NCBI GenBank assembly: GCA_944377485.1
Contig: CALWFB010000005.1
Coordinates: 12,236-76,235 of the forward strand
DNA: 64,000 bases
DNA from: an uncultured Clostridia bacterium
Lineage (GTDB): Bacteria; Bacillota; Clostridia; Christensenellales; UBA1242
Direction: 5' to 3'
Shown: in pieces, positions 1 to 64,000 of the stretch
Layout of the letters: the number at the start of each line of letters is the position of its first letter
How positions within the stretch are numbered: position 1 is the first letter of the stretch
Program-made: the position numbers and the translations under genes
Notes under the pieces: model-generated
What the model saw: the letters and a program-made list of their open reading frames with translations, nothing else
Databases searched by the model: none
Told to the model about the DNA's origin: nothing

Positions 1-13
1 AAAAAAATAAAAA

Positions 14-844
14 ATGTATAAATTTTATCAATTTTGCAATCATTTATATATGTCAAAATTTAAAATTATAAATTTATTTGATAAATTATTTATAAGCATA
101 TCTATTTTTCTTATAATTTATGCTTGGATAAATTTTTATGTCCGCAATCTTTGGACAACTTTTTTTCTCAGTCTGATATTTAGTGCTGCATGTGTTTTTG
201 TGCTGTATTATTTTCTTAATAAAAAACAAGAAAAAGTTGAATTAGGAAAGAAAAATACAGATGAAATGAACAAAAGTTTTTTGGTTTTTCGCCTGACACC
301 ACGAAAACAAAAAATGGAATTACTATATAATTTATTAAGCAAAGAATTTAATACAAAGTTAGACAATGGAATTTTAACGTATATCAAAGATGAGAAGAAA
401 CATTTGGTTATAGTCGCCACTCATATAGAACGTATAAGTGAAAACGATTTAATTAATTTGGTTGATGAATTTTTAGATATAGATGTTGATGTGATTGATA
501 TAATATGCAATGATGTCAATCCCAATATTAATTCTAAAATTTTTGTAGATAAAAAAATTACATTTATTACAAAGCAAAAATTGTATTTAGATTATTTTTC
601 TAAATATCAAATATTTCCTGACAACAGCAAAATCGATACTAGCATAACAAAACTGAGATTTAAGGACATATTAAACAATATGTTTATTCCTCAAAAAGCA
701 AAATCATATTTCTTCTGCGGTCTAATCTTAATATTTAGTAGTATAATTCTTCCATATCATATTTACTATATTGTCTTCGGCAGTTTATTATTGATTTTTA
801 GTATACTCTGTAAAATATTGCCTAAGTTAAAGAAGAATAAATAG
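14..844 (+). CDS. hypothetical membrane protein
   Basis: 276-aa ORF with hydrophobic helices near both termini (FISISIFLIIYAWINF, FFLSLIFSAACVFVLYYF, FFCGLILIFSSIILPYHIYYIVFGSLLLIFSIL). No family recognised. The start may be the internal Met at 50. The 3' end overlaps the convergent gene by 23 nt. Confidence 0.5.
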   Translation: MYKFYQFCNHLYMSKFKIINLFDKLFISISIFLIIYAWINFYVRNLWTTFFLSLIFSAACVFVLYYFLNKKQEKVELGKKNTDEMNKSFLVFRLTPRKQKMELLYNLLSKEFNTKLDNGILTYIKDEKKHLVIVATHIERISENDLINLVDEFLDIDVDVIDIICNDVNPNINSKIFVDKKITFITKQKLYLDYFSKYQIFPDNSKIDTSITKLRFKDILNNMFIPQKAKSYFFCGLILIFSSIILPYHIYYIVFGSLLLIFSILCKILPKLKKNK

Positions 845-1946
845 TTTTTAGTGCAAGTACCAATTTATCAATTTCTAAATATTCATTGTTAAAATCAATC
901 GAAACTCTAACCGCTCCGGTTTTTGTAGTTTTCAATTTTTTATGAATTAATGGCGCACAATGCAAACCTGCACGAACACATATGCTATATTTTTCATTTA
1001 ACACATCTGCCAAATAACTCGAATCAATATTTTTCATATTAAAACTTACAACATTTTTTGTATCACACTTTGAATAAATTGTTAAAAAATTTAATTTTTT
1101 TAATGAATAATACAGATATTTTGATAAATCTTCTTCTTTTTCTATGATTTTTAAAAAATTTTTATTGATATATTCAATCCCCGCTCCTAAACTTATTATC
1201 GGAATTGATGGTATAGTTCCACTTTCATAACCCTCTGGTATTGCTTTTGGTTGTATTAAATTTTCACTATCCGTTCCCGTTCCTCCGAACATTAGAGGAT
1301 TTAATTCTATTCCATTTTTTACCATTAATCCTCCTACACCAGTGATTGAAAGTAATCCTTTGTGTCCAGCAAAAGCAAACATATCAATATTTGATTTTTT
1401 TAAATCAACTAGCATATGTCCACTAGCTTGTGCTCCGTCTGCAAGATAAATTAATTTATACAATTTGCAAATTTCACCTATCTTCTCGCTATTACTATAT
1501 TCACCTGTCACATTAGACACCATAGTACAAATTACCATTTTGGTATTTTCTTTTATCTCTCGTTCTAAATTATCTGCAAATTCATATAAATCTGAACTTA
1601 TGATTGAGACTTCTACACCTATACTTTTTAGATGTTCCAATACTCGCAATACTGAATTATGCTCATAACAACTGGCTATAACATGGTCGCCCGATTTCAA
1701 AAGACCCAAGATTGCTAAATTCAATGCTTCCGTACAATTTTTTGTAAATATCACTTCATGATTTGAGCCATTAAAAAATTCCTTTACCGCTTCCCTAGTG
1801 TCATATATCTTTTCAGCCACTTCCATTGATTTGATATGACCGCTTCTTCCTGGATTAGCAGTATATTTCTCCATTGCATCCATTACTGCACGCTTGACAT
1901 GTGCAGGTTTATACAAACTTGTTGCTGCGTTATCAAAATATATCAT
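822..1946 (-). CDS. cysteine desulfurase family protein (class V aminotransferase, SufS/CsdA-like)
   Basis: FDNAATS N-terminus, PLP-lysine context FAFAGHKGLL, and C-terminal active-site loop RAGLHCAPL. The track ORF starts at a TTG (1955); the first ATG is at 1946. Confidence 0.85.
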   Translation of the reverse strand: MIYFDNAATSLYKPAHVKRAVMDAMEKYTANPGRSGHIKSMEVAEKIYDTREAVKEFFNGSNHEVIFTKNCTEALNLAILGLLKSGDHVIASCYEHNSVLRVLEHLKSIGVEVSIISSDLYEFADNLEREIKENTKMVICTMVSNVTGEYSNSEKIGEICKLYKLIYLADGAQASGHMLVDLKKSNIDMFAFAGHKGLLSITGVGGLMVKNGIELNPLMFGGTGTDSENLIQPKAIPEGYESGTIPSIPIISLGAGIEYINKNFLKIIEKEEDLSKYLYYSLKKLNFLTIYSKCDTKNVVSFNMKNIDSSYLADVLNEKYSICVRAGLHCAPLIHKKLKTTKTGAVRVSIDFNNEYLEIDKLVLALKTIYSSLT

Positions 1947-1992
1947 ATAACACAATATGAAATTTTAAAATATAGTGTTATAGAGGGTTAAT

Positions 1993-2253
1993 ATGAAATA
2001 TCTAATTATATCATTCAAATCTAGAAATAACGTAATGACCTTTGCGAAAATAATGCGAAAAAACGGTTTATATACCAGTGTAATCAACACTCCAAGAAGT
2101 GTTTCAATAAGTTGTGGACTAAGTATCAGAACGGAATTCCATAATTTGCAATCCGTGATAACTCTACTTCGCAAATCAAATCTATCTGGTCTAATAGGAG
2201 TTTATTCCATTACTAGAAAAGGAACTCATGAAGAAGTGGAAAAATTCTATTAA
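1993..2253 (+). CDS. DUF3343-like small protein (putative S/Se carrier-like)
   Basis: 86 aa with an INTPRSVSISCGLSIR segment typical of DUF3343. It is divergent from a cysteine desulfurase gene, which is a common pairing. Confidence 0.6.
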   Translation: MKYLIISFKSRNNVMTFAKIMRKNGLYTSVINTPRSVSISCGLSIRTEFHNLQSVITLLRKSNLSGLIGVYSITRKGTHEEVEKFY

Positions 2254-2332
2254 TAGATTAAAAAATAGTCAAAAGCATCTTTTACAGACAAAGACAATTG
2301 ACTATTTTTTTTTAATTTGTTATCATAATATT

Positions 2333-2998
2333 ATGACAAAAATCGATAAAATCATTTCATATCTTGATGAATTATTCCCTGAGGCAGAATGCGCCTTGAA
2401 TTTTAACACTCCCTACGAATTGTTGATTGCGGTGATATTATCTGCACAATGTACTGATAAACGTGTTAATATTGTATCAAAAGACTTATTTGCTATTGCA
2501 AACACTCCAGAAAAAATGTTGTCTCTTGGTCAAGAAAAACTTAAACAAATCATTCACCCTTGTGGATTTTATAACACAAAATCAAAAGCCATTATTCAAA
2601 CAAGTAAAGATTTGATAGAACGATTTAACGGAGTTGTCCCATCCTCTCTTGATTCATTGACTACTTTGAAAGGTGTTGGAAGAAAAACGGCAAATGTAGT
2701 TATTGCAAACGCTTTTGGTGGACAAACCATCGCTGTGGATACTCATGTACATAGAGTTTCAAAAAGATTAGGATTAACTGATGAAAATTCAAATCCTTTA
2801 AAGTGCGAAATGGATTTACTAAAAATTGTTCCGGAAAACATAAGAAGCAAATTTCATCATCAAGTGATTTTATTCGGTAGAAATGTATGCAAAGCAATTA
2901 AACCAAATTGTGCAGATTGTAAACTAAAAAATATATGCAAATTTTACAACAATGCTTATATAAATAATAAAAATTCGAAAAATAAGTTAAAAGGATAA
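2333..2998 (+). CDS. nth: endonuclease III (DNA glycosylase/AP lyase)
   Basis: HhH-GPD motif LKGVGRKTANVV and a C-terminal 4Fe-4S ligand pattern, C-x6-C-x2-C-x5-C (CKAIKPNCADCKLKNIC). The homologous region begins at Met36 of the track ORF (ATG at 2333). Confidence 0.9.
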   Translation: MTKIDKIISYLDELFPEAECALNFNTPYELLIAVILSAQCTDKRVNIVSKDLFAIANTPEKMLSLGQEKLKQIIHPCGFYNTKSKAIIQTSKDLIERFNGVVPSSLDSLTTLKGVGRKTANVVIANAFGGQTIAVDTHVHRVSKRLGLTDENSNPLKCEMDLLKIVPENIRSKFHHQVILFGRNVCKAIKPNCADCKLKNICKFYNNAYINNKNSKNKLKG

Positions 2999-4270
<1,272 letters not shown>

Positions 4271-4312
4271 TAAAATATCAATGAATATAATATTTAATAT
4301 GTAATATCGAAA

Positions 4313-4408
4313 ATGAGAAAACTGTTATTAAAAATCAATGAAACACACCCTTATGAAGAACCCGAAATTGACATTATTCCATTAATTGATGAAAATTATT
4401 TTAATTAA
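4313..4408 (+). pseudogene. 31-codon orphan ORF resembling the C-terminal end of NIF3/YqfO (CutA-like) proteins
   Basis: The ORF translates to MRKLLLKINETHPYEEPEIDIIPLIDENYFN. The HPYEEP-xx-DIxPL motif is the conserved C-terminal signature of NIF3-family proteins. No SD was seen and no upstream homologous body. Confidence 0.3.
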
Positions 4409-4428
4409 AAAAAGATAAAGGAGAATTT

Positions 4429-4722
4429 ATGATAAACAAAAAGGAAAGAATAAATCTAAGAAGTTTGGCTCAAAATTTAAAACCAGTAGTTTGGGTAGGA
4501 AAAGATGGTTTTACTGAAAATGTTTTAAAACAAATTGATGAAGAATTGTTTAACCATGAATTGATAAAAATCAGTATGCAAGAGAACACCACTCCACCAA
4601 CAGAATTTGAACTGACAGAAATGGCTGTAAAACTTGGTGCAGAAGTCGTGACAACTATTGGGAAAAAAATTGTATTATATAGACATAGTGAAAAGAAAGG
4701 TATTAAACATATTGAGTTTTAA
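4429..4722 (+). CDS. yhbY: YhbY/CRM-domain RNA-binding protein
   Basis: 97 aa with LRSLAQNLKPVVWVGKDGFTENVLKQIDEELFNHELIKI, typical of the YhbY family. SD aaaggag lies upstream. Confidence 0.85.
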   Translation: MINKKERINLRSLAQNLKPVVWVGKDGFTENVLKQIDEELFNHELIKISMQENTTPPTEFELTEMAVKLGAEVVTTIGKKIVLYRHSEKKGIKHIEF

Positions 4723-4745
4723 TACCTTCTTTTTTTATTTTTTTA
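4697..4745 (+). terminator. rho-independent terminator overlapping the yhbY stop
   Basis: An 11-bp stem (aaggtattaaa / tttaatacctt) followed by a T-run. Confidence 0.6.
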
Positions 4746-4934
4746 TTAAAAATTTTGTCTAAATCTTTAACATTTTTATTTCTAAAAACAATATGAATTT
4801 TTCGATAATTTTCATGTTGAAATTTTTGTCGTAAATTATATAAATAAACAAAAAATGAAAAAATTTTAAAAATATAATTAAAATACATAAAAAATACTTA
4901 TAAAATTCAGTTTTTTCATATTTTTATAATTTTT

Positions 4935-5456
4935 TTAATCTATACGTTCATAATCTTTTATACAAAAATCTGTGGATTTCATTTCTTTTTTTGTATTATT
5001 ATTTTTAAATAGATTTCCTAAATTGAAAGATTTGAACATATCTAATAAGCCATTTCCCCCGTTATTAGAAGTAAATAAATTTATAATATTTGACAAATTT
5101 AAGTTTGAATTTTGTTTATTTTCGTCTGTATTTGAATTGTTTGAAAAAATTGATAATAGATTTCCCATCCCACCACCATTACCTAATGAACCAATTAATG
5201 GCAATAAACTTTTTAAATCAAATGAAAATGGTGATTTTCTATTCTCTGGTGAATGATTTTGAGATGGATGCTTAGGTTTTGGAATGCAATCACAATCACC
5301 CTTTTTAAAATTATTATCAATATAAAAATTTGGAACATTTTCATACGGTTCTTGAAAAATTACCTTTTTAGGAGGCGAATGTTCTTTGCTTTCGTAATGT
5401 TGAATATATGCATTTGGTTCTGGAAACAATGCGTTTCTACTGTCTTCATATTCCAT
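4935..5456 (-). CDS. hypothetical low-complexity (Asn/Gly/Ser-rich) protein
   Basis: This is the longest ORF in the region (173 aa). No SD was seen and three shorter ORFs lie on the opposite strand, so whether it is coding is uncertain. Confidence 0.4.
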   Translation of the reverse strand: MEYEDSRNALFPEPNAYIQHYESKEHSPPKKVIFQEPYENVPNFYIDNNFKKGDCDCIPKPKHPSQNHSPENRKSPFSFDLKSLLPLIGSLGNGGGMGNLLSIFSNNSNTDENKQNSNLNLSNIINLFTSNNGGNGLLDMFKSFNLGNLFKNNNTKKEMKSTDFCIKDYERID

Positions 5457-5534
5457 ACTATTATTTATGAATAAAAATTTATATTGTCACTAAAAAAAAT
5501 CAAATCTCATAATAATATCTAAGAGGTAAAATCA

Positions 5535-5837
5535 ATGCCAAGAGATTTCAAAAGTTTTTCAAAAGAACATAATAAAGTTGTTGACGAAAACAAAAAAATA
5601 ATTGAAGATAATCAGCAAAAAGCCAACGAATATCAACACATTTTAGACAAATACAAAGATATGGATAACAACCAGTTAATGTCAAATTTATTTAGTGAGG
5701 CCAGCAAATTAAAACGTGAAGGCAAATTAGATGCCAATCAATTAAACAGTTTAAAATCTACAATCGCCCCATTTTTAAATAGTGAGCAACAAGAGATGCT
5801 TAATTCTTTAATTAATGCAATCAATGAACAAAAATAA
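5535..5837 (+). CDS. hypothetical small coiled-coil protein
   Basis: 100 aa, charged and helical. SD agagg is 8 nt upstream. It overlaps the next gene by 23 nt. Confidence 0.5.
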   Translation: MPRDFKSFSKEHNKVVDENKKIIEDNQQKANEYQHILDKYKDMDNNQLMSNLFSEASKLKREGKLDANQLNSLKSTIAPFLNSEQQEMLNSLINAINEQK

Positions 5838-6933
5838 AATTTCGCCTGAATTATTAAATAATGTATCTGTAATGGATAGCAATCATACAGATTATATTTT
5901 CGTTAACTCCAATGATTTTTGGTTAACTAAAAAATTTTTGGATAAATATCATTATAAATATATTCCATATAAATTTGCTAATTGTTTTTCATTAAATGCC
6001 GATTTCGATGATATCTCAATACTATCAAATCAGGAAAACGTAAAATATATCCATTCAAATCCGCAAGTGAAAATTCAACAAACGCAAATGGAAAATATGA
6101 ATCTATCTAGATTAACACAAAACAATTTCTTAGGTCAAGGTCAAACAATTTGTTTTATTGATACAGGCATATTCCCCCACTTTGATTTTTTATATCCCAA
6201 AAACAGAATAATAAAATTTATTGATTTGATAAATCACAATCATACTCCTTATGATGACAATGGTCATGGAACATTTGTGTCTGGAATCGCTTGTGGCAAT
6301 GGGATAATGAAAAATTCGAATATAGGATTTGCCCCTCGTGCCAATATCATATCTATCAAAGCCCTTGGCAAAAATGGCAATAGTAATAGCAATACAATTT
6401 TAGACGCAATGCAATGGGTATACGAGAATCATAAAGTATATAACATATCTGTCGTATGTATGAGTTTCGGAGCAGAAATTCTTGCAAACAATGACCCGCT
6501 TTCAAATGGTGCAGAAGCCTTATGGAAAAGAGGAATTACTGTTGTTGCGGCTGCCGGAAATAGCGGTCCAGAAAAAAATACTATAAAATCTCCGGGAAAT
6601 AATCCACACATAATTACAGTAGGAGCTCTTGACGAATCTAGCATGCAGACGGCTGATTTTAGCAGTCGTGGTCCTACAATCTACGGTCACAAACCAGATT
6701 TGTTAGCACCTGCGGTAAATATAATTTCTTGCGATAATAGATTACCCCCTTACACTAATATGAGTGGAACCAGCGTTGCTACTCCCATAATCGCTGGTAT
6801 ATGTGCTGATATCAAATCCCGTTGGCCAGATATTACAAATAATGAAATTAAAAAATTTCTTCTATCCCACTGTAAAAAGATTACCGGTGATATAGACATA
6901 GAAGGAGCAGGTTATATAACATTCAATATTTAA
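5815..6933 (+). CDS. subtilisin-like serine peptidase (S8 family) with N-terminal propeptide-like region
   Basis: Catalytic triad contexts are CFIDTGI (Asp), DNGHGTFVSGI (His) and MSGTSVATPIIAG (Ser). No signal peptide is evident. Confidence 0.85.
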   Translation: MQSMNKNKISPELLNNVSVMDSNHTDYIFVNSNDFWLTKKFLDKYHYKYIPYKFANCFSLNADFDDISILSNQENVKYIHSNPQVKIQQTQMENMNLSRLTQNNFLGQGQTICFIDTGIFPHFDFLYPKNRIIKFIDLINHNHTPYDDNGHGTFVSGIACGNGIMKNSNIGFAPRANIISIKALGKNGNSNSNTILDAMQWVYENHKVYNISVVCMSFGAEILANNDPLSNGAEALWKRGITVVAAAGNSGPEKNTIKSPGNNPHIITVGALDESSMQTADFSSRGPTIYGHKPDLLAPAVNIISCDNRLPPYTNMSGTSVATPIIAGICADIKSRWPDITNNEIKKFLLSHCKKITGDIDIEGAGYITFNI

Positions 6934-6970
6934 TTGCATTTTTTCTAATTTTTGCTAAAATATATATAAT

Positions 6971-7609
6971 ATGATTGAATTTAGACATGTTTATCTAAAA
7001 TACATAAAAGATTTCTACACTCTATATGATATTAATCTATCAATTAATGAAAATTCTTTGTTGATTGGTCAATGTTCTGATGGCACAAATTCCATTCTTC
7101 GATTGATTAGTAAAATAGATAAAAAATATGAGGGAAATATTTTTTTTGATGATTTGAATTTAAAAGTTCTGAAAGATAAAGATTTAGATATTGCATATGT
7201 TAGTGAAAAACCTTATCTTTTTAAAAGCAAATCAGTTTTTGAAAATCTGTATTATCCTCTAAAAATACGAAAAGTTAAACAAAATGAAGCAAAGATAATC
7301 ATAGACTCTTACATTAATAAATTTAAAATAAATTTTGCATTGAATAAAATCAAAAATCTGACATATTCTCAGCAAAAAATTGTCACCCTACTTCGTGCAC
7401 TAATCAGAAAACCAAAATATGTTTTACTCGAACATTATTTTAAAGATTTAGACGAAAATCAAATATCCCTAGCAGAAAATATAATAAATGAAATGAAGCA
7501 ACATTCGACAATAATCGCATGTGAAGATTTAGATACCAACATCTCCTGCTTTAATGATTTTAGACGTATCAAACTAGAAAATGGCAGTTTAATCCATTCT
7601 GACAAATAA
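6971..7609 (+). CDS. ABC-ATPase-like protein with degenerate catalytic motifs
   Basis: Co-linear with ABC nucleotide-binding domains, but Walker A is GQCSDGTNS (no Lys), the signature is LTYSQQ and Walker B is VLLEHYF (no Asp-Glu). Confidence 0.7.
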   Translation: MIEFRHVYLKYIKDFYTLYDINLSINENSLLIGQCSDGTNSILRLISKIDKKYEGNIFFDDLNLKVLKDKDLDIAYVSEKPYLFKSKSVFENLYYPLKIRKVKQNEAKIIIDSYINKFKINFALNKIKNLTYSQQKIVTLLRALIRKPKYVLLEHYFKDLDENQISLAENIINEMKQHSTIIACEDLDTNISCFNDFRRIKLENGSLIHSDK

Positions 7610-7613
7610 AAAT

Positions 7614-7637
7614 CCACCAGTGAACCTGGTGGTTTTT
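7614..7637 (+). terminator. hairpin plus T-run after the ABC-like gene; possibly also the end hairpin of the IS200-like relic
   Basis: ccaccag-tgaac-ctggtgg followed by ttttt. Confidence 0.6.
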
Positions 7638-7721
7638 CATTTGAGGGTAAAACCCTCCTTTCGTAGCCCACAAGAAATCTTGTTCGGTTATGCTTCGCAT
7701 TTCTGCTTTGTCGCAAATCTT

Positions 7722-8060
7722 CTACTTTTTAAATGGGTCTATTATCTCTTGTATCGTCATTTGTTCCATCTCTCTATCTTCCTTTAATTGATTTGCTATA
7801 TACTCTGCTATCGCCCTTTTATTTTTACCTATTACACTTAACTTTGGTGGAATTGAAATTAACATGTGTACATGGTCTGGGCAGACTTCTGCCTCATGTA
7901 TGATTACATTTTTCCATTCGCACAAACTCCTTAGAATTGCTCCTACTTCTAGTCTCTTCTGATGGAAAAACACCTTTCTTCTATATTTTGGAGCAAAAAC
8001 GACATGGTACTTGCAATTCCAAGTCGTATGTGCTAAACTAAGATTGGTTTCTTTTGACAT
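7722..8060 (-). pseudogene. tnpA: IS200 TnpA (Y1/HUH transposase) with an in-frame internal deletion of about 40 aa
   Basis: LAHTTWNCKYHVVFAPKYRRKVF and the HUH motif HVHMLISIPPKLSV are followed directly by IGKNKRAIAEYIANQLKED. Canonical IS200 TnpA has about 40 more residues (SSFMGYLKGKSS...WCRGYYVDTV) between these segments. Confidence 0.75.
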
Positions 8061-8061
8061 T

Positions 8062-8128
8062 ATTTCTCCTTTTATGTTTACTTGTTGCTTTGCGGGCTAC
8101 AAGTTAATCTTAACATAAAAGGAGAAAT
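8062..8128 (-). promoter_or_regulatory. stem-loop sequestering the tnpA Shine-Dalgarno sequence
   Basis: Perfect 15-bp complementarity between 8062-8076 (atttctccttttatg) and 8114-8128 (cataaaaggagaaat). The 3' arm in the mRNA contains the SD immediately before the ATG. Confidence 0.7.
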
Positions 8129-8243
8129 CTGTCCATCGGTAAACCTCAACCGAACCCCCAGACTATCTGGGGTTTTCATTTACAAAAAAATAAAGCCAAT
8201 TGGCTTTATTTTCGTTTTAAAATTATTATATAAATTTTAATAA

Positions 8244-10724
8244 TTAATCTTTATCTTCAGTTTTGGTCATGAAAACTAGATTATCATTCTTACAATCTAT
8301 AAGAATACTATCTCCCGACTTGACTTCACCTTTTAACATTTTATCTGCTAATTCATCTTCAATTTTTGTAGTAATTAACCTACGCAATGGTCTAGCCCCA
8401 AACTCATCGTTTGTTCCGTTTTTTACTAAATAATTTAATGTCGCAGTAGTGAATTTTATTTCTACTCCGCTCTGTTTCAAATTTTTATTCAAATCGGCAA
8501 GCATCTTTTTCGCAATATCTTTTAAAACTTGTGGATTTAATTTGTTAAATATTACTATGTTATCAATACGGTTAATCAATTCTGGTTTGAAATATTTTTT
8601 CAATTCACTCAACATCACAGTAGTCTTATCATCTTTTGAACCGTCATTGAAGCCTAAGTCAACATTTGTCTTGCTAAGTTTGTCACTACCAATATTTGAT
8701 GTTAAAATTATTATTGTGTTTTTAAAACTAACAATCTTTCCATGGCTATCTGTTAGACGTCCGTCATCAAGAATTTGAAGCAACATATTGAAAACTTCTG
8801 GGTGTGCTTTTTCTATTTCATCAAACAAAACAACACTATAAGGTTTTCTTCTGACTTGTTCTGTCAACTGTCCACCATCATCAAATCCAACATATCCAGG
8901 AGGGCTACCTATCAATTTTGACACACTATGTGCTTCCATATATTCGCTCATATCAAGTCGGATTATTTTATTTTCATCATCAAACAATGCTTCTGCAAGT
9001 GCTTTACTCAATTCTGTTTTACCTACACCAGTAGGACCTAAGAATAAGAAACTTCCTATTGGTCTTTTAGGGTCACGAATTCCAATACGACTTCTTCTGA
9101 TTGCCTTTGCAACTTTTTCTACCGCTTCGTCTTGACCTTTTACACGCTGTGACAAGGTTTTTTCTAGATTAATTAGTTTCTCAGCCTCCCCTTCTGTCAA
9201 TTTTGTTAGTGGAATATTTGTCCATTTGCTGACAACTTCTGCAACATCATGTTCAGTAATTGTGGCATCTGTTTGTTCGCTTGTAGAAGGAATTGATTTT
9301 AATCTTTCAATTTCATCTTTTAATTTAGTCACTTTATCACGCAACTTACCAGCTTTTTCAAAATCTTCTTGCGTGACAGCATCTTCTTTTTCTGCTTCTG
9401 TCTTTTTCAATTTTTCTTTTAATGCTTTAATTTCGTCCGAATCATAATTATTTTTCACTTTTGCTCTACTTGATGCCTCATCTATAAGGTCAATAGCTTT
9501 ATCTGGAAGGCTCCTATCTTGAATATATCTATCAGACAAAGTCGCAGCAGCCTTAATCGCTTCATCTGTAATTTTCACTTTATGGAAAGCTTCATAACTA
9601 TCTCTTAAACCCCTTAAAATCTCGATTGTTTGTTCAACTGTTGGTGGGTCAATTATGATTGGTTGAAAACGTCTTTCCAATGCTTTATCTTTCTCTATAT
9701 ACTTTCTATATTCGTCCGTAGTTGTAGCTCCAATTGTCTGCATCTCACCACGAGCAAGATATGGTTTCAACATATCTGCCGGATTAGTCTCACCTTTGTC
9801 TGTGCCAACTTGTGCAAGAGTATGGATTTCATCAATAAATACTATTATATTCTTATTTGAAGTAATCAATTCAATAGCATTTTTTAGTTTTTCTTCCATT
9901 GAACCACGATATTTTGTACCTGCCATCAAACCACCAATATCTAGACTATAAATAATTTTGTTTTTCAAAAATTGTGGCACATCTCCTGCAACTATTCTTC
10001 TGGCGAGTCCTTCGACTACCGCTGTTTTACCAACACCTGCTTCACCAATTAAAACAGGATTATTTTTGGTTTTTCTACAAAGGATTTCAATCATACGTTC
10101 TATTTCGTTATCTCGACCTATGATTGGGTCTATCTTTCCATTTTTTGCACGCATTGTTAAATCGCTGCCCATTTCTAGTAATTCAGAAGGAAGTTCGCTG
10201 GTATATGCTTCCTGTCTAGGTGCATTATCTGAACCCATATTACCAACTTGGACAAAACCATTCATGTCAAATTCGTTTGAGGAATTTGAATTGGTCGTGT
10301 TAGTGTTATTGGTTATAATACTGATGGCTTTGTTTCTCATTTCATAAACATTTAATTTCAATGCACCAGCCAAAATATTTATTGCAAAACTATCCTCTTG
10401 GCTCAAAAGAGCTACAAGCAAATGTTCGGTTGAGATATAAGCACTTCTAGTACGTTTTGCCACACTATTTGCAATCATTAACAATTCTTTTGTCCTAGGG
10501 GTGAGTTCAACCACACTAGATGGAATACCTCCAACAACACCATCAAGAATTTCTTTGACAATATCACTGTCAACACGATATGCTTTTAAAAGTTTTTTTG
10601 ATTTGCTTTCAACTTTTGTCAAAGCATATAAGATATGTTCAGTACCAACTTCATTGCCATAATTTGATGCAAATTGTGAAGCAATTTGTATACATTTATT
10701 TGCTAAATCTGTTAAATTGTACAT
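8244..10724 (-). CDS. clpC: ATP-dependent Clp protease ATP-binding subunit ClpC
   Basis: Clp_N repeats, two AAA+ modules (GEAGVGKT and GPTGVGKT), and a UVR-like linker (FEKAGKLRD). It is the last gene of the ctsR-mcsA-mcsB-clpC arrangement. Confidence 0.95.
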
Positions 10725-10737
10725 TTTTCACTCCTTT

Positions 10738-11661
10738 TTATTTCTTTAAAATTTCTTTTATATTTTTAGCGAGATTCAACATCTCACCTTTTGAAATAAA
10801 TTCGCTATCCTTGTTTAAACTTAATTTTTGTAGTCCATTGATTTTATCCAAATCAATATTTATTAGTCCAAGATTTAAACCTAATCGCAAATTTTTAATA
10901 TGATTTTCTAATTCTATATAATTCATTAAATTAGCAGAATTCAAAATTGCAATGCTTCTGTTGCAATCATCCACTACTTCATCATGATTGCTAACATCAT
11001 ACATTTTAGCACTTTCAATCTCTAAATCTTGCAATTTAGAAACCATTTTGTCAAATTCAGTACAAATTTCATTTTCCGTAAAACCTAAATTACAGATTGT
11101 AGATAGAACATACGTATCTGCAATTTTTTTGTTATCATTTAATCTATATCCTAATTGTCTAACATTGCGCTTGATTTGTTCAATTTTCCCTATTTTTGAT
11201 AATGCTGGCAATGCGATTACACATTCAAGTTTAATACCTGTACCAATATAATTAAGATTGCTCATTAAATATCCATATTGGTCATTGTAAGAAAAACTGA
11301 TTTTATTTGCTAAGAACTTTGCAATATCTAATACCTTTTTGCTGATTGTTTTATCATATCCAACACTCGTTGCCACAATACTGATATGTTCTTCGTTAAA
11401 TAAAGATATACTTAAATTATCCTTTTCACTTATAAACATTGTCTGATAATTAGAATTGAATAGACCATTAACTTTTAAATAATCAATCACTTTACTATCT
11501 GCTGTGGACAAATTGAGTGAACTTAATTTTCCTTTCAGTGCAGATGATAATTTATCTACTATTTCTCCCTTTTTGTCTTCTTCTAGTTTCGGTACAAATT
11601 TATAATCTTTAACATTCCTTAAAACTGTTGCTTTTGTAAAAATAACATTATTCATTTTCAC
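10738..11661 (-). CDS. mcsB: protein arginine kinase McsB-like (ATP:guanido phosphotransferase fold)
   Basis: NEEHISI and SNLNYIGTGIKLECVIALP segments match phosphagen-kinase-like motifs. It sits between mcsA and clpC and overlaps mcsA by 14 nt. Confidence 0.8.
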   Translation of the reverse strand: MKMNNVIFTKATVLRNVKDYKFVPKLEEDKKGEIVDKLSSALKGKLSSLNLSTADSKVIDYLKVNGLFNSNYQTMFISEKDNLSISLFNEEHISIVATSVGYDKTISKKVLDIAKFLANKISFSYNDQYGYLMSNLNYIGTGIKLECVIALPALSKIGKIEQIKRNVRQLGYRLNDNKKIADTYVLSTICNLGFTENEICTEFDKMVSKLQDLEIESAKMYDVSNHDEVVDDCNRSIAILNSANLMNYIELENHIKNLRLGLNLGLINIDLDKINGLQKLSLNKDSEFISKGEMLNLAKNIKEILKK

Positions 11662-12151
11662 TCTCCAATTTTTGAATTTGTTTCTTTATCTTTGCAGCAT
11701 CTTCATATCTTTCTTCTTTTACCGCAAGTGCCATATCTTGACGTAAAGCTGAAATTTTATCCGCCTTGCTTTGTTTTTTATCTGACGATAATTCAAAATC
11801 TTTTAATTTAATGCTATCTTGTTTGTGAGTTTCAAAAGGTGCTATTTTTTTAATAATTGCACTGATTTCATCTCTAAATGCTTCATAACAATTAGGACAA
11901 CCCAATTTTTGAGTGTTTCTATATTCCCTTAAACTTGTTTTACATACTGGACAAACAACATTTTCAACACGTTCAAATGGCAAGAAATCAGCAAAGGCTG
12001 AAAACATATCATCAAATAAACTTGTTGGTTCAGAGTTGAAAACTCCTTCTTTTATTGCACAATCTCTGCATAAATTTCTAGTTTGACTGACACCATTTAC
12101 TATCAAAGTAGAATGATACACACTAGGTTTACCACATTTATCACATTTCAT
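11648..12151 (-). CDS. mcsA: McsA (zinc-finger / UVR-domain activator of McsB)
   Basis: CxxC pairs (CDKCGK, CRDC, CPVC, CPNC) and a C-terminal UVR motif (EERYEDAAKIKKQIQKLE). Confidence 0.85.
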   Translation of the reverse strand: MKCDKCGKPSVYHSTLIVNGVSQTRNLCRDCAIKEGVFNSEPTSLFDDMFSAFADFLPFERVENVVCPVCKTSLREYRNTQKLGCPNCYEAFRDEISAIIKKIAPFETHKQDSIKLKDFELSSDKKQSKADKISALRQDMALAVKEERYEDAAKIKKQIQKLESENE

Positions 12152-12190
12152 AATTTATCTCCTTTTTATTTCCTTTAATTTTATATCTTT

Positions 12191-12679
12191 TTACATCTTT
12201 GAATCTTTTGATAATTCAATTATAACCTGACGCATAATATTTGAACGCAAAGTATTATCAATGTTTATAGGATTATTTAATGCTTTTGCACTAATTGTGC
12301 ATTTTAATAAATTAGCTTCACGTTCGTTTATCAATTTTTTGTCAAACATATTTTGAATTAATTGATTAGCTTCAAGCATTGTCATAGGGTGAGAACATAT
12401 TTCTAAACTATTTTTCAAAAAATTTGATTCATTATCATGCATTCTAGTGAGTTTAATATAACCACTTCCGCCTCGCTGACTTTCAATTACGAATCCTCTA
12501 TTAATTGTAAATCGTGTGTTTAACACATAATTTATCTGGCTAGGAACGCACGAAAAGAATTTCGCCAAATCATTTCTAGACAACTCAATAAAGTCATTAT
12601 CATCTAGACTAGACATTATGAATTGCTCGATTACATCGCTAATACTTCTATTCACACTTTTACCCTCCTTTTCAGTCAT
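12191..12679 (-). CDS. ctsR: class III stress-gene repressor CtsR
   Basis: N-terminal winged-HTH region (SISDVIEQFIMSSL...). It is the first gene of the clpC operon and has a CtsR box upstream. Confidence 0.9.
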   Translation of the reverse strand: MTEKEGKSVNRSISDVIEQFIMSSLDDNDFIELSRNDLAKFFSCVPSQINYVLNTRFTINRGFVIESQRGGSGYIKLTRMHDNESNFLKNSLEICSHPMTMLEANQLIQNMFDKKLINEREANLLKCTISAKALNNPINIDNTLRSNIMRQVIIELSKDSKM

Positions 12680-12753
12680 TTCAAATCAAGAATTTCAAAT
12701 CTTTATCCTAAATATTACATAAATTTTCTAATTCCTTAAAAATTTTTCAAAAA

Positions 12754-12770
12754 TTTGACTTTCTTTGACT
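12754..12770 (-). promoter_or_regulatory. CtsR operator (direct heptad repeat)
   Basis: The plus strand reads TTTGACT-TTC-TTTGACT, which on the gene strand is AGTCAAA-GAA-AGTCAAA. This matches the A/GGTCAAA-NAN-A/GGTCAAA consensus. Confidence 0.85.
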
Positions 12771-12779
12771 TTCGCCGTT

Positions 12780-12808
12780 ATGATACCACTTTATATGCTT
12801 AATGTCAA
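12780..12808 (-). promoter_or_regulatory. sigma-A-type promoter of the ctsR operon
   Basis: On the gene strand: TTGACA (12808-12803), a 17-nt spacer, then TATCAT (12785-12780). The CtsR box begins 9 nt downstream of the -10. Confidence 0.7.
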
Positions 12809-12858
12809 CCAAAATTGCAAACTTTTTCAAAAAAATTAGCAATCTTTTTATGAAACTG

Positions 12859-14670
12859 CTAATTTTTCTTGTTAAAATGTTCATAAATATTCTTTGCAGT
12901 ATGCTTACTCATACCTTTAATGCTCTCAATTTCTGATAAAGGAGCATTTTTTATATTTTCAATCGTTCTAAACTTTGATAGCAATGCCCGGCGAGTTGCT
13001 GGTCCTACTCCTTCAATAGATTCTAGACCTCCTTTAAACATACCTTTTGCCCTTAATTGACGATTAAATGTAATTGCAAATCTGTGGGCTTCATCACGTA
13101 CTAATTGTATTAAACGCAGTGAATAACTGCCCTTTTTTAAAATATATGGTCTGCTTTCATGTGGTTTAAACACTTCTTCTTCTCTTTTTGCTAAACTTAT
13201 TAAGTCGTGTGGATAATTGTATTGTTCCATAACTTCTGTTGCAATACTAAGTTGTCCTTTTCCGCCATCTATTACTATTAAATCTGGCATACTTGAAAAA
13301 CTAATATCATCACTTGTCAATTTTTCCATTCTTCTAGTCAAAACCTCTCGCATAGACGCAAAATCATCTATGAAATCGACCGTTTCAATCTTAAATTTTC
13401 GATACATTGAAGGAGCTTTTTCTCCATTGATTAACACGGACATACTTGCAACAGTATAAGTACCATATGTGTGAGAAATATCATAACATTCTATGCGTTT
13501 TGGTTCTCGTGACAAAGATAAATCATTCTTTAATTGTTTTACTGCACCAATGCTGGCATTTATATTTTTTATAGTTTTATCTAAATTCTTTTCTATATGC
13601 ATTCGTGCATTTTTATCTGCAATATTTAGTAATTGATATTTCACGCTATCAATTACTGGCTTTGTGACAATTATCTTTTTCTTCGATTTATCTTGCAGAT
13701 ATAGTTCAATTTCACTGCTATCGATATTAGGCATAATTATTTCGTCTACAATTAATGGATTAGTATTATAATATTGCATAATAAATTGCGTATAAGCTTC
13801 ATTTTCATCTAAATAGTTTAGAATGTCAAATGTGCGTACACCTTGAAGTTTACCACCACGAATGTTTAACACACACATGGCTGAGTATTCCCCACTGGTG
13901 ACAAGATTAAATACATCATAATCAACCAAACTTCCCAAACTTGTAATAACTCTTGACTGCAATTTGTCTAACATCTTCAATCTATCACGTAAAATCAAGG
14001 CTGTTTCAAAATTTTCATTTTTTGCCGCCAGTTCCATTTTTGACTTTAAAATTTCTTCTACTCGCTTTGTATCTCCCTTTAAAAATCTAATGGCTTCGTT
14101 GACAATTTCCATATAATCTTGTTTACTGATAAGTTTTGCACAAGGTGCACTGCATAGATGCATTTCATAAAATAAACATGGTTTTATTGCCTTTTTATTG
14201 ACTGATAATGGAAGTTTACACTTTCGCAAAGGAAATGCATAATCTATAATTGAGATTATATCTTTTGCCGTCACACCAGCCATGAATGGACCAAAATATT
14301 TATCATTTTTATTCAATTTTCTAGATATTTCAAAATGCGGATAATCTTCTTTTAGATTTATTTTGATATATGCATATGTCTTGCTGTCTTTCAATAAAAT
14401 GTTGTAATATGGTTTGTGCTTTTTTATAAGGGTATTTTCTAGTGCTAATGCTTCTACTTCGTCATTAACAACAAAAAAATCAAAATCCGCCACCTTACTG
14501 ACCATGTTCCTAACTTTTATATGTTCTTGTTTGCGCAAAAAATATTGGCTGACACGCTTTTTTAAATTTTTTGCCTTGCCTACGTAAATGACGTTTTCGT
14601 CAGCATCTTTCATTATATACACTCCCGCTTCATTCGGAAGTCTTTTAATCTTATCTTTTATAATGTCCAT
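12859..14670 (-). CDS. uvrC: excinuclease ABC subunit C
   Basis: GIY-YIG N-terminus (GVYIMKD...VIYVGKAKNLKKRVSQYF), a UVR domain, an endonuclease V-like domain and a C-terminal HhH pair. Confidence 0.95.
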   Translation of the reverse strand: MDIIKDKIKRLPNEAGVYIMKDADENVIYVGKAKNLKKRVSQYFLRKQEHIKVRNMVSKVADFDFFVVNDEVEALALENTLIKKHKPYYNILLKDSKTYAYIKINLKEDYPHFEISRKLNKNDKYFGPFMAGVTAKDIISIIDYAFPLRKCKLPLSVNKKAIKPCLFYEMHLCSAPCAKLISKQDYMEIVNEAIRFLKGDTKRVEEILKSKMELAAKNENFETALILRDRLKMLDKLQSRVITSLGSLVDYDVFNLVTSGEYSAMCVLNIRGGKLQGVRTFDILNYLDENEAYTQFIMQYYNTNPLIVDEIIMPNIDSSEIELYLQDKSKKKIIVTKPVIDSVKYQLLNIADKNARMHIEKNLDKTIKNINASIGAVKQLKNDLSLSREPKRIECYDISHTYGTYTVASMSVLINGEKAPSMYRKFKIETVDFIDDFASMREVLTRRMEKLTSDDISFSSMPDLIVIDGGKGQLSIATEVMEQYNYPHDLISLAKREEEVFKPHESRPYILKKGSYSLRLIQLVRDEAHRFAITFNRQLRAKGMFKGGLESIEGVGPATRRALLSKFRTIENIKNAPLSEIESIKGMSKHTAKNIYEHFNKKN

Positions 14671-14747
14671 ATAAATATTATAACATAATTTTTTACTTAT
14701 TTAAAGTTATTTAAAATATTTTAACTCTCTTTCTCATACAATTAGAT

Positions 14748-15659
14748 ATGAAATGGTTGAAAAAATATTGGTTTAAATTATTAAATATCATTATTATAAT
14801 AGTACTAGCTATTTATGTTTCTAGCGTTGCAATAAAACGTGCAAAAGATTATGAAATCTATAAAGAACCAGAAATTGAAACAAAAATATATACAGTTTGG
14901 CATATAGAAACATTTGAAGGCGGAGGTGTTCCTAGAATAAATTATCTAAAAAAAATAGCACGTTCTATTGAAAAAGAAAATGATGGAATTTTATTTATGA
15001 TTAAAGAGATTGATGCTGACAACCTTGCTGATGAATTAGAGAGTTCTATCCCTGATATCATTTCTTTTGGTTTTGGTGTGGGTAGTATAGTTTTACCTCA
15101 TTTGATAGACTTTGAAAATAGTTATGATATCCGAGATGAACTATTAATAAGTGGTGGTTTCAACAATAAATTCTATGCCTTACCCTATATAGCTAGCGGA
15201 TATGCAGTGATTACTCATGGAGTTTTAAATGACAACTTTCATTGTGGCACCACTGGATATACTAAACCTGAAAATTTATTTTCCACATTGAATATTAATA
15301 TCAGTGTAATTGAAACACAATATGAAGCCTACAAATCCTTTGTATATGATGAAAATACTTGTCTATTAGGAACTGGAAGAGATGTATATAGAGTTAACAA
15401 TCTAAACAAAATTGGTAGAGCAAATGCAAACATCACTCCTATTGATAGTTATACCGATTTAATTCAATATATTGGTGTCAGTAAAAGCGATAAATATATT
15501 GATAATTTTGTATCCGAATTAATTAGTAATGAAAATCAAATGGAATTAAATAAATATTCATTGTATAGTGTTAAGTATAACAAAATATATTCTGACGGAA
15601 TATATAGTGATATGGAAAATGCTATATTTAATTGTACTATTCCTAATGTTTTTGGTTAA
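14748..15659 (+). CDS. hypothetical membrane-anchored extracytoplasmic protein
   Basis: One N-terminal TM helix (LLNIIIIIVLAIYVSSVAI) followed by a soluble domain of about 270 aa. No family recognised. Confidence 0.55.
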   Translation: MKWLKKYWFKLLNIIIIIVLAIYVSSVAIKRAKDYEIYKEPEIETKIYTVWHIETFEGGGVPRINYLKKIARSIEKENDGILFMIKEIDADNLADELESSIPDIISFGFGVGSIVLPHLIDFENSYDIRDELLISGGFNNKFYALPYIASGYAVITHGVLNDNFHCGTTGYTKPENLFSTLNINISVIETQYEAYKSFVYDENTCLLGTGRDVYRVNNLNKIGRANANITPIDSYTDLIQYIGVSKSDKYIDNFVSELISNENQMELNKYSLYSVKYNKIYSDGIYSDMENAIFNCTIPNVFG

Positions 15660-15660
15660 T

Positions 15661-16539
15661 ATGAAAAAATTTAAAGATTCAATATATATTCAAAATACAG
15701 ATTTAAAAGATTATTGCACTTTTAAGATTGGAGGAAAAGCCAAGCATCTTTTCATAGTATATTCAATCAGCTCTCTACTTAATGTGTGTTCATATTGTAA
15801 TACACACAACATAAAGTATAAAATAATAGGACAGGGTTCAAACCTTTTATTCGATGACAAGGGATATAATGGTGCAATCATTGTAAATAAAAGTGATAAA
15901 TTTATATTTCGAAAATCAAATTTATATGTTGATTCTGGTGTCAATATTAATACAATTATTAATGCTTCAATCAATAAAAATTTGTCAGGATTAGAGTGTT
16001 TTGCTGGTATTCCTTCTAGTGTTGGTGGTGCAGTAGTAAATTCGCTCGGTGCCTTTAATCATCAAATCTCTGACATAGTCGAATACGTCATTTGCTATCA
16101 AAAAAATAATTTAAAAAAACGAATAGTGTTAAAAAAAGACAAGTGTAATTTTGGATATCGTAATAGCATATTTAAAAATGATAATTACATTATTACACGA
16201 GTTAAATTTACGTTGAATTTTGATAAAAAATCTTCGATTATTCAGCGAATGAAATCTTCTTTAAATAAGAAACTAATCAGTCAACCTATGAGCGATTATT
16301 CAGCTGGAAGCGTATTCAAACGCTCTACCCTAATTCCTGCTAAAATCATTGATGAATTGGGTTTAAAAGGCAAAAAAATCGGTGATGCAGAGATTTCAAC
16401 CAAGCATGCTGGATTTATAATTAATACTGCCAATGCAAAATCAAAAGATGTACTCAGTTTGGTCGATTATATCAACAATCTTGTATATAACGAGTATAAA
16501 CAAAAATTCGATTTAGAAATTGAATATGTTCCATATTAA
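15661..16539 (+). CDS. murB: UDP-N-acetylenolpyruvoylglucosamine reductase
   Basis: MurB-type N-terminus (LKDYCTFKIGGKAKHLF), an FAD-binding fold and a C-terminal MurB domain (AGSVFKR, GDAEISTKHAGFIIN). The homologous region starts at Met32 of the track ORF. Confidence 0.9.
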   Translation: MKKFKDSIYIQNTDLKDYCTFKIGGKAKHLFIVYSISSLLNVCSYCNTHNIKYKIIGQGSNLLFDDKGYNGAIIVNKSDKFIFRKSNLYVDSGVNINTIINASINKNLSGLECFAGIPSSVGGAVVNSLGAFNHQISDIVEYVICYQKNNLKKRIVLKKDKCNFGYRNSIFKNDNYIITRVKFTLNFDKKSSIIQRMKSSLNKKLISQPMSDYSAGSVFKRSTLIPAKIIDELGLKGKKIGDAEISTKHAGFIINTANAKSKDVLSLVDYINNLVYNEYKQKFDLEIEYVPY

Positions 16540-16593
16540 TATATGGCATTCTTAATTTTGCCATTTTTTGCCAAGACAATAAAAAAGAAATTG

Positions 16594-16622
16594 TTGACTT
16601 ATTTTTTATGTAGAGATATAAT
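16594..16622 (+). promoter_or_regulatory. sigma-A-type promoter upstream of the PHP-whiA-dnaE unit
   Basis: TTGACT, a 17-nt spacer, then TATAAT. Confidence 0.6.
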
Positions 16623-16640
16623 AACAGCAAGGAGAAAATT

Positions 16641-17420
16641 ATGGCATTACTTGCTGATTATCATACACATACGAAATATTCTCGCAACCATCATGGCAAA
16701 GGGACTATTGATGAGAATGTTCGTGCTGCATATGAAAAAGGACTTCGTCAAATCGCTATTACCGACCATGGCTTCAATCAAAAAATGTATGGTGTTCGTA
16801 GAAAAGACATTCCAAATGTAAAAAAAGATATTGAAGAAGCAAAAGAACGCTATCCTATTGATGTATTGTTGGGTGTTGAAGCGAACCTCATTTCTAGTAA
16901 AGGTGAAATTGATATTGTTGATTCCGACTACGAAAATCTAGATATTTTGTTATGTGGTTTCCATAGATTAGTAAAATCTACAAGTACTCGTGAACAATTT
17001 GGCTTCGTCCTAAAAAATATTTTTTGTGAAATTTTTCATCATACAAGTAAAAAACAACGTGAAAAGAATACAAATGCTTATATTAATGCAATGCGCAAAT
17101 ATAAAATTGATATCATCACTCACTTGAATCATGTTTGTAAAGTTGATGTAGAAAAGGTTGCTCGTGTAGCAAAAGAAACTGGTACTTTGATTGAACTAAA
17201 CGGAAAACGTTTAGGCATGAGTGATGAAGAAATTTTAACTTGTTATAATCTTGGTTGCAAATTTGTTATAAATTCTGATGCCCACTCCCCTGACAGAGTT
17301 GGTGAATGTCATCTTGGATTGGAAGCTGCATTAAGACTTCGAATCCCTGATAGTGCAATAGTGAATTATAACGATTTGCTAATTACGAAAAAAGAAAAAC
17401 ATCAAAAGAAAAGGAGTTAA
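16641..17420 (+). CDS. PHP-domain phosphoesterase (histidinol-phosphatase family)
   Basis: N-terminal ADYHTHTKYS metal-binding motif, later ITDHG, HLNH and NSDAH motifs. Confidence 0.8.
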   Translation: MALLADYHTHTKYSRNHHGKGTIDENVRAAYEKGLRQIAITDHGFNQKMYGVRRKDIPNVKKDIEEAKERYPIDVLLGVEANLISSKGEIDIVDSDYENLDILLCGFHRLVKSTSTREQFGFVLKNIFCEIFHHTSKKQREKNTNAYINAMRKYKIDIITHLNHVCKVDVEKVARVAKETGTLIELNGKRLGMSDEEILTCYNLGCKFVINSDAHSPDRVGECHLGLEAALRLRIPDSAIVNYNDLLITKKEKHQKKRS

Positions 17421-18316
17421 TGAACATGTACGACTGCAAAACTAAAATTCTTTCTAGCATCCCTGACAACTCGTGTTGCAGTCTGAGTTTCATTAATATT
17501 GTTTTTTACTCTTGTGCCCACATTGATGCAAACAACTCTACTATTCTAATCAATTCAAGATTAGATATATTAGATAAAGTTAAAAATATTATCAATAACT
17601 TCTACCCTAATATTGATATTAATGTTTGGGATAATTTTTTGTTGCTAAAAGGAAATTTGTATAACCTATTAGTTGATTGCAACTTTAATGAAAATGGAAA
17701 ACCTGAATTAACTCTTTTCACCAATGAATGTGACAAACTAACTATTCTTAAAACTATCTTTTTAACCAGCGGAAATTTCTATTACAACCAAGATAATAAT
17801 AAAAATTCAAAAGGTTATAATTTTGAAATAGTTATTAAAGATGAAAATGTGGCTGATTATGTTTTAAGTTTATTTAAAGAGTTTGATTTTGAATTAAAAA
17901 AGATAAAACGAAACAACAATTTCGTAATTTATACAAAGAATAGTAATACAATATGTGATATTTTTGTTAAATTTTCTGATGTTAAAACAGCATTGGATAT
18001 ACAAAATAACCTTGCTATGCGAGAGATGCGAAATAGCGCCAATAGACAAAATAATTGTTTTGAATCAAATCTTGATAAAACCATTGATGCAAGCAGCACT
18101 CAAATGACTGCAATAAATTACATTTTAAATAATTATTCACTAGATATCTTAGATGATAATCTAAAAGAAGTTGCTCTGGCTAGAATTGCTAATCCAGATG
18201 TGTCACTTAGCGAATTGCGTACTCTACTAAATGATAAAATTAGCAGAGCAGGAATAAAATATCGACTAGATAAGATAATTGCTATCTATAAAAAACTAAA
18301 AGGAGAAGAAAAATGA
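17420..18316 (+). CDS. whiA: DNA-binding protein WhiA
   Basis: Degenerate LAGLIDADG-like N-terminal domains and a C-terminal HTH. The conserved segment is REMRNSANRQNNCFESNLDKTIDASSTQMTAINYI. The start overlaps the PHP gene stop (TAATG). Confidence 0.9.
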   Translation: MNMYDCKTKILSSIPDNSCCSLSFINIVFYSCAHIDANNSTILINSRLDILDKVKNIINNFYPNIDINVWDNFLLLKGNLYNLLVDCNFNENGKPELTLFTNECDKLTILKTIFLTSGNFYYNQDNNKNSKGYNFEIVIKDENVADYVLSLFKEFDFELKKIKRNNNFVIYTKNSNTICDIFVKFSDVKTALDIQNNLAMREMRNSANRQNNCFESNLDKTIDASSTQMTAINYILNNYSLDILDDNLKEVALARIANPDVSLSELRTLLNDKISRAGIKYRLDKIIAIYKKLKGEEK

Positions 18317-21300
18317 AACCATTTGTTCATTTGCATGTACATACTGAATATTCGTTGCTTGATGGTGCTGCAAGAATAAAAAAATTAGTAAAACTTGCAA
18401 AAGAATACAATATGCCTGCCGTTGCAATCACCGACCATGGCAATATGTATGGTGCTATTCATTTTTTCAATGCCTGCAAAAAAGAAGGAATTAAACCTAT
18501 ATTTGGTACAGAATTTTATGTAGCAGAAGATTTAACTGTAAAAACAGGCAAGTCCAAACTCTCACATCTAATTATTCTTGCAAAAGATGAACAAGGCTAT
18601 AAAAATTTGTGTTTATTGAATTCTATCGCTTTCAGAGATGGCTATTATTACAAACCTCGTATAGATTACCCCACTTTAAAAGAACATAGCGAAGGACTAA
18701 TTTGTTTGTCGGCATGTCTTGCAGGTGACATACCAAAACTAATTATACAAGAGCAATATCAAAAAGCAGAAGAATTAATTCTTTGGTTTAAATCTGTATT
18801 TAAAGATGATTTTTACTTAGAAATGCAACATAATGGGATTGCTGAACAAGAAATTGTAAACTCAAAATTACGAGAGTTTTCAAAAAAATTGAATGTAAAA
18901 TTAGTAGCGACCAATGATGTTCACTATTTGTTTAAAGAAGATGCCGAGATGCAGGACGTGTTGATGTGTGTTGCTATGCAAAAATTTGTTGACGACCCTG
19001 ATAGACTAAAATTCCCAACTGATGAATTGTATTTCAAAACTTATGAACAAATGTTAGAAGGCTTTCCAAACGATGAAGAAGCTTTGAACAACACTTTGGA
19101 AATAGCTGAAAAATGTAATTATAGTTTTGATGAATATGACAAAGGTATCTACCACTTCCCTAGCTACGAACCTGCTGGCGGATACAATGAAGTGGATGGA
19201 AAAACACCAAAAGAATATCTATTGAACCTTGTAGATAAAGGTATAAAGAAAAAATATGGTGAACACACTGAACAAATTAGAGAACGTCTAGATAGAGAAA
19301 TTTCGGTAATAGAAAAACAAGGATTTATAGAATACTTCCTAATTGTATGGGATTATATCAATGCGGCAAAAAATATGGGCATATCAGTAGGCCCAGGACG
19401 TGGTTCTGGTGCTGGTTCTCTTGTCGCTTATAGCATGGGTATTACCAATATTGACCCTTTAAAATATGACCTATATTTTGAACGCTTTTTGAATACTGAA
19501 CGTGTTTCTGCCCCAGATTTCGATATCGACTTTGAAGATGTTAGACGAGATGAAGTGATTGATTACGTGACAAAAAAATACGGAAAAGACAGAGTTATAC
19601 GAATCATCACTTTTGGTACGATGAAAGCAAAAAATGCCATCAAAGATGTTGGTAGAGTTCTAAGAGTGCCCTACTCCGTTTGCGACAAAATTACAAAAAA
19701 TATCCCAATGTATAAATCTCCAATACTACCTAAATGTTTTGGTTTTCATGTTCCAAAAGAAGGAGACAAAGATTTTGGAACTGTCTATGCTGTGCCTGAA
19801 CTGGTAGAAATGTATAATTCTGACCCTCAAATCAAAAAAATGGTCGACATTGCATTAAAAGTTGAAGATTTCCCTCGCCAGAGTTCAATCCACCCTTGTG
19901 GTGTAATAATTGGAGCGGACGTACTTGATAAATTTGTTCCTTTAAGTAGAAATGCTGATATCATTTCCACTCAGTATGAAGGTGCTGATATGGAAAAATT
20001 GGGACATCTAAAAATGGATTTCCTGGGCTTGACCAACTTAACTGATATTAAGGGTGCCATAAAACTTATTAAAAAGAATTATGGCATCGATATCGATTTT
20101 GACAAATGTACTTATGATGACCCTAATGTCTTCAAATTGATTTCAACAGGAAATACTGATGGAATATTCCAAATTGAATCGGCAGGATTTAAAAAATTCT
20201 TAAAAGAATTACAACCTACCTGTATAGAAGATATTGTCGCTGCTGTGTCGCTTTACCGCCCTGGTCCAATGGACAGCATCCCAAGATATGTACACAACAA
20301 GCACCACCCAGAAGATACCACATATGACCACCCTATTTTAGAGCCAATTTTGAAAGTGACATATGGTTGTATAGTTTATCAAGAACAAGTAATGAGAATA
20401 TGCCAAGATATGGCAGGATTCTCTCTTGGACAGGCGGATATGATTAGACGTGCAATGGGCAAAAAGAAAATGGAAGAAATGTTAAAATGGAAAGAAGCAT
20501 TTTTACATGGTCGAGAAGCATACACTGACAATCATGGCAAATACAATCCTCCAATTATAGGTGCGATAAATAATGGCGTCAGCGAAGAAGTTGCTAATAA
20601 AATTTGGGGGGAAATGGAATCGTTTGCTTCATATGCTTTCAATAAATCTCATGCTGCTGCGTATTCATTCATAACTTATCAAACTGCATATTTAAAAACA
20701 TATTACAAATTAGAGTTTATTACAGCAATCTTAAATAATAAATTTGCAAAACCTGATAAATTGAAATACTATATAGCTTATGCGAAACAAGAAAAGATTT
20801 CAATACTCCCTCCTGATATAAATTTAAGCAACACCTATTTTGACACAGATGGAAAAACAATAAGATATGGTCTAGCGGCTCTTAAAAATGTTGGCATAGG
20901 AGTTGTAGAAGAAATTATTAAGGAACGAAATGAAAATGGTCCATTTAAAGACCTGTCAGATTTCATTTGGCGTGCCAGTTCACAGGCTCTTAATAAACGT
21001 TGTATTGAATCGTTAATTAAAGCGGGCGCATTTGATTGCTTTAATCGTCCTAGAAGTCATTTAATGGCTGTATATAGTATAATGGTAGATAGAGCTATTG
21101 AAAGAAAGAAAAAATCAATGAATGGTCAAATGGACTTGTTCGGAGATTTCATAGAAGATACTAGTTTGATTGAAGAAAATGAATATCCAAATATTAACGA
21201 ATATGTAAATCAAATTAAACTGCAATACGAAAAAGAAATTGCAGGCACATATCTATCTGGTCACCCTCTAGATGAATTCATGAATTCAATTAAAAATTTC

Positions 21301-21945
21301 ACATTTAATTCATCAATGATTCCTAGTGAAAATATTGAAGATGAAGATTTGGATAACGAGATGATAAATGATTATCCAGAAGACGAAGAATTATATAATG
21401 GTTTAAAGAATGGAGATGTTGTCACTTGTGGAGGAGTCATAACAGATTTTAATGTAAAAACAACCAAAACAGGTGCTAGAATGGCATTCGCCACAATTGA
21501 AGATTTGACAGGAAACTTCGAAGCAGTTATATTCAATAAAGCATATGATAAATTCAAAGACATATTAGCAAAAGATGCTTTGGTTGCAATCAAAGGAAAA
21601 TTCTCAATTCGTGATGGAAGACGACCTTCAATAATGGTGGATAATATAGAATTGTTATCAAATCAAAACGAAAATTCCAATGAAGAAAATACTGATATCT
21701 TAGACAAAGAAGTTGAAGTTGTCAAGCCAAAAAAACTATGGTTAAAATATAATATCAATGACGGAATAATTCACGATGCAGTAATGAAAATTTTATCAAG
21801 CTATAACGGCATAGATGAAGTTTATATTATTGATAAAGCGAGCAATAAAGCATACAAGACAAATACATTTGTCACAATACGTGAAAGTTTAATTTTCGAA
21901 TTAGAAACTATTATTGACAAATCCGATTTGTTAATCCAAGAATAA
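18313..21945 (+). CDS. dnaE: DNA polymerase III alpha subunit (DnaE type)
   Basis: PHP N-terminus (HLHVHTEYSLLDGA), the Pol IIIalpha core, an HhH and a C-terminal OB fold. ATGA overlap with whiA. Confidence 0.95.
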   Translation: MKPFVHLHVHTEYSLLDGAARIKKLVKLAKEYNMPAVAITDHGNMYGAIHFFNACKKEGIKPIFGTEFYVAEDLTVKTGKSKLSHLIILAKDEQGYKNLCLLNSIAFRDGYYYKPRIDYPTLKEHSEGLICLSACLAGDIPKLIIQEQYQKAEELILWFKSVFKDDFYLEMQHNGIAEQEIVNSKLREFSKKLNVKLVATNDVHYLFKEDAEMQDVLMCVAMQKFVDDPDRLKFPTDELYFKTYEQMLEGFPNDEEALNNTLEIAEKCNYSFDEYDKGIYHFPSYEPAGGYNEVDGKTPKEYLLNLVDKGIKKKYGEHTEQIRERLDREISVIEKQGFIEYFLIVWDYINAAKNMGISVGPGRGSGAGSLVAYSMGITNIDPLKYDLYFERFLNTERVSAPDFDIDFEDVRRDEVIDYVTKKYGKDRVIRIITFGTMKAKNAIKDVGRVLRVPYSVCDKITKNIPMYKSPILPKCFGFHVPKEGDKDFGTVYAVPELVEMYNSDPQIKKMVDIALKVEDFPRQSSIHPCGVIIGADVLDKFVPLSRNADIISTQYEGADMEKLGHLKMDFLGLTNLTDIKGAIKLIKKNYGIDIDFDKCTYDDPNVFKLISTGNTDGIFQIESAGFKKFLKELQPTCIEDIVAAVSLYRPGPMDSIPRYVHNKHHPEDTTYDHPILEPILKVTYGCIVYQEQVMRICQDMAGFSLGQADMIRRAMGKKKMEEMLKWKEAFLHGREAYTDNHGKYNPPIIGAINNGVSEEVANKIWGEMESFASYAFNKSHAAAYSFITYQTAYLKTYYKLEFITAILNNKFAKPDKLKYYIAYAKQEKISILPPDINLSNTYFDTDGKTIRYGLAALKNVGIGVVEEIIKERNENGPFKDLSDFIWRASSQALNKRCIESLIKAGAFDCFNRPRSHLMAVYSIMVDRAIERKKKSMNGQMDLFGDFIEDTSLIEENEYPNINEYVNQIKLQYEKEIAGTYLSGHPLDEFMNSIKNFTFNSSMIPSENIEDEDLDNEMINDYPEDEELYNGLKNGDVVTCGGVITDFNVKTTKTGARMAFATIEDLTGNFEAVIFNKAYDKFKDILAKDALVAIKGKFSIRDGRRPSIMVDNIELLSNQNENSNEENTDILDKEVEVVKPKKLWLKYNINDGIIHDAVMKILSSYNGIDEVYIIDKASNKAYKTNTFVTIRESLIFELETIIDKSDLLIQE

Positions 21946-21969
21946 AACTCCATATAATTGGAGTTTTTT
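21946..21969 (+). terminator. rho-independent terminator after dnaE
   Basis: aactcca-loop-tggagtt followed by tttt. Confidence 0.7.
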
Positions 21970-22132
21970 ATTTATTTCAATAAATTATTACATAAATTTT
22001 TATTAATTCCGCACTATTATTTAATTTTAATAAATCTAATAAAAACAATAATTTTAATAAAAAAATTTGAATTTTTCATAAAAACTATATTAAAACCGAA
22101 ATTTTATTATTTTTTTATTATTTTTTTATTTT

Positions 22133-22387
22133 TTAAAATTCTTCAATTTCATCTTTTTTCTTTTCTTTCTTTTTCTTGTATCCAAACAATTTTAATCTAC
22201 CCTTTGAAAAAATAGTCACAACTAATATATACATGCTTGCAACACCTATTAAAACATATATAATTCTACTAAAAACATTAGCTTGCGTTCCAAATATTCC
22301 AGCAATAAAATCATATTGTAATGCCCCTATCATCAACCAATTTAATCCGCCTAAACATGTTAGAATAAAAGCAAATAATCTGAACAT
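22133..22387 (-). CDS. DUF378-family small membrane protein
   Basis: LGGLNWLMIGALQYDFIAGIFG is the DUF378 signature. 84 aa with two TM helices. Confidence 0.75.
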   Translation of the reverse strand: MFRLFAFILTCLGGLNWLMIGALQYDFIAGIFGTQANVFSRIIYVLIGVASMYILVVTIFSKGRLKLFGYKKKKEKKKDEIEEF

Positions 22388-22505
22388 AATTTTCTCCTAT
22401 ATTATAAAATAGTGTGAAAATTTTATAAAAAATTATACATATCTATAAATTTATTGATAAAAAAATAAAAAATTCATTTTTTATGAATTTTTTATTTTAA
22501 ATTGT

Positions 22506-23678
22506 TTATTTTTCTTCTTCGTTATATTTATTAATAGTTTTATGTAATTTTTTAAACCCTAATGGAGTTTTCAATTTTACGACCATATATGGACACCCTA
22601 AAAAACATTTATTGCAAAAAATACATTTTGAATAATCTATGTCAGCATACAATTCACCATTTTTATCGTATCTCATCATTATAGCATTTGTAGGACAAAT
22701 CCTACTGCAAACGGAACACCCTTTACATCTATTTGGTTTAATTGTGGGTCTTTGTTGATTAAGTCTGAAATAATTTTTTTGTTGTCGAATGTTTTTATGA
22801 ATCTGCGTATTTAAATCATAATCGTAAAGTGCAAAATCGTCCAATCGGAAGGTGTCCAATTCATCTCCAACAATTTCAAATGGATTGTCAATATCAATGA
22901 ATTCTCTATCACTAGCTTGTTTAATTATTGTATTATTATAATTCAATCCTAAAATATTGATTATACTTGCATCAAGGCTAAATATGTTTTCACTCATGGC
23001 AAGACAAGATAGCATACGCTGAGTCTCTCCTGCCTCTATTGCCACAACTCCATCTAAGATGTTGAAAATTAATTTATCTTTTAAAGCATCGATTATATCA
23101 ATCAGATATTCATTAAAATCACCGATTGTGTTCATTCTATTTAAGATAAGCGATTTCATCTCGCCAGGAACCAATCCAAACATATTAGCGCTAGCTCCAA
23201 GATATCCTAGTTTTTCATCAATTTTAATTTTCCCCAAATTGATAATCACATCTACATCATTAATTATATCTAAAAGTGTAATACTTTTCGCTTTTACCCC
23301 ATTAGGAGTATTAATATTAACAATTTTTAAATTATGATTCAATTCGCAATTTGATGAATTCGCCACTTCTAACATTCCAGTATCAAAATATACACTATCA
23401 AGATGTGAAACAGTATATTTATTATATGGGCTATCTGCGATTATACAATTAACTCCTAAATCTGATAAAACATCAACCACACCTTGAACTATTGCCGGAT
23501 GCGATGTCTCTGCACTATCTGGCTGCATACTCCCAGGCAAACAAACCTTTAACAAAACTTTCATGTTAGGTTTGATTATTGAATCTAAATTAATATTTGA
23601 AAAAGCCTGTTCAACTGCTGATTTTATTTTTGAATTATCATAACTATCTATATATGTTAACGATACTAAATTTTTCAT
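22506..23678 (-). CDS. DUF362-domain protein with C-terminal 2x[4Fe-4S] ferredoxin domain
   Basis: N-terminal DUF362-like region (IKPNMKVLLKVCL...SHPAIVQGVVDVL...IIADSP). C-terminal CKGCSVCSRICP and CIFCNKCFLGCP clusters. Confidence 0.75.
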   Translation of the reverse strand: MKNLVSLTYIDSYDNSKIKSAVEQAFSNINLDSIIKPNMKVLLKVCLPGSMQPDSAETSHPAIVQGVVDVLSDLGVNCIIADSPYNKYTVSHLDSVYFDTGMLEVANSSNCELNHNLKIVNINTPNGVKAKSITLLDIINDVDVIINLGKIKIDEKLGYLGASANMFGLVPGEMKSLILNRMNTIGDFNEYLIDIIDALKDKLIFNILDGVVAIEAGETQRMLSCLAMSENIFSLDASIINILGLNYNNTIIKQASDREFIDIDNPFEIVGDELDTFRLDDFALYDYDLNTQIHKNIRQQKNYFRLNQQRPTIKPNRCKGCSVCSRICPTNAIMMRYDKNGELYADIDYSKCIFCNKCFLGCPYMVVKLKTPLGFKKLHKTINKYNEEEK

Positions 23679-23764
23679 ATTTTAATCGTACTAAAATTTA
23701 ATATAAAAGTCAAATAATTTATAAATTGTTTGATTTTTTTACCCAATTGTAATACAATAAAACT

Positions 23765-24025
23765 ATGATAAAAATTTGGGGAAAAATTTTAAGTGATGAC
23801 AAAATAATAAAAAGTTCGACCATACTAGTAGACGAAAAAACTACAACTTTTTTTGATATGCTTAAAAATTTGTGTCAATCTATGAATATCCCTACTCCTG
23901 TACTTTTAGATAAACATGTATACGATTTTAATTTATTCAATGTGTGTACTTTTAAACCTGATGATTTTGTAGAATCTGTAATTTTTGATAAATTTGTGCT
24001 TGAACATATCAATAATTCGAATTAG
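23765..24025 (+). CDS. hypothetical small protein
   Basis: 86-aa ORF upstream of pfkA; no family recognised with confidence. Confidence 0.45.
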   Translation: MIKIWGKILSDDKIIKSSTILVDEKTTTFFDMLKNLCQSMNIPTPVLLDKHVYDFNLFNVCTFKPDDFVESVIFDKFVLEHINNSN

Positions 24026-24069
24026 TTTATAAAAAATAATTTAAAATTTTAATATTAATAGGGGTAAAT

Positions 24070-24978
24070 ATGAAAATAAAAAATGTTGCAATTTTAACTA
24101 GTGGTGGCGATGCTCCCGGCATGAATTCCGCCATCTTTGGAGCTTTCACTGAATGTCAAAAAAATAATATCAAACTATTTGGAGTTCAAAATGGTTATGA
24201 TGGTTTAATTGATAATCTTTTCATTGAAATCAATTATCAATTGCTCGCTGGACGCATAAATCGTGGCGGAACTATATTAAAAAGTGGAAGAAGTAAAAGA
24301 TTTTTAAAATCGAATTATTTTAAAACCGCTCTTTCAAATTTGAAGAATAACAAGATTGATGCTCTTATTATTGTAGGTGGAGATGGAAGCCTAAAAGGTG
24401 CTATAAAACTTAGAGATAATGGTGTCAATGTAGTATGTCTTCCAGGTACCATTGACAATGATTTGAATTTTACTTATACAATTGGTTTTGACACTGCCAC
24501 AAATAATATCGTCAATGCTATTGACAACATTACTGACTCTCTCTATGCATTCAATTATGGTGCAGTTATAAAAATAATGGGCAATCAGTGTGCCGATTTA
24601 GTTAATGCAGTGGCAGATGCTATACATTCAGATTTGATAATAAAAAATCCTGACTATGATTTGAATTCACTAGTTAAATCAATCAAATCAATAAATGACG
24701 GTAATCACCTACCTCCTATCGTATTGGTGCTAGAAAATTCAGCAAATATAGAAGATTTGAGCAAAATTTTACAAGAAAAATGCAAAATTCAGATTCGTCC
24801 ACATATATTAGGATATATACAACGTGGTGGCACTCCTTCTGCTTTTGATAGACGATATGGTTTCACCGCTGGTTCAACTGCTGTTAAAGCAATTTTAAAT
24901 AAACAATATGGTTTTGCAATAGGATTAGATGGTAATCAACTTGTATCTAAGGAGATTGAAAACTGTTTCAAATTTTAA
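24070..24978 (+). CDS. pfkA: ATP-dependent 6-phosphofructokinase
   Basis: TSGGDAPGMN, VGGDGS and PGTIDND motifs. SD aggggt lies upstream. Confidence 0.92.
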   Translation: MKIKNVAILTSGGDAPGMNSAIFGAFTECQKNNIKLFGVQNGYDGLIDNLFIEINYQLLAGRINRGGTILKSGRSKRFLKSNYFKTALSNLKNNKIDALIIVGGDGSLKGAIKLRDNGVNVVCLPGTIDNDLNFTYTIGFDTATNNIVNAIDNITDSLYAFNYGAVIKIMGNQCADLVNAVADAIHSDLIIKNPDYDLNSLVKSIKSINDGNHLPPIVLVLENSANIEDLSKILQEKCKIQIRPHILGYIQRGGTPSAFDRRYGFTAGSTAVKAILNKQYGFAIGLDGNQLVSKEIENCFKF

Positions 24979-25079
24979 CAAAATCTCTTGACACAGAATA
25001 AAATAAAATGATATAATCCAAAATATTAGTTGCGATAGGTTATCTATTGCGACTTTATTTAATGTAATGGAGAGGCTAT

Positions 25080-25547
25080 ATGGATAAAAATTTTATGACA
25101 AAAGAAGGATATGAACGCACCAAGGAAAGGCTCGATTATTTAAAAACTGTTAGACGACAAGAAGTCGCTGAAAAATTAGCAGAAGCTAGAAGTTATGGAG
25201 ATTTAAGTGAAAACAGCGAATATGACATTGCTCGTGACGAACAAGCAAGCGTTGAAGCTGAAATTTTTGATTTAGAGAACAAATTGAAATCAGTAGAAAT
25301 TATTGACAATAAAAAAGTAAACACCAATAAAGTTAGCATTGGTTGTAAAGTTTCAATTCAAAATGTTAAGACAAATCAAACTTTTGAATACAAAATTGTT
25401 GGAGATACAGATTCTGACCCTATGAATGGTCTAATTAGTAATGCTTCCCCTATTGGTGCTGGTTTGATTGATAAAAAAGTAGGAGAAATTGCTAAAATTA
25501 AAACTCCTATGGGAATAGTGGAATATAAAATAATTAGTATAAAATAG
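25080..25547 (+). CDS. greA: transcription elongation factor GreA
   Basis: N-terminal coiled coil (MTKEGYERTKERLDYLK...EAR..GDLSENSEYD) and a C-terminal FKBP-like domain. Confidence 0.92.
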   Translation: MDKNFMTKEGYERTKERLDYLKTVRRQEVAEKLAEARSYGDLSENSEYDIARDEQASVEAEIFDLENKLKSVEIIDNKKVNTNKVSIGCKVSIQNVKTNQTFEYKIVGDTDSDPMNGLISNASPIGAGLIDKKVGEIAKIKTPMGIVEYKIISIK

Positions 25548-25643
25548 AATTAAATTAAAAAAAATTATAATAAAAGTTAAATTAAAAAATTTTTAAGATT
25601 AAAAAAAGTGCATATGCACTTTTTTGTTTTAATTATCTGAGAT

Positions 25644-26114
25644 TTAATTTTGAGTATTAGGCTCTTCTGGCTTATCTAATTCCACAAATACTTCGTCCAT
25701 ATTTTTTTCCACTTTTATACATAATGCCGCAATCATTAGACCAGTAGTTAATAAATTTCCTGTGAATAATGATAAAATTAATAAAGTTATAATAAATCCA
25801 GTATTTGGTCTTGTGTTGCTATTTCTGCTATTTAATAATATTGCGAACACTAATTGTAATACTCCTATAACCATAGCATATATACCACCAAACACAAATA
25901 CTCCCTTCGTAATAGAAATAAGTGTATTTATCTCAGTTTCTGTCATTTGTACAATTGAACCATCTTCTGTTAAAATCTCTACGATTAAATCATATGTGAC
26001 AAAACTAGAACAAAACAATAAAAATATTCCAGCCATTACAATAATTACTGCATATATAATACTGATTATACTACCAATGCTTATAATCAATTTACATGTG
26101 CTTGTTTTTGTCAT
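25644..26114 (-). CDS. hypothetical 4-TM membrane protein
   Basis: 156 aa with four hydrophobic helices and an acidic C-terminal tail. Confidence 0.55.
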   Translation of the reverse strand: MTKTSTCKLIISIGSIISIIYAVIIVMAGIFLLFCSSFVTYDLIVEILTEDGSIVQMTETEINTLISITKGVFVFGGIYAMVIGVLQLVFAILLNSRNSNTRPNTGFIITLLILSLFTGNLLTTGLMIAALCIKVEKNMDEVFVELDKPEEPNTQN

Positions 26115-26224
26115 TATTTACTCCTTAAATTTCATATATATTAGATTATATCTTAGAAATGTATAATATGTCAAATATTTTAAAATATTTGTAAATTAGA
26201 TAGTTTTATGTTATAATTAAATAT

Positions 26225-27151
26225 ATGTTTGAAAAGATTGGCAATTCAACGATTTATAAGAATTTAAATCTTAGTAAAAATTTAATGCATTCGTATTTGT
26301 TCTACTCTTCTGATAGAGAATTAAACAACATAATTGCATTATTTTTTGCGAAAACTTTGTTGTGTGATAAACATATATCTTGTGGAGAATGTCCGGCTTG
26401 TAGACAGTTTGATGCACACACTCACCCTGATTTAACAATTATAAATCAAGACACAGTTAAAGTTGAAGATATTTCTAAAATCATAAATAAACTCAATACC
26501 AAACCAATTTCCGCAGAAAAAAAAGTTTTTGTAATACTTAATGCAGAAACAATTAATGAAATATCTCAAAATAAACTTTTGAAATCCTTGGAAGAACCTA
26601 ACCCTAGTAATATTTTCATAATGACCACCACCAAAACCGACAAAATTTTAAACACAGTAATGAGTAGATTAAATAAAATTTATTTACCCTATCCAGATAA
26701 TAATGACAAAAAAATCTTTGCCAACGAATTAAATAAAACAGGGATAGATATTTCAAAATATCTTGATACGAATTTTAGTTTGACAGAAATGATAAATCTA
26801 AGTAGCAATACAAATTATCAAGCCATTATTGATAATATATATATGATTTTTGAAAAACTAAATACAACCGCCGATATACCCAATATCGTTAATTCAATCA
26901 ATCTTAGCGACAAATCCACATTCTTTATGCATTTTCAAGATATCATATTGTCTGCAATTAAAGATGATTATAAAAAATATGCTCGAAATTTAATAGATAT
27001 AATCAATGCAAAATTTCCAAAGAAGGCATTACTAAAATCATTGCCATTAATTGAAGATGCTTACAAGAAACAAAGTTCAAATGTAAATTTTTTCTACATT
27101 TTAGATAATTTATTGTTCAATATGTTAAAGGAGAAATTTTTATGCAAGTAA
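26225..27151 (+). CDS. holB: DNA polymerase III delta-prime subunit
   Basis: AAA+ clamp-loader fold with a zinc module (CGECPACRQF), an SRLN sensor motif, and synteny with ricT. Confidence 0.85.
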   Translation: MFEKIGNSTIYKNLNLSKNLMHSYLFYSSDRELNNIIALFFAKTLLCDKHISCGECPACRQFDAHTHPDLTIINQDTVKVEDISKIINKLNTKPISAEKKVFVILNAETINEISQNKLLKSLEEPNPSNIFIMTTTKTDKILNTVMSRLNKIYLPYPDNNDKKIFANELNKTGIDISKYLDTNFSLTEMINLSSNTNYQAIIDNIYMIFEKLNTTADIPNIVNSINLSDKSTFFMHFQDIILSAIKDDYKKYARNLIDIINAKFPKKALLKSLPLIEDAYKKQSSNVNFFYILDNLLFNMLKEKFLCK

Positions 27152-27951
27152 TTGAAGTTTTATTATTTGATAGTCCAACTTCTGTATATTTAAAAAATCA
27201 TGACGAATTAAAGATTAATGAACAAGTAATTGTGTCTTTTAACGGAAGTCTTGAATTAGGTCTTGTAAAAGGAAGTAAAAATATAGAGGAAGAAAAGGAT
27301 ATTGCTGAATTTGTTCGAACTGCAAATAAAGAAGATAATATCAAGCGATGTGAAAACTGCAAATATGCTCGAACTTTGCTTCCTGAAATCAAAGAAGAAG
27401 CAAACAAACTTGGTTTGAACATGAAAATTGGCTTTATTTCTACCAATTTGGATAGGACAAAAATTGTAGTAAATTACACCTCAGATGAACGTGTTGATTT
27501 CAGAGAATTAATAAAAATACTCGGCAGTAAATACAAGACACGAATTGAAATGAAGCAGATAGGCAATCGAGATGAAAGCAAAGTAATAGGTGCTATTGGA
27601 ATATGCGGACGTGAAACTTGTTGTAAATCATTTTTATCCGACTTTGATAAAGTATCAATAAAAATGGCAAAAAATCAAAACATTGCACTAAATCCAACAA
27701 GAATCAATGGAATGTGCGGTAGACTCTTGTGCTGTCTAAAATATGAAGATGAATTTTATGAAGAGATGCAAAAGAAGATGCCAAAGCTCTCATCAATGGT
27801 CAACACACCTGATGGCATAGGAAAAGTGACTCAAACTGACTTTTTAAAAGAACTTGTGACGGTTGAATTTACCAAAAATTCAGATGAAGAAACCACTACT
27901 GAAATCAAAACATATAATTTGACAGATATTTCAAAAAGGGATAATAAATAG
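27142..27951 (+). CDS. ricT: PSP1-domain protein RicT (YaaT)
   Basis: PSP1 C-terminal domain with CGRETCC and CGRLLCCLKYE cysteine motifs. Overlaps holB by 10 nt, as in Bacillus. Confidence 0.88.
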   Translation: MQVIEVLLFDSPTSVYLKNHDELKINEQVIVSFNGSLELGLVKGSKNIEEEKDIAEFVRTANKEDNIKRCENCKYARTLLPEIKEEANKLGLNMKIGFISTNLDRTKIVVNYTSDERVDFRELIKILGSKYKTRIEMKQIGNRDESKVIGAIGICGRETCCKSFLSDFDKVSIKMAKNQNIALNPTRINGMCGRLLCCLKYEDEFYEEMQKKMPKLSSMVNTPDGIGKVTQTDFLKELVTVEFTKNSDEETTTEIKTYNLTDISKRDNK

Positions 27952-27963
27952 GACTAATGAAAA

Positions 27964-28638
27964 ATGAAAAAAATAGATAATTTTAAACTTGAACATTTTG
28001 ATAATGGAATCTCTGTATATCAAAGTGATAATTTTTATAAGTTTACACAAGATGCTATTCTGCTTGCCAAATTTTGCAATATAAAACATAGTGATAACGT
28101 ATTAGAGTTATGTGCTGGAAGCGGTGTAATCAGTTTTTATGCTTACTCGCTCTGCCCTTTCAATCACTTGTATTTCAATGAAATTCAAACAGAAATGTGC
28201 GAAATAATTGAAGAAAATATTAAATTCAATGGTTTCAAGCGTAAAAGCAAAATTTTTAATTGCAATTTGAAAGATTTAAAATTATCTGATTTCCCAAAAA
28301 GTTTAGATGTGATTATCTGCAATCCCCCTTATCAAAAGGTAAATGAAAAAAGTCTAATAAATGAAAGACCAGAAATTGCCTTAGCTCGCCATGAGATTGA
28401 AGCAAATTTAGACGACATCATAAAAAAATCAAGCGAATTATTAAAAGATAAAGGTCGACTCTATATGGTTCATATTGCCCCACGTGTGACAGAAATTGTG
28501 ACAAATTGTGCCAAATATAATATGCAAGTGAAACGTATGAAATTTATTTTCAATGGTGACAAAGAAGCATACCTCGTTTTAATAGAAGCGGTCAAGGGAG
28601 CAAACCCTGGCGTACGCATTACAAAGAATAAAGAATAA
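27964..28638 (+). CDS. SAM-dependent N6-adenine methyltransferase (TrmN6/YabB-like)
   Basis: SAM motif LELCAGSGVIS and catalytic NPPY. It occupies the holB-yaaT-yabB-rsmI synteny position. Confidence 0.8.
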   Translation: MKKIDNFKLEHFDNGISVYQSDNFYKFTQDAILLAKFCNIKHSDNVLELCAGSGVISFYAYSLCPFNHLYFNEIQTEMCEIIEENIKFNGFKRKSKIFNCNLKDLKLSDFPKSLDVIICNPPYQKVNEKSLINERPEIALARHEIEANLDDIIKKSSELLKDKGRLYMVHIAPRVTEIVTNCAKYNMQVKRMKFIFNGDKEAYLVLIEAVKGANPGVRITKNKE

Positions 28639-28739
28639 AACATGGCTAGCCATGTTTTTTGATATTTTATTTGATATATTTAACTATACTTTACAATAAT
28701 TTTATAATTTGATAAACTGAATTAATATAAAAGGATAAT

Positions 28740-29546
28740 ATGTTATACATTGTTTCAACACCAATTGGTAATCTAGAAGATATTAGCATGCGTGCTATAA
28801 ATGTTTTGCGTGAATGCGATATAATCGCTTGTGAAGACACTCGTCATAGTAAAATATTGCTTGACCATTATGATATCCACACCAAAACTATTGCTTATCA
28901 CAAATTCAATGAGCAAAACAGTTCTGATGGAATAATTTCTTTATTAAAACAAGGTAAAAATATTGCTCTAATATCTGATGCTGGCATGCCAGTTATCTCT
29001 GACCCAGGAAATATTCTTACAAAAAAATTAATTGAAGAAAATTTACCTTTCACCGTTGTCCCTGGTGCAAATGCCGGACTTTGTGCATTGATATTATCAG
29101 GCTTTGATGCCAGCACATTTGCTTTTTTTGGCTTCCTAAGTGAAAAAAATAAAGATTTAAAATCTCAACTCAAAAATATTAAAGATTTCAAAGGAACAAG
29201 AATTGTTTACTCATCAAAATATAATATAAATAAAGATTTAGCAAACTTATATTCAAGTTTAGGAAATGTCAAAGTTGCAATTGTTAGTGAAATTACAAAA
29301 ATTCATGAGAACGTAGATATTCAAACTTTACCTTATGCCCTATCCGAGCCAAAGGGTGAATATGTAATTGTTGTAGAATATGTTGCCGAAGAAATAACTA
29401 AACCAAACGACATTGACCTGCTAAATGAATTGAATTCATTAATTTCTTCAAAAGGTAAACAAGAAGCTATGAAAATATTAAAAGAAAAATATAACATTTC
29501 AAAATCATATATTTACAATTTATATGAAAAATCTAAAAAAATATAA
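28740..29546 (+). CDS. rsmI: 16S rRNA (cytidine1402-2'-O)-methyltransferase
   Basis: LYIVSTPIGNLEDIS N-terminus and a tetrapyrrole-methylase-type fold (SDAGMPVISDPG). Confidence 0.9.
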   Translation: MLYIVSTPIGNLEDISMRAINVLRECDIIACEDTRHSKILLDHYDIHTKTIAYHKFNEQNSSDGIISLLKQGKNIALISDAGMPVISDPGNILTKKLIEENLPFTVVPGANAGLCALILSGFDASTFAFFGFLSEKNKDLKSQLKNIKDFKGTRIVYSSKYNINKDLANLYSSLGNVKVAIVSEITKIHENVDIQTLPYALSEPKGEYVIVVEYVAEEITKPNDIDLLNELNSLISSKGKQEAMKILKEKYNISKSYIYNLYEKSKKI

Positions 29547-29616
29547 TTATTTTAGGTATTTCAATTAAATTAAATATAACTACAAATTTTATTTAATTGA
29601 CCATAGGGGTACAAAT

Positions 29617-30591
29617 ATGGAAAAACTAAAAGTTCATGAAAATACAGAAAACGAATGGGAAATAGCATATGAGTTATTTGGAAATAGAGAATCAAAAAAT
29701 CTTATATTCATGATTCATGGCGGAGGAATGGAATCTCACGAAAAAGCACCATACCTCACCGAAATAACATATGAAGTGACCGGCAAACGTGCCAAAACCT
29801 TTGAAGATATGGTTCAAGGAAACTACGAAAGATTGACGGAGTCTATTCTAAAAGACAATCCAGACATATTAATTTGTAGAATTGATTTGCGCAACCATGG
29901 TGAAAGTTTGGTTGATGGTAAAATGGATACAAGGAACACCTCATTTCCTCTTCTTGCTGATGACACTGCCGAAGTGCTAAGATATATCAAAACAAAATAT
30001 AATATTGAGCAAACACAAATTGTGGGAACGTGTATGGGCTGTTTAGTGACAGAATACATGTTGACCAATCCTAAAAATAAAGATTTATCTGAAAATGTTT
30101 CTGCGGTTGTATTTAATAGCCCACTTTCTACTCAATTTCTAGCCTTTCCTACTCCTAATGAAAAATTCAATTTCAGCAAATATCAACTACTTATGAATTC
30201 GCCAGAGGGAACGCAATTTACAAAAATGAAAGGAGTATTTGATTCAAAAGCCACATTAGAAGAATTGAAAGAACACCCTAACCTACATGTTGAATATGCT
30301 AGCCTTAATATTCCTACTCAAATATTTCTTGGATATGGTGATAGATTATTGCCATACCAAAGAGCAAAAAAATTGGCGATGGAAATGAAAAAAGTAAATC
30401 CTAATTGTGAAATCATCAAAGTAAGTCGCTCACCAGAAAAGGTCATTAGAAAAAATAATATTATCAGAAAAATTATTTCACAAGACGCCAATCATTGCCT
30501 ATATGACCCAAAATCTTCGTATGAATTTGTTTCAAAATCAACAAAATTTTTAGAAGACAATTTGATTGCATCAACCGAATTAAGCTTATAA
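29617..30591 (+). CDS. alpha/beta-hydrolase-fold protein
   Basis: HGGG oxyanion-type motif and a nucleophile-elbow position reading G-T-C-M-G (Cys instead of Ser). Confidence 0.65.
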   Translation: MEKLKVHENTENEWEIAYELFGNRESKNLIFMIHGGGMESHEKAPYLTEITYEVTGKRAKTFEDMVQGNYERLTESILKDNPDILICRIDLRNHGESLVDGKMDTRNTSFPLLADDTAEVLRYIKTKYNIEQTQIVGTCMGCLVTEYMLTNPKNKDLSENVSAVVFNSPLSTQFLAFPTPNEKFNFSKYQLLMNSPEGTQFTKMKGVFDSKATLEELKEHPNLHVEYASLNIPTQIFLGYGDRLLPYQRAKKLAMEMKKVNPNCEIIKVSRSPEKVIRKNNIIRKIISQDANHCLYDPKSSYEFVSKSTKFLEDNLIASTELSL

Positions 30592-30600
30592 AATTAAATA

Positions 30601-30628
30601 AAAAAACTTCCTTAAATGGAAGTTTTTT
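30601..30628. terminator. bidirectional rho-independent terminator
   Basis: aacttcc-loop-ggaagtt flanked by an A-run and a T-run, between convergent genes. Confidence 0.7.
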
Positions 30629-30977
30629 ACATATCTAGGATTGTATTGATTGCAACTGTATTTGCAGATTTATAATCATCAATATCAGAAATTAGCGCAT
30701 ATACCTTATTTTCATTAATTCTATTCAAAAGACTCTTCATTAATGTTAAATAATCCATATATTCTTCACTATACTCTAATTTAGGACTGTTAGACTTTAA
30801 AATCATCTTTCTAAAAGCGCTTTTTCTTAACAATCTAAAATTAGCTTTTTGAATATAATTAATTTCTTTTTCAATTATAGATATAGTTTTATTGGTATCT
30901 TCTTGCACATTATAAATATTGCTAGCCAATTTCAATTTTCTCATAGATAATTTTCTTAACAAACTTGCTTTCGTCAT
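30627..30977 (-). CDS. hypothetical helical protein
   Basis: 116-aa ORF with no recognisable motif. Confidence 0.45.
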   Translation of the reverse strand: MTKASLLRKLSMRKLKLASNIYNVQEDTNKTISIIEKEINYIQKANFRLLRKSAFRKMILKSNSPKLEYSEEYMDYLTLMKSLLNRINENKVYALISDIDDYKSANTVAINTILDM

Positions 30978-31053
30978 AATTAAACCACCTTTATTATGTG
31001 TAGTATATTAGCACATCAATACAAATTTGTCAATATTGAAATTTTAATAAATA

Positions 31054-31278
31054 TTAATTATCTGAAATTCCTAAAATGTAATTGGCATCAGCACCTATAA
31101 CTTCACAAATGCGAGCCAATGTTTCTAATGATGGTAGTTTATTTGTTGTCCTATATTGACTAAGCAATGCAACATTTATTTCAACTGCTTTTGCAATATC
31201 CGTATATTTCATGCCACAATTCTCTAATTCTTCTTTTAATCTTGTTTTGATTAAATCTCTTCTTATCTTATTTTTCAT
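31054..31278 (-). CDS. small XRE-family HTH regulator (copy 1)
   Basis: 74 aa with a Cro/C1-type HTH (MKYTDIAKAVEINVALLSQYRTTNKLPSLETLARICEVIGADANYILG). The homologous part begins at Met17 of the track ORF. Confidence 0.85.
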   Translation of the reverse strand: MKNKIRRDLIKTRLKEELENCGMKYTDIAKAVEINVALLSQYRTTNKLPSLETLARICEVIGADANYILGISDN

Positions 31279-31346
31279 ATAAATATTATTGCCAAACGGG
31301 CAAAATATTACTTGACTTTTGCCCAACGGGAAAGTAAAATAATATT
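31279..31346. promoter_or_regulatory. 68-nt divergent control region with two palindromic operators and back-to-back promoters (module 1)
   Basis: O1 is TTGCC-AAACG-GGCAA (31289-31303) and O2 is TTGCC-CAACG-GGAAA (31319-33). For the + gene: TTGACT (31312-17), a 17-nt spacer, TAAAAT (31335-40), with the ATG 6 nt later. For the - gene: AATAAT (rc of 31285-90) lies 6 nt before its ATG. Confidence 0.65.
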
Positions 31347-31643
31347 ATGGATTGTAAAAATAAATTTTGTGTATATAATAGAAAATTAAAATGTATAAAA
31401 GATGAAATTTCAGTGAATAAGTATGGGCAATGCGCATACATTTTCTTACCAAAAGTTAAAACTTATTTTTCCGATGAAGAAAAACAGGACCATATTGATT
31501 GTTATAAAAATATATTATCCGATTTAAGTTTGGATTGGTATCTATACACTGAAAAATTAAAAATAGAAAATACTGAAATAAAATTAACAGATGAGGACAA
31601 TTTCAAAGATATTATCAATCGTTATTTTAACCGTCATCAATAA
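31347..31643 (+). CDS. small four-Cys protein, N-terminal DUF1540-like Cys motif (copy 1)
   Basis: MDCKNKFCVYNRKLKCIKDEISVNKYGQCAYIF shows the pattern C-x4-C-x-Y-N-x4-C-x3-E-I-S-V...C. It is divergent from XRE copy 1. Confidence 0.6.
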   Translation: MDCKNKFCVYNRKLKCIKDEISVNKYGQCAYIFLPKVKTYFSDEEKQDHIDCYKNILSDLSLDWYLYTEKLKIENTEIKLTDEDNFKDIINRYFNRHQ

Positions 31644-31854
31644 TTCCCAATATATAATTAGCATCTGCCCCAATAACTTCACAAATTGTAGAAAAATTTT
31701 CTATTGAGGGTAATTTTTTTCCACTTTTATATTGACTAAGTAATGCCACATTAATTCCAACAGCCTTAGCAATATCAATATATTTCAAACCACAATTTTC
31801 TAGTTCTTCTTTCAATCTTTTTTGTATTATTTCTCTTCTTAACTGTTTATTCAT
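31627..31854 (-). CDS. small XRE-family HTH regulator (copy 2, paralog of 31054-31278)
   Basis: 75 aa, roughly 70% identical by eye to copy 1 (LKYIDIAKAVGINVALLSQYKSGKKLPSIENFSTICEVIGADANYILG). Its 3' end overlaps the preceding + gene by 17 nt. Confidence 0.85.
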   Translation of the reverse strand: MNKQLRREIIQKRLKEELENCGLKYIDIAKAVGINVALLSQYKSGKKLPSIENFSTICEVIGADANYILGIIDDG

Positions 31855-31923
31855 ATGTATATTATTTACCAATGGGCAAAAAAATACTTGACGTTTACCA
31901 TTGGTAAACAATATAATATACAT
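31855..31923. promoter_or_regulatory. divergent control region with two palindromic operators (module 2)
   Basis: The operators are TTACC-AATG-GGCAA (31866-79) and the perfect palindrome TTTACCA-T-TGGTAAA (31894-908). For the + gene: TTGACG (31888-93), an 18-nt spacer, TATAAT (31912-17), with the ATG 6 nt later. For the - gene: AATAAT (rc of 31861-66) lies 6 nt before its ATG. Confidence 0.65.
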
Positions 31924-32208
31924 ATGAAATGTAAAAATTTATTTTGTGTATTTAGTAGAAGAAATGGTGAATGCATAAAGAAGTATATCTCCTTTGATGA
32001 AACAGGAATGTGTGAGCATATTTTTTATCCAGAAAGATTAAAAGGAATGCAAGACAGTTTAAAAGAATGTTATACAAAGGTTCCAAAAGGAATGGAAGGA
32101 CACCATTATAGACGTGAGATAATGTTGTATCTTCTAAACCAAGAACTCCGAGGAATCAAAAATTCAAGCAATCCAAAACAAGAAAAAGAAAATAAATCTC
32201 AACATTAA
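31924..32208 (+). CDS. small four-Cys protein, N-terminal DUF1540-like Cys motif (copy 2)
   Basis: MKCKNLFCVFSRRNGECIKKYISFDETGMCEHIF shares the Cys pattern with copy 1, while the C-terminal halves are unrelated. The homologous region starts at Met24 of the track ORF. Confidence 0.6.
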   Translation: MKCKNLFCVFSRRNGECIKKYISFDETGMCEHIFYPERLKGMQDSLKECYTKVPKGMEGHHYRREIMLYLLNQELRGIKNSSNPKQEKENKSQH

Positions 32209-32243
32209 TGAGATTCTAATTAATACATTTTCATATATAATGT

Positions 32244-32279
32244 CGCAAAAGCACTACGAACCTACTTTTGCGTTTTTTT
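32244..32279 (+). terminator. rho-independent terminator after the second Cys-rich gene
   Basis: cgcaaaag-loop-cttttgcg followed by ttttttt. Confidence 0.7.
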
Positions 32280-32308
32280 GTAAAAAAATTTTCAAAATTC
32301 TAATAAAA

Positions 32309-32662
32309 ACCTATTAATATAGGAAAAAGAGTAATGAGAGAAAACCTTTGGTAGTCGTCGAACATACAAAAAAAGAACCTATATCAAACATAAAAATATA
32401 AAATAATTAATTTATATAGTTATCATATCAATATTAACCATTAAAGAAAAATATTTAAAATAAATACCTATTGTTGGAAAGGAAGTAATGAAGGAAAACC
32501 TTTGCAAGGTGTTCCTTCATAGATGACGGGCAATCGCCCATAAATGAAAAAATCTCACTTTATAGTGATATTTTGATTAAAACGATAAAAAGTTTATCCT
32601 ATTTCAAAGGGGGAGTAATGAGGGGGAAAGACAGTTTTCCCCCTCATATAGTGTCGCAATAG
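32309..32662 (+). repeat. three dispersed copies of a CCTATT...GGAAAGGAGTAATGAGGGAAA repeat, each with an SD-like run, an ATG and (copies 2 and 3) a hairpin that pairs the ATG
   Basis: The ATGs are at 32334, 32488 and 32618, spaced 154 and 130 nt apart. Hairpins are atgaaggaa/ttccttcat (32488-32520) and atgagggggaaa/tttccccctcat (32618-32646). Confidence 0.6.
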
Positions 32663-32728
32663 CACGCTAATGCTATTTTTGCGATTTTACAAAAAAAATC
32701 GCAACTAGCACAAGGGCTAATTGCGACG

Positions 32729-32767
32729 CAGGTTGATGGCAACTATCTATTTTCTCGGGTCGTCTCC
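32729..32767 (-). pseudogene. orphan duplicate of the 3'-terminal 39 nt of the 5S rRNA locus
   Basis: The 39-nt string caggttgatggcaactatctattttctcgggtcgtctcc is identical to 32931-32969, the 3' part of the intact 5S gene. Confidence 0.85.
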
Positions 32768-32930
32768 GCGTCACGACTCTCGTATTTACTTAATTGCTCG
32801 CATCAACTCGCAATTTTCGTCTATCTCTCGGTCGTTCCTTTCCCCCACAAAACTTAATTTTGTAGGGACCCCTTTAGATTTGGTTGTTCGACGAAAATAT
32901 AAAAAAAGAACTCGTATCAAACGAGTTCAT
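32768..32930. other. 163-nt element between the 5S fragment and the intact 5S gene; homologous to 56794-56954
   Basis: Shares co-linear blocks with the tRNA-Leu-locus element: CGTC, ATTG(C/T)TCGC, CTCGCAATT, GTAGGGACCC and GACGAAA. Its right end contains the 5S terminator. Confidence 0.6.
32900..32928 (-). terminator. rho-independent terminator of the 23S-5S unit
   Basis: gaactcg-tatcaaa-cgagttc with a T-run on the minus strand, immediately 3' of the 5S gene. Confidence 0.7.
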
Positions 32931-32933
32931 CAG

Positions 32934-33053
32934 GTTGATGGCAACTATCTATTTTCTCGGGTCGTCTCCAACCAAATATCTTCGACGTGTAAGAGCTTAA
33001 CTTTTGTGTTCGGAATGGGAACAAGTGGAACCTCTTAGCTATTATCACCATCA
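32934..33053 (-). rRNA. rrf: 5S ribosomal RNA
   Basis: The reverse complement reads tgatggtgataatagctaagaggttccacttgttcccattccgaacacaaaagttaagctctt...gttgccatca. The conserved CCGAACAC/GTTAAGC core and a terminal helix are present. Ends are accurate to about 5 nt. Confidence 0.88.
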
Positions 33054-33280
33054 TGGTACATTGAACATCAATTTTCATTGATTTAGAACAATGACAGCTG
33101 CATACTTCGGACATTTGACTTTTTGGCAAATTGCTATGCAATTATAGCCTTTTTAGTCAATGTCCTTCATTACTTCTTTTCCTTTTATCATAATATGATT
33201 ATTAAATAATGAAATAAGAAGACAACGAAGTAAATATAAATACCGTAATTTAGTCAAAAATCATTTCTCAAAAGGAAGGT

Positions 33281-36207
<2,927 letters not shown>

Positions 36208-36417
36208 GTCTTTTTGTTCCTTTGATTAATGTTCTTTGGCAAAATTACAAATGAAATTGAAAAATAATATTGATGCTATTACTTTTCTCGTATTTGTATT
36301 TACTAAAATATGCAGTTGTCATTGTTCTTAAGTTCTACATAAGGAAGTGACAAAAGTCACTATTATATAGGTATTCAAGCAAGTAGCCAAGTGCTCCCTT
36401 ACGTTGAATGCAATATT

Positions 36418-36446
36418 AAGATACCACACATCAAAAGTTTTGTCAA
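36418..36446 (-). promoter_or_regulatory. sigma-A-type promoter directly upstream of the 23S rRNA
   Basis: On the gene strand: TTGACA (36446-41), a 17-nt spacer, TATCTT (36423-18), about 200 nt upstream of the 23S 5' end. Confidence 0.6.
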
Positions 36447-36844
36447 CGGTTTTTTAAAACTTTTTTTAAAAATTTTAGAATTTTTTTTATAAATTTTCTT
36501 TTTTTCGTCAAAACTTCTATAAAATAGACAATTTTCGAGCAAAAAAGATTCATAAAAGTACCTAAATTATCCAACTTATGTGAAAAATTTGTAAAAATTT
36601 TTCTATCTGCCGATTAAAAACTTTGTTTTTTTATTAAGTTTCATTATATTTTGTCATCACGTCTATTCTTCAATCAATATACAATATTGAAAATTTTTTT
36701 ATAAATTTCACTTTCTAGAATGTTATAAATGCAATTTTATTAACTATAATCTTTAATTTACTATTTATATATGTAATTATATAAATTTCTTTATCTATAT
36801 TATATATAATATATACCTTTATATACCTTATTATATATTTAAGT

Positions 36845-36877
36845 TAAAAAAGAGATAAGCCCTATGGGCTTATCTCT
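36845..36877 (-). terminator. rho-independent terminator overlapping the stop codon of the 234-aa gene
   Basis: 12-bp stem agagataagccc / gggcttatctct. The last four codons form one arm, with a T-run on the minus strand. Confidence 0.75.
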
Positions 36878-37566
36878 TTTAGGCTGGTGTATTCCAAGCG
36901 TAGTGTTATGTTGTCTTCTGTTTCGTAGCGTAGTTCTATTGTGTCTTCATTATCTATTAGGGTATATTCCTTCTCTCCTATGCGGATTATGTACCCATTC
37001 TCTGTACTTTCTAGCTCACCTTCTCCGCTTATCTCATATACCCCGTCTCTTATCGTTAGTTCTATCTTTACTATACCCGTCTCCGTTAATACTATCTTAG
37101 TTAATTCTCTATCTGTATTTCCTTTACTGAACCTTAGTGTTGCATTCTCACCATAACCTTGTCCTCCCATCTCTATTCCATTGATTGGGTTCTCTTCTCG
37201 GCTTGGGGTACCACTCTCTTGCTCGCTTAGGTCTCGGTAGATATATTCCTCTACTACTACGTTGTATCTATTCGCTTCTACTCGTACCTCTATTACCTTA
37301 TCGCTATCTAGTTTTATGCTCTCCTCTATCCTTTCGCCTGTCACTGTGTTTTGACTACTACCTTGAATTGACCATGCACATGTTAAATCAACAGTTTTTC
37401 TATCGCCATTGTAGTCTGTATAAGAAAGCTTCAAAGTGTATGAATTGGCAGCATAAGCATTCTCTTGTTTATTAAAATTGACTGCAAGAATACTAGATAA
37501 TGTAATCGTCATTAACATTATCAACAGAATTATTACAATCTTCTTCCCTTGTTTATATTTGAACAT
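36862..37566 (-). CDS. hypothetical secreted or membrane-anchored acidic protein, compositionally chimeric
   Basis: N-terminal signal/anchor (KKIVIILLIMLMTITLSSILAVNF...AYA) followed by a Glu-rich region with a beta-strand-like pattern. Codon usage changes sharply near 37335. Confidence 0.65.
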   Translation of the reverse strand: MFKYKQGKKIVIILLIMLMTITLSSILAVNFNKQENAYAANSYTLKLSYTDYNGDRKTVDLTCAWSIQGSSQNTVTGERIEESIKLDSDKVIEVRVEANRYNVVVEEYIYRDLSEQESGTPSREENPINGIEMGGQGYGENATLRFSKGNTDRELTKIVLTETGIVKIELTIRDGVYEISGEGELESTENGYIIRIGEKEYTLIDNEDTIELRYETEDNITLRLEYTSLKEISP

Positions 37567-37747
37567 TTGTTTCCTTTTTATATCATTATTTTACATAATT
37601 TTGTATATTTTTACAACTAAATTTTTACAACTAAATTTTTAAATAAATATATAATTAATATATAATTTAAGTAAAAAATAAAAGTTATAAAATCAAAAAA
37701 AACAGAATGTAAACGCATTCTGTTTTAATTATTTATTTAAGTAAAAA

Positions 37748-39013
37748 TTAATTTAATTCTTTTAATCCACTCCAACTTGCCATGTTATTATCAAACAATA
37801 TTATTCTACAATTATTTTGATTATTTTCAATTTCCTCAATTTCAAAAAGCGAATTCACGTAGATTGCTTCCGCACTAGAATTATCTTTTAATGACAAAAT
37901 TGTATTTGCCAAAATGTCCAAGTCATTCACTTTGTCTGATAAATCATAGAATATTTTACCAAATAAACCTAAGAATACTTTATACATTGACAATTTTTTA
38001 TTATAAGATTTGATATCTCTAAATGCATAGTAAGCTAAACGAACAAATGTCTCAATGTCTTCATTAGTATAAGATTTTAATACTAGACCAAAGCGCTCTT
38101 TGTCTTTTATCGTATCTAAGAATAATTTTTCTTCAAATATTCCTTTGCAGGTATAAGCAATACATTCTTCTGGAACTCGATTTTTCGCCATAAGGAAGAA
38201 ATCCCAAAAGAAAAAGTCAAAACTTCTAACATATTGCATGTCTGTTTTTAATTCTGGATAAAATTTTTCAATAGATTTTACTCTATATTCGTGATTTTTC
38301 ATTCCCATATGCCAAATTGTGGATTTCTTTTCCCAGAATTTATCTGCTGAATAGATAGAATTTACTGCACTAGCCTTTTCATTTGGATTGTATGGAGCGC
38401 AGTAGTAATTGTGATAAACTTCATTTATTACTGCCACTTTTTTAATGTTATGCAAATTATCTAAATTAAATAATTCATCTTCATTAAAATGAATCCCAAC
38501 AGCAAAATCTTCTGTATAACACTCTCTCTTCGCTATTTTATTCCATGGCATACCATATACAAAGAAATCTTGGAAATATGTTAACAACTGAGATTTGTCT
38601 GTTAAATCATAAATTCCAGAGCCTAAATATTCCTCAAAACATGGATGAGTGAAATTACACACACACATATCCGCATCTGTCTCTTGTAATTTTTGCATCA
38701 TATTGCTTATTGCAAAAGGCGTAGTGTAATTGTCGTCTGCATCTAAAAACATTATATATTTACCTAGTGCATTTCTAAGCCCATTATTACGTGCGACAGA
38801 TACTCCACTATTCTCTTGTGTAATCAATCTAATACGTGAATCAATTGTTGCGTATTTAGTTGCAACTTCAAGTGTATTATCCTTGCTTCCGTCATTGACG
38901 ATTATTATCTCTAAATTTTTATAACTTTGTTCTCTAACGCTGTTTAATGTCCTTGGTAATGTTTTTGCAGCATTATAACAAGGAATTATTAGTGATATTA
39001 ATTCTTCTTTCAT
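37748..39013 (-). CDS. family 2 glycosyltransferase
   Basis: LISLIIPCYNAAKTL...EIIIVNDGSKDNT and the FLDADD (DxD) motif, with a C-terminal extension of about 200 aa. Confidence 0.85.
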   Translation of the reverse strand: MKEELISLIIPCYNAAKTLPRTLNSVREQSYKNLEIIIVNDGSKDNTLEVATKYATIDSRIRLITQENSGVSVARNNGLRNALGKYIMFLDADDNYTTPFAISNMMQKLQETDADMCVCNFTHPCFEEYLGSGIYDLTDKSQLLTYFQDFFVYGMPWNKIAKRECYTEDFAVGIHFNEDELFNLDNLHNIKKVAVINEVYHNYYCAPYNPNEKASAVNSIYSADKFWEKKSTIWHMGMKNHEYRVKSIEKFYPELKTDMQYVRSFDFFFWDFFLMAKNRVPEECIAYTCKGIFEEKLFLDTIKDKERFGLVLKSYTNEDIETFVRLAYYAFRDIKSYNKKLSMYKVFLGLFGKIFYDLSDKVNDLDILANTILSLKDNSSAEAIYVNSLFEIEEIENNQNNCRIILFDNNMASWSGLKELN

Positions 39014-39307
39014 TTTTTATATTTACCCCGCTTATTTTTATTTTTTATAAGATAGATACCATACGGCATTGCTATCTTTGTTGCTATATTATCACCAAAA
39101 ATAAAAAAATATCAATAGAATTGCAAAGATTTTACTATAATGTTCAATTCCTTAAAATTAGACCTCACTCTACTGAGAGTAGAGAAGAAAATTTGATATC
39201 TATTTTGATGAGATTGACAAAAATGATTGCATTTTTTATATTAAAATGTTAATATACTAATATATAAATAGAAAATTTGCTCTATTTTAATCTAAAAAGA
39301 GGTTATT

Positions 39308-40078
39308 ATGGATGATATAAATAAAATTATTGGCAAAAATTTATTAATTCTAAGAAAAAATGCAAAACTTACTCAAATGGAACTTGCCGAACGATTTAAT
39401 TATTCTGACAAGACAATTTCTAAATGGGAATCTGGAGAATCTTTGCCAAATATTGAAATTTTGTATGAGTTGGCAAAATTTTATAATACTACATTAGATG
39501 CTTTAACTGTTGAAAATGATATAATTGCCACTACTGAAAATAACAAACAAAAAGATAAGATGTTTCCTACCAAACTGATTATCACCCTGCTTGCTGTCAG
39601 TGCCGTTTGGTTGCTCGCCACAGTACTATTTGTCACATTTAAGATAGTTTATTCTCACAATTATCCTCTACTTTTCTTATGGGCTGTGCCGATTTCATGT
39701 ATAGTTCTAATCATATTTAATAGTATTTGGGGGAAATATTATTATTTATTTGCAATTCTATCGGTGCTTATTTGGAGCACTTTGGCATGTATTCATCTAC
39801 AACTAATTCAATATAATATTTGGATAATATATATTTTAGGCATTCCTCTTCAAGTTGCAATTATTCTTTGGGCTGCATTGATTAAGAAGCCAAGAAGTAG
39901 CAAGAAAAGGAAGAAAAAACAAGATACTTTAAATAAAGAAGAAATTAAAAAATCAAAAAAAGATAAAAAGCATATTGAGAAAAATAATGAGACTATAAAC
40001 GGCAATATTTCAAATTTACAATTCGAAACTAAACCAGATAATTTCAACAATAGCACAAATGAAAAAACGGACATGTAG
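39308..40078 (+). CDS. membrane-anchored XRE-family HTH protein with Lys-rich tail
   Basis: N-terminal Cro/C1 HTH (LRKNAKLTQMELAERFNYSDKTISKWESGESLPNIEILYELAKFYNTTLDAL), four predicted TM helices and a KKRKKKQ-rich C-terminus. Confidence 0.8.
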   Translation: MDDINKIIGKNLLILRKNAKLTQMELAERFNYSDKTISKWESGESLPNIEILYELAKFYNTTLDALTVENDIIATTENNKQKDKMFPTKLIITLLAVSAVWLLATVLFVTFKIVYSHNYPLLFLWAVPISCIVLIIFNSIWGKYYYLFAILSVLIWSTLACIHLQLIQYNIWIIYILGIPLQVAIILWAALIKKPRSSKKRKKKQDTLNKEEIKKSKKDKKHIEKNNETINGNISNLQFETKPDNFNNSTNEKTDM

Positions 40079-40096
40079 TCCGTTTTTTCTATTTTT

Positions 40097-41011
40097 TTAC
40101 TTTACTCTATTGTTTGATTTACAAATGTTTTTTATTCTACTCTTTGCACATTCTATTACCGCACTAATGCCAACATTTCCATAATCTCTTGGATTATATT
40201 TATCTGGATTGATTGTCATATATTCTCGCACTGCCGAAGTGTATGCCAATCTAAAATCAGTATCCATATTGATTTTCGAAATGTGAGTTTTATATGCATT
40301 TTTCAATAAATTTACGTTTCCAATAGCCTTGTCTATCTTTCCACCAAATTTATTGATTTTATCTATATATTGAGATTCAATTAATGAAGCACCATGCAAT
40401 ACAATAGGAATATTTGGTATTTCTTTTTCAATCTTTTTTAATATATCATACCTTATCTTTGGCTCACCAATATATTTATTGACACCGTGATTTGTACCAA
40501 TTGACACTGCTAAACTGTCTACTCCCGTCAGACTAACAAATTTTTTTGCTTCATCTGGTGATGTAAATCGTTGTCCGTCCGATAACAATCCATCATCATT
40601 TGCTATGGACAGCACTCCCAACTCACCTTCCACTGAAACATTTCTAGAATGAGCGAACGTCACCACTTTCTTTGTCAATTTTACATTCTCACTAAATGGT
40701 AAAGTCGAACCATCTATCATAACACTATCAAAACCAAGTTTGATTGCCCGTTTCACCACTTCAATAGATTTCCCATGGTCTAAATGTATTGAAATAGGAT
40801 GTTTAATTTTCCTTATTGCTTGTATCATTCCAACAAGCAATTCATCTGTAAAATAATTCATTGCCGATTCACTAATCTGCAAAATTATAGGTGATTTCAT
40901 CTCTTTTGCAGCAACCAACAAACCTCGCAATATTTCAAAATTGGCAATATTAAATGCTGGCACAATATAATTATTTTTCATTGCATCTTTTAGCATCTTA
41001 ACTTGTTTCAT
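40097..41011 (-). CDS. fba: class II fructose-bisphosphate aldolase
   Basis: YIVPAFNIANFE, ILQISE, HLDHG and VLHGAS motifs. The start at Met17 is preceded by SD ggagaaat. Confidence 0.88.
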   Translation of the reverse strand: MKQVKMLKDAMKNNYIVPAFNIANFEILRGLLVAAKEMKSPIILQISESAMNYFTDELLVGMIQAIRKIKHPISIHLDHGKSIEVVKRAIKLGFDSVMIDGSTLPFSENVKLTKKVVTFAHSRNVSVEGELGVLSIANDDGLLSDGQRFTSPDEAKKFVSLTGVDSLAVSIGTNHGVNKYIGEPKIRYDILKKIEKEIPNIPIVLHGASLIESQYIDKINKFGGKIDKAIGNVNLLKNAYKTHISKINMDTDFRLAYTSAVREYMTINPDKYNPRDYGNVGISAVIECAKSRIKNICKSNNRVK

Positions 41012-41142
41012 ATTTCTCCTTATATTCTTTATTTTATCACAATTTGACATTTTAAACAAAGATTTTACAAATTTTAATTTAAATTGACATGAAAAGTTTT
41101 TGTTTTTTTATGAAATTGTGTATACTATTAGAAAGGACATTT

Positions 41143-41877
41143 ATGAAAATAGTTTTTGTTGTAGATTCTATCACTGACATTAAAAACAAAATCAATCTAA
41201 TTCAAACATATTTTGGTGACAACATTGTATATGTTGTCAAATCTCATTTCTTATCTATATTTGAAACTTTTGGTTATAAAGCCAACGCCGTTTATAATAA
41301 AAATCTTTCAGAAATCATTCATATTCTTTTATTAAAATCTAATATTGAACCTATTTTATTATGTTATTCAAGTTTAAATTTTGATGCTAATCTTTTAACA
41401 CGTTTTAGAGCAAAAATTGGTAATGGAGATAGGATTGTCAATATAATGCCTGATTACAATTCATTTGAACGTATATGTAATAATGCTTATAATATATATG
41501 TAAAAGCTATATTTAAGGCAAAAGATAGTTTAATTAGTCCAAAACTACAATATCTCCCAGTACCATTTGTTGTAGAATTATTAAACAGTCATTTCGGCAA
41601 TAAACTATTTGAAACCAATCCTGAAAACTCATCTACATTGTATATTGAAAATAGTGAATTAAACAATTCCACTAAAATTAAAACAAAATTCAACAAATTT
41701 GCATTAATTCCAATTATCATTGCATTGTTAATTACCATGTTTTTATTAATATCATTAGCATTTATAAAAGTAAATTATATTTTTGTTTTGATATTTGTTT
41801 CTTTGTATATATTAGATATAGTATTCGCAATTATCTATCAATGTAAGCTGTATTTTGATGCGAGATTTTTAAATTAA
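41143..41877 (+). CDS. hypothetical protein with C-terminal TM helices
   Basis: ORF beginning MKIVFVVDS, preceded by SD aaagga. Two C-terminal hydrophobic helices. No family recognised. Confidence 0.5.
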   Translation: MKIVFVVDSITDIKNKINLIQTYFGDNIVYVVKSHFLSIFETFGYKANAVYNKNLSEIIHILLLKSNIEPILLCYSSLNFDANLLTRFRAKIGNGDRIVNIMPDYNSFERICNNAYNIYVKAIFKAKDSLISPKLQYLPVPFVVELLNSHFGNKLFETNPENSSTLYIENSELNNSTKIKTKFNKFALIPIIIALLITMFLLISLAFIKVNYIFVLIFVSLYILDIVFAIIYQCKLYFDARFLN

Positions 41878-41884
41878 TATAATT

Positions 41885-43090
41885 TTATATTTGATGAGAA
41901 ATTTGTTCATTAAATGCAAGTCCAAATTTGACTTCTAATTTTTTTGTATCAATTGATGCTATTATATCCTCTGGCGAAATATAATATTTGATACCTAATG
42001 GACCCGTCATACTATAATCAATTTTTAAGTTTTTCACTTTTTGAGGATTCGCTTGTCTTATTTTTGCACCATTTTTTATAAAAATCATTGCTTCACCACG
42101 AACTCCTTCGAACCCCGTTCTAAACAACAAAAGTGCATCTAATAGTTTATCTTTATCATCAAAATCGTAGAACCTATACATATTATATGATGTGTTATCT
42201 AGATTGTTTTGCACCATGTACAAACCATCTGTTAAAATTGATTCGATTGCTTCCGATATGCAACCATGATATCTATCATTTTCTTCAAGAGATTGTATCA
42301 CCTTTTTACAATCAGAAATAAAAGTTTTATTTCTTTTAAATTTTAATAAGCTAACATCTCTTTTTAATTTTTTTATTTTTTCTTTTATAGAAGCGATTTT
42401 TTTCCTTTGAGATTGTAGCCATTTCAAATGATGAATAAAATCTAACAAATCAATTATTTTTTCTTTTGAAGTTATGTTTTTACAACTATCGCCATCAAAC
42501 ATTTTCATGATATCTAATGTATTATCTATTACAAATTGTCCATATGGTCCATAATAGTCACCAAAATCGCCATAATTAAAACTTAGCGCATCAATAATAT
42601 CTTCTTCTTTGAGGGTTTTTAACTTTATTAAAACTTGTTTAGGATTAATTATGAATTGATTATAATTTTCTACACTATCAAAAATTGAATTTAAAGGATT
42701 TTCATATTCATCTGGAAACTGCTCATAAATTTCTCTTTCTCTTTTTAATTCTGATTCTAGATAATAATTAAATTTTTTATTGAATCTTTCATCATCTATT
42801 TTATATTTTTCTTTAAATGCAACTAAAATTGCACAAAAAATTTTGTCCATGAACCCTATATAATAATCTAAGCTATTATTCACATCTTCAATTTCTCTAA
42901 ATTTATCTGAAATTTTTTCAAACAGAATAGATATTTGAAGTAAATTATCAGAACTAAAAACATTCTTATTTTTTTCGAAAGATTCTTTTAATCTTGTGAA
43001 TATTTTATCTTTATCATTCTCTGTATCTGAAATATACTTTCTTAATATGGGCCAAATAATATCAATAACAGATTCATAACTTAAATTCAT
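41885..43090 (-). CDS. hypothetical 401-aa protein
   Basis: Long ORF with host-like composition and no motif recognised. Confidence 0.55.
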   Translation of the reverse strand: MNLSYESVIDIIWPILRKYISDTENDKDKIFTRLKESFEKNKNVFSSDNLLQISILFEKISDKFREIEDVNNSLDYYIGFMDKIFCAILVAFKEKYKIDDERFNKKFNYYLESELKREREIYEQFPDEYENPLNSIFDSVENYNQFIINPKQVLIKLKTLKEEDIIDALSFNYGDFGDYYGPYGQFVIDNTLDIMKMFDGDSCKNITSKEKIIDLLDFIHHLKWLQSQRKKIASIKEKIKKLKRDVSLLKFKRNKTFISDCKKVIQSLEENDRYHGCISEAIESILTDGLYMVQNNLDNTSYNMYRFYDFDDKDKLLDALLLFRTGFEGVRGEAMIFIKNGAKIRQANPQKVKNLKIDYSMTGPLGIKYYISPEDIIASIDTKKLEVKFGLAFNEQISHQI

Positions 43091-43144
43091 AAAATCTCCT
43101 ATTATTTATTAAAAATAAAAAGCGATATAAAATCGCTTTTTTAA

Positions 43145-43420
43145 CTAAATTTTTGCTTCTACTGTTGCCACTTTGCGACCACGGCCATCACGTTTAAAAC
43201 GTACTATTCCGTCAATTAGTGCAAATAATGTATAATCTTTTCCACATCCAACGTTTGTTGAAGGATATATTTTTGTTCCTCTCTGACGCACGATGATAGC
43301 TCCTGCATGAACAAATTGTCCATCACCAGCTTTCACACCAAGACGTTTTGATTCACTATCACGACCATTATTAGTACTACCGCCACCTTTTTTATGGGCA
43401 AATAACTGAATATTAATCAT
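43145..43420 (-). CDS. rpmA: 50S ribosomal protein L27 (with N-terminal propeptide)
   Basis: [30 protein letters not shown]. The short extension before AHKKGGG is typical of Firmicutes L27 processed by Prp. Confidence 0.95.
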
Positions 43421-43751
43421 ACTGTTTCTCCTTTATTCTAATATATTTGCTATAACTATCTGCGACATCTCTTATGCCTAATACTGCTGATTTTACTAAA
43501 ATTTGTGCTTTTTCATAATCTTCTTTGCTTATATCATTTGGAATGCTTACAGTCAAGAATGGAATACTTTCATCAATTCTATAAACTGGTGTGATTTTCA
43601 ATATCTTTTGAAGACTATTAATCAAATTTTGAGTTAGGACTGAAATTGCACTACATACAATGTCCGAACCAGCTTTTGCATAACCAGAATGCCCTTTTGT
43701 TTCAATAGTTATAATATCTTGATTTCTCTTTATGATTGTAATGTTAATCAT
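43413..43751 (-). CDS. prp: ribosomal-processing cysteine protease Prp
   Basis: GHSGYA...[10 protein letters not shown] His/Cys dyad. Located between rplU and rpmA. Confidence 0.9.
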
Positions 43752-43752
43752 A

Positions 43753-44058
43753 TTAACCTATACTTTCGATTGTAATCTTGGTGTATGGTTGTCTATGTCC
43801 TTGTTTTTTACGTTCGTTTTTCTTAGGTTTATATTTGAACACAGTTATTTTTTTGTCACGAACATGTTCAAGAACTTTAACTTTGACAACAACATCTTTT
43901 ATCACAGGATTACCGGCTTTCACTTTGTCATTATCAACAGTCAACATTACTGGGAAAGTTAATTCTTCACCAACTTCCGCATTCAATCTGTCAACAGTGA
44001 TTGTTTGACCCGCTTCAACCTTATATTGTTTACCTGAAATATTTGCGATTGCGTACAT
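43753..44058 (-). CDS. rplU: 50S ribosomal protein L21
   Basis: MYAIANISGKQYKVEAGQTI... and a C-terminal KKQGHRQPYTKI. Confidence 0.95.
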   Translation of the reverse strand: MYAIANISGKQYKVEAGQTITVDRLNAEVGEELTFPVMLTVDNDKVKAGNPVIKDVVVKVKVLEHVRDKKITVFKYKPKKNERKKQGHRQPYTKITIESIG

Positions 44059-44166
44059 ACTAGTTCCCTCCTATAAAGACTCACTTTTAAGGTATTCTAT
44101 AAGAATTTTGACCTTTTCAATGTGGTACTACTTGTCTATTATAACAAGAGGTTTATTTTTTGTCAA
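44059..44166 (-). promoter_or_regulatory. rplU promoter and structured 5' leader (possible L21 leader)
   Basis: On the gene strand: TTGACA (44166-61), a 17-nt spacer, TATAAT (44143-38). The leader of about 70 nt contains a nested hairpin, aaggt-caaa-attct-tat-agaat-acctt. An L21 leader is known upstream of rplU in low-GC Gram-positives, but identity here is not verified. Confidence 0.5.
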
Positions 44167-44259
44167 CCGCTTTCTTTTATTTTTATTAGAAAAACATTAT
44201 CAATATTGGTTTAATTAAAATATTATTTTTAATGAATTTTATTTAAAAATGTGCAATTT

Positions 44260-45051
44260 TTATAAATCCTTTAACTTCGTTGTAAGAGGATTTGAAATAG
44301 CCTTTTCTATAATGAAATCTTCATCTATATATTTTTGTTCCTTTGTATTACAATAAAAGATTGTATAATGATTTCTTTTAATTATTTTAATTAAATCATA
44401 CAAATTTTTATTTTCATCAACTTTTAGAATTATCACCTTTTCTATTGATTTTTTTGACATATGCTTAAAAATCGATAAAGTTGGTTTATTGTTTGGACGT
44501 GAAGACAAAAAGAAGATTAGCATTATTAAATAAAACCAATTTATTATATGAAATACACTTATAATAAACAATATTAAAAATATAGTTGCAAAACTATAAC
44601 GAATTATAGCGTCAAAGATTCTATATTTTTTGTCAGTCTTAATGAATCCACGAAAGATTTTACCTCCATCAAGAGGATAAATTGGTAGCAAGTTAAAAAT
44701 TGCTAGGAATAAATTCGCATAACAAAATACATTCAAATAATTATATAAAGCAGGTACTAACCAATATAATGCCATACATAAAAGGCAAATAAACAAATTT
44801 AATAATGGACCAGCAATGTTTATAGCAAAACTATCCTTGTCCGATATGTCATCGTTTAAATTTAGTGACATACCAAAAATATCAAATTTAAATTGTTTCA
44901 AAGTATAACCACGTTTGCTAGCAACAAATAAATGTGCCATTTCATGCAAAAATAGTGCCAGCAAATAGTTGAACATTATCAAAATCTTATTGAAAAATAG
45001 ACATAAAAATATTAAAAATATTACACTTGGTCCTATTTTTATCTTTTTCAT
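44260..45051 (-). CDS. M50 site-2 metalloprotease, SpoIVFB-like
   Basis: HEMAHL (HExxH) in a TM helix and NLLPIYPLDGG, with a C-terminal soluble domain. Located next to rplU, as spoIVFB is in Bacillus. Confidence 0.8.
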   Translation of the reverse strand: MKKIKIGPSVIFLIFLCLFFNKILIMFNYLLALFLHEMAHLFVASKRGYTLKQFKFDIFGMSLNLNDDISDKDSFAINIAGPLLNLFICLLCMALYWLVPALYNYLNVFCYANLFLAIFNLLPIYPLDGGKIFRGFIKTDKKYRIFDAIIRYSFATIFLILFIISVFHIINWFYLIMLIFFLSSRPNNKPTLSIFKHMSKKSIEKVIILKVDENKNLYDLIKIIKRNHYTIFYCNTKEQKYIDEDFIIEKAISNPLTTKLKDL

Positions 45052-45079
45052 AAATATTTATATGCTATACAATTTTTGA

Positions 45080-45316
45080 TTATTCCGGAAGAGTTTTTGC
45101 TAATTTCATTCTATCTCCTAAACAATTTATCGATATTTCATATGAATTTGCACATGGTTGTATATCAAGGTGAATATCTTCAAAATTGACTTCAAAATAA
45201 TTGCTAATCATATAAAAAAAATCTGATTTTATAACGTCTATCAAATATTTAGGGTTTGTTTCTTTATCTTTTTGAATAATTGTGTCTAATCGTTTTTTTA
45301 AGTCCATATTAAACAC
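45080..45316 (-). CDS. minE: cell division topological specificity factor MinE (divergent)
   Basis: 78 aa overlapping the minD stop by 8 nt. KKRLDTIIQKD and PKYLIDVIKSDFFYMISNYFEVNFEDIHLDI parallel MinE segments of clostridia. Confidence 0.7.
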   Translation of the reverse strand: MFNMDLKKRLDTIIQKDKETNPKYLIDVIKSDFFYMISNYFEVNFEDIHLDIQPCANSYEISINCLGDRMKLAKTLPE

Positions 45317-46100
45317 TCCTTTTTAGCAATCGTTTGATTGAGCCAAGTAATCCACGATATTTATATGTGCAGTCAAACAATTTCTTTTTACCTGTCAGAA
45401 TATTTTCACATAAAATATCAAATGCACGATTTAATGCAATTTTATTATTCTTTATTTTGTCGCTTGTATTAGTAATTACATTGTCATCTTCTGGTATTAC
45501 TCCTCCAAATTCAATATTCAAAGTCTTTCCAATGTCATGAACGTCAAACATCAACTTGTCCTGAATCAAATCTCCACGTGCACGATTGATAACAAATCGC
45601 TTATTGGTAATGTTAAAAGTCGACAAGATTGTAATTACTTTATCCGCATCTCGAATGCTAGATAAATGTGGAGTCGTCACTACCAACGCTTCATCTGCAC
45701 AACTGATTGCTCGCTTAAATCCTGCATCAATCCCTGCTGGACAGTCAATTAAAATAAAATCAAACATGGTATGTAATTCATTTACAACCGCTTTTATCTC
45801 AGATAATTGAATGGTCAAATTTCTATTTAACCCTCCACTGGATAAAAGATACAAAAGTGGATAATAGTCATCTTGAATTAAAGCTTCTTTTAATCTACAT
45901 TTTTTCTCTATGACATCAAGCATGGTATAGACAACTCTATCTTCCATATTCATAACAACATCAAGATTATTTAAACCTATATCCATATCTACTAAACAAA
46001 CTCGATAATTTCTACTTGCTAGGTGCATACCTAAATTTGCAGTCACTGTAGTTTTACCCACACCGCCTTTTCCAGAAGTCATAACAATAGCTCTTCCCAT
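45309..46100 (-). CDS. minD: septum site-determining ATPase MinD
   Basis: Deviant Walker A SGKGGVGKTT and a ParA/MinD fold. Confidence 0.93.
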   Translation of the reverse strand: MGRAIVMTSGKGGVGKTTVTANLGMHLASRNYRVCLVDMDIGLNNLDVVMNMEDRVVYTMLDVIEKKCRLKEALIQDDYYPLLYLLSSGGLNRNLTIQLSEIKAVVNELHTMFDFILIDCPAGIDAGFKRAISCADEALVVTTPHLSSIRDADKVITILSTFNITNKRFVINRARGDLIQDKLMFDVHDIGKTLNIEFGGVIPEDDNVITNTSDKIKNNKIALNRAFDILCENILTGKKKLFDCTYKYRGLLGSIKRLLKRSV

Positions 46101-46199
46101 ACTTTCCTCCTAAACTAAATTTAACAAAAAACAATAAAAAAACGAAGGTAAAATACGCTTAAATTTTATCTTCGTCATTATTAGTCTTTATATAACAAT

Positions 46200-47195
46200 T
46201 TATATGTTAATTTTCAAAAATTCTTTATTAGAATTTAACAATTTACCTGCGCCTAAAATCACACTATCCATAGGTTCATCTGGGACAATTATAGGAAGGT
46301 CAATTTTTTTCTTGGCATATTCATATAAACCAGAAATAGAACTAGCTCCACCAACAAATACTACTCCATTGTTGTAAACGTCAGCAGAAACTTCTTTTGG
46401 AAGTCTGTGTAAAACATCATCAATTAGTTTAAAAATCTCATCATATACATTAACTATTGCCAAACGAACCTCATTTGCACTTATCTCTTGACGTACAAAT
46501 TTGTTATTTTCGTCAATACCTATATATTCTGTTTTATATAAATCTCGATTGTATAATGAAGCCACTTCATTTTTGACTGCTTCACTTGTCAAATCAGAAA
46601 CTTCAAGACCATGATTATCCGCAATAAATGTAGTGATACTCTTGTCCATATCTTGACCACCAATAAAATACATTCTTCCAAAGTCAAAATTAAATTCATT
46701 TAAAACTGAAATATCTGTAATATATTTACCAATATCCACCACCATTATATGGCTGTGTGGGTCTAAATCAAGATTTGCACGTACGCACACACTATTTTGA
46801 ACAAAAGTCAATTTATTGACACCTGATTCGTGCAGCACTCTTTTTAATGTTATTAATTGTCGTTCATTAAGTGCACATGGGACCGCCACAAGAGCAGTTA
46901 AGTTTGTTAGTAAAAATTTGTCCTGAATAATATTTTTAAGTATTTCACTGATTAATACGACCGCCATCTTTTCATTCACAATTTCGCTATTTTTTATCGG
47001 TTGATAAACTGTCACATTGCTTGATTTGGATAAAAATAATTTCTCTGCCTGTTTGCCTATTGCTTTTATCTTAAATTTTTTTCCATTTTCAATCACCGCC
47101 AAAAAAGCAGGTTCTTTGGCTATTATACCTATCCCTTTTCTATATATAATTATTTCATTACTTCCAAATTTGATAGCTAAATCGATATTAAACAT
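46200..47195 (-). CDS. MreB-like actin homolog with degenerate phosphate-binding motifs
   Basis: Co-linear with MreB (MVVDIGKYITDISVL versus DIGGGTTE; GVVFVGGASSISGL versus TGGGALL; DEPMDSVILGAGK). Confidence 0.75.
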   Translation of the reverse strand: MFNIDLAIKFGSNEIIIYRKGIGIIAKEPAFLAVIENGKKFKIKAIGKQAEKLFLSKSSNVTVYQPIKNSEIVNEKMAVVLISEILKNIIQDKFLLTNLTALVAVPCALNERQLITLKRVLHESGVNKLTFVQNSVCVRANLDLDPHSHIMVVDIGKYITDISVLNEFNFDFGRMYFIGGQDMDKSITTFIADNHGLEVSDLTSEAVKNEVASLYNRDLYKTEYIGIDENNKFVRQEISANEVRLAIVNVYDEIFKLIDDVLHRLPKEVSADVYNNGVVFVGGASSISGLYEYAKKKIDLPIIVPDEPMDSVILGAGKLLNSNKEFLKINI

Positions 47196-47213
47196 ACTTC
47201 CCCCTAAATAATA

Positions 47214-48719
47214 TTATAATATCTGCAAATTTTTTCCGTACACCTTTTTGAAATCTGGTGCTACGGACATTGCTTGACTAATTTCAAGTGTCGCATCACG
47301 TTCCACTTCTGTTTTTAAAATCACAGTATCTCCGAGTACATCACAGGCAATATCTTTTACAGAATTCGAATTAGTAATATTTAGCATAGTTGCCATTTTT
47401 ATGATTACTGCCAATTTCTTTACCGCATCAAAATCTTCATCTGTCACTAAATCTTTGTATCTAACCCAATCTGACAAGCTGAAATCATCAATATTTTGAC
47501 TGCTCGCAACAAACGCTGCCAACACGATATCTTTATGAGATGCACCATATATGCTACTATTTAAAATAACAGGGAAATTGTTTCTTTGATAGTTTTCAAA
47601 TGCTATGCGTTTACCAGACATGCACATGCTTGCAGCAATTCGAAGTACTTTCACATAAGGTCTAGTCAATTTGTGCAAAACTTTTAATTGTTTATATAAT
47701 ATAACCGCTATTGAATAGTTGCTATCAATATTGATATTTGTAGGATAGAATTCATTAATCGAACTTAATGAATAACCTAAAATGTCAAGTAATGGTTTTT
47801 CTCCTGTCTGTCCTAACAAGTTTTTAGCAACAATACCATACATCTCACCATTTGTTGAAACTTTAATACAATCACGTACAAATTCATTATATATAGCTTT
47901 CACAATCGCAAGTCCAATAGCTATAACGTCTGCACGTTTTTCAGAAATACCTTTTAATTTTTTTGCTTTGTCTAAATCTAGTCCTCTGATTAAATTATAT
48001 ACGTTTTGGAAACTTGTGTTTGTCACCTCGTAATTATGAGCTAATTCCAAAGGATAATGAGTCGCTTTTCTGCTTAATTTGCCAAGAGAATTAAACACTT
48101 CGCCAACACCAATAATTTCTGAATCTTCTTCCATATTGTAAAGCCAACTAAGCTTCTTAAATTCTTTTGTCATTAATTCTACAACTATATCCATACGTTC
48201 AGCAGAAGATTTTTCTTTCACTTTTTCAAGTAAATTGACAGTACCAAAAGGTAAACTTGCACTATTTGTGACGACACGTCTATTGAATTTAATCAATTGA
48301 GTGGAATAATCTCCCACCTGAATAATTAAACCACGTGTCATAGCAAATGAATACATTATAGCACTATGCAATGCAGAAATTTGTTCTTCTGGAGTCAATA
48401 CTTTGAAATATAAAGATACTGTCTTATATACCTCATCAAGGAAGGCAATTTGATTCCTAGCATTTGCAATTGTTGGGTCTGTATAGCAAATATGATTTTC
48501 TATCTTTGCACCATCAACAATTTTTCTATAATTTTTCAAAATCGCAATAGTCTCTTGAATACGAGCAGGTTTTATATATCCATCTCTTTCCATATCCTGA
48601 GTCAATTTTACTGGTTCAATAATCTGCTGTTCAATCGTAAAAAATCCGTTTTGTGTATATTTAAAAATTGTCAATTTTACATCATTTACATTTAATTCAA
48701 ACACTGCTAATTTTTCCAT
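47214..48719 (-). CDS. Ppx/GppA-family (ASKHA fold) protein, divergent
   Basis: The N-terminal half parallels Ppx/GppA (IKPARIQETIAILKNYRKI, VGDYSTQLIKF in place of GGGSTE). The glycine-rich motifs are replaced. Confidence 0.55.
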   Translation of the reverse strand: MEKLAVFELNVNDVKLTIFKYTQNGFFTIEQQIIEPVKLTQDMERDGYIKPARIQETIAILKNYRKIVDGAKIENHICYTDPTIANARNQIAFLDEVYKTVSLYFKVLTPEEQISALHSAIMYSFAMTRGLIIQVGDYSTQLIKFNRRVVTNSASLPFGTVNLLEKVKEKSSAERMDIVVELMTKEFKKLSWLYNMEEDSEIIGVGEVFNSLGKLSRKATHYPLELAHNYEVTNTSFQNVYNLIRGLDLDKAKKLKGISEKRADVIAIGLAIVKAIYNEFVRDCIKVSTNGEMYGIVAKNLLGQTGEKPLLDILGYSLSSINEFYPTNINIDSNYSIAVILYKQLKVLHKLTRPYVKVLRIAASMCMSGKRIAFENYQRNNFPVILNSSIYGASHKDIVLAAFVASSQNIDDFSLSDWVRYKDLVTDEDFDAVKKLAVIIKMATMLNITNSNSVKDIACDVLGDTVILKTEVERDATLEISQAMSVAPDFKKVYGKNLQIL

Positions 48720-48986
48720 ATTTAAATTATTTTCTCCTTCAAAGCTACCTTACTTTTAGCACTAATTTAAGTTATAGTCAATACCTTTTTTAAAAAAAAT
48801 TATGAAAATTTTTATATTTTTTTATTATCAAATTTTAATTAAATAAATAAAGATTTTTAGCAACAATATATTAAAAAACTACTTTTTTATTAAAAATCTG
48901 TTGTTTTCTAAAAAAAATTTATTTTTTTATATTTTTATAGTTTTTTAATTAAATTTGTATTAATTTTTATATAAATTTTTATTTTT

Positions 48987-49685
48987 TTAATTTATTAATT
49001 TATCAATATCATTTTCGAAAAATGAAAATGCAGAATTTTTATAATCAGGGGCTACTTTAAATTTCATATTTTCTTTCGTCACTGGGTGGACAAATTTTAA
49101 TTCGTATGCCCATAATGCAAGATTGCCAACATGCTCTTTGTCTCCATATTTAAAATCTGCATAAATAGGAAGATTTAATTGTTTAGCCATTTGCACTCGT
49201 ATCTGATGACTACGCCCAGTAATTAAATCAATATCCATTAAACTCAATTTATTTTTTGTTGCTATTAATCTATAATCTAAAATAGCCTCTTTGCTTCCCT
49301 GTTCAGTTTGTGGAGCAATATATACTAGGTTATTCTTTTCGTCTTTTTTTAGATAAGTTGTCAATCTGTTTTCTATAATTTTAGGTCTACCACAAACTAC
49401 ACATATATATTTTTTCTTCATCGCCTTTGCTTTTAATTCTGCGCTCAATCTACTTGCTGCCTTACTGGTTTTAGCAAATACCATTACGCCACCTGTGGGT
49501 CTATCCAATCTATGCACAAGACCTAAAAACACATTGCCCAACTTGTTATCTCTAACTTTAATAAAATCTTTAATGATTGTCAGCATATCCGGGTCATTAC
49601 TTGAATCTGCCTGAACTGCAATATTGTGTGGTTTTATGACCACAATTATATGGTTATCTTCGTAAACGATTTTTGGTTCAATCAT
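48987..49685 (-). CDS. RluA-family pseudouridine synthase
   Basis: Catalytic HRLDRPTGGVMVFAKT motif and SHQIRVQ. No S4 domain. Confidence 0.88.
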   Translation of the reverse strand: MIEPKIVYEDNHIIVVIKPHNIAVQADSSNDPDMLTIIKDFIKVRDNKLGNVFLGLVHRLDRPTGGVMVFAKTSKAASRLSAELKAKAMKKKYICVVCGRPKIIENRLTTYLKKDEKNNLVYIAPQTEQGSKEAILDYRLIATKNKLSLMDIDLITGRSHQIRVQMAKQLNLPIYADFKYGDKEHVGNLALWAYELKFVHPVTKENMKFKVAPDYKNSAFSFFENDIDKLIN

Positions 49686-50539
49686 CTTTTCTCCTTAAAA
49701 ATTTTTATAGCACTACAACCGCAAGGTAAAATAATACCCTCTTCTTGCGTTGGTAATCCTACCTCATAACACTCAGTTTCTCCTCCTGAAATTGTTGAAT
49801 TTAGAATGTTTGACATTACTGTTGGTTGCAAGCCTGTTGTATAACTATTTATTAAAACAAATAGTTTATCATCACTTAACAATTTAGCACACAATTTAAC
49901 AAATTCAAAAATATCATCTTCTATCTTCCATGTCTCACCCTTTGGTCCACGACCAAATGAAGGCGGGTCCATAATAATTGCATCATATTTATTACCCCGT
50001 CTTATTTCTCTTTCCACAAATTTTTTGCAATCATCTTGTATAAACCTTATATTATCAATATTATTAAGTTTGGCATTAATTTTTGCTATATCAATCATAC
50101 TTTTAGCAGCATCTACATGTGTGACACTTGCACCAGCAAGAGCACATTCAACACTAGCACCACCTGTATAAGCAAACAGATTTAATACTTTAACATTCCC
50201 ATTTCTACTGCGGATTAAATCACTCATTATATCCCAGTTTACTGCCTGCTCTGGAAATAGACAAATATGCTTAAAACTCATCGGTTCAATATGAAATTTC
50301 ACTTTTTTTCGTGAAATTACAAAGCTTTTAGGCATACGTTTTGATATCTTCCACTCCCCTGATTTATTTTCAGTTCGGGTATATTTAGCATCAACGTTAT
50401 CTTTGATTTTAAAATCAGTTTTCCATATAACTTGTGGGTCTGGACGCAAAAAAGTATATCCACCTATGCGTTCCAACTTTTCACCATTTGCAGTGGATAA
50501 AACAACATAATCTTTCCAATCAGTAGCAATTTTCATCAA
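49682..50539 (-). CDS. class I SAM-dependent methyltransferase (RlmI/RlmK-like RNA methyltransferase)
   Basis: LNLFAYTGGASV SAM motif and MDPPSFGRG catalytic motif. 4-nt overlaps with both neighbours. Confidence 0.8.
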   Translation of the reverse strand: MMKIATDWKDYVVLSTANGEKLERIGGYTFLRPDPQVIWKTDFKIKDNVDAKYTRTENKSGEWKISKRMPKSFVISRKKVKFHIEPMSFKHICLFPEQAVNWDIMSDLIRSRNGNVKVLNLFAYTGGASVECALAGASVTHVDAAKSMIDIAKINAKLNNIDNIRFIQDDCKKFVEREIRRGNKYDAIIMDPPSFGRGPKGETWKIEDDIFEFVKLCAKLLSDDKLFVLINSYTTGLQPTVMSNILNSTISGGETECYEVGLPTQEEGIILPCGCSAIKIFKEKR

Positions 50540-51255
50540 TACACGTCCAAAATCTTTTTCATATCTATAATATCAGCAGAAGAAATAATTCCGATTGGTC
50601 TACTTGTATCTTTTCCGCTTTTTGTAATTAAAATAATCAATAATTTTCGATTATTTTCAAAATAGTTCATTGCAGCATCAATTGTTAAATCTTCATCAGC
50701 CAGCATGAAATAATAATCATCACCCATGTCCTGTATAATTGTACCCACGTTTGAATTCTCAACAAAATCTTGCAAATTTATCCCTTCGGCTAATTTGTTT
50801 CCCAAAATATTAATCAATTTCCTACCATTCAAAATACCAATCAATTTTTCGCCCTCATAGGTTGGAAGGTTAGCATATCCTGTTCTAGCCATAAGTTCCA
50901 TTGCCTTACCTATGCTCATATCTTGGTTTATTGTAATGACTTCTCTATTTCCTACTCTATCAATCGCCAATGGTGGTTCACTAATCAATTCCGCCAATTT
51001 TTCAATTTTTACTACAACATCATCATGAGGTTCTGCTATTACATATTTTCTGTTCCCATTATGAATTATTGCATTTCTAAGCCTTCCATAATCTATTAAA
51101 TCTTCTTCATATTTTCTGACAACAGCATTTAAAACGACACTTCTTCTCACTACATCGCTAAATGACATACTTCTTTTGAAGTCATAAATCGTTCTTAGAC
51201 TATAATCAATCTGATTATATGCAGCAATGAATCTATCCGCATTTGTTTTCTTCAT
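50536..51255 (-). CDS. CBS-pair protein with N-terminal helical domain carrying an Rx4H (HEPN-like) motif
   Basis: C-terminal tandem CBS motifs (MSIGKAMELM...LIGILNGRKLI and TIDAAMNYF...PIGIISSADII). The N-terminal 95 aa contain YGRLRNAIIHN. The start is taken at Met13 of the track ORF. Confidence 0.7.
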   Translation of the reverse strand: MKKTNADRFIAAYNQIDYSLRTIYDFKRSMSFSDVVRRSVVLNAVVRKYEEDLIDYGRLRNAIIHNGNRKYVIAEPHDDVVVKIEKLAELISEPPLAIDRVGNREVITINQDMSIGKAMELMARTGYANLPTYEGEKLIGILNGRKLINILGNKLAEGINLQDFVENSNVGTIIQDMGDDYYFMLADEDLTIDAAMNYFENNRKLLIILITKSGKDTSRPIGIISSADIIDMKKILDVY

Positions 51256-51342
51256 AATTACTCCTAGGATTATTATAACAAATTTTTGCATTTTTTTACA
51301 AATAAAAAAGGAGCATTTTGCCCCTTTTATTATATTTAACTA

Positions 51343-51987
51343 CTATACTTTTTTACTTTCTTCTTGGAAACGCTTAAATTCACTAATAAAATCTGAATAT
51401 TTTATAATAATTGACGAATGTATGCACGAATAGACATAATCATCCTTTGTAGGATAATTAATCACATTGTTTGGCAATCTATTTTCATTATTTAAATTTT
51501 GTATTCTCGCATCTCTTCTATTTCTCTTATGTATGTTTTCCCAAAAGAATGGAGCTATGTCTCTTATAACTTCTCGAATATCCGCCTCTGAATTTGTTTT
51601 GTTTTTACCTCTAAAATATATTTTATATTCTTCACTTATAGTATTTCTTAGAGTTGACACAATCTCTCTTTGAGTTATGAAATGTACAATTTTAAAAGCA
51701 TCTTTATCTATTTTATAATTTTTATTATCAATTAGAATTTTACCTTCAACGTCCTCTTCTATATAATCTTCAATATTTGTTGTTGGATTTTCTATATCTA
51801 TTATTAACGAATTTTTATCATGTTTTTTATAATTTATATTTTTATAATCATTAACTGCTTCATCATAATGTTCTGTCAACTGAGCCATTATTGAATCTAC
51901 GATATTATTGAATTTTCTATCTAATTTATCTAAAATATAATCTTTGAATTGACCTAAATCTTTTATATTTTCTCTCATAATATCCAC
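51343..51987 (-). CDS. hypothetical protein
   Basis: 214-aa charged ORF with no motif recognised. Confidence 0.5.
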   Translation of the reverse strand: MDIMRENIKDLGQFKDYILDKLDRKFNNIVDSIMAQLTEHYDEAVNDYKNINYKKHDKNSLIIDIENPTTNIEDYIEEDVEGKILIDNKNYKIDKDAFKIVHFITQREIVSTLRNTISEEYKIYFRGKNKTNSEADIREVIRDIAPFFWENIHKRNRRDARIQNLNNENRLPNNVINYPTKDDYVYSCIHSSIIIKYSDFISEFKRFQEESKKV

Positions 51988-52068
51988 CTTTTCTATTTAT
52001 AGTCTAACATAGGTATTAAAAGTTGTCAATACCCATAATTTAATTTAAAACTATTTTTAACAAAACAC

Positions 52069-52097
52069 TTGTAAATCTCTTTGAAATAGTGTATAAT
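52069..52097 (+). promoter_or_regulatory. promoter of the SRP RNA gene
   Basis: TTGTAA, a 17-nt spacer, TATAAT, with the predicted start near 52104. Confidence 0.65.
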
Positions 52098-52103
52098 TAT
52101 TTT

Positions 52104-52376
52104 AGTTGTACTAGGCGGGGAGCTAGTGGTGCCCTGTTGCCCACAATCCACTACAGTGGGGCTGAATGTGCATTAGCGGGATAGATTTGGTTGTGTTGAG
52201 TAGTCTTAGAGTATGTTGAAATCAGGGTCTTATACAATATTGCCCTACGAATCATGTCAGGGTCGGAAGACAGCAGCATTAAGAAGGATACAGTATGTGC
52301 TGTAAGGTTGCTTTGATGGAGTGCTTTAAGGGTATGCCAGCAGTCAATCTATTTCAATATGCATGTACAACTACCA
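52104..52376 (+). ncRNA. ffs: signal recognition particle RNA, long Bacillus type with Alu domain
   Basis: 5' ctaggcggggagctagtggtgccctgt resembles the B. subtilis scRNA Alu region. The conserved domain IV motif gtcagggtcggaagacagcagc is at 52256-52277. The 5' agttgtac pairs with the 3' gtacaact (52365-72). Confidence 0.88.
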
Positions 52377-52382
52377 TCAAAA

Positions 52383-52411
52383 ATTCACCTAAATTTAGGT
52401 GAATTTTTTTA
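52383..52411 (+). terminator. rho-independent terminator after the SRP RNA
   Basis: attcaccta-aat-ttaggtgaat followed by ttttttt. Confidence 0.8.
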
Positions 52412-52435
52412 TTGTTATATTTCTATATTTTATAC

Positions 52436-53758
52436 TTATAAATCATTTTCAACATACTCTTTTTTAATCACAGTATATTTGGAAGCATATTTTTTGACTA
52501 ATGCACGAATAAAGAAAATTAATGATATAATTAATGGTACAGCCATAATCGCCGCAAAGAGCAAATTAGAATAAGCAAAATTGTCATTAAACACACTTAA
52601 CAAAAGTGAATACAGCGAACTACACACTCCATAACCAAAATATTCTGCCATGTTTTTATATACATATCCTTTATCCAAATCTTTTGCTGGCAGACACACT
52701 TGCAAGTAGTTCATTATGAATATGTGGTTGGCTGGTCGAATACTTGAAAATACATAGAACAAAATCAGCATGATAATAATAGATATTGCATTGACTGGTG
52801 CATATAGATAGATAAGTCCAGTCCCAATAATTGCTATTAAGACAACGGAACAAAATATAATTAAGCTTCGTACCCCAAATTTTAGTTCGTATTTAAATTG
52901 AAATTTACTAGCAAGTGAATTACTTAATCTATATCCTGCAAACAGGATACCAAACGACCATAAAGGAATAACTGCATTATTAGTTAATTCTTGTAAATAA
53001 ACTTTTAAAACACTCGAATCAATTGATACAGTTCCTCTAAAAATTATACAATACGCCAACATCGCAATCATAAAACCTGACAAAAATGCTTTTTTAGTAG
53101 AACTTTTTCTTGATTTAGATTTTTTCGTGCTGGTTTCCACTTTGTTTTGTTTAATTTCAATATTGCTTGTTTGGAATTTGTTTGGTTCTTTCAATAATAA
53201 AGACAACAATTCCACCAACACCAGCACTGCAATCGCTGCTATAAAACAGATATAAGGATTATATTGATAAATATATGTTGCAAAAATTGAACAAATTGCA
53301 TCTATGAAATAATAAATCCCTAAACCGCTACCATAGATTCTATTATACTCTTTATCTCGTTTCACCATTCTTAGAGTATCTGATAGTAAAATAGAAGTTT
53401 TCACATTGCTAATAATCATAAATATAGAAAAACATGCTTCTGCAATTACAAACACATAAAATTCTGTACCAAACATCACTAGCAACAAAAATATAATAAC
53501 AAATAGATTGGCAATTTGACTTGCCAACAATGGTTTCATTTTTTGAATAAGTTTTGAAACTGGAATGCTTAAAATAAATGCCCAAATATATAATAATGAA
53601 TCTAGCAAAATTGCTTGCGAATAACTTAAACCCTTAACATTTGTATAAAACAAAATTATTATAGTCCAAACAAAAATCACATCCCATGTGAATGCTAAAT
53701 AAAAAGGGAACAATTTTATATTTCTGTTCATATAATAATTTTTTCTATCTTCGTTCAT
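52436..53758 (-). CDS. multi-pass membrane transporter (MFS-like)
   Basis: 440 aa with about 12 hydrophobic helices and a central Lys/Ser-rich loop, consistent with MFS topology. No signature motif verified. Confidence 0.6.
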   Translation of the reverse strand: MNEDRKNYYMNRNIKLFPFYLAFTWDVIFVWTIIILFYTNVKGLSYSQAILLDSLLYIWAFILSIPVSKLIQKMKPLLASQIANLFVIIFLLLVMFGTEFYVFVIAEACFSIFMIISNVKTSILLSDTLRMVKRDKEYNRIYGSGLGIYYFIDAICSIFATYIYQYNPYICFIAAIAVLVLVELLSLLLKEPNKFQTSNIEIKQNKVETSTKKSKSRKSSTKKAFLSGFMIAMLAYCIIFRGTVSIDSSVLKVYLQELTNNAVIPLWSFGILFAGYRLSNSLASKFQFKYELKFGVRSLIIFCSVVLIAIIGTGLIYLYAPVNAISIIIMLILFYVFSSIRPANHIFIMNYLQVCLPAKDLDKGYVYKNMAEYFGYGVCSSLYSLLLSVFNDNFAYSNLLFAAIMAVPLIISLIFFIRALVKKYASKYTVIKKEYVENDL

Positions 53759-53947
53759 ACACCTAAATGTTTATCAATATATTTTTTATTAAATCCGTCG
53801 AAATTATTAATTTTATTTTATCATAATTATTTTTTAAATGAAAACAATTTTAAATCTTTTTAATATTTAATTGATAAAAATGTATAATATTATATAATTT
53901 TTCAACAGAAATTTTGAAAAAATTAAATAAGCCACAAGATTTGTGAC

Positions 53948-56476
53948 TTATTTTGCATCATACAAAGTTTTACCCTCATTGACTTCAACAAGTAATGGTA
54001 CAGTCAGATTTATAACAGACTCCATCTCTTCTTTTAATATTTTCTTTACCTTACTGCTCTCATTCTCTACACAATCTATGACTAATTCATCGTGTATTTG
54101 TAATATCAATTTACTCTTTAATTTTTCGCTTTTTAATCTATTGAATACCCTTATCATTGCAATCTTTATTATATCACTAGCACTGCCTTGAAGTGGCATA
54201 TTTTTTGCCACACGTTCAGCGAATGCTCGCATTACATGGTTGCTTGAATTGATATCTGGGATATGACGAACTCTTCCCATTATCGTAGAGACGTATCCCT
54301 TTTCTCTCGCTTTTTTTATACACTCATCTCCATAAGTTTTAACTTTTGGATATATCTCCATATATTTTTTTATGAATTGTGAAGCTTCTTTCTGACTGGT
54401 TTTTATGTTTTGACTAAGTCCAAATGCACTTATTCCATAAATTATTCCGAAATTAACCGATTTTGCCACTCTTCGCATACTAGAATTAACTTCCGAAATT
54501 GACACATTAAATATTTTACTTGCGGTGGCGGTATGAATGTCTTTTCCTGACAAATAGTCTGCAATCATGTTTTCATCACCACTAAAATTCGCCATTAATC
54601 TCAGTTCTATCTGATTATAATCCGCACTTATAATTGTGCCATTGGAGAATGAACTTGAAAACATCTTTCTAAGGGCCCTACCTTCATCATCTCTGATAGG
54701 AAGATTTTGCAAGTTTGGTTCTCTGCTAGACAATCTACCAGTAGAAGTAGAACGTTGCATAAAGGTGGTATGAATTTTACCATCAGATTGCACATAATTT
54801 AACATACCATCCAGATAAGTGCTAATAAGTTTACTTATCTTTCTATATCTGATAATATAATTGACAACTTCGTGTTTATCTGAAATTTCATTTAATACTT
54901 CAATGGATGTTCCTTTTTTGCCAGTATATTCAATTTTTAATTTGTCAAATAGCACAGACTGCAACTGTTTTGGACTATTTATATTGAAATTTTCGCCTGA
55001 TAATTCATAAATTTTTTCTGTAATTTCGTTTAATTCTTGATGATAACTATTGCTCAATGTTTTAATTTGATTTGTATCTACCATGAAACCAGTTTTTTCC
55101 ATATCAAACAAAACTTTTACTAATGGCAATTCTATATCACTATATAACTTTAATTGAACGTTATTAATCAACTTGCCTACGTAAATTTCTTTCAACATAA
55201 TCAATGAATATGTCTTTGTCTCTGTTGAAATATTGTTCAATTTCAAAGCATCATCTAATGATATTTCTCCGTCCATTTCGTTTGCAATATATATTGCTAG
55301 CGATACATCAAAATAATTATTTATTTGAATATCATAATAATCCAAATCATGCATAAGTGCTTTTGCATCAAAACAAATTTTTTGTTTATTTCCAGAAAAA
55401 ATCTCTTTAATTTTATCTAAATGTTTATTAAAAATTTCACTATTTTTATATAAAACATATTCGCATTCCTGAAACGAAAAAATAATAGTTAAATTATCTG
55501 CCGATACAGCAAATGAATCTGGTAAATTCTTTATCATATCATTTAATTCAACATTAGAATTTATTTCTAAAATTTTAGCGTTTTTGACAATTTCTTTTGT
55601 TTCTAAACTGGTATTATTGTGATTATCAAACCATTCTTTTTTGCCTATAATTGATTTAAAATCCAGGTCTCTCATCAATTCATATGTCTCTTGATTGAAT
55701 GGAATTGTATATTCAAAATCTTCAATCTTACAATCAATATCAACATCTAATTTAATAGTTGCTAACTTGTACGAAAGATAAGCCATCTCTTTATTTTCAA
55801 TCAATTTCTTTTGATTGCTACCAGTAATTTTGTCTATGTTCTGATATATATTATCAAGAGAACCATATTCTGAAATCAGTTTGGTCGCTCCAACTTTTCC
55901 AATTCCAGCAACTCCCGGTATATTATCAGAAGAATCTCCCATTATCGATTTCAAATCTATCACTTGTTCAGGATTGAGTCCAAATTCTTGTTTCAATACC
56001 TCCCTATCAACTTTCAGCACATTTGATATCCCTTTTTGCGTCAACCAGACGGTTGTATTGTCATTGATTAATTGTAATAAATCTCTATCTCCTGAAACCA
56101 AAATAAAATCAGCTTCGAATTTTCTTGATAGACTTCCAATTAAATCATCAGCTTCTATCTCTGATTGCTCTATTATTTTAATGCCCATAGCTGTTAAAAG
56201 TTCTTTTAAAATAGGAAGTTGTTCAGCCAAATCTTCTGGCATCTTGTCACGTTTTCCTTTATAATCTGCATACATGTTATGACGAAAAGTATGTTTTCCT
56301 GCATCAAATGCACATGCAAAATATTTTGGTTTTTCGCTTGATATCACATTTAAAATCATGTTTATGAACCCAAATACTGCATTACAAGGTTTACCTGATA
56401 AACTTCTTAGCATTGGTAATGCGTAAAATGCTCTATTTACTAAACTATTTCCGTCTATTATTACAAATTTTTCCAT
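53948..56476 (-). CDS. polA: DNA polymerase I
   Basis: 5' nuclease domain (FVIIDGNSLVNRAFYA, GDSSDNIPGVAGIG) and polymerase motifs A (ISADYNQIELR), B (RRVAKSVNFGIIYG) and C (LQIHDELV). The start is taken at Met7 (ATG at 56476). Confidence 0.95.
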   Translation of the reverse strand: MEKFVIIDGNSLVNRAFYALPMLRSLSGKPCNAVFGFINMILNVISSEKPKYFACAFDAGKHTFRHNMYADYKGKRDKMPEDLAEQLPILKELLTAMGIKIIEQSEIEADDLIGSLSRKFEADFILVSGDRDLLQLINDNTTVWLTQKGISNVLKVDREVLKQEFGLNPEQVIDLKSIMGDSSDNIPGVAGIGKVGATKLISEYGSLDNIYQNIDKITGSNQKKLIENKEMAYLSYKLATIKLDVDIDCKIEDFEYTIPFNQETYELMRDLDFKSIIGKKEWFDNHNNTSLETKEIVKNAKILEINSNVELNDMIKNLPDSFAVSADNLTIIFSFQECEYVLYKNSEIFNKHLDKIKEIFSGNKQKICFDAKALMHDLDYYDIQINNYFDVSLAIYIANEMDGEISLDDALKLNNISTETKTYSLIMLKEIYVGKLINNVQLKLYSDIELPLVKVLFDMEKTGFMVDTNQIKTLSNSYHQELNEITEKIYELSGENFNINSPKQLQSVLFDKLKIEYTGKKGTSIEVLNEISDKHEVVNYIIRYRKISKLISTYLDGMLNYVQSDGKIHTTFMQRSTSTGRLSSREPNLQNLPIRDDEGRALRKMFSSSFSNGTIISADYNQIELRLMANFSGDENMIADYLSGKDIHTATASKIFNVSISEVNSSMRRVAKSVNFGIIYGISAFGLSQNIKTSQKEASQFIKKYMEIYPKVKTYGDECIKKAREKGYVSTIMGRVRHIPDINSSNHVMRAFAERVAKNMPLQGSASDIIKIAMIRVFNRLKSEKLKSKLILQIHDELVIDCVENESSKVKKILKEEMESVINLTVPLLVEVNEGKTLYDAK

Positions 56477-56768
56477 ATTGTTATTATACCACAATTTGAA
56501 TTAAAAACAAAACATAAATTAAATATATTGTCACAATATAAAATATTGTTTTCAACTTAAAATGATATTGTAAAACATTTGTATTTTATAAATTATTTGT
56601 AAAAACTCCTTGCCAAAATTAAAAATTTATTGTATACTATAAAAGTACTTATACGAATTAATGCTCGATTATCTTTCTTCCTACTTCGAACTTTGTTCTT
56701 GTAGGGACCCGTCTTGTGCTTTGATTTTATAAGCATGTTGACGAAATTGTTTATCTTAATCAAATTAT

Positions 56769-56793
56769 GCCGGTGTGGCGAAATGGCAGACGC
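56769..56793 (+). pseudogene. orphan 5' fragment (acceptor 5' strand plus D-arm, 25 nt) of tRNA-Leu
   Basis: Identical to 56955-56979. Identity stops exactly at the D-stem / anticodon-stem junction. Confidence 0.85.
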
Positions 56794-56954
56794 TCGTCCC
56801 AATCTGCACCTTTGTTAGATTGTTCGCTACGCTCGCAATTCTAATTTAGTTTGATTGCTCCTCTTCCTACTTCGAACTTCGTTCTCGTAGGGACCCGTCT
56901 TGTGCTTTGATTTTATAAGCATGTTGACGAAATTATTTATCTTAATCAAATTAT
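56794..56954. other. 161-nt element between the tRNA-Leu fragment and the intact tRNA-Leu; homologous to 32768-32930
   Basis: It has the same block order and nearly the same block offsets as the 5S-locus element. Details are given in the findings. Confidence 0.6.
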
Positions 56955-57040
56955 GCCGGTGTGGCGAAATGGCAGACGCACAAGACTCAAAATCTTGCGA
57001 GGGCAACCTCATGTCGGTTCGACCCCGACCACCGGCACCA
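56955..57040 (+). tRNA. tRNA-Leu (anticodon CAA), class II with long variable arm, CCA encoded
   Basis: Acceptor GCCGGTG/CACCGGC; D-arm GCG-AAATGGCAGA-CGC; anticodon arm CAAGA-CTCAAAA-TCTTG; variable arm; T-arm GTCGG-TTCGACC-CCGAC; then ACCA. Confidence 0.92.
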
Positions 57041-57212
57041 TTAAAAAATACCTATTTTATAGCACTTTTATTAACTTTTAACATTTTAAAACATAGTTGA
57101 TATTTTATTAATTGTTTATTTTGACCCCATTCTTCATACAAAAAACTAGCACATGGCTAGTTTTTTATTATTTATAAGTTAAATTTCTAATTCTGAATAT
57201 TTTATTTGAATA

Positions 57213-57680
57213 TTATAAATATGGAAAAACTATTTTAAATACTAACACTGCAAATATATAACTTAATAACATGCCTATTGCCAAAAACAATACTGAAACT
57301 ATAATTTTGAAATATATTTTATCAAATTGTCTAATTAATAACAAATTAATCGCACCTAAAAATCCTCCAATCACTCCTCCTACTAAGCCGAACATTATAC
57401 ATGGAATAAATACAATGATTGACAAAACAATTTCATACCATGTCAGTCTTCTTTCTAATTCAATTTCATTTCCAAACATGGTAATTGTTGTTCCCGAAAA
57501 CAAATTTCCTTTGATTTTAAATTGTTCACTAATTTCCCCATTTTTATATTCATATAGATTGCGATTGATTTTTGTGAGAATAATGCCGTCATACTTTATG
57601 GTTCGCCTGCCTGTCCAAATGTTTTCATCATAAACCAATACTTTATTCTGAGTCTTTTCATTATTAATTATTTTTCTCAT
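57213..57680 (-). CDS. hypothetical membrane protein
   Basis: 155 aa: a soluble N-terminal half followed by three hydrophobic helices. Its start overlaps the upstream giant gene by 17 nt. Confidence 0.55.
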   Translation of the reverse strand: MRKIINNEKTQNKVLVYDENIWTGRRTIKYDGIILTKINRNLYEYKNGEISEQFKIKGNLFSGTTITMFGNEIELERRLTWYEIVLSIIVFIPCIMFGLVGGVIGGFLGAINLLLIRQFDKIYFKIIVSVLFLAIGMLLSYIFAVLVFKIVFPYL

Positions 57681-60600
57681 TTTGTTCTCCTATAAGAGTT
57701 GGACTTTTATCTGTATACAAATTCCAAATAGCATTATCCCAATTTGACATGCAATATTCATAAATTGTATTTGCACTAGCAGAAATTCCATTGGTTTGCA
57801 CATCATCTATACCGACAACGTCATTAGTTTCGGCATAATAGCAATTTTCAAAATTATCATAAATTTCATTCACAAATGTATAATAAGTGACCGATGCTTG
57901 CCTGTCTCTTATTTGATTGTAATTTACAGAACAAATTGCAAAACAATCTTGTACGGTTGAATTATATGCGAATGCCACTACATCCAATTGTTCTATTGTG
58001 TATTCGGCATTTATTGTAATTTCAGATTCAGAATAACAATTTTTCACATCGCTATTTGCAGAAAATCCTGCAATATAAGATTTTACCAAATCAGGTGCAT
58101 AATAATATTGGTCTGACAAATTTACATTCATGCTTGTCTTTGAATAACAATTCTCTATTGTGCCGCCACTGCCTGAAAAGCCTGACAATGACAATTCTAA
58201 ATCTTCCAAATATGAACTTGCACAAACTTCAACATACATAGTTAAATCTGCACTACATTTACTAATTTTTGTACTCACTGGATTACCAATAAATCCACCA
58301 ATACTGAAACTATAATAATATGAATGTCTAGCATTTAAGATACCTTGTATATGACAATTCTCTATTGTACTGTTGAGTGCATGTCCTATTAAAGCACCAA
58401 TATCTTCTCCTCGTGAAGTATTAAATTCTAAATTCACATTGACAAATGACACATTCTTTATTGTGGCACTATTGATATTTCCAAAAATACCTGAACTACC
58501 ATCTCTCAAACTATTTCTAGATTCTGTTGATAGATTTGAAATGATATGATTGTTTCCCTCAAAAGTTCCTGTGAATTCATATCCTGTATAATGATTGTTT
58601 AAACCTATACTTGAAGTTAGTAGGTGCCCCTGCATATCAATATCATTTTCCAATGAAATGTTTTTTGTCCAATATTCATTGTTTGTTGTCAATTCGCTAA
58701 ATGCTTGTGGAGTAGTAATAAGGACTGTTCCATCTTCATCTTCTAATATTTTGTATACAGCGGTTAGCTTAATATCTCCATGACTGCCTTTTACAATTGT
58801 ATAACTTGAATATTTACTATTAATATCATCTGTATACCAACCCACAAATTCACAACCTGGTTTCTCAGGATTAGTCACTTTAAATGATTCAGTTTCAAAA
58901 TTATATGTAGTTATATTAGGTGAAAAAACTGTACCTCCATTAAGAACATACGTAATTGTGTAATCAATAGGAGTATATTTTGCATATAGAGTGACTTCTC
59001 CAACATTTCCCTTAGGTATACTTGTCACTTTTTCGCCAGTAAAATCAGCATTGTCATACCAACCGTCAAAAGTATAATAGTTTTTAGTTGGTGTCACATC
59101 AATGTTATGTCTATCCAAAATTGTATAATATTTATCCTCCTCTGATAGAGTCAATTGACCGCCATCAAGTTGATAATTAATATTATATTTTGTAGCGCTG
59201 AATTTTGCATAAAGAGTTAAATTTCTACACATAGTTGGCAGAATTTTATCCACACGATTTGAATAATATTCTGAATCGTACCAACCTTCAAAAGTGAATC
59301 CATATTTAGTCGCCTCCAAAAGAGTGAAAGGTTCTGATAAAACACTATAAGTTTTAATATTAGCCGAATTGTTTACTCCACCATCTAAATAATAAACGAC
59401 AGTGAAATCAATAGGAGACCATATCGCATAAAAAGTAATTGTTCTCTCAGTGTCTGTTAAATTAAACACCTCTTGCCCATCGCTGAAAGTGCTACCATTA
59501 TATGACCAACCTAAAAATTCATAGCCTGCTTTTTCATATTCGTTAAGTAGTAAATTTGCTTTTTCATTATATTTGATTAACAAATTGTCCATTGTCGTAT
59601 TATTTGCTCCATTGCCATCAAAGACAACTGTGTAAATCAAAACGTCCCATTGTGCTTTTAAAACAATTTCATTTTTATCATCACTTGTTAAATTATTAAC
59701 AAATTCTTCATCTGTAAAAGTCTGACCGTTATAAATCCAGTTTTTGAACATATATCCAGATTTTTTAAACAAACATTTATTGAGATTTTGTCCCATGGAA
59801 TATGTGAATTCTTGCTTCTCCATACTGCCAAATCCACCGTTGGCATCAAAGGTAATAGTATAAGTGATAGGAGTTAGTTTTACATATAATGATATTGATT
59901 CTTCAATAGGTTGATTTACATCAAACGGCTCAATGAAACTTGAATCTAGATAATAGCCTCCAAAAATATATCCTGTTTTTATGTAATTTTCTAAACGTTT
60001 ACCTTTATAAATTTCTTCAATTTCTAATAATGATGAATTTTCATCATAGATATAAACATCTAAAAAGTTCTCAAAATATTCTTTAAGTGGTAAATTTATA
60101 TCTCTTTTTATGTCCTTAATTTTATTAATCGGAATTGCCATATTCATATAATCAACCATGCCGTCAGTTAGCATTAAGGTTGTAATTCCTATTACTTTAC
60201 CTTCTTCGTTTACTAGCACTCCACCACTGTTTCCATGTGTCATATCAACTGTCGTTTGTATATAATTGTTGCCTTCATAAGTATAAGAGGTTTTTGAAAT
60301 AATTCCTTGTGTAAATGTACTATTGGCACTCCCCAATTCAAATGATTCTGGATAGCCAATCGCATAGACAGTGTCTCCAACAGAAATTTTATTGCTATCG
60401 CCTAATCTAACTGATTGTGAATGTTTGATATCTATTTGTATTATTGCCACATCTAAATTTTCATCACAACCAACAATACTTTTTATCTTATAAGTTTTAC
60501 CATTGTTCAGTTGAACTTCTCCACTGGTTGAATTTTTGATTACATGATAATTTGTCACCGCCAAGCCAGAATCATTTATAAAGAACCCAGACCCTGCCAG

Positions 60601-61056
60601 TTTTTCCGTAGGAGTTTGTGCTGTAATACAGAAAACTGATGGGTCTACCATTTTATAAATTTTACTGCTTGAATATTTGACAGGAATCAAAAATGCACAT
60701 AGAGCGAGAACTACCACTATTGCACTCAATGCTGCAATAAAATACCAAGGTTTTGATTGTAAAAAATTTGTTTTAATATTTACTAATTCTTCTTTAACTG
60801 TTTCATTATTATTTTTATTTACAATTTTTGAACCATTAGCAATTTCAAAGAATTCTGTCAATGTAATGCCAAATACTTTTGACAAGTTCTCAAGAGTATC
60901 CAAACTTGGTTCAGACAAATCATTTTCCCATTTTGATATCGCTTGATAAGATATGTTCAGTTTTTTCCCAAGTTGTTCTTGCGTTAACCCTTTTTCTTTT
61001 CGCAATTTTGCTATTGTTTTTCCATACTTTTTCAAGGTTCTTCTCCTTTTCGACAT
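57664..61056 (-). CDS. multidomain protein: XRE HTH, TM helix, trypsin-like serine protease, Listeria-Bacteroides (Flg_new) repeats, GLUG-like repeat region
   Basis: HTH: LRKEKGLTQEQLGKKLNISYQAISKWEN. TM: WYFIAALSAIVVVLALCAFLIPV. Protease: TNYHVI, DVAIIQI, GNSGGVL. Five to six repeats of the Y-x-I/V-x-F/Y-x-x-NGG...GY-x-F-x-GW type. The C-terminal region has repeated xGxxxG...I-x-N-C motifs. Confidence 0.85.
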   Translation of the reverse strand: MSKRRRTLKKYGKTIAKLRKEKGLTQEQLGKKLNISYQAISKWENDLSEPSLDTLENLSKVFGITLTEFFEIANGSKIVNKNNNETVKEELVNIKTNFLQSKPWYFIAALSAIVVVLALCAFLIPVKYSSSKIYKMVDPSVFCITAQTPTEKLAGSGFFINDSGLAVTNYHVIKNSTSGEVQLNNGKTYKIKSIVGCDENLDVAIIQIDIKHSQSVRLGDSNKISVGDTVYAIGYPESFELGSANSTFTQGIISKTSYTYEGNNYIQTTVDMTHGNSGGVLVNEEGKVIGITTLMLTDGMVDYMNMAIPINKIKDIKRDINLPLKEYFENFLDVYIYDENSSLLEIEEIYKGKRLENYIKTGYIFGGYYLDSSFIEPFDVNQPIEESISLYVKLTPITYTITFDANGGFGSMEKQEFTYSMGQNLNKCLFKKSGYMFKNWIYNGQTFTDEEFVNNLTSDDKNEIVLKAQWDVLIYTVVFDGNGANNTTMDNLLIKYNEKANLLLNEYEKAGYEFLGWSYNGSTFSDGQEVFNLTDTERTITFYAIWSPIDFTVVYYLDGGVNNSANIKTYSVLSEPFTLLEATKYGFTFEGWYDSEYYSNRVDKILPTMCRNLTLYAKFSATKYNINYQLDGGQLTLSEEDKYYTILDRHNIDVTPTKNYYTFDGWYDNADFTGEKVTSIPKGNVGEVTLYAKYTPIDYTITYVLNGGTVFSPNITTYNFETESFKVTNPEKPGCEFVGWYTDDINSKYSSYTIVKGSHGDIKLTAVYKILEDEDGTVLITTPQAFSELTTNNEYWTKNISLENDIDMQGHLLTSSIGLNNHYTGYEFTGTFEGNNHIISNLSTESRNSLRDGSSGIFGNINSATIKNVSFVNVNLEFNTSRGEDIGALIGHALNSTIENCHIQGILNARHSYYYSFSIGGFIGNPVSTKISKCSADLTMYVEVCASSYLEDLELSLSGFSGSGGTIENCYSKTSMNVNLSDQYYYAPDLVKSYIAGFSANSDVKNCYSESEITINAEYTIEQLDVVAFAYNSTVQDCFAICSVNYNQIRDRQASVTYYTFVNEIYDNFENCYYAETNDVVGIDDVQTNGISASANTIYEYCMSNWDNAIWNLYTDKSPTLIGEQNEKNN

Positions 61057-61253
61057 TTACATTATAGCATGCGAATATCAAAAATTTAATATTTTTTTCT
61101 CAACTAACGGTTGAATTTCACCCAATTTTGTTGAATTTATCAATATTTTAATAATCTTAATAATATTTTATACAAATAATTTAACATATTGTTATCAATT
61201 TTATTTTATATTACCTTTTATTACTTATTGATTTGAACCTTATATGAAATCTA

Positions 61254-62492
61254 CTAATCCTCACTAATTTCTCGATTCTCTGAATTTTGAGATTTATTAT
61301 TTTTATTTTTTACTATCAATTTCCCATCTACAATTTTATATTTCATAAATCTTATAAGAATATATGCTACAAACAAAACAATGCTCTGTGAAATCCTTCC
61401 AATATCCGTACAATATGGTGACATAACAAATACTGAAAGTATTGTCCATAATACCATCGTAAAAATATTTAATGTAGTATTAAGCGCAGGAGAGTATTCA
61501 ATCTGAGTATAAATCCCTAAAATTATAGCATATGTATCCATCATCATATCTAAAACTTGGAATAACAAATAAACAACCACAATAGGAATAGAAACATCAA
61601 TAAAAGCAACCAATATAAAAGTCATGATAACACTCGATAATGCTAAAATAATAGTATAAAAATATGCATTACGCATTTCTTTTTTGTAATTATATCTATT
61701 CTTTGCGATATCAACTTTTGCCACTGTATCACGTGCCGTCAACATGTCCCACTGCGTGTCAGTGCAAAGTGCAACCAAGTTTAAAGCAAGCAAATACTCC
61801 TCGCCCGCCTGAAAAGCATTTCTATAACCAAAAGTATAAATTACAAACATAAAAAGTGCATTGATAATATTACTAGATTCATAGCGTAAATTTTTAAAAA
61901 ATTTGAAATCAATTTTAAACTTTTCAAACTGCCAAATGTATAAAGAAACTACGTATATTAACATTATGCCAAGAGTAATCAACAATGCAACAAAGGTATT
62001 TGGAATACACGCACATAGCAAAATTACAATTAAAAAATTGATAATGTTAAAACTGAATAGATGAATATTTGCCAGTTTTTCTTTATCTTCAAAATATAGT
62101 TTTTCTATAATAAATTGCACTAATGTTTGTTCAAATAATTGTGCTATCCCATAAATTACATAGATTTTGTAAAAGTCAATATTTTGACCAAAAAATGTGA
62201 TATATTCATCTATAAATATTATTGGCAAAGAAAATATAATTATTGAAAAAATTGTGCCCCAAAGAATGCTATTCCAAACTGCGTTTTTATCATGTTCTTT
62301 CTCTTTTCGGATATTTGCGCCAGAGCCAAAAAAACAGCGAAATATTATCCAGACAAATTGAAATGCATAACAAATTGAAAATACATTTGCTATCCTGTCA
62401 TCTCCTAATACAAAAGAAAGAATAATCCACGATAGAACGGGGATTATTGAGTATATAAATAGGCCACTTCCAATGCTAAATAGACGTTTCAT
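61254..62492 (-). CDS. polytopic membrane protein (paralog A; flippase/MOP-like topology, family not verified)
   Basis: 412 aa with about 12 TM helices. Roughly 65-70% identical by eye to the adjacent 410-aa protein. Confidence 0.6.
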   Translation of the reverse strand: MKRLFSIGSGLFIYSIIPVLSWIILSFVLGDDRIANVFSICYAFQFVWIIFRCFFGSGANIRKEKEHDKNAVWNSILWGTIFSIIIFSLPIIFIDEYITFFGQNIDFYKIYVIYGIAQLFEQTLVQFIIEKLYFEDKEKLANIHLFSFNIINFLIVILLCACIPNTFVALLITLGIMLIYVVSLYIWQFEKFKIDFKFFKNLRYESSNIINALFMFVIYTFGYRNAFQAGEEYLLALNLVALCTDTQWDMLTARDTVAKVDIAKNRYNYKKEMRNAYFYTIILALSSVIMTFILVAFIDVSIPIVVVYLLFQVLDMMMDTYAIILGIYTQIEYSPALNTTLNIFTMVLWTILSVFVMSPYCTDIGRISQSIVLFVAYILIRFMKYKIVDGKLIVKNKNNKSQNSENREISED

Positions 62493-62601
62493 ATTTGAAA
62501 TTATTTTTTCTTTTATATGATACCAAAAAAAATTAAAAATGTATATAAATTTATTAATTTTATGTAATTAAGGCAAAATTTTATTTTTGATTTAACTAAT
62601 T

Positions 62602-63834
62602 TTAGTTTTTATCTTGATTTTTTGTTTGAATTTTACCATGTAAATTCTCTTTAACAATCAATTTGTTTTCAACTACTTTATATTTAGAAAATCTTATTAC
62701 ACTAAATGAAATAAATAACATTACACTTTGACTTATTTGTCCAATATCCGTACAATAAGGTGACAATATTAATAGTGATAAAATAGTTCTAATTATCATG
62801 GTAGATAAATTAAGCACTGTATTAATAATTGGTGAATATTCAATCTGGGTATAAATTGATAATATAGAAGTATATGTATCCAAAAACATTCCTATTATTT
62901 GAAAACTTAAATAAGTGATAAGCAATTTTGCAGAAACATTTATAAATGACACCAGTATTAATGACATTATAACGCTTGATAAACCAACTATAATTGTAAA
63001 TATATATGCTTTTTTTATTTCGGAAGCATAATTATATCTATTTTTAGATATATCAACTTTCGCCACAATATCATAAGCAGTCAGCATATCCCACTGTGCA
63101 TCTGTACATAGAGCCACAATATTCAGTGCTAAAAGATATTCTTCCCCTGCACTAAATGCATTTCTATATCCGAATAAATAAATTATTAGCATAAAAAGCG
63201 CATTGAACAAATTCGCAGACTCATATTTTATGTTTTTAAAAAATTTGAAATCAATTTTAAATTTTTGAAATTGCCAAACATACAGACATATTACATAAAT
63301 CAATAATACAGCCAATGTGGCAATCAATGCGATAAAAGTATTTTTAATACAAGCACATAATATAATAAGAATCAAAAAATTTAAAATATTGAACACAAAA
63401 ACATGAATATTTGCTAATTTTTCTTTATCTTCAAAGTATAATTTTTCGATTATAAATTGTAAGAGAGTTTGAACAAATAACTGTGTAATACCATATATGA
63501 CATATATTCTATAAAATTCTGCATCCTGTCCGAAAAAATTTATATATTTGTCTACAAATATTATAGGAATTGAAAACACAATAATCGCAAAAATTGTTCC
63601 CCAAAAAATTCCATTCCATGTTGCATTATTATCGTGTTCTTTTTCCTTTCTAATGTTGGCACCTGAACCGAACAGACATTTAAATATCGACCAAACAAAT
63701 TGAATTGCATAGCAAATAGAAAATACATTTGCTATCCTACTATCGTCTAATATAAATGAAAGAACTACCCATGAAAGAATTGGGATAATTGAATATATGA
63801 ATAATGAACTTCCTATTCCAAATAATCGTTTCAT
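62602..63834 (-). CDS. polytopic membrane protein (paralog B)
   Basis: 410 aa, co-linear with 61254-62492 (MKRLF.IGS.LFIYSIIP.LSW..LSF.L.D.RIANVFSICYA.QFVW...). Confidence 0.6.
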   Translation of the reverse strand: MKRLFGIGSSLFIYSIIPILSWVVLSFILDDSRIANVFSICYAIQFVWSIFKCLFGSGANIRKEKEHDNNATWNGIFWGTIFAIIVFSIPIIFVDKYINFFGQDAEFYRIYVIYGITQLFVQTLLQFIIEKLYFEDKEKLANIHVFVFNILNFLILIILCACIKNTFIALIATLAVLLIYVICLYVWQFQKFKIDFKFFKNIKYESANLFNALFMLIIYLFGYRNAFSAGEEYLLALNIVALCTDAQWDMLTAYDIVAKVDISKNRYNYASEIKKAYIFTIIVGLSSVIMSLILVSFINVSAKLLITYLSFQIIGMFLDTYTSILSIYTQIEYSPIINTVLNLSTMIIRTILSLLILSPYCTDIGQISQSVMLFISFSVIRFSKYKVVENKLIVKENLHGKIQTKNQDKN

Positions 63835-64000
63835 AAATTAAAGAAAACACTTAGTTTAAATAATATTAACATAATTAATAAATTTTTTGGTAGAAATTTT
63901 AAATATTTGTAAAAAAAAACTTAAAATTTTAACTAACATAATATTTTTATTATAAAATTTAATAATTTGTAGTCAATAATATAATGACAATAATTGCAAT

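What the first reader, a model, noticed from the sequence alone, without database searches (positions are those of the whole stretch)
31054..32208. Tandemly duplicated divergent gene pair: mini XRE repressor plus small four-Cys (DUF1540-like) protein
Two consecutive modules have the same architecture. Each has a 74-75-aa Cro/C1-type HTH protein on the minus strand and a 94-98-aa protein on the plus strand, separated by 68-69 nt. The two XRE copies are about 70% identical. The partners share only their first 35 or so residues, with a conserved pattern C-x4-C-x-(Y/F)-x...C-I-K-x-x-I-S...G-x-C-x-(Y/H)-I-F that resembles the DUF1540 Cys motif as far as I remember it. Their C-terminal halves are unrelated. 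That pattern suggests a conserved Zn/DNA or partner-binding head with diversified tails. The modules sit just 3' of the 5S rRNA gene in a region full of repeat scars, and no phage structural genes or integrase are present. The function could be a minimal bistable switch, a toxin-antitoxin-like pair or an addiction or defence module. I know of no described function for this pairing.
Basis: partly seen in the sequence, partly recalled or inferred. Interest (0 to 1): 0.65.

Follow-up and report, generated by a model that had tools for sequence, protein, structure and literature searches.

The report
Two repressor-gated small zinc-protein gene cassettes
Next to the 5S rRNA gene lie two tandem copies of a mini-module, in which a tiny XRE repressor faces a tightly controlled gene for a small four-cysteine (divergent DUF1540) protein; the same kind of module, undescribed and of unknown function, recurs in gut Clostridia genomes.

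Summary
Four real genes lie at 31054-32208: XRE1(-)/Cys1(+) and XRE2(-)/Cys2(+), with intergenic gaps of 68 and 69 nt. All four are under purifying selection against a syntenic relative (dN/dS 0.013-0.30).

The Cys "head" (M-x-C-x-N-x-x-C…C…G-x-C) defines a family of small proteins, mostly about 50-110 aa, that always start at residue 1. The two window proteins fall below Pfam's DUF1540 threshold, but 12 of 28 relatives hit DUF1540 (best E 4e-7). "DUF1540-like" is therefore supported by bridging.

Each intergenic region carries a near-consensus promoter for the Cys gene that ends 6 nt before the ATG, which implies a leaderless mRNA. It also carries two dyad operators, one inside that promoter's spacer.

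In 120 loci from Clostridia genomes, 91 of the 116 with enough upstream DNA have a divergent mini-repressor. It is XRE in 61 loci and ribbon-helix-helix in 30, and it is swapped even between 86%-identical Cys proteins. Twelve other loci carry a covarying riboswitch-like leader instead.

The unit is monocistronic, sits among housekeeping genes, and was not found in the phage, plasmid or viral collections searched.

Best reading: a repressor-gated cassette whose output is a small Cys4, probably zinc-binding, effector. It is not a toxin-antitoxin pair and not a prophage remnant. The effector's target is unknown.

The parts
31054..31278 (-). XRE1: 74-aa Cro/C1-type HTH repressor with no sensor domain.
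   Evidence: Pfam HTH_26 30.1 bits and HTH_3 24.9 bits, both above cut-off. 97% identical to its L001 ortholog, dN/dS 0.013.
31289..31303 (.). Operator O_L1: perfect dyad TTGCC-N5-GGCAA, 10 nt upstream of the XRE1 start codon. It lies where the spacer of a putative XRE1 promoter would be.
   Evidence: The half-sites are conserved in L001 while the central bases differ.
31312..31340 (+). Promoter of Cys1: TTGACT-17 nt-TAAAAT. The -10 hexamer ends 6 nt before the ATG, and there is no Shine-Dalgarno sequence, so a leaderless mRNA is inferred.
   Evidence: 10 of 12 consensus matches. Conserved in L001 as TTGACA-17-TAAAAT.
31319..31333 (.). Operator O_R1: TTGCCCAACGGGAAA, inside the -35/-10 spacer of the Cys1 promoter.
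   Evidence: Its centre is 30 bp from the centre of O_L1.
31347..31643 (+). Cys1: 98-aa protein. Residues 1-36 form the four-Cys head (divergent DUF1540). The tail is helical.
   Evidence: dN/dS 0.036. DUF1540 E 0.084. AF2 head pLDDT 86-92, helices at 43-73 and 83-97.
31627..31854 (-). XRE2: 75-aa Cro/C1-type HTH repressor, paralog of XRE1. Its 3' end overlaps the Cys1 stop by 17 nt.
   Evidence: Pfam HTH_3 34.6 bits. 70% identical to XRE1, with an identical stretch NVALLSQY.
31866..31879 (.). Operator O_L2: TTACCAATGGGCAA.
   Evidence: (I11).
31888..31917 (+). Promoter of Cys2: TTGACG-18 nt-TATAAT. The -10 hexamer ends 6 nt before the ATG.
   Evidence: 11 of 12, the best promoter match in the region scanned. 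A 16-nt perfect inverted repeat, 31850-31865 / 31913-31928, mirrors the two gene starts (I12).
31895..31907 (.). Operator O_R2: perfect dyad TTACCA-T-TGGTAA, inside the spacer of the Cys2 promoter.
31924..32208 (+). Cys2: 94-aa protein. Residues 1-37 form the four-Cys head. The tail is conserved in relatives P0003-P0007 and P0014.
   Evidence: dN/dS 0.16-0.19 against two relatives. Alignment. AF2 pTM 0.64, helices at 44-51 and 56-81.

Best explanation
Each module is a self-contained, chromosomally fixed, repressor-gated cassette.

**Regulatory half.** The 74-75-aa XRE protein is a bare HTH domain with no sensor domain. I infer that it binds as a dimer to two dyad operators in the 68-69-nt intergenic region. 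One operator lies inside the -35/-10 spacer of a near-consensus sigma-A promoter for the Cys gene, so occupancy would block RNA polymerase and keep the Cys gene off. The other lies just upstream of the XRE start codon, where it would autoregulate the weak XRE promoter. The operator centres are 28.5-30 bp apart, about three helical turns, which would allow cooperative binding. Both Cys mRNAs, and probably both XRE mRNAs, would start at or next to the ATG and so be leaderless.

**Output half.** The regulated output is a small protein. Its first 36 or so residues form a Cys4 knuckle of the DUF1540 type, probably binding zinc. Its variable helical tail would engage a cellular target that is not yet known.

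**The two copies.** The modules arose by tandem duplication of the whole unit. Because the repressors share a central helix stretch and nearly the same half-sites (TTGCC versus TTACC), the two copies probably cross-regulate.

**Shown versus inferred.** Shown here: the genes are real, the promoter and operator geometry, the family-wide pairing with exchangeable repressors, and the absence of a mobile-element context. Inferred: DNA binding and repression, leaderless transcripts, metal binding, and the effector role.
For: - **Coding genes.** Purifying selection on all four genes.
- **Promoters.** TTGACT-17-TAAAAT and TTGACG-18-TATAAT are the two best promoter matches in the region scanned, and both end 6 nt before the ATG. 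The same -10/ATG geometry occurs at other genes in the window.
- **Operators.** The motif TT[GA]CC-N3-5-GG[GCT]AA occurs in the 64-kb window only at the four intergenic sites: 7 strand hits against 1.27 expected. The half-sites are conserved in L001 while the operator centres vary. Intergenic region 1 is 82% identical between the two species, against about 63% at third codon positions.
- **Family.** The profile search found small proteins, mostly 43-110 aa, with the head at residue 1 in nearly all. 12 of 28 hit DUF1540.
- **Pairing.** 91 of 116 genomic loci with enough upstream DNA have a divergent mini-repressor roughly 35-160 nt upstream, apart from three loci where the ORF call overlapped the Cys start. 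It is XRE in 61 loci and RHH in 30. Palindromes overlap the promoters of the Cys genes.
- **Partner exchange.** Partners are swapped while the Cys protein stays 60-86% identical. This fits control at the DNA level and not a specific protein-protein pair.
- **Alternative control.** A clade without a repressor has a covarying leader ending in a terminator. The gene is therefore a conditionally expressed output.
- **Context.** Downstream neighbours are diverse housekeeping genes, 66 of 93 convergent.
- **Mobile elements.** No hits in phage, plasmid or viral collections.
- **Structure.** The head is modelled confidently, pLDDT 86-92.
Against: - Nothing here is experimental. Binding, repression, transcription start sites and metal content are all inferred.
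- The XRE promoters have no convincing -35 element.
- In module 1 the perfect dyad sits over the XRE side and the imperfect one over the Cys promoter. This is not the arrangement expected if tight Cys repression were the priority.
- The repressors have no sensor domain, so the inducing signal is unknown.
- O_R2 has a different half-site spacing (N3) from its L001 counterpart (N5).
- The effector's target is unknown. Foldseek finds no solved structure resembling either model.
- Evolutionary rates are correlated within modules: XRE1/Cys1 are both very slow and XRE2/Cys2 are both fast. This could mean the proteins do interact.
Confidence: 0.55

Rival explanations
1. Anti-repressor or bistable switch. 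The Cys protein binds its own XRE repressor, or competes with it, and so gives positive feedback like a CI/Cro toggle reduced to two genes.
For: - The back-to-back divergent promoters with two shared operators resemble a phage immunity switch.
- A leaderless repressor mRNA from a promoter with a weak -35 element recalls lambda P_RM (my own knowledge).
- Evolutionary rates are matched within each module.
- Typical family members are acidic, median pI 4.7, as many anti-repressors are.
Against: - Cys proteins up to 86% identical sit next to repressors of different subfamilies with only 26% identity, and 60-64% identical ones sit next to XRE in one locus and RHH in another, with entirely different operator DNA.
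- A whole clade has no repressor.
- The two window proteins are neutral or basic: pI 6.7 and 9.2.
Confidence: 0.13
2. Toxin-antitoxin-like or addiction/defence pair. The Cys protein is a growth inhibitor and the XRE or RHH protein is its antidote, acting only on transcription.
For: - Exchange of XRE and RHH DNA-binding partners is typical of antitoxins.
- There are weak hits to HigA (E 0.011), CapH and the defence-associated HTH protein RmrA.
- The RHH class resembles MazE and EndoAI antitoxins only weakly, at E 0.4-1.1, below significance.
- Several copies occur per genome.
Against: - The genes are divergent, not an operon.
- The partners have no extra toxin-binding segment.
- No PADLOC, Pfam or NCBIfam toxin family matches.
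- Repressor-less copies exist with an ordinary ribosome-binding site.
- The locus shows stable synteny across at least three species next to the rRNA genes, with very low dN/dS.
- The family was not found in the plasmid or phage collections.
Confidence: 0.12
3. Decayed prophage or mobile-element immunity region of the RacR/YdaS or DicA/DicB kind, retained by chance.
For: - The XRE proteins hit phage repressor PHROGs (phrog_8 and phrog_3) and RstR.
- Two 55-56-aa DUF1540 proteins from Siphoviridae contigs appear among weak structural matches.
- There are repeat scars next to the 5S gene.
Against: - No phage, integrase or transposase genes occur within about 10 kb on either side.
- There are zero relatives in 50,697 phage records, 72,556 plasmids and 2.9 million viral contigs.
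- The locus is syntenic, and synonymous sites are near saturation (dS about 0.9-1.7) while the proteins are conserved.
- In Clostridia the units sit among housekeeping genes.
Confidence: 0.05
4. Structural spore or exosporium protein, like the DUF1540 protein CdeA of C. difficile, with the XRE as an ordinary local regulator.
For: CdeA carries DUF1540 (PMC7677010). Most relatives come from Clostridia.
Against: - Dedicated repressors or a riboswitch-like leader are not how spore-coat genes are usually controlled.
- The proteins consist of a single head plus a helix and are often acidic.
- No sporulation genes are nearby.
Confidence: 0.04

Closest known systems
Pfam DUF1540 (PF07561), e.g. CdeA of C. 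difficile and Deide_05260 of Deinococcus deserti
   Same: A domain of about 40 aa with four conserved Cys. The head aligns to model positions 2-27. 12 of 28 family members hit the model, best E 4e-7. Deide_05260 is a 62-aa stand-alone DUF1540 protein induced by radiation (PMC4007540), so it too is a conditionally expressed small protein.
   Different: The two window proteins are below the gathering score: 13.4 bits against 22.1 for Cys1, and no hit for Cys2. This subfamily always starts at Met1 with M-x-C-x-N-x-x-C, carries a helical tail, and is paired with a mini-repressor. No function is known for DUF1540 itself.
Phage lambda-type immunity switch (CI/Cro with O_R and P_RM/P_R)
   Same: Divergent back-to-back promoters. 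Dyad operators overlap the promoters. The repressor is of the XRE type and is probably translated from a leaderless mRNA made from a promoter with a weak -35 element.
   Different: There is no phage. The repressor has no oligomerisation or cleavage domain. The gene in the Cro position encodes a Cys4 protein, not an HTH protein, and no early operon follows it.
RacR/YdaS-YdaT and DicA/DicB (cryptic-prophage XRE repressors that silence an adjacent divergent gene)
   Same: An XRE repressor is dedicated to silencing a neighbouring, divergently transcribed small gene.
   Different: Those systems lie in recognisable prophage remnants and silence toxic Cro-like or cell-division-inhibitor genes. Here the context is housekeeping, the synteny is conserved, and toxicity is untested.
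Type II toxin-antitoxin modules with XRE or RHH antitoxins (HigA, MazE, CopG-type)
   Same: Small two-gene units in several copies per genome, with the XRE or RHH DNA-binding partner exchanged between relatives.
   Different: They are operons with protein-level neutralisation. Here transcription is divergent, the partner is only a DNA-binding domain, and no toxin family matches.
WhiJ (XRE) / BldB (DUF397) paralogous pairs of Streptomyces (from my own knowledge, not tested here)
   Same: Many paralogous pairs per genome of an XRE regulator with a very small partner protein of unclear biochemical role.
   Different: The small-protein family, phylum and gene arrangement are all different.

Membership tests
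Cro/C1-type (XRE) HTH, PF01381/PF13443 | Match to the HTH profile above Pfam's gathering score. | tested here: met
   XRE1: HTH_26 30.1 bits against a cut-off of 22, and HTH_3 24.9 against 23. XRE2: HTH_3 34.6 against 23.
DUF1540 (PF07561) | Match to the profile above the gathering score of 22.1 bits. | tested here: not met
   Cys1 head scores 13.4 bits, E 0.084, and is the only Pfam hit. Cys2 has no hit. Homology is instead bridged: 12 of 28 relatives hit DUF1540, best E 4e-7.
DUF1540 (PF07561) | Four conserved cysteines in a domain of about 40 residues. | tested here: met
   C3, C8, C16 and C29 are invariant in 28 sequences. The head is modelled with pLDDT 86-92.
DUF1540 (PF07561) | Metal binding by the Cys4 site. 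This is presumed for the family and is not an established property. | not testable with these tools
   Needs purified protein and metal analysis.
Type II toxin-antitoxin system | Toxin and antitoxin are co-transcribed as an operon. | tested here: not met
   The genes are divergent, each with its own promoter. The same holds in 91 related loci.
Type II toxin-antitoxin system | The toxin belongs to a recognised toxin family, or is demonstrably toxic. | tested here: inconclusive
   No Pfam, NCBIfam, PHROG or PADLOC match for Cys1 or Cys2. Toxicity was not testable.
Type II toxin-antitoxin system | The antitoxin carries a toxin-neutralising segment besides its DNA-binding domain. | tested here: not met
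   In XRE1 and XRE2 the HTH profile spans residues 13-69 of 74-75. Partners are exchanged between unrelated classes next to 86%-identical Cys proteins.
Prophage immunity region (CI/Cro) | Embedded in, or next to, phage genes such as integrase, replication or structural genes. | tested here: not met
   The flanks are PFK, GreA, HolB, PSP1, RsmI, a hydrolase, the 5S/23S rRNA genes, a glycosyltransferase and an aldolase. There are no relatives in the phage or viral collections.
Prophage immunity region (CI/Cro) | Divergent promoters with shared dyad operators. | tested here: met
Restriction-modification controller (C) protein | Adjacent restriction and methylase genes. | tested here: not met
   No such genes lie next to the modules.

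The most novel reading that the evidence does not exclude
The M-x-C-x-N-x-x-C family may be an undescribed class of conditionally expressed small zinc-finger effectors in gut Firmicutes. Its members would be wired to interchangeable dedicated gates: a mini-XRE, a mini-RHH, or a new riboswitch-like leader RNA. The tandem pair in this window would then be a cross-regulated two-output switch that controls a conserved cellular process.
Probability: 0.3. Interest if true: 0.75.

Novelty: new variant of a known kind. Interest (0 to 1): 0.52.

Why it matters
It gives DUF1540-type small proteins, which have no known function, a clear regulatory setting. They appear to be tightly gated outputs of dedicated mini-repressors or of an RNA leader, and they recur in gut Clostridia genomes. 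That makes them testable as stress- or signal-induced small effectors. The window's modules are very compact: about 600 bp each, with leaderless genes and two operators. They would be a convenient model for a minimal repressor/output circuit. The leader RNA found in the repressor-less relatives is a candidate new cis-regulatory RNA, and its ligand could reveal what the protein family responds to.

Tried and rejected
- **Direct family scans.** Cys1 and Cys2 gave nothing significant in Pfam, NCBIfam, PHROGs or PADLOC.
- **Word-index homolog searches.** Single proteins returned only near-identical sequences. The exhaustive profile search was needed.
- **The search for related loci with the broad alignment.** It failed for lack of a conserved stretch, so a degenerate DNA pattern was used instead.
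- **Metagenome scan.** It returned one locus, from the same species.
- **Solved structures.** The PDB sequence search gave no significant relative. The top hit was the ribosomal protein L31 zinc motif at E 0.034.
- **Foldseek.** Both AF2 models found nothing in the PDB. BFVD gave only weak hits, which included two DUF1540 proteins.
- **P0029.** This 1262-aa hit of the profile search is a chance match to an fn3-repeat protein.
- **Conserved third gene.** None exists; downstream neighbours are diverse.
- **Organism.** It could not be named, because names for the window's own proteins are withheld. The only named relative, P0018, is from Candidatus Onthoplasma, order Christensenellales.
- **Leaderless mRNA as a family feature.** Rejected. 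The Clostridia relatives have short leaders with a GGTGAT-type ribosome-binding site.
Full report
**1. The observation**

- XRE1: 31054-31278 (-), 74 aa.
- Cys1: 31347-31643 (+), 98 aa.
- XRE2: 31627-31854 (-), 75 aa.
- Cys2: 31924-32208 (+), 94 aa.

The intergenic gaps are 68 and 69 nt. Both minus-strand proteins match Cro/C1-type HTH profiles above Pfam's cut-offs and are 70% identical. Their DNA is 78% identical over 258 nt.

The plus-strand proteins share an N-terminal head of about 36 residues. It is 46% identical, with invariant C3, C8, C16, G27 and C29, and the two proteins then diverge.

The 5S rRNA gene is at 32936-33052 (-) and the 23S at 33279-36207 (-). The modules therefore lie just 3' of the 5S gene.

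**2. Are the genes real?**

A 12-kb contig from a related species, L001, has the same gene order: PFK, GreA, HolB, PSP1, a methyltransferase, RsmI, a hydrolase, a variable ORF, XRE1, Cys1, XRE2, Cys2, then 5S.

| Gene | dN/dS against L001 |
|---|---|
| XRE1 | 0.013 |
| Cys1 | 0.036 |
| XRE2 | 0.30 |
| Cys2 | 0.19 |

Synonymous sites are close to saturation, with dS about 0.9-1.7. A third species, L003, gives 0.16 for Cys2. All four are therefore protein-coding genes under purifying selection.

Module 1 is more conserved (97% and 88% identity) than the neighbouring housekeeping genes (76-82%). The locus next to the 5S gene is conserved in at least three species.

The longer 106-110-aa gene calls, P0001 and P0002, start at the TTG of the -35 box. 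They are almost certainly gene-caller artefacts, because every family member aligns from Met1.

**3. The head domain**

Cys1 and Cys2 hit nothing in Pfam, NCBIfam, PHROGs or PADLOC at E ≤ 1. The isolated Cys1 head has one Pfam hit, DUF1540, at E 0.084 and 13.4 bits against a cut-off of 22.1.

An exhaustive HMMER search with the head profile against 1.84 billion representative proteins gave 28 hits at E ≤ 0.001. Nearly all are proteins of 43-110 aa with the head at residues 1-36. Twelve of the 28 aligned family sequences hit DUF1540, best E 4e-7.

So the head is a divergent DUF1540 domain.

AlphaFold2 models the head confidently (pLDDT 86-92) and the tails as helices. Foldseek finds no similar solved structure. 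Among weak matches to viral models are two proteins of about 55 aa named "DUF1540 domain-containing protein".

The literature gives DUF1540 no function. It occurs in the exosporium protein CdeA (PMC7677010) and in a 62-aa radiation-induced protein of Deinococcus deserti (PMC4007540).

**4. Regulatory anatomy in the window**

The two best sigma-70-type promoter matches in the region scanned (30500-33100) are TTGACT-17-TAAAAT (31312-31340) and TTGACG-18-TATAAT (31888-31917). Each ends 6 nt before the ATG of a Cys gene, and neither gene has a Shine-Dalgarno sequence. I infer leaderless mRNAs. The same -10/ATG geometry occurs at other genes in the window, for example at 6971, 26225, 14670(-) and 61056(-). 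This looks like a habit of the organism.

Each intergenic region has two dyads.
- Module 1: TTGCCAAACGGGCAA (31289-31303) and TTGCCCAACGGGAAA (31319-31333).
- Module 2: TTACCAATGGGCAA (31866-31879) and TTACCATTGGTAA (31895-31907).

In the whole 64-kb window the motif TT[GA]CC-N3-5-GG[GCT]AA occurs only at these four sites: 7 strand hits against 1.27 expected.

In each module the right-hand dyad lies inside the spacer of the Cys promoter. The left-hand dyad lies just upstream of the XRE start, next to an AATAAT hexamer that could be the -10 of a weak XRE promoter.

Against L001 the half-sites and promoter hexamers are conserved while the operator centres differ. Intergenic region 1 is 82% identical, against about 63% at third codon positions and 54% in the non-coding DNA downstream of Cys2.

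From this I infer that the XRE dimer represses the Cys promoter and autoregulates its own gene. The two XRE proteins share the stretch NVALLSQY, and the half-sites differ at one base. Cross-regulation of the two modules is therefore likely.

**5. The module elsewhere**

Nearly all are Clostridia MAGs: Acutalibacteraceae, Oscillospiraceae and unclassified Clostridia. The proteins there have a median length of 59 aa.

Of the 116 loci with enough upstream sequence, 91 have a small divergent gene. Its start lies roughly 35-160 nt upstream, except in three loci where the ORF call overlapped the Cys start.
- 61 are XRE-type HTH proteins of several subfamilies. Pfam HTH_3 or HTH_26 was confirmed on representatives.
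- 30 are ribbon-helix-helix proteins. Their profile hits a solved CopG-family RHH protein at E 2e-4, and then CdbA, MazE7 and Arc more weakly.

Two further loci have clear CopG-type RHH genes. One metagenomic relative has an Arc-like partner, and a Candidatus Onthoplasma genome has an XRE partner. Palindromes overlap the promoters of the Cys genes in every class.

The partner class does not follow the Cys protein. L024 and L044 have Cys proteins 86% identical, but their repressors are only 26% identical and belong to different subfamilies. Fourteen pairs of loci have Cys proteins at least 60% identical with different partner classes, including XRE against RHH.

Downstream neighbours are unrelated housekeeping genes, 66 of 93 on the opposite strand. 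The unit is therefore a monocistronic output gene plus its gate.

**6. Repressor-less relatives**

Twelve of the 25 loci without a recognised partner share a conserved leader of about 190 nt. It has a promoter with an extended -10, a long-range helix, a conserved segment UUUGGUAAAAAUGCA, and an intrinsic terminator ending about 15 nt before the ribosome-binding site.

The long-range helix has changes on both sides at 6 of 10 pairs. For the whole structure, no shuffle in 500 reaches the observed covariation, and sliding the partner columns abolishes pairing. Rfam 15 has no matching family at gathering or permissive thresholds.

This looks like a riboswitch or attenuator that takes the place of the repressor. 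It strengthens the view that the Cys protein is a conditionally expressed output.

**7. Not a mobile element**

- No relative was found by tblastn (E ≤ 1) in 50,697 phage records, using Cys2 and a typical Clostridia member.
- None was found in 72,556 plasmids using the Clostridia member.
- None was found in 2.9 million viral contigs by the DNA pattern or by a protein alignment.
- The window flanks encode housekeeping functions.

**8. History of the array**

L001 has a third XRE copy, frameshifted, at about 9431-9660. It overlaps the Cys1 stop by 17 nt and ends in DDG, exactly as the window's XRE2 does. The array therefore once held at least three modules, and modules are gained and lost by recombination between paralogs.

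**9. What it most likely does**

The regulatory half is well supported by sequence evidence: a sensor-less repressor gates a strong promoter of a small gene.

The effector half is inferred: a Cys4, probably zinc-binding, knuckle with a helical tail that engages a target. The tails are conserved within subfamilies. Typical members are acidic, with median pI 4.7, while Cys1 is at 6.7 and Cys2 at 9.2. This favours a protein target over nucleic acid for most of the family.

The toxin-antitoxin, anti-repressor, prophage-remnant and spore-coat readings are each weakened by specific results given in the Rival explanations section. The inducing signal and the target remain unknown.

**10. Novelty and score**

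The logic of a local repressor with a divergent target is a known kind, and DUF1540 is a known but uncharacterised domain. What I could not find described is the recurrent, modular pairing of this small-protein subfamily with exchangeable mini-repressors or an RNA leader. Only six papers in the library mention DUF1540; the two I checked do not describe this, and the other four do not, judging by title and abstract. I rate it a new variant of a known kind, of moderate interest.

Noticed in passing
L012:6703-6889, L060:2537-2721, L096:1268-1450, L108:823-1010 (-) and eight other loci (alignment A6): A conserved leader of about 190 nt lies upstream of the repressor-less DUF1540-like genes in Clostridia MAGs. 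It has a promoter with an extended -10, a long-range helix with compensatory changes at 6 of 10 pairs (0 of 500 shuffles reach the observed covariation), a conserved UUUGGUAAAAAUGCA segment, and an intrinsic terminator just before the ribosome-binding site. No Rfam 15 family matches. It is a candidate new riboswitch or attenuator.
   Followed up: partly
L001:9431-9660 (-): The syntenic relative carries a third XRE copy, frameshifted, between Cys1 and XRE2. It overlaps the Cys1 stop by 17 nt and ends in DDG like the window's XRE2. A short remnant that may be a lost third Cys gene follows it. The array has gained and lost modules.
   Followed up: partly
window 32209-32969: The spacer between Cys2 and the 5S gene holds partial duplications of the 5S 3' end and its terminator region. 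There is a perfect 39-nt direct repeat (32729-32767 and 32931-32969), plus imperfect repeats 32235-32287/32646-32698 and 32355-32389/32888-32922. Two terminator-like hairpins lie on the minus strand (32727-32698 and 32928-32908). Part of this region is conserved in L001. The origin is unexplained.
   Followed up: no
window 33279-36207 and 36208-36861: The 23S and 5S rRNA genes are present, but no 16S gene lies upstream of the 23S. The next feature is a protein-coding ORF at 36862-37566 (-). The rRNA operon appears to be unlinked from the 16S gene.
   Followed up: no
window 6971, 26225 (+); 14670, 56476, 61056 (-): Several unrelated genes, including large ones, have a (TGn)TATAAT box ending 4-7 nt before the ATG and no Shine-Dalgarno sequence. 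Leaderless mRNAs seem to be common in this organism.
   Followed up: partly
window 30627-30977 (-): A 116-aa ORF with no family match sits next to XRE1. It has its own promoter-like site (31033-31005) and terminator (30628-30601). It is conserved within the species, but in L001 an unrelated 249-aa ORF takes its place. This is a variable slot beside the modules.
   Followed up: no
family alignment A3 against the PDB: The best sequence match of the family profile among solved structures is the zinc-motif region of ribosomal protein L31 (7ood_x, E 0.034). It is not significant and may be convergence between zinc knuckles.
   Followed up: no
window 39308-40075 (+): Another XRE-family protein, 256 aa with an N-terminal HTH_3 domain, lies about 7 kb away on the far side of the rRNA genes. 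Any relation to the modules is unknown.
   Followed up: no

Follow-up and report, generated by a model that had tools for sequence, protein, structure and literature searches.

A tandemly duplicated XRE repressor-operator region with predicted leaderless messages in an uncultured gut Clostridia genome

The locus described here raises the question of how two pairs of divergent genes are controlled from the very short spacers that separate their start codons, and whether the messages of all four genes begin at the first base of the ATG. It lies in the window, which is the whole stretch of 64,000 nucleotides that was analysed, and a preliminary description of that stretch had proposed back-to-back promoters, two operators in each spacer and four leaderless transcripts, in a geometry reminiscent of the PR/PRM region of phage lambda.

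Two head-to-tail copies of a divergent gene pair

The source genome is 1.02 Mb in size with a GC content of 30%, and the assembly is in 23 contigs. Its relatives bear the label of uncultured gut Clostridia, one of which is named Candidatus Onthoplasma. Direct reading of the sequence revealed two head-to-tail copies of one two-gene module at 31054-32208, each consisting of an XRE gene on the minus strand that is divergent from a gene on the plus strand for a small protein with four N-terminal cysteines (4-Cys protein). The four genes are:

31054..31278, minus strand: XRE1, gene for a 74-aa Cro/C1-type HTH repressor, module 1 (Pfam HTH_26, HTH_31, HTH_3)
31347..31643, plus strand: CYS1, 98 aa with an N-terminal C-x4-C-x7-C-x12-C domain, module 1, no Pfam match
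31627..31854, minus strand: XRE2, 75-aa paralogue of XRE1 (70% identity), module 2
31924..32208, plus strand: CYS2, 94-aa paralogue of CYS1 (32% identity), module 2

For XRE1, the start codon (CAT at 31276-31278 on the minus strand) was settled from the conservation of the N-terminus and from stop codons lying upstream in homologues, and that of XRE2 is the CAT at 31852-31854. The opposed starts are 69 bp apart and the spacers are 68-69 bp long. A longer form of XRE1 beginning at a TTG (31326) and a longer form of CYS2 beginning at an ATG (31855) were both rejected, as each extension covers operators and promoters and is not conserved in homologues.

The modules are neighboured by genes for an alpha/beta hydrolase and ORF116 and by 5S/23S rRNA genes. 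No phage context was found at the locus, where PHROGs matches were limited to generic HTH, and no restriction endonuclease or methyltransferase gene was found within the module or adjoining it. The product of ORF116 (30627-31033, 116 aa) has no family match, and the gene has its own promoter (TTGACA-17-TAATAT) and a Shine-Dalgarno (SD) sequence, AAGGTGG, 8 nt before the ATG; a homologue with 50% identity comes after the module in genome G006. The 23S and 5S rRNA genes are at 32936-36207 on the minus strand and a protein ORF begins at 36862. No 16S gene is present upstream of the 23S gene within the window, and the 16S tail was found on another contig (C9). The DNA from the module to the 5S gene contains repeat units with the core GGAAA(A/G)GAAGTAATGA(A/G)GGAA (32300-32660; L005/L024), and as one copy of this repeat also follows a solo XRE gene in genome G035, the position of the module beside the 5S end is syntenic.

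XRE2 and CYS1 are convergent, and their 3' ends overlap by 17 nt (31627-31643), an arrangement also present in G006 (L002). Terminator scans found no terminator between CYS1 and XRE2 or between XRE2 and XRE1, hence transcription from each promoter must cross the opposite gene antisense, and antisense or collision coupling between the two modules is possible. One terminator-like structure was recognized, by direct reading and as an inverted repeat:

32244..32279, plus strand: putative terminator hairpin after CYS2, CGCAAAAG-N13-CTTTTGCG followed by a T run

The scan missed this hairpin, the loop of which is longer than 8 nt. The scan also flagged 31289-31303, but this 5-bp stem lies inside the promoter-operator block, which is probably untranscribed, and it is not credible as a terminator.

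The module is patchily distributed in the genus (13 of 64 genomes) and sits in an accessory stretch beside the 5S end. In genome G007 (L003/L038), the CYS1 orthologue has a premature TAG at codon 44 and the second XRE gene is reduced to a remnant, indicating that the module is decaying there. Patchiness, accessory location, tandem duplication and decay would all suit a toxin-antitoxin or defence-type pair, in which the XRE protein would be an antitoxin-repressor and the 4-Cys protein a growth-inhibiting effector that is kept off, and XRE also gave weak matches to the HTH part of RmrA and to CapH models. However, these matches are limited to generic HTH and the 4-Cys protein has no PADLOC match, so a defence or toxin-antitoxin annotation was not adopted. 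Furthermore, as the two genes are divergent and not co-transcribed, the usual stoichiometric coupling is absent, and a pair of this type was judged very improbable.

Promoters of the CYS genes

Each CYS gene is preceded by a promoter on the plus strand, with the following elements:

31312..31317, plus strand: CYS1 promoter -35, TTGACT (promoter score 10/12)
31335..31340, plus strand: CYS1 promoter -10, TAAAAT, 17 nt from the -35 and 6 nt (AATATT) before the ATG at 31347
31888..31893, plus strand: CYS2 promoter -35, TTGACG (promoter score 11/12)
31912..31917, plus strand: CYS2 promoter -10, TATAAT, 18 nt from the -35 and 6 nt (ATACAT) before the ATG at 31924

Direct reading thus confirmed that in both modules the CYS ATG lies 6 nt after the -10 hexamer. 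In a promoter scan, the CYS2 and CYS1 promoters were the best two in the region (11/12 and 10/12), though the region as a whole is not enriched in promoter-like sites (15 versus 15.8 expected from shuffled sequences). Eight modules that carry a Cys gene were compared (two each in G000 and G006, and one each in G007, G035, G026 and G072). All eight, from six genomes of the genus, retain the -35, a spacing of 17-18 nt, a TAnnAT or TACAAT hexamer and an ATG exactly 6 nt after it. The 6-nt filler itself is variable, with AATATT, ATTAAT, ACTTAT, ATACAT, AATAAT and ATAAAT found among the modules. CTTGAC is conserved in five of six aligned orthologous modules, and the other, G007_m1, has CTTAAC. The background rate for a full promoter at such a gap is 3.3 per 1000 internal ATGs.

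Nearly all of the 40 aligned members of the family have a Cys domain that starts at residue 3, indicating that the ATG is the true start. The orthologue of CYS1 among public proteins (P0001, 110 aa) has a called start 12 codons early, inside the promoter-operator block, which is a typical mis-call for leaderless genes. Conservation in the genus, together with the genome-wide peak described below, makes the leaderless reading very credible for the CYS genes, and on this comparative evidence their transcripts very likely start at the ATG.

Leaderless layout across the genome

A total of 737 long ORFs were crudely called in the genome, and each distance from the end of a full promoter (a -10 matching at least 5/6 with A2 and T6, and a -35 matching at least 4/6 at 16-18 nt) to an early ATG was counted. 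A sharp peak was found, with 44 early ATGs at a gap of 6 nt and 18 at a gap of 7 nt, whereas neighbouring gaps gave 2-9. Full promoters at gaps of 6-7 nt precede 62 of the 737 long genes and 52 of 473 genes that are putatively first in their unit, and these counts are a lower bound because the promoter criteria were strict. Examples with a near-consensus TTGACA-17-(TGn)TATAAT promoter at a gap of 6-7 nt are found on contigs C2 (minus strand, 99756), C8 (minus strand, 15915) and C4 (minus strand, 13855).

An SD-like motif was detected at 49% of first starts, against a background of 7%, and the normal anti-SD CCTCC is present in the 16S rRNA tail. Both SD-led and leaderless modes are therefore used by this organism. 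Neither an SD nor a leaderless promoter was found at 160 of the 737 long genes, suggesting that SD-less translation of leadered messages probably exists here as well. At the four starts of the two modules, a motif search for GGAG, GAGG, AGGA and GGTG upstream found none, in agreement with the preliminary description.

The leaderless layout serves at least 8% of long genes and is a habit of the organism that is not specific to the switch. The earlier idea that the layout was a design feature of the switch was consequently abandoned, given that 62 long genes share it and that normal leaders bearing AGGAGG-type SDs precede the genes for distant Cys-family members in Clostridia with a GC content of 45-62%.

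Genomes in which a Pribnow box lies 6-8 nt before many first-gene starts, alongside SD-led genes, have been placed in 'group C' by GeneMarkS-2 (PMC6028130). The gap counts here show this pattern, with -10 elements localised near starts and SDs at other genes, and the source genome thus resembles group C bacteria in its -10-to-start placement and in also having SD-led genes. However, group C consists mostly of Actinobacteria and Deinococcus-Thermus and includes only 36 of 1064 Firmicutes (3.4%) (PMC6028130), whereas the source genome is a reduced, 30% GC genome of an uncultured gut Clostridia lineage. Frequent leaderless transcription is also found in Deinococcus deserti (PMC4007540).

Operators and recognition helices

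Four putative operators were located, two in each spacer:

31289..31303, no strand: putative operator OL1, TTGCCAAACGGGCAA, overlapping the candidate XRE1 -10 by 2 bp
31319..31333, no strand: putative operator OR1, TTGCCCAACGGGAAA, filling the 17-nt spacer of the CYS1 promoter, centre 30 bp from that of OL1
31865..31879, no strand: putative operator OL2, TTTACCAATGGGCAA, hybrid with TTTACC and TTGCCC half-sites, dyad symmetry 4/6
31894..31908, no strand: putative operator OR2, TTTACCATTGGTAAA, perfect dyad in the 18-nt spacer of the CYS2 promoter, centre 29 bp from that of OL2

The four dyads share a single 15-bp register of 6-3-6, TTnnCC-N3-GGnnAA. The palindromes of the preliminary description were all found where it had placed them, but the mixed spacings assigned to them (N5, N4 and 7-1-7) were replaced by this one register, which fits all four. 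Its picture of back-to-back promoters with two operators per spacer was borne out, one operator lying in the spacer of the plus-strand promoter and the other on the XRE -10.

Two dyads of this quality occurred in about 2% of shuffled 68-69-nt spacers, and in orthologous spacers the dyads recur at offsets 11 and 41. Among 15 XRE homologues, a dyad begins at -55/-56 from the XRE ATG in nine and at -24 to -26 in eight (XRE1 and seven further homologues, with none scored for XRE2 or its G006 orthologue), and six have both. The homologues with dyads include loci that have no Cys gene and an XRE gene alone near a tRNA gene. In three such loci without a Cys gene (L027, L028 and L029, in G033, G074 and G005, respectively), twin TTAACC-N3-GGTTAA dyads are kept, and a tRNA gene with a promoter of its own lies ~150 nt from the XRE gene.

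Across the XRE family, the half-sites covary with the first residues of the recognition helix (helix 3), as follows:

helix 3 NVALLSQY: half-site TTGCCC or TTTACC
helix 3 TTSM and TGSL: half-site TTAACC
helix 3 DKSM: half-site TTGACC
helix 3 SHQT: half-site GCGCAC
helix 3 SHTN: half-site GTAGTT
helix 3 SPEM: half-site CTAACC

Such covariation is the signature expected of a repressor and its site, and points to the XRE proteins as the predicted ligands of these dyads. It also bears on whether the geometry of promoters, ATGs and palindromes could have arisen by chance in A-T-rich intergenic DNA, where -10-like hexamers occur at 2% of positions and where promoter-like sites in the region do not exceed the number expected from shuffled sequence. 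However, preservation of the full geometry around a variable filler in all eight modules, the sharp genome-wide peak at gap 6, and dyads at fixed offsets that change with the recognition helix make a chance origin extremely hard to credit.

The genome was searched for matches of at least 11/12 to the two half-site types, and seven were found, four of which are the operators above, with about 7.7 expected by chance. The other three are thus no more than chance would give, two of them being inside genes, and a wider regulon was rejected. As the remaining matches are at chance level, the XRE proteins seem to regulate only their own modules.

The difference in half-sites between modules (GC versus TA at positions 3-4) had been described as consistent with diverged operator-repressor specificities. 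The difference is kept in the orthologues in G006 and is therefore stable. However, XRE1 and XRE2 have identical recognition helices (NVALLSQY), and one of the four half-sites of module 2, in the hybrid OL2, is of the module 1 type, TTGCCC. Diverged specificity is thus not supported, and cross-talk between XRE1 and XRE2 is quite possible.

Promoters of the XRE genes

On the minus strand, a candidate -10 hexamer precedes each XRE gene:

31285..31290, minus strand: candidate XRE1 -10, AATAAT, followed by ATTTAT and the ATG, with the same hexamer and gap in the G006 and G007 orthologues
31861..31866, minus strand: candidate XRE2 -10, AATAAT, followed by ATACAT and the ATG

The AATAAT hexamer 6 nt before each XRE ATG was hence found as originally described, as was a poor -35 overlapping that of the plus-strand promoter. 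The best -35 for XRE1 is AAGTAA (31308-31313), which matches at 2/6 and overlaps the CYS1 -35 by 2 bp, and there is no extended -10. The sequence at 31850-31865 is a perfect reverse complement of that at 31913-31928, such that the starts of XRE2 and CYS2 both read ATAATATACATATGAA (16 nt identical).

The XRE family was compared using 15 genes from about 12 lineages. In five of the 12 lineages, a hexamer matching at 5/6 or better is found exactly 6 nt before the XRE ATG (AATAAT twice, CATAAT, TATAGT and TATTAT), and two further lineages have TAATAT at a gap of 6 or 7 nt. The frequency of five in 12 corresponds to P = 2.7e-6 against the intergenic background (-10-like hexamers at 2.07% of intergenic positions) and to 7e-4 against the 6.6% found at first ATGs. 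Two XRE homologues carry an SD, GGTGG in G026 and GGAG in G072, and in these the distal dyad lies at -68 to -70, a shift of ~13 nt that is about the length of a short leader.

An alternative is that only the CYS transcripts are leaderless, and that XRE transcription begins further upstream or enters by read-through from the adjacent module, with translation from short A/U-rich leaders that have no SD. Weaker matches to minus-strand promoters are present at 31373-31344 (TACACA-18-CATAAT) and 31935-31908 (TTTACA-16-TATTGT), read-through would meet no terminator between XRE2 and CYS1 or XRE1, and the 160 long genes with neither signal provide a probable precedent for SD-less leaders. In addition, promoters with only a -10 and a weak -35 are not enriched genome-wide at a gap of 6 nt, where 14 cases fall within the range of other gaps. 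However, the alternative promoters lack conservation and differ in offset between the modules, whereas the distance from operator to ATG is fixed in the XRE family and is longer, by the ~13 nt noted above, in exactly the two members that bear an SD. The -10-like hexamers at gap 6 in five of 12 lineages and the 16 nt shared by the XRE2 and CYS2 start contexts also argue against it, and leadered XRE messages were considered possible but rather unlikely.

Of the four leaderless transcripts that had been proposed, the case is therefore strong for the CYS genes, with eight of eight modules and the gap-6 peak behind it, and moderate for the XRE genes, where it comes from the five lineages and the fixed operators. 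Judged from these comparisons, leaderless XRE transcripts are slightly favoured, and the chances that all four transcripts are jointly leaderless appear about even.

The 4-Cys protein family

CYS1 and CYS2 share only the N-terminal C-x4-C-x7/8-C-x12-C domain, and their C-terminal halves are unrelated. A profile search with a cut-off of E<=1e-3 retrieved a family of 159 small proteins, the signature of which is MxCxNxFCIYxxxxxCxLxxISIDxxGxCxxCI. No HTH or other family match was found for CYS1 or CYS2 in Pfam, PHROGs, NCBIfam or PADLOC. The spacing of the cysteines resembles that of DUF1540 (PF07561), and any membership would lie below the Pfam threshold, as relatives reach only E values of 0.0025-0.3 to DUF1540, below the gathering cut-off. 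Assignment of the CYS proteins themselves to DUF1540 was rejected, given no match at E<=0.1 and an hhalign probability of 1.3%. A DUF1540 match is absent from the whole source genome and present in 40 of 60 other genomes that were sampled from the order.

AlphaFold models of CYS1 had mean pLDDT values of 46 and 55, which are too low for a fold search. Searches for relatives with solved structures gave no significant match for the Cys family, where vinculin was matched by chance at E 0.17, or for XRE1.

In one member from the representative protein library (P0047), the 4-Cys domain is fused to a Spo0A_C DNA-binding domain, and this fusion to a separate DNA-binding domain suggests that the Cys domain is a regulatory or sensing module that is not itself DNA-binding. 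Usable gene context was available for five distant members, three of which are encoded divergently from a small gene of the XRE or ribbon-helix-helix-like type. This recurrent pairing, the small divergent genes flanking shared operators and the resemblance of the Cys domain to a metal-binding knuckle would fit a lambda-like bistable switch with two repressors, in which the 4-Cys protein would be the analogue of Cro and bind the same operators in the opposite order of preference. However, the CYS proteins match no DNA-binding family in the four databases searched, one relative has its Cys domain joined to a separate Spo0A_C, and CYS1 and CYS2 show no relationship in their C-terminal halves, with unreliable structure models. 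A second repressor of this kind therefore seems quite improbable.

Proposed regulatory mechanism

Each 68-69-bp spacer is probably a self-contained repressor-operator unit that controls two divergent genes, whose messages are leaderless by habit of the organism. From the positions of the elements, their conservation and the covariation of operator with recognition helix, we infer transcription starts, binding, promoter competition and an order of operator filling as follows. A near-consensus promoter for the housekeeping sigma factor (TTGAC-17/18-TAnnAT) would start transcription at the A of the CYS ATG, giving an mRNA with neither leader nor SD. The XRE promoter would consist of a -10 only (AATAAT), most likely starting at its own ATG. 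The XRE protein (74-75 aa) has no sensor domain, and its dimer is predicted to bind the two TTnnCC-N3-GGnnAA dyads, the centres of which are 29-30 bp apart.

Repressor on the dyad in the promoter spacer (centre at about -21) would block the strong CYS promoter, and repressor on the other dyad (centre at about -18 from the XRE start, on the weak -10) would lead to negative autoregulation. As the two promoters share upstream DNA and have overlapping -35 regions, a polymerase bound at the strong promoter should keep the weak XRE promoter from being used. Occupation of the plus-side operator would then both silence CYS and free the XRE promoter, and a higher level of repressor would fill the second operator and cap its own synthesis. 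Direct activation of the type seen at lambda PRM is unlikely, since the centre of the far operator, at about -48 to -51, does not coincide with the -42 position used there.

A more elaborate reading is that each spacer is a bistable switch with one repressor and mutually exclusive leaderless promoters, that the two modules are wired as a cascade and that their products belong to an undescribed family of 4-Cys regulators. No second repressor of the Cro type would be needed, as the overlapping -35 regions would make the promoters mutually exclusive. The basis for a cascade would be mutual antisense transcription of CYS1 and XRE2, the common recognition helix and the half-site of module 1 type in module 2. 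This combination of proposals is unlikely.

Comparison with known systems

The PRM-derived cI mRNA of lambda is leaderless, and the lambda repressor activates PRM from -42 at a tripartite operator and has a C-terminal domain for cooperativity and cleavage. Like the lambda/434 immunity region, the modules have divergent back-to-back promoters sharing palindromic operators and a repressor of the XRE fold, and in both the repressor promoter is weak, with a message apparently beginning at the ATG, and the opposite promoter is strong and has an internal operator. The proposed likeness to PR/PRM held only loosely, however. The modules have two operators in place of three, and their repressor is an HTH only, with no C-terminal domain for oligomerisation or cleavage. 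Instead of an HTH protein of the Cro type, the partner gene encodes a 4-Cys protein, and both messages look leaderless rather than that of the repressor alone. The module starts are only 69 bp apart with overlapping -35 positions, the far operator is near -48 instead of -42, and there are no surrounding phage genes.

The controller (C) proteins of restriction-modification systems, e.g. C.AhdI and C.PvuII, are also small XRE-type HTH proteins with two operators upstream of their own gene (PMC2275141). Experimental mapping has placed the 5' end of their transcript at the first base of the start codon, and their promoter has a low basal rate that is raised by the C protein, with autoregulation dependent on concentration (PMC2275141). 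The XRE genes of the modules, with two putative operators upstream and a predicted start at the ATG, would fit this geometry. However, no endonuclease or methylase gene is linked to the modules, the operators are 29-30 bp apart from centre to centre, and the XRE gene, which is monocistronic, diverges from the gene that it would regulate.

A parallel in promoter logic is found on the Bacillus subtilis plasmid pLS20, where strong and weak divergent promoters overlap and Rco represses the strong promoter, and activates and then represses its own (PMC4207663). Competition between the overlapping Pc and Pr promoters has been demonstrated experimentally in that system (PMC4207663). The modules share with it overlapping divergent promoters of very different strength and a single regulator for both. 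Rco differs in being a tetramer that loops DNA between distant operators, and Pc lies far upstream of the conjugation operon and yields a leadered mRNA, whereas each module fits everything into 69 bp and has a single small gene as its target.

Significance

The two modules form a tandem duplicate of a textbook-style XRE repressor-operator switch, and messages starting at the ATG are common in this genome. This reduced lineage of gut Clostridia seems to use leaderless messages for a good share of its transcription units, a mode that a survey found to be rare among Firmicutes (PMC6028130). Leaderless starts are misplaced by gene callers, as in P0001, which was extended by 12 residues.

With 69 bp between start codons holding two promoters and two operators, the module is a clean and very small example of its kind, and the compact spacer could be a convenient system in which to study promoter competition, as well as leaderless translation in a Firmicute. 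The 4-Cys family, with 159 members that have no described function, is repeatedly paired with a small repressor, which makes it a reasonable target for a function screen.

Follow-up and report, generated by a model that had tools for sequence, protein, structure and literature searches.

An att-like duplication of the 5S rRNA gene 3' end in uncultured Clostridia and its possible origin as an old recombination scar

Scars bounded by attL and attR repeats, CIMEs among them, are known from the 3' ends of tRNA, tmRNA and protein genes. In the passage of PMC5704250 devoted to them, CIMEs are defined by the lack of integration genes between the two repeats. The locus described here lies in a 64-kb window, by which we mean the whole stretch of DNA analyzed, from an uncultured Clostridia bacterium. 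It resembles such scars in its direct repeats of the 3' end of a structural RNA, in a gene that is rebuilt by the proximal copy, in the occurrence of empty sites in relatives, and in having no integration genes between the repeats. It differs from them in its target, a 5S rRNA gene, in its non-coding content of 163 nt, and in that neither an autonomous element nor an integrase was found where these were searched for. It is also ancient, confined to a single site, and diverging together with its host. A search of full-text literature yielded no case of 5S as an integration target.

Homology-facilitated illegitimate recombination (HFIR) provides a second point of comparison. The microhomology segments involved are given as 3-10 bp in the relevant section of PMC6382021, citing de Vries & Wackernagel 2002. 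One joint at related loci, between the displaced 5S fragment and an XRE gene, is similar to HFIR scars in having strong rRNA-operon homology on one side and a short microhomology on the other, although with 11 nt the latter slightly exceeds the range stated in that section of PMC6382021. In contrast, the original 39-nt duplication is unlike such scars in that no donor state was found and its joint shows no visible microhomology; we infer that an HFIR joint could land upstream of the end of its anchor and thereby create a duplication. Tandem or extra 5S genes, as in E. coli rrnD, form the third group. Here too, the first 5S is followed by another 5S-derived sequence that has a terminator of its own; however, only its last 34 nt are 5S-like, and nothing upstream of these resembles 5S.

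The duplicated 5S 3' end and the surrounding rRNA locus

The 23S-5S operon of the window is encoded on the minus strand, as are the parts of the locus at 32310-36207 that are described below. It is headed by the 23S rRNA gene (33279-36207; Rfam RF02541, 2764.9 bits), followed by a spacer (33053-33278) that includes one inverted copy of a hairpin-module motif at 33163-33182, and by the sole 5S rRNA gene of the window (32936-33052), which is intact and matches Rfam RF00001 over model positions 1-120 with 87.4 bits. The operon is solitary, as the 64 kb contain no 16S gene and no tRNA gene adjoins it, the rRNA genes being unlinked. The 23S gene is bracketed by a 26-nt inverted repeat (33082-33107 and 36306-36331; 88% complementary) that is probably a processing stem. 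In the spacer, five related loci (L001, L007-L009 and L016) carry a 32-nt hairpin with a flanking 6-nt direct repeat, GAAGGA, at 33163-33168; this hairpin is absent in the window and in other strains.

According to the earlier note on this DNA, the 5S 3' end is exactly duplicated over 39 nt, and this was borne out. The 39-mer CAGGTTGATGGCAACTATCTATTTTCTCGGGTCGTCTCC occurs in two exact copies (39/39 identity) at 32931-32969 and 32729-32767, and no third copy was detected in the window at ≤3 mismatches. The chance expectation for such a match was 0 (100 shuffles). The repeat comprises the last 34 nt of 5S and 5 nt of trailer. The proximal copy completes the full-length 5S, and the distal copy, a displaced 5S 3' fragment, is located downstream of the gene at an offset of 202 bases, with 163 nt separating the two. 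Over the region of the fragment, no second 5S was recovered with Rfam RF00001 even at E ≤ 10; in a scan of 32100-33300 against Rfam families, 5S alone passed, and the remaining matches were weak and at chance level.

Read in the direction of the 5S gene, the order is 5S, the intrinsic terminator T1 (32901-32928; GAACTCG-TTTGATA-CGAGTTC followed by T7), which is the present 5S terminator, a 114-nt core (32768-32881), the fragment, and a second intrinsic terminator, T2 (32691-32727). T1 and the core make up the 163 nt between the copies, and the core is situated directly upstream of the fragment in every fragment-bearing lineage. A 44-nt stretch consisting of the T1 3' half and 22 further nt (32879-32922) has 82-89% identity to a paralogous sequence at 32347-32389. 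Two helices are found in the core: hairpin H1 (32843-32867; CCCUACAAAA / UUUUGUGGGG), which occurs in C-G, U.G and U-A forms across loci, and helix H2 (32773-32835), formed by the strands 32830-32835 (ACGACC) and 32773-32779 (GAGUCGU). The inner junction on the side of the fragment, at 32767/32768, reads ..GACGC/GGAGACG.., the slash marking the junction, and identity ends abruptly at the same base in all lineages compared. On our reading of the alignment to the Rfam model, this inner repeat boundary would correspond to the apex of 5S helix IV (GGUUG-GAGA-CGACC).

Beyond T2, a hairpin and M_G module (ATGAGGGGG...CCCCCTCAT, then TACTCCCCCTTT; 32598-32689) is followed by a terminator-like hairpin (32547-32569) with an M_A module (32467-32546), a unit of strain-variable copy number that spans 32467-32569. 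An AT-rich spacer (32390-32466) and a 5'-truncated T1 copy (32347-32389) occupy 32347-32466, and the right half of an M_E hairpin module occupies 32310-32351. An intact M_E module is seen only in L005/L006 and in L013, the contig of which ends before reaching 5S. The hairpin modules (32310-32690 and 33163-33182) belong to a family with four occurrences in the 64 kb, all at the rRNA locus. On the plus strand, they consist of a Shine-Dalgarno-like motif, GTAATGARRG, and a palindrome of the type ATGAxxxx...xxxxTCAT. Stem changes are compensated between lineages, with ATGAGGGGG/CCCCCTCAT being replaced by ATGCGGGGG/CCCCCGCAT in L019, and the number of modules differs among strains (L012, L026, L030). 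Small plus-strand ORFs in the modules, which start with ATG behind the Shine-Dalgarno-like motif, were rejected as candidate genes: the encoded peptides are unconserved between modules, and only the hairpins are kept.

At 31054-32208, we observed a divergent gene pair in two tandem copies that are about 78% identical; it encodes a small XRE helix-turn-helix protein and a cysteine-rich protein of 94-98 aa, the latter having no match in Pfam. The gene content from 5S to a hydrolase gene differs in every lineage and includes genes of 116 aa, 249 aa, 121 aa or 188+119 aa. Elsewhere in the window, two adjacent paralogous genes on the minus strand (61254-62492 and 62602-63834) encode membrane proteins of about 410 aa without a Pfam match.

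Related loci and the age of the insert

Relatives were sampled by a scan of species-representative genomes, which yielded L001, a MAG labelled 'uncultured Clostridia bacterium', by a metagenome scan, which yielded L002, and by way of neighbouring proteins, which yielded 33 further loci. The duplication structure was recovered from other samples in L001, L002, L003, L007-L011, L016 and L017, in some of these with a shortened fragment. Since the same structure occurs in independent assemblies from other samples, at least nine in number, rRNA-associated misassembly, against which the earlier note had cautioned, is excluded. Within the species of the window, flanks diverge by ≤2.4%. The full 39/39 duplication is present in L003 and L007-L009, while in L002, L010 and L011 the fragment is shortened to 23-25 nt, with a nearby hairpin copied behind it in inverted orientation. 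L001, a separate lineage, has the identical shortened fragment (23-25 nt).

In two close strains, L005 and L006, the site is empty. The 5S is joined straight to CCTG-c-T2, which equals the window minus 202 nt, and the sequence on either side is otherwise identical to that of the window. The empty site that the earlier note had suggested looking for thus exists in exact form, and the difference between these strains and the window is an insertion or deletion bounded by the 39-nt repeat. In a neighbour-joining tree of a 5-kb flank, L005/L006 nest among filled strains, and the sister lineage L001 is also filled, which suggests that the empty sites may be secondary products of a precise deletion between the 39-nt repeats. 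However, L005/L006 also keep an intact M_E module of ancestral type, the left half of which resembles L014. Such an ancestral-type module in strains nested among filled ones indicates that inter-strain recombination blurs the history of the site. More distant relatives were also sought via homologs of the XRE proteins P0024 and P0026. Of the loci obtained, L034 has a different genomic context, and L035 includes only the last 30 nt of 5S.

Core and fragment are present in lineages with flanks only about 74-83% identical to those of the window. A sister lineage represented by L016/L017, with a spacer like that of L001, carries the same insert with nine substitutions. Its fragment measures 38 nt and has one mismatch to the gene copy: the fragment has C, as does the 5S gene of L001, and the gene has A. 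The earlier note had taken the copy fused to the gene for an incoming replacement, which agrees both with the separate terminator of the fused copy and with the L001 5S-gene allele in the distal fragment of L016/L017.

The most diverged example is L019, in which the flanking genes are about 74% identical to the window and the neighbouring gene content differs. Two identical 39-mers of a variant sequence (GGAGACGGCCC...GATCG...) are 201 nt apart. The core homolog is only about 65% identical to that of the window, yet it has the same left boundary (..GACGC/GGAGACG). Behind the two copies are terminators that share homology and differ by compensated stem changes. The first of the two 39-mers, located at the contig edge and preceded by the GC typical of the fragment, may be a second fragment rather than the gene. 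The core diverges from that of the window roughly in step with the flanks. In contrast, the fragment of L019 differs from that of the window at only 2 of 39 positions, against about 35% of the positions in the adjoining core. Furthermore, in the species of the window and in the second species the fragment shares the A/C allele of the gene, unlike in L016/L017, which look like an apparently unconverted intermediate. This better conservation of the fragment and the shared allele are read as the result of occasional gene conversion, by which the gene may have kept the fragment similar to itself; the alternative would be selection on the fragment.

A second species and transfer of an rRNA operon between species

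L014/L015, L022 and L024-L033 represent one further species, with flanks that are 97.9% identical to each other (L014 versus L025) and 76-83% identical to the window. Contigs of 153 kb and 360 kb are among L022 and L024-L033. In L014, the 5S gene is followed by the species' own diverged array, about 80% identical to the window, without core and without fragment. In the other loci (L022 and L024-L033), a tract that starts about 320 nt upstream of 23S matches the window at 93-99% identity as far as the fragment, where identity drops abruptly. This shared tract corresponds to 32732-36527 of the window. The break occurs inside the fragment, the last 11 nt of which (TTGCCATCAAC) recur in the native XRE gene of L014. 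The XRE gene of L022 and L024-L033 is truncated exactly at TTGCCATCAAC, and about 1.4 kb of native sequence is gone. The joint between fragment and XRE gene is a clear case of the HFIR pattern, with an rRNA anchor and an 11-nt microhomology, and it marks the end of an imported segment consisting of the whole 23S-5S operon and a non-coding tail, exchanged between species with flanking genes that are only about 77% identical.

The order in L022 and L024-L033 is 5S, T2, hairpin modules, AT-rich spacer, 5'-truncated T1, core and fragment, with the spacer and truncated T1 running straight into the core, and with an M_A-type module in place of T2 after 5S in L027, L029, L030 and L033. The two 5S tails are separated by 405-983 nt. 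This order is a circular permutation of that of the window (T1, core, fragment, T2, modules, AT-rich spacer, truncated T1), which accounts for 32879-32922 and 32347-32389 being paralogous over 44 nt. Conversion of either order into the other is possible by excision via one pair of repeats and re-entry via the other, or by a tandem duplication followed by a deletion.

The 5S gene is immediately followed by T2 both in L005/L006 and in seven of the second-species loci (L022, L024-L026, L028, L031 and L032). A T1 homolog, without core, directly follows the 5S 3' end at the contig edge of the distant L035. T1 and T2 thus appear to be alternative 5S terminators of different lineages. The window has both types in tandem, and each is preceded by a 5S tail copy.

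Origin of the duplication

The tandem arrangement of two terminator types, each behind a 5S tail, favours a recombinant of two diverged versions of the locus and an origin by HFIR-like recombination or repair. We judge the chance to be about even that the duplication represents a recombination scar of this origin that is old, was inherited vertically and was later reshaped by ordinary recombination. The event would have taken place in the single 23S-5S operon of a common ancestor of this uncultured low-GC Clostridia clade. Incoming donor DNA would have consisted of a 5S 3' end, one terminator type and about 114 nt of unrelated sequence, and it would have met a recipient chromosome in which 5S was followed by the other terminator type. 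One crossover would have occurred within rRNA homology, and the other joint, an illegitimate one, would have fallen within 5S, at the helix IV apex. The gene would thereby have come to end with the incoming copy and T1, and the resident last 39 nt with T2 would have been kept downstream as a dead fragment. Such an event would be an instance of HFIR or an equivalent repair process, and no dedicated recombinase would have taken part. Later recombination at the repeats and modules is seen in the apparent exact loss of the 202 nt, the truncation of the fragment, the circular permutation and the variable number of modules.

Among the options listed in the earlier note, a repair or duplication product is the best fit, given the alternative terminators T1 and T2 and a second junction that is a microhomology joint. 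A simple tandem duplication was rejected, as the 163 nt are not copied from sequence beyond the fragment. The origin step itself is one that we infer: the predicted donor, with T1 and core as the native flank of 5S and no fragment, was not found among the related loci, and no obvious microhomology was noticed at the original junction (..GACGC/GGAGACG..). Both results count against an HFIR origin. In addition, the module has long been retained although 39-nt direct repeats should delete easily, which speaks against a mere scar, and a repeat of 39 nt is short for RecA-type conversion, which counts against the conversion step. The long retention and the doubly changed pairs of the core are hints of selection rather than of an inert scar.

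A possible but on the whole unlikely reading is that the locus is the relic, or a cis-mobilizable miniature, of a tyrosine-integrase element targeting the 5S 3' end. The 39-mers would then be attL and attR, T1 and core would be the arms of attP, and the filled and empty states would result from an integrase supplied in trans. The overall footprint is as expected for such an element, with a duplicated gene 3' end, a gene rebuilt by an incoming copy that brings its own terminator, and an exact empty site. The repeat starts at the apex of a stem-loop, as in tRNA genes, where att sites are located at the anticodon loop. Likewise, the one-base difference between the copies in L016/L017, the constant attachment of the core to the fragment, as would hold for an attR arm, and the lineage-specific gene content from 5S to the hydrolase gene are consistent with integration. 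CIMEs, in which attL and attR are kept and the integration genes are lost, are moreover a described class in the passage of PMC5704250 concerned.

The searches for a recombinase and for further copies oppose this reading. The Pfam analysis (54 of the 62 listed ORFs were scanned, and recorded hits were used for the other eight, located at 25644-30591 and 31054-31923) detected no tyrosine or serine recombinase in the 64-kb window, in line with the earlier note, which had described the insert as lacking one. The matches are to housekeeping genes, the sole mobile-element exception being a truncated IS200-family TnpA on the minus strand at 7722-8060 (Pfam Y1_Tnp positions 2-85 of 121, E = 6e-20), 25 kb from the duplication. 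The genes called in 35 related loci included no recombinase, integrase or transposase. With a covariance model of the core, no further copy was detected in the window or in 14 loci, and the 163 nt had no further copy in the window or at any of the related loci. No match to 5S tail or core, and no autonomous relative, turned up in phage, plasmid and IMG/VR collections, the lone plasmid match to the query covering 5S sequence only. The earlier note had proposed a miniature or relic site-specific integrative element, possibly with a recombinase next to further copies of it. Neither a recombinase nor a further copy was found in the window or the 35 related loci, and the age of the core, which has diverged together with its hosts, also speaks against the proposal. 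Signs of mobility, such as several sites or a phylogeny discordant with that of the hosts, were not seen: there is one site and one copy, the core tracks the flanks, and the one clear transfer moved the entire rRNA operon together with the array and stopped at a microhomology joint. The remaining rearrangements observed here proceed via homologous repeats or microhomology and lack a fixed crossover site. The junction of a circularized module would read ..GTGACGC-39-mer-ATGAACTCG.., and a circle of 202 bp would, as we see it, be a poor substrate for recombination. A larger island reaching up to the hydrolase gene with a distal att fragment was rejected, as the window holds no further 5S-like stretch. 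A transposon or MITE was rejected on account of the missing terminal inverted repeats, the 39-nt duplication and the single copy.

Rather unlikely, in our view, is that the 114-nt core and the 5S tail form a functional structured non-coding element, either an RNA with a copy of the 5S 3' domain or a DNA site. In this case selection, besides gene conversion, would keep the fragment identical to 5S, which is compatible with either account of the origin. Pairing in H1 and H2 is kept through sequence changes, as reflected by the C-G, U.G, U-A series of H1 and by three pairs of H2 in L019 that are changed on both sides. Four double-changed pairs were counted, compared to 0.8 expected, and none of 500 shuffles reached four; pairing is only 30-50% in shifted registers. 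Conservation amounts to about 95% in the fragment, compared to about 65% in the adjacent core, and the module persists in several lineages despite deletion-prone flanking direct repeats. However, these counts derive from ten distinct core sequences (n=10), all three H2 changes stem from the L019 lineage, and the structure was derived from the same sequences. A consistent promoter is missing: T1 is directly upstream of the core in the window, and a different context is upstream of it in the second species. The fragment is reduced to 23-25 nt in several strains, the module is missing in L005/L006 and L014, and no Rfam family matches. Pairing of the core with the fragment in the manner of 5S helix I was rejected, as its duplex energy is not significant (P = 0.09) and four substitutions break it in L016. 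With the same low probability, core and 5S tail would be a structured non-coding element unique to this clade and maintained by selection, or a minimal attP-like module that re-enters 5S. If so, identity to the gene would be kept by selection or repeated re-integration and not by chance, a proposition that we hold to be just as doubtful. An RNA of this kind could act in 5S maturation or in the titration of ribosomal proteins.

It is improbable that the fragment is what remains of a decayed second 5S gene, with an ancestral tandem of 5S-terminator-5S-terminator having lost the 5' 78 nt of its second gene and the core representing a remnant of the spacer and the 5' half. Tandem 5S genes are known in other bacteria, the homologous terminators behind both L019 copies are what tandem units would have, and there is a weak alignment of the core with one zone of the 23S-5S spacer. 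None of the alignments of the core was significant, however, whether to the 5S 5' half (P = 0.86), to the whole 5S (P = 0.17) or to the 23S-5S spacer (P = 0.10 for the window and 0.40 for L019), and a derivation of the core from the spacer, or of its tail from a decayed 5S 5' half, was rejected on these grounds. An older degenerate 5S tail within the insert (GGAACGACCGAGAGATAGA) was likewise rejected, its local alignment being non-significant (P = 0.17). The negative Rfam result for a second 5S at E ≤ 10 and the abrupt end of identity at one and the same base in all lineages also argue against decay, and an intact second 5S is present in no relative. Finally, an assembly artefact or a transposase target-site duplication, brought to mind by the misassembly-prone nature of rRNA loci and by the truncated TnpA, is scarcely credible given the identical structure in at least nine independent assemblies, the permuted form on the contigs of 153 kb and 360 kb, an insert with neither terminal inverted repeats nor other copies, and a length of 39 nt, which is too long, since to our knowledge all known transposase target duplications are far shorter and IS200/IS605 elements make none.

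The duplication adds a case to a type of event already known, here at an unusual gene, and its general interest is modest. It means that a perfect att-like footprint at a structural RNA gene is possible and can be maintained without an integrase, which calls for caution in island-finding pipelines keyed on duplicated 3' ends of RNA genes. If core and 5S tail were indeed transcribed and structured, they would constitute a new class of small RNA derived from 5S. The second species indicates that rRNA operons can be homology anchors that carry adjacent DNA across species boundaries.

Follow-up and report, generated by a model that had tools for sequence, protein, structure and literature searches.

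Elements that integrate into tRNA genes and restore the gene they enter are normally kilobases long and carry their own integrase. The attC sites of integrons are structured sites of about 60 to 140 nucleotides (nt), with a structure that is better conserved than the sequence and with strand-specific folding, and integron cassettes form tandem arrays of short units that are excised as small circles. In the IS110/IS1111 elements, the bridge RNA or seekRNA measures 150 to 200 nt and contains a guide-bearing binding loop. For cis-mobilizable elements (CIMEs) and the accretion of integrative elements, successive integrations at the gene-proximal att site lead to tandems and to layers that decay outward (PMC5704250), and the accretion of decayed integrated elements at attR, including the target gene end, is documented for integrative elements (PMC5704250).

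Our analysis of a 64-kb stretch of DNA, referred to here in its whole length as the window, revealed a sequence of about 160 nt, designated E, that is inserted at both a 5S rRNA gene and a tRNA-Leu gene. As in CIMEs, an element-borne copy of the gene end restores the target gene. Taken together with its distribution in related genomes, E has the appearance of a small mobile cassette, and of one that has not been catalogued before.

Two inserts of the same kind in the window

The window has a G+C content of about 29% and contains a 23S-5S pair (33279-36207 and 32936-33052, minus strand), an SRP RNA gene and a single tRNA-Leu(CAA) gene. Since no 16S rRNA gene was found within 28 kb upstream of the 23S-5S pair, this genome has unlinked rRNA genes. 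Both the 5S and the tRNA-Leu genes are intact, as judged by Rfam and ARAGORN. The first-pass annotation had described the inserts at 32768-32930 (163 nt) and 56794-56954 (161 nt) as homologous, co-linear and in the same orientation, and our alignments bear this out with a z score of about 7. Global and permissive local alignments of the pair gave z = 6.9-8.5 against shuffles, and none of 2000 shuffles reached the observed score, so that the pairwise similarity is significant; stringent local scoring taken alone gave p of about 0.03.

Every block offset listed in that annotation was also correct when read directly in the sequence. CGTC is found at positions 2-5 and ATTG(C/T)TCGC at positions 26-34 of both inserts, CTCGCAATT at 40-48 in the 5S copy versus 39-47 in the tRNA copy, GTAGGGACCC at 95-104 versus 94-103, and GACGAAA at 123-129 versus 133-139; the spacing of 46 nt from CTCGCAATT to GTAGGGACCC is identical in both copies. 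The latter block occurs three times in the 64-kb window, only at the 5S and tRNA-Leu loci, and shuffled sequences yielded 0.32 matches with one mismatch allowed. The blocks are thus conserved between the two window inserts, but they are not universal, as the copy in the related contig L084 lacks CTCGCAATT and GACGAAA.

Full-length E was measured in four independent copies (163, 162, 161 and 162 nt), and its core of about 125-145 nt extends from (G/T)CGTC to GAC(GAA). At both unrelated targets and in all species seen, the left end is the same homologous nucleotide, (G/T)CGTC, and directly abuts an internal position of the gene. There is no open reading frame (ORF) inside or adjoining E. The element is antisense to the 5S gene, sense to the tRNA-Leu gene and inverted in the relative L050, and its orientation is therefore independent of target transcription.

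The 5S locus contains the following features.

32347-32389, plus strand: eroded remnant of an outer, older E (positions 112-155), 82% identical to 32879-32922
32698-32727, minus strand: old 5S terminator, still joined to the displaced gene fragment
32729-32767, minus strand: left direct repeat, the displaced 5S 3′ end (5S nt 84-117 plus 5 nt of flank)
32768-32930, plus strand: E, 5S-locus copy (163 nt), core GCGTC...GACGAAA plus terminator module
32908-32928, minus strand: intrinsic terminator inside E, now serving the intact 5S gene (GAACTCGTTTGATACGAGTTC followed by TTTTTTT)
32931-32969, minus strand: right direct repeat, the 3′ end of the intact 5S gene
32936-33052, minus strand: intact 5S rRNA gene, the target (Rfam RF00001, 87.4 bits)

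The two copies of the 5S gene end form a perfect direct repeat of 39 nt (32729-32767 and 32931-32969). As proposed in the first-pass annotation, it is E that provides the 3′ terminator of the 5S gene on the minus strand (32928->32908). This terminator and the old one (32727->32698) are unrelated to each other, which indicates that the insert, in pushing the old gene end and its terminator outward, replaced both with new ones. The sequence left of the displaced fragment is unrelated to E, and since the terminator of this left unit is likewise unrelated to that of E, the window 5S locus carries an insertion and not a tandem copy. No promoter-like site was found upstream of E at this locus, where E is antisense to the operon and lies beyond a terminator. 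The remnant of the outer E is better preserved in strains L071 and L053.

The tRNA-Leu locus contains the following features.

56610-56638, plus strand: promoter-like site P (TTGCCA, 17 nt, TATACT) upstream of the tRNA-Leu array
56651-56768, plus strand: older 5′-truncated E (positions 45-161) plus native flank, 88% identical to 56794-56954, with a covariance-model match
56769-56793, plus strand: displaced tRNA-Leu fragment (nt 1-25), identical to 56955-56979
56794-56954, plus strand: E, tRNA-locus copy, core TCGTC...GACGAAA of about 144 nt plus about 17 nt of native flank
56955-57040, plus strand: intact tRNA-Leu(CAA) gene, the target

The order of gene fragment, E and intact gene described in the first-pass annotation is therefore present at both loci, and the fragment duplications set the inserts apart from ordinary spacers. 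At the tRNA locus, that description needs two corrections. First, it had recognized a single layer of E, whereas there are two, the overlooked one being the third, truncated copy at 56651-56768; a search of the window with nhmmer revealed no copy besides this one and the two inserts. Second, the last approximately 17 nt of the insert (TATCTTAATCAAATTAT) are the native tRNA 5′ flank. This stretch can be recognized as native because in L050 the sequence TATCTTAAT..AT directly precedes the tRNA gene despite the inverted E.

Formally, the tRNA locus is a 186-nt tandem repeat. Its two 118-nt segments with 97% identity (56676-56793 and 56862-56979) are as long as this because the truncated third copy of E precedes the tRNA fragment. 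Once the native flank is recognized, the true tRNA duplication amounts to about 40 nt (flank plus nt 1-25), which is comparable to the 39 nt at the 5S locus.

States of both loci in related genomes

Relatives of the 5S locus were found via the neighboring hydrolase, with one additional metagenome match (L053), and relatives of the tRNA-Leu locus via homologues of DNA polymerase I (PolA). The best named relatives of the window PolA are Candidatus Onthoplasma MAGs with 72-75% identity, which places the source organism among uncultured Bacilli of the gut.

At the 5S gene, E with the same left junction is also present in L053, L084 and L087, and the order of fragment, E and intact gene recurs in the latter two. 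In L053, 187 nt left of the fragment are replaced by 48 nt. L084, whose hydrolase is 79% identical, contains the old terminator, a 39-nt fragment, a divergent E of 162 nt and the 39-nt repeat. The terminator at the end of its E is homologous to the old one and differs from it by compensatory changes in the stem, and the contig stops after the repeat and GC, two bases into an apparent further unit; judging from this sequence, L084 probably carries a tandem array.

The related genome or strain L087 provides an empty-site allele, in which the old terminator comes directly after the intact 5S gene and E is missing. The L087 scaffold consists of two parts joined by a run of N; the empty 5S junction itself is contiguous. 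Compared with this junction, the window contains exactly E and one repeat extra (202 nt). A copy of E, with its own 36-nt 5S fragment on the left, is located about 750 nt further out in L087; this outer E (positions 1 to about 115) continues from about position 115 into the same sequence that in the window comes after the eroded remnant. Hence, the inner E is intact and the outer one eroded in the window, while L087 shows the reverse.

Within any one genome, the 5S fragment matches the gene end exactly, while genome-specific substitutions (AACTATC versus AACGATC; GGGTCGT versus GGGCCGT) distinguish the genomes. The copies of E between these repeats align partly, with nhmmer scores of 79 bits for L084 versus 118-119 for the others and about 78% identity by blastn across the locus. 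The identity of the repeats within a genome while E diverges points to continuing recombination through the repeats.

The following states were found at the tRNA-Leu locus (identities are those of PolA versus the window).

Same-species contigs, 99%: two-layer structure as in the window
L081, 96%: window structure plus a 39-nt hairpin insert inside the displaced tRNA fragment
L044, 85%: promoter, E positions 71-158 and tRNA, without fragment
L083, 83%: same promoter and tRNA with an unrelated 85-nt A+T-rich leader, E-free
L048 and L049, 79%: decayed tRNA fragment, two identical 187-nt units (E plus tRNA nt 1-25) and the gene
L050, 75%: decaying E on the opposite strand between promoter and tRNA

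Site P is conserved upstream of tRNA-Leu in L044, L048, L050, L081 and L083, and the order of fragment, E and intact gene recurs in L048, L049 and L081. In a local search, the inverted E of L050 scored 28.9 bits (E value of about 1e-6). The tRNA-locus copies of E are 81-88% identical across species by blastn where aligned, and the PolA proteins of these species are 79-85% identical. The state of L044 had suggested that the 3′ half of E is the native tRNA-Leu leader; we rejected this possibility since L083 lacks such a leader and E is inverted in L050.

Two further rearrangements were observed at this locus. In L048 (2990-3630, compared with 56600-57040 of the window), the whole block of promoter, E and tRNA-Leu is inverted relative to polA, so that it is co-directional with polA in L048 and divergent in the window, L044, L050 and L083. 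In L081 (about 2157-2195, minus strand), the displaced tRNA-Leu fragment is broken by a 39-nt hairpin with a perfect stem (tcgggttCCCTAAAAATtacattgaATTTTTAGGGtgag), apparently with an AA duplication; by its sequence, this hairpin may be a separate tiny palindromic insertion element.

Predicted fold of E

RNAalifold, run on seven copies of E (three 5S-type and four tRNA-type) that represent about four lineages, predicted the two nested helices P1 and H_X; the hairpins H_A and H_B come from further folds. In the 5S copy, the predicted helices are as follows.

32773-32778, plus strand: 5′ strand of helix P1 (ACGACT)
32830-32835, plus strand: 3′ strand of P1 (GGTCGT), partner of 32773-32778
32792-32815, plus strand: hairpin H_X (AATTGC, 12 nt, GCAATT), inside P1
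32844-32867, plus strand: hairpin H_A (CCCACAAAA..TTTTGTAGGG), which ends in the GTAGGGACCC block

In the tRNA copy, they are as follows.

56799-56858, plus strand: P1 (CCAATC at 56799-56804 with GATTGC at 56853-56858), enclosing H_X (GATTGT at 56818-56823 with GCAATT at 56835-56840)
56866-56891, plus strand: H_A (CCTAC..GTAGG)
56897-56928, plus strand: hairpin H_B (GTCTTGTGCTT..AAGCATG..GAC), present only in tRNA-type copies

P1 is a long-range helix between positions 6-11 and about 60-68 that encloses H_X (25-30 with 43-48). In the combined P1/H_X structure, 96% of cells are paired; shifting the partner by 1-3 columns lowers this share to 21-46%. In P1, both bases have changed in a compensatory manner at four of the six pairs among the seven copies, and its strands read CAAUC/GAUUG (tRNA-type copies), ACGAC/GUCGU (window and L087) or AAAACU/AGUUUU (L084). 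A C-G pair in H_A of the window 5S copy is T-A (U-A) in L087, and the inner stem of H_A is entirely different in tRNA-type copies. In L084, a different hairpin (GTCAC..GTGAC) replaces H_X at about the same place. H_B is rich in G-U pairs on the tRNA-sense strand, and its comparison with L044 and L048 was done by eye. The strand preference of the fold is clear in tRNA-type copies and ambiguous in 5S-type copies. Collectively, the compensatory changes in seven copies support a conserved secondary structure of E.

The first-pass annotation had recommended covariance analysis once at least five copies were available, and the run on seven copies returned the compensatory changes in P1. What it had noted as an inverted repeat of blocks 2 and 3 (AATTGC...GCAATT) corresponds to H_X. 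The block GATTGYTCC constitutes the 3′ strand of a helix and not a spacer. The annotation had suggested a structured RNA or a set of protein-binding sites, and a conserved secondary structure is supported by the co-variation in P1 and H_A. We also considered the GATTGYTC repeats as arm-type protein sites; they are more readily accounted for as one strand each of two helices, the 3′ one of P1 and the 5′ one of H_X.

Searches for further copies, known families and a recombinase

A search of 185,579 species genomes with the pattern GTAGGGACCC..GTT.GACGAAA gave 22 matches, all of which proved to be chance matches by nhmmer. Two pattern scans of viral-contig collections gave chance matches or none, and a metagenome scan with the 5′ blocks gave one true match, L053, from the same species. 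The genome and metagenome scans used exact block patterns, and the true match came from the same species only. BLAST searches of both loci against phage and plasmid collections returned tRNA fragments or nothing. No Rfam family overlapped E at gathering thresholds or at an E value of ≤10, and permissive Rfam scans gave only weak chance matches, none of them on E. Thus, like the first-pass annotation, we could assign E to no known class by Rfam, phage or plasmid matches. About 29 ORFs of the window were scanned with Pfam and PHROGs, and none encoded an integrase, a serine recombinase or an HUH protein.

The metagenome pattern also matched by chance a conserved stretch (…GATTGTTCGCCCCTCGCAATC…) in about ten to a dozen soil contigs with 51-58% G+C (L052, L054-L059, L061, L062 and L070). 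This stretch looks protein coding and is unrelated to E by nhmmer.

Two candidates for target recognition were rejected. A common recognition sequence in the two duplicated gene ends (CAGGTTGATGGC versus CCGGTGTGGCG) was not significant (p = 0.15), and one sequence-specific enzyme would therefore need another way to recognize both targets. A guide for the target carried by E was marginal in the window 5S copy (p = 0.04) and absent from L084, L087 and the tRNA copies.

Comparison with known mobile elements

E shares with CIMEs the gene-end repeat next to an intact gene (the 39-nt perfect repeat at 5S; tRNA nt 1-25 plus flank at tRNA-Leu). The empty-site allele of L087 may correspond to an empty attB. 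Unlike CIMEs, it has no known parent ICE or IME and no known integrase: no recombinase of a parent ICE, IME or prophage was found in the scanned window ORFs, and no phage, plasmid or viral match was obtained. Moreover, E duplicates the 5′ part of the tRNA gene with its flank and not the 3′ end, one of its targets is a 5S rRNA gene, and its co-varying fold spans what would be the two arms of a CIME. At about 160 nt, E is far smaller than any CIME known to us.

The likeness to integron attC sites lies in a structured sequence whose fold is conserved better than its letters, strand-specific folding and short units in tandem, and the proposed excision of E would likewise yield small circles. However, E contains no R″/R′ core sites (RYYYAAC/GTTRRRY), no integron integrase was found among the scanned window ORFs, no attI is present, and the cassette content would be only a gene fragment. 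Integron cassettes also insert without target duplication, whereas E is accompanied by one.

Like MITEs and the palindromic elements of the IS200/IS605 type, E is small, noncoding, hairpin-rich, lineage-specific and presumably mobilized in trans, and it has short complementary ends (CGTC...GACG). In contrast to MITEs, it lacks real terminal inverted repeats, as the first-pass annotation had noted, its ends sharing only CGTC/GACG, and it lacks a short target-site duplication of fixed length, the flanking repeats of 25-118 nt differing by locus. IS200/IS605 elements cause no duplication, whereas the repeats on either side of E measure about 40 nt or more; in addition, H_X and H_A are unrelated in sequence, and the left flanks of E (GACGC at tRNA-Leu, TCTCC at 5S) have no fixed tetra- or pentanucleotide in common. 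The copy number of E is also very low in comparison with both kinds of elements, with three copies in 64 kb at two loci.

Finally, the 5′ domain of E resembles an IS110/IS1111 bridge RNA in that a stem (P1) is followed by a large, two-sided internal loop (14 + 13 nt) and a stem-loop (H_X). IS110 elements differ in having an adjacent DEDD recombinase gene and in leaving no long repeat upon insertion, while E has no ORF inside or beside it, and the similarity of its loops to the targets was not reproducible across copies.

Proposed origin and movement of E

The explanation that we consider best, if tentatively and at somewhat less than an even chance, is that E constitutes a small, non-autonomous, lineage-specific, noncoding and structured mobile cassette, comparable to a miniature attP or cis-mobilizable element, for which recombination inside the duplicated gene end would account for both gain and loss. 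The fixed left junction, the restoration of the gene, the replacement of the terminator, the E-free alleles, the tandems and layers, and the identical repeats all fit integration and excision via the gene end. The E-free states are the 5S junction of L087 and the tRNA-Leu locus of L083 with the same promoter, and the tandem growth is best seen in L048, where two identical 187-nt units are accompanied by a decayed third.

Under this explanation, the duplicated gene end would be the crossover segment, or att-like core, of a Campbell-type integration, in which a small circular or tandem intermediate of E and the gene end would recombine with the chromosomal gene end. The old gene end would be pushed outward while the gene stays intact, and the reverse reaction would delete E and one repeat. 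Repeated rounds, together with unequal exchange between repeats, would produce tandem arrays, outward-decaying layers and E-free alleles. The fold (P1, H_X and H_A) may be the part recognized by the recombination machinery, in the manner of attP arms or a folded attC, and the enzyme would be encoded elsewhere or would be RecA acting on the repeats. We infer this enzyme, the circular intermediate and the first arrival of E at the two unrelated targets. Against a cassette, a circle of 186-202 bp would be very small for double-stranded recombination, and E is known from only two targets in one narrow lineage, as covered by the pattern scans of genome, metagenome and viral collections. The tRNA-targeting integrases known to us duplicate the 3′ part of the tRNA gene and not the 5′ part. 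Furthermore, homologous exchange from repeat to repeat could by itself yield all the variation among the compared genomes.

This last point leads to the main rival of the integrative cassette, which requires no dedicated mobility and which we consider rather unlikely: E would be an old flank that underwent rare illegitimate tandem duplications, followed by unequal homologous exchange or deletion between the repeats. Such an origin would suit the tRNA locus, with its 186-nt tandem repeat, and the two identical units of L048, since at both of these the units are homologous over their full length; the terminator of L084 is duplicated together with the 5S end, as a tandem duplication predicts, and the searches found no recombinase in the scanned window ORFs and no copies of E elsewhere. 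At the window 5S locus, however, the units are not homologous over their full length, the left unit is not E and the terminators are unrelated, which argues for insertion. Two independent illegitimate events would also have to share the same breakpoint of E at 5S and tRNA-Leu, the homology between the flanks of two unrelated genes would be left unexplained, and E is inverted in L050.

Alternatively, E might be a functional structured RNA, a leader co-transcribed with tRNA-Leu from site P that affects tRNA processing or expression, with a fold that serves this RNA function and with a secondary, transposed and possibly inert copy at 5S; we regard this as unlikely. It would account for the helices of tRNA-type copies, which contain several G-U pairs that are A-C mismatches on the other strand, and for the position of E between a conserved promoter and the tRNA in five species, where copies remain alignable at 81-88% (blastn, where aligned). 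In L048, moreover, the loop of H_B is complementary to the tRNA 5′ flank (p = 0.013). Yet L083 lacks E, and L050 carries it inverted and decaying; the 5S copy is antisense, promoterless and beyond a terminator, and still its helices co-vary among 5S-type copies. No Rfam family matches E, and an RNA role leaves the gene-end duplications unexplained. Hence, the RNA reading fits the tRNA locus but fails to account for the 5S locus, the duplications and the states in which E is missing or inverted.

A bolder version of the cassette seems to us decidedly unlikely, namely, that E belongs to a novel class of miniature mobile elements in which the folded strand of the element itself, as RNA or single-stranded DNA, would specify insertion into structural-RNA genes. 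P1, the internal loop and H_X would form a programmable recognition domain, the gene end would be copied so that the essential gene survives, and the recombinase would be encoded elsewhere or borrowed from the host.

Finally, a derivation of E from two larger integrated elements (prophage, ICE or IME) that lost their gene content by deletion, leaving the fused attL- and attR-proximal arms of a classical cis-mobilizable element, seems to us very improbable. In its favor, gene-restoring gene-end repeats are the hallmark of tyrosine-integrase att sites, decayed elements and accretion at an att site including the target gene end are documented (PMC5704250), and the region 3′ of tRNA-Leu is strain variable, with a 95-nt stretch 93% identical to a distant relative. 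Against it, independent deletions in two elements would not give copies that are co-linear over their full length with an identical 46-nt spacing and with total lengths that stay within 161-163 nt in all four independent copies. In addition, P1 connects what would be the left arm with the middle of E, and no related sequence was found in the phage, plasmid and viral collections.

If the favored cassette is truly mobile, E would be the smallest "gene-restoring" integrative cassette known to us, and it would suggest that a recombination activity acts in trans in this poorly known group of uncultured gut Bacilli, which is related to Candidatus Onthoplasma. At a length of about 160 nt, this unit nevertheless is gained, lost, inverted and multiplied in tandem among close relatives. 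Should it lack autonomous mobility, E still explains the assembly breaks at both loci (contigs L001, L036-L038, L041-L043, L071 and L085) and marks the 5S 3′ flank and the tRNA-Leu leader as recombination hot spots at which terminators and leaders are rewritten.

Other features of the flanks

Just 3′ of tRNA-Leu, a stretch of about 95 nt (57041-57134) is about 93% identical to L050, the PolA of which is only 75% identical. The stretch is absent from L044, L083 and L048, and the genes beyond it differ between strains (L034 versus the window). Possibly, a variable island is attached to the tRNA 3′ end and this stretch forms its edge.

Downstream of the 5S gene, a terminator-like module (GTCGCAAnAGCAC...TTTTGCG plus a T-run) is duplicated at 32235-32287 and 32646-32698, 411 nt apart, with 74% identity. 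As the two modules bracket the eroded remnant of E and an AT-rich region B, they may be the repeat of one more old duplicative insertion. The same flank contains three plus-strand copies of the motif GGAARRGAGTAATGARGG (32302-32350, 32459-32504 and 32589-32624), which is the reverse complement of 33163-33182 in the 23S-5S spacer (compared region, 33163-33214). In the rRNA-sense transcript, the middle copy (32476-32495) is complementary to a spacer stretch at 19 of 20 positions, and the motif is kept at 20 of 20 in the relative L086, despite an identity of only 62% in the neighboring protein. Possibly, the motif once formed the 3′ half of a stem for pre-5S processing and is now cut off by the terminator of E. 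Further out, between the hydrolase gene and the 5S flank, two paralogous modules (31054-31441 and 31627-31960) lie in tandem with about 78% DNA identity. Each has a small gene of the HTH (Cro/C1) type together with a small, divergent ORF that matched no family, and the number of modules varies among relatives (L071-L073 and L087).

Follow-up and report, generated by a model that had tools for sequence, protein, structure and literature searches.

A partial duplication at a tRNA-Leu(CAA) gene of an uncultured Clostridia bacterium, probably the footprint of a small structured insertion element

The DNA analysed here, a 64-kb stretch from an uncultured Clostridia bacterium (hereafter the window), carries a single tRNA gene, tRNA-Leu(CAA), which was located by ARAGORN and Rfam at 56955-57040 on the plus strand (RF00005, 56 bits). 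By a repeat search we observed that a 118-nt direct repeat lies at this gene, at 56676-56793 and 56862-56979 of the plus strand, with 97% identity and a spacing of 186 nt; formally, the locus amounts to 1.6 tandem units of 186 nt. A preliminary description of this DNA had reported a duplicated segment of 117 nt with 3 mismatches; the duplication and its mismatches stand, and the repeat is one base longer. It is made of 92 nt of upstream sequence and nt 1-25 of the tRNA gene, and, as had been described, only the second copy continues into a complete tRNA. The first copy ends with an orphan fragment (56769-56793, plus strand) having the same sequence as nt 1-25 of the gene, and the identity between the two copies stops exactly between nt 25 and 26, at the 3' foot of the D-arm, where it had been said to end.

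Upstream of the first copy, a promoter scan revealed a promoter-like sequence, TTGCCA-17-TATACT, at 56610-56638 of the plus strand; this site had been announced at about 56609-56638, with an 18-nt spacer. The same promoter-like sequence is present upstream of tRNA-Leu in the two closest species (L013 and L033), and a terminator-like hairpin lies downstream of the tRNA gene at 57140-57166 (plus strand). Judging from the sequence, it is plausible that the orphan fragment, the DNA between the copies and the tRNA are co-transcribed from this promoter. Two minus-strand open reading frames, at 56593-56802 and 56827-57012, do exist as claimed; they mirror the repeat and have no support as genes. At about 57115-57130, downstream of the tRNA gene, three other assemblies (L003, L004 and L005) have a 13-nt tandem duplication (TTGACCCCATTCT twice) that the window does not have.

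Two independent ENA assemblies of the same species (L003 and L005) carry the tRNA-Leu duplication, and in L005 the first copy has diverged at about 8 positions; the duplication is therefore real and not an assembly artefact. Within the species, the two-unit allele stands against a one-unit allele: L004 is exactly 186 nt shorter and its single unit is a hybrid of the copy-1 and copy-2 variants, although at about 5x coverage this allele could be an assembly collapse. Short-read Logan contigs (unitig-type) stop at the repeat.

The 5S rRNA locus of the window has a similar layout. A 39-nt repeat, 100% identical, is found there at 32729-32767 and 32931-32969 with 163 nt between the copies, and read on the plus strand both loci have the order gene fragment, intervening element, full gene. 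The intact 5S rRNA gene lies on the minus strand at about 32931-33052 (RF00001, 87 bits) and its last 39 nt form the proximal copy; the displaced copy (32729-32767, minus strand) is followed, on the 5S strand, by the native terminator at 32698-32727. The duplicated segment corresponds to nt 79-117 of the 5S rRNA and runs exactly to its 3' end. Between the copies lies the element that we call E (32768-32930, plus strand), with a core at 32768-32872 that comprises the left end GCGTCACGACT, a hairpin P1 (32792-32815) and a hairpin P2 (32844-32872). In its right arm, a hairpin at 32908-32928 acts, according to the terminator scan and when read on the minus strand, as the terminator now placed behind the 5S gene.

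The 69-nt spacer between the two tRNA-Leu repeat copies had been assigned to the left part of the element at the 5S locus, and both alignment and a covariance model bear this out. The two copies of E align over the left end KCGTC.C.A, then a hairpin ATTGC...GCAAT, then CTCGCAATT-N46-GTAGGGACCC; the last of these motifs occurs three times in the window (32862, 56701 and 56887), against 0.32 occurrences expected by chance. We also considered that the spacer derives from a decayed second 5S or tRNA gene, and rejected this candidate, having seen no likeness to the missing gene parts.

E has a core of about 105 nt, and the window copies are 161-163 nt long. The core starts with a left end (K)CGTC(R)C(A)AAC, continues with an imperfect long hairpin (P0/P1) and a pyrimidine tract, and finishes with P2, a perfect hairpin whose end is GGG(N)CCC. 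At the tRNA-Leu locus the core occupies 56794-56897 (plus strand), with the left end TCGTCCCAATC, the closing helix P0 (56800-56804 with 56853-56857), P1 at about 56818-56841 followed by the pyrimidine tract, and P2 at 56866-56891, ending in GTAGGGACCC. We built two covariance models, R1 from 14 copies and R2 from phage copies only. R1 matched three copies in the window, the one at 5S (106.7 bits), the one at tRNA-Leu (104.5 bits) and a degenerate one, E', at 56610-56738 of the plus strand (46.5 bits, E-value 7e-8). R2 matched the tRNA-Leu core at exactly 56794-56897 and also the 5S copy.

On the strength of the R1 match, the region upstream of the first repeat copy, promoter included, is a degenerate older E, and the tRNA-Leu locus thus consists of about two tandem units. 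The promoter-like sequence sits in the diverged left part of E'; the right part, with its P2 hairpin (56680-56710) and a segment antisense to the tRNA (56711-56719, plus strand), belongs to repeat copy 1, in which it is followed by native flank from upstream of the tRNA (about 23 nt) and by the orphan fragment. In the same way, repeat copy 2 is made of the right part of E, native flank and nt 1-25 of the tRNA. The preliminary description had missed the degenerate upstream copy, the two tandem units, the widespread nature of the inserted element and a junction common to at least 10 species, which is described below.

The hairpins of E are conserved. Among the copies from species close to Candidatus Onthoplasma, RNAalifold gave the closing helix CAAYC/GRTTG together with P1, with compensatory changes in 12 of 15 pairs. 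In 16 copies from phages and Subdoligranulum, compensatory changes were seen in all 7 pairs of P1 and all 6 inner pairs of P2; in these copies 82.7% of cells were paired, against 33-50% when the partners were slid, and the covariation score exceeded that of all 500 shuffles. Two further inner helices that had been proposed were not supported. Since the hairpins are symmetric between strands and E is found in both orientations relative to neighbouring genes, the folding data are strand-neutral and fit an RNA as well as a single-stranded DNA. Two ideas on what E encodes were dropped: a small peptide, as the reading frames through E differ among L070, L071 and L072, and a promoter within intact E, where no convincing -35/-10 pair was seen.

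Searches of Rfam 15 with both window loci and two phage copies, at the gathering threshold and up to an E-value of 10, gave no relevant match, ribozymes included, and literature searches, by consensus string and for MITE-like repeats of these taxa, returned nothing relevant. HDV-like theta, hammerhead and twister ribozymes or elements flank tRNAs or split phage operons. E resembles them in its positions, precisely at the ends of tRNAs or between structural genes of phages; it differs by having no Rfam ribozyme match even at an E-value of 10, and by its occurrence in both orientations relative to its neighbours. A Pfam search of 30 window proteins revealed housekeeping genes only. As Pfam searches of the neighbours and the window detected no transposase, integrase or reverse transcriptase near either locus, it is from presence and absence alone that the mobility of E is deduced.

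For the 5S locus, we compared strains that share an identical neighbouring hydrolase gene. In two of them (L100 and L101) E is missing and the native terminator lies directly behind the 5S gene; the flank of L101 is the same as that of the window. L102 is filled as in the window, with the 39-nt repeat and 163 nt, and in L103-L105 and L002 E is present with a shortened distal fragment. Filled and empty alleles differ by exactly one 202-nt unit, which supplies a new terminator to the 5S gene; the empty alleles could be ancestral, or could be precise deletions between the 39-nt repeats. A strict pattern of three motifs gave 0 matches in genome contigs and, in metagenome contigs, only the 5S locus of another strain.

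Several smaller observations concern the same locus. Between L102 and the window, about 9 of the 163 positions of E differ, against an identical flanking terminator and 5S gene; this reflects either fast evolution of E or separate acquisition in the two strains. A decayed remnant resembling the right arm of E was recognised by eye further downstream of the 5S gene (32325-32400, plus strand), and GAAGTAATGAAGGA-like motifs are present between 23S and 5S and, downstream of 5S, at three further places (32260-32700 and 33160-33185); together they suggest several older rounds of insertion or duplication. A 117-aa open reading frame adjoining 5S returned no record on look-up. The 23S gene (33279-36207) and 5S have no 16S gene with them within the 64-kb window, and protein genes lie directly upstream of 23S, so that the rRNA genes appear unlinked.

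The gene beside the tRNA is polA. By its best match, at 85% amino-acid identity, the window belongs among uncultured Clostridia near Candidatus Onthoplasma. The preliminary description had proposed a comparison of the polA-tRNA-Leu interval in relatives. In about 20 of them tRNA-Leu adjoins polA, and the junction GGCAGACGC/KCGTC between orphan and element is identical in at least 10 species, in the order orphan nt 1-25, E, full tRNA. Orphan fragment and junction are present in L014, L016 (with two orphans), L022, L023, L026, L029, L034, L035 and L037. E is absent from L017, L020, L033, L038 and L043, and L013, like L004, keeps only its right part, behind the same promoter. Other arrangements were also found: in L031, L040 and L016 E is inverted and its left end abuts nt 1 of the tRNA, and in L018 and the more distant Clostridia genome L058 E lies directly behind the CCA end.

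The direct repeat measures 25, 36, 47, 63, 69 or 118-131 nt depending on the species. Within each genome its copies are near-identical, whereas the column identity of E between species is only about 56%; the duplication must therefore have been made or homogenised recently in each lineage. A second type of partial tRNA-Leu duplication was seen in L023 (5239-5310), L026, L030, L019 and L025; it consists of a pseudo-tRNA (nt 1 to about 48), 23 nt, and a full tRNA-Leu with a different anticodon stem, with a period of 71 nt. In three species (L014, L020 and L037) tRNA-Leu, with E where present, is inverted relative to polA.

Scans of IMG/VR gave clear homologues of E in more than 40 viral contigs, with the consensus TCGTCGTCGCAAAC...P1...GYTCCGTTGCTCCTCCTCTCCCC-P2-GGGGNCCCC and a length of 105-116 nt; E was also found in replicons of Subdoligranulum variabile. 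The viral copies occupy at least 8 contexts, among them both sides of the head-tail adaptor gene Ad1, towards the head-closure gene or towards the major head gene, the interval between cos and the small terminase gene, and positions behind the portal gene and beside a RecT-like gene. In L071 (2635-3459; GenBank MT839034) E is in frame inside the gene of a predicted secreted protein, just past the signal peptide, and in L070 (1782-2810; MT839899) it forms the C-terminal extension of an open reading frame, in a frame different from that of L071. In L111 (855-965) the left-end motif, inverted, abuts nt 1 of a phage tRNA-Ser(UGA), other sequence replacing the rest of the core. The left-end module is also combined with other right parts (L110 family, L111, L124), and most of the core is deleted in L127 and L139.

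Precise empty sites exist for these phage insertions. In related Heliusvirales phages without the element, the Ad1 and head-closure genes overlap, and the major head gene and Ad1 are adjacent; the filled and empty forms can be compared at the Ad1/Hc1 junction (L065 against PV036457 and PV036426) and at the major head/Ad1 junction (L076 against PV036426). The phage insertions are clean, with 0-3 nt duplicated. The phage-only model R2 matched the Onthoplasma-like copies exactly at the expected coordinates, with E-values of 4e-4 (L016), 5e-4 (L023), 2e-3 (L034), 0.1 (window 5S) and 0.49 (window tRNA); with modest scores of 14-28 bits, this sequence match supports homology of the phage and Onthoplasma-like cores.

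With its anatomy, the homology of its copies, its filled and empty alleles, its conserved hairpins and its wide distribution, E is probably a small, non-coding, non-autonomous structured insertion element, the repeat at tRNA-Leu being its footprint. Local slippage or tandem duplication without a mobile element, or an assembly artefact, would accommodate the 1.6 tandem units of 186 nt and the breaking of short-read contigs there. Such an origin by slippage, with no shared element, was what the preliminary description had named as its own refutation, and the data go the other way: the spacer has homologues at the 5S locus, 24 kb away, and among phage elements, independent assemblies contain diverged copies, the junction is common to 10 species and the 5S locus has filled and empty alleles. 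We consider this explanation hardly credible.

Returning to the insertion element, the order of events that we infer is the following. E would have inserted behind nt 25 of tRNA-Leu, giving nt 1-25, E and the full tRNA, and the gene would survive thanks to a direct duplication of its 5' part (at least 25 nt, depending on the upstream flank) that accompanies the insertion. More generally, at stable RNA genes insertion would be accompanied by, or survive only with, a duplication that regenerates the gene. In the window the 186-nt unit would be present about twice, the older upstream unit having lost its own orphan and its left part now carrying the promoter; the right parts would have been kept about 97% identical, most likely by unequal crossing-over or gene conversion, and the same recombination would yield the single-unit allele. 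At the other locus E would have gone into the 5S gene at its 3' end, with a 39-nt duplication, supplying a terminator. We read the orphan fragment as a by-product of the insertion; the stable 5' tRNA-half-like RNA for which the preliminary description had suggested a test would be a hypothetical product of it. Since phage insertions are clean (about 3 nt at most), the duplications of 25-131 nt at RNA genes need an extra explanation: selection could favour gene-preserving events, or the mechanism could differ.

Target-gene segments repeated at both ends of an insert (here tRNA nt 1-25 and 5S nt 79-117) recall integration into tRNA genes. Elements that integrate into tRNA genes by means of an integrase leave tRNA gene fragments as att repeats (10.1101/2022.07.05.498093), and E likewise has an orphan tRNA fragment beside the insert, an intact gene and tandem accretion. 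One could then see in E the remnant, or a miniature mobilised in trans, of an integrase-driven element, with the gene fragments as attL and attR and the tandem units formed by accretion. The regenerated gene between direct repeats of the tRNA or 5S segment, the precise and recurrent junction position, and the tandem units at tRNA-Leu (window, L016) and at 5S (several decayed remnants) all suit this proposal. However, we found no tyrosine or serine recombinase in the insert (161-163 nt, no real open reading frame) or among its neighbours by Pfam, and an insert of about 160 nt without integrase departs from the known elements, as does the duplication of the 5' rather than the 3' part of the tRNA. 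No fixed att core was seen either: the repeats vary from 25 to 131 nt by lineage, the tRNA and 5S targets have no common core sequence, and E also sits in phage operons, without any att-like duplication. Moreover, its left end abuts nt 1 of the tRNA (L031, L040, L016; tRNA-Ser in L111) and the CCA end (L018, L058). An integrase-driven origin seems to us very unlikely.

Similar comparisons were made with other small elements. The Rickettsia palindromic elements (RPE), the pneumococcal BOX and the enterobacterial ERIC are non-coding, hairpin-forming and modular units of about 100-150 nt without a transposase of their own, found in intergenic regions, in frame within open reading frames, and in or beside stable RNA genes. 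Compared by description only, E shares all these features, including insertion into (L071) and extension of (L070) a reading frame and a modular left end (L110, L111, L124): it is a short non-coding unit with covarying hairpins in many contexts (tRNA, 5S, phage intergenic regions, open reading frame, Subdoligranulum replicons). It differs from them by its hosts, gut Clostridia and their phages, by the absence of any known sequence relationship, and by having two unlike hairpins, strongly conserved single-stranded tracts and long target duplications at RNA genes. By analogy, E may be said to resemble the RPE/BOX type of structured repeats in its behaviour.

Correia and RUP are examples of MITEs, and IS1634-type elements make long and variable target duplications. 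Like MITEs, E is short and non-autonomous, with presence/absence polymorphism (filled and empty alleles) at orthologous sites, and its long variable direct repeats recall IS1634. It differs in that its ends, TCGTCGTCGCAAAC... and ...GGGGNCCCC, are not mutually inverted, its target duplication is not of a fixed short length (0-3 nt in phages, 25-131 nt at RNA genes) and no parent IS with the same ends was found. A scan for the left-end motif alone gave modular or deleted variants and no coding element. E also shares with the bridge RNA or seekRNA of IS110/IS1111 a structured non-coding nature, a length of about 100-180 nt and a stretch complementary to the insertion site. It differs from them by the absence of a DEDD recombinase in the insert or its neighbours, by a single antisense stretch, supported at the tRNA site only, with no donor guide identified, and by its target duplications; to our knowledge, IS110 makes none. 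E departs from the definition of MITEs, of integrase elements, of IS110 bridge RNAs and of every Rfam family. We also rejected a template/variable repeat of the type seen in diversity-generating retroelements, since the region does not code for protein and the 3 mismatches show no adenine specificity.

The left end of E repeatedly abuts exact tRNA boundaries, namely nt 1, nt 25 and the CCA end. These boundaries keep open a structure- or RNA-directed mechanism or a functional leader role. An RNA-mediated origin, by template switching of a reverse transcriptase or target-primed reverse transcription between a transcript of E and abundant stable RNAs, would leave one precise end and target duplications of varying length, and would place the junctions at the ends of mature RNAs. 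As in target-primed retroposons, the left junction is invariant and the repeats range from 25 to 131 nt; the left end is placed exactly at nt 1 (L031, L040, L016, L111), at the CCA 3' end (L018, L058) or at the D-arm 3' foot, and the 5S repeat reaches exactly the 5S 3' end. But no reverse transcriptase was seen in the 64-kb window and the locus fragments covered, nor any tail or other mark of retroposition, either strand of E can form the junction, insertions in phages are clean, and in several species the duplication extends upstream of nt 1, outside the mature tRNA, which together make this origin quite unlikely.

A further view combines the insertion element with base pairing. E may represent a novel kind of structured mobile element. 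Pairing with its target would direct it to the termini of stable RNA genes or to the feet of their hairpins, through a single-stranded DNA or RNA intermediate and with a long gene-regenerating duplication. Its targets may be nt 1, nt 25 and the CCA end of tRNAs and the 3' region of 5S, and the candidate pairings may be those of the left end with tRNA nt 6-13 and of the antisense segment with nt 20-33. We regard this speculative view as unlikely.

The antisense segment itself was then considered. At the tRNA-Leu locus, GTCTTGTGC (56897-56905, plus strand) complements nt 24-32 of the tRNA (56978-56986) and spans the junction between nt 25 and 26. In the tRNA-type copies of E of 10 species, a segment at the same place, 101-112 nt from the left end, complements tRNA nt 20-33 with a match of 7-14 nt. 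This helix is predicted by RNAalifold. A single compensatory change was seen in it: L029 has a tRNA-Leu(UAA) with GCACAGGAC, matched by GTCCTGTGC in its E. RNAalifold also predicts an 8-bp hairpin between nt 6-13 of the orphan and nt 1-8 of E. On these sequence grounds we treat the tRNA antisense segment as a conserved feature. For 5S, a specific antisense guide had been proposed by eye; this candidate was set aside, since it is not the best inverted match at 5S and a shuffle test gave no support.

These pairings raise the question of a function. The orphan and E could form a conserved cis-acting 5' leader of pre-tRNA-Leu, in which the two pairings govern how the RNA folds, how RNase P processes it or how much tRNA-Leu(CAA) there is; such a role would be compatible with an origin by insertion. 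The orphan 25-mer is the same as the gene in 7 of 11 copies even as E has strongly diverged, the antisense segment keeps its place in all 10 species, both helices are predicted by RNAalifold, and a promoter lies upstream of the whole array. On the other hand, several close relatives have no E (L017, L018, L020, L033, L038, L043) or only its right part (L013, L004), which makes it dispensable; at 5S, the homologous element and its gene are on opposite strands; and on a single sequence the 9-nt complement was reached by 73 of 1000 shuffles, which is not significant, with one compensatory event only. The conserved orphan, and the conserved antisense segment with its compensatory change, could mean that the arrangement is functional and not junk, and we hold a leader role to be possible, though rather doubtful.

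As an insertion element, E explains an odd tRNA pseudo-fragment and defines an unannotated family of structured elements of about 105 nt, common to uncultured gut Clostridia (Candidatus Onthoplasma-like species, Subdoligranulum) and phages. It breaks short-read assemblies, and the orphan tRNA and 5S fragments that it leaves may be miscalled by annotation pipelines. At stable RNA genes it remodels the promoters and terminators, and in phages it separates structural genes that are tightly coupled. If the exact junctions at tRNA boundaries reflect its mechanism, they would point to a new way of targeting RNA genes in bacteria.

Other duplications were observed in the window. At 31054-32208 there are two tandem paralogous modules, each pairing a small minus-strand gene of the HTH (XRE-type) kind with a divergent open reading frame, Cys-rich, of about 100 aa and without Pfam match; they share a DNA repeat of 258 nt with 78% identity (31066-31323 and 31642-31899), and the number of modules varies among strains (L100-L105). 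At 61254-63834, two neighbouring paralogues on the minus strand, encoding 412 and 410 aa, have 71% DNA identity over a stretch of 300 nt.
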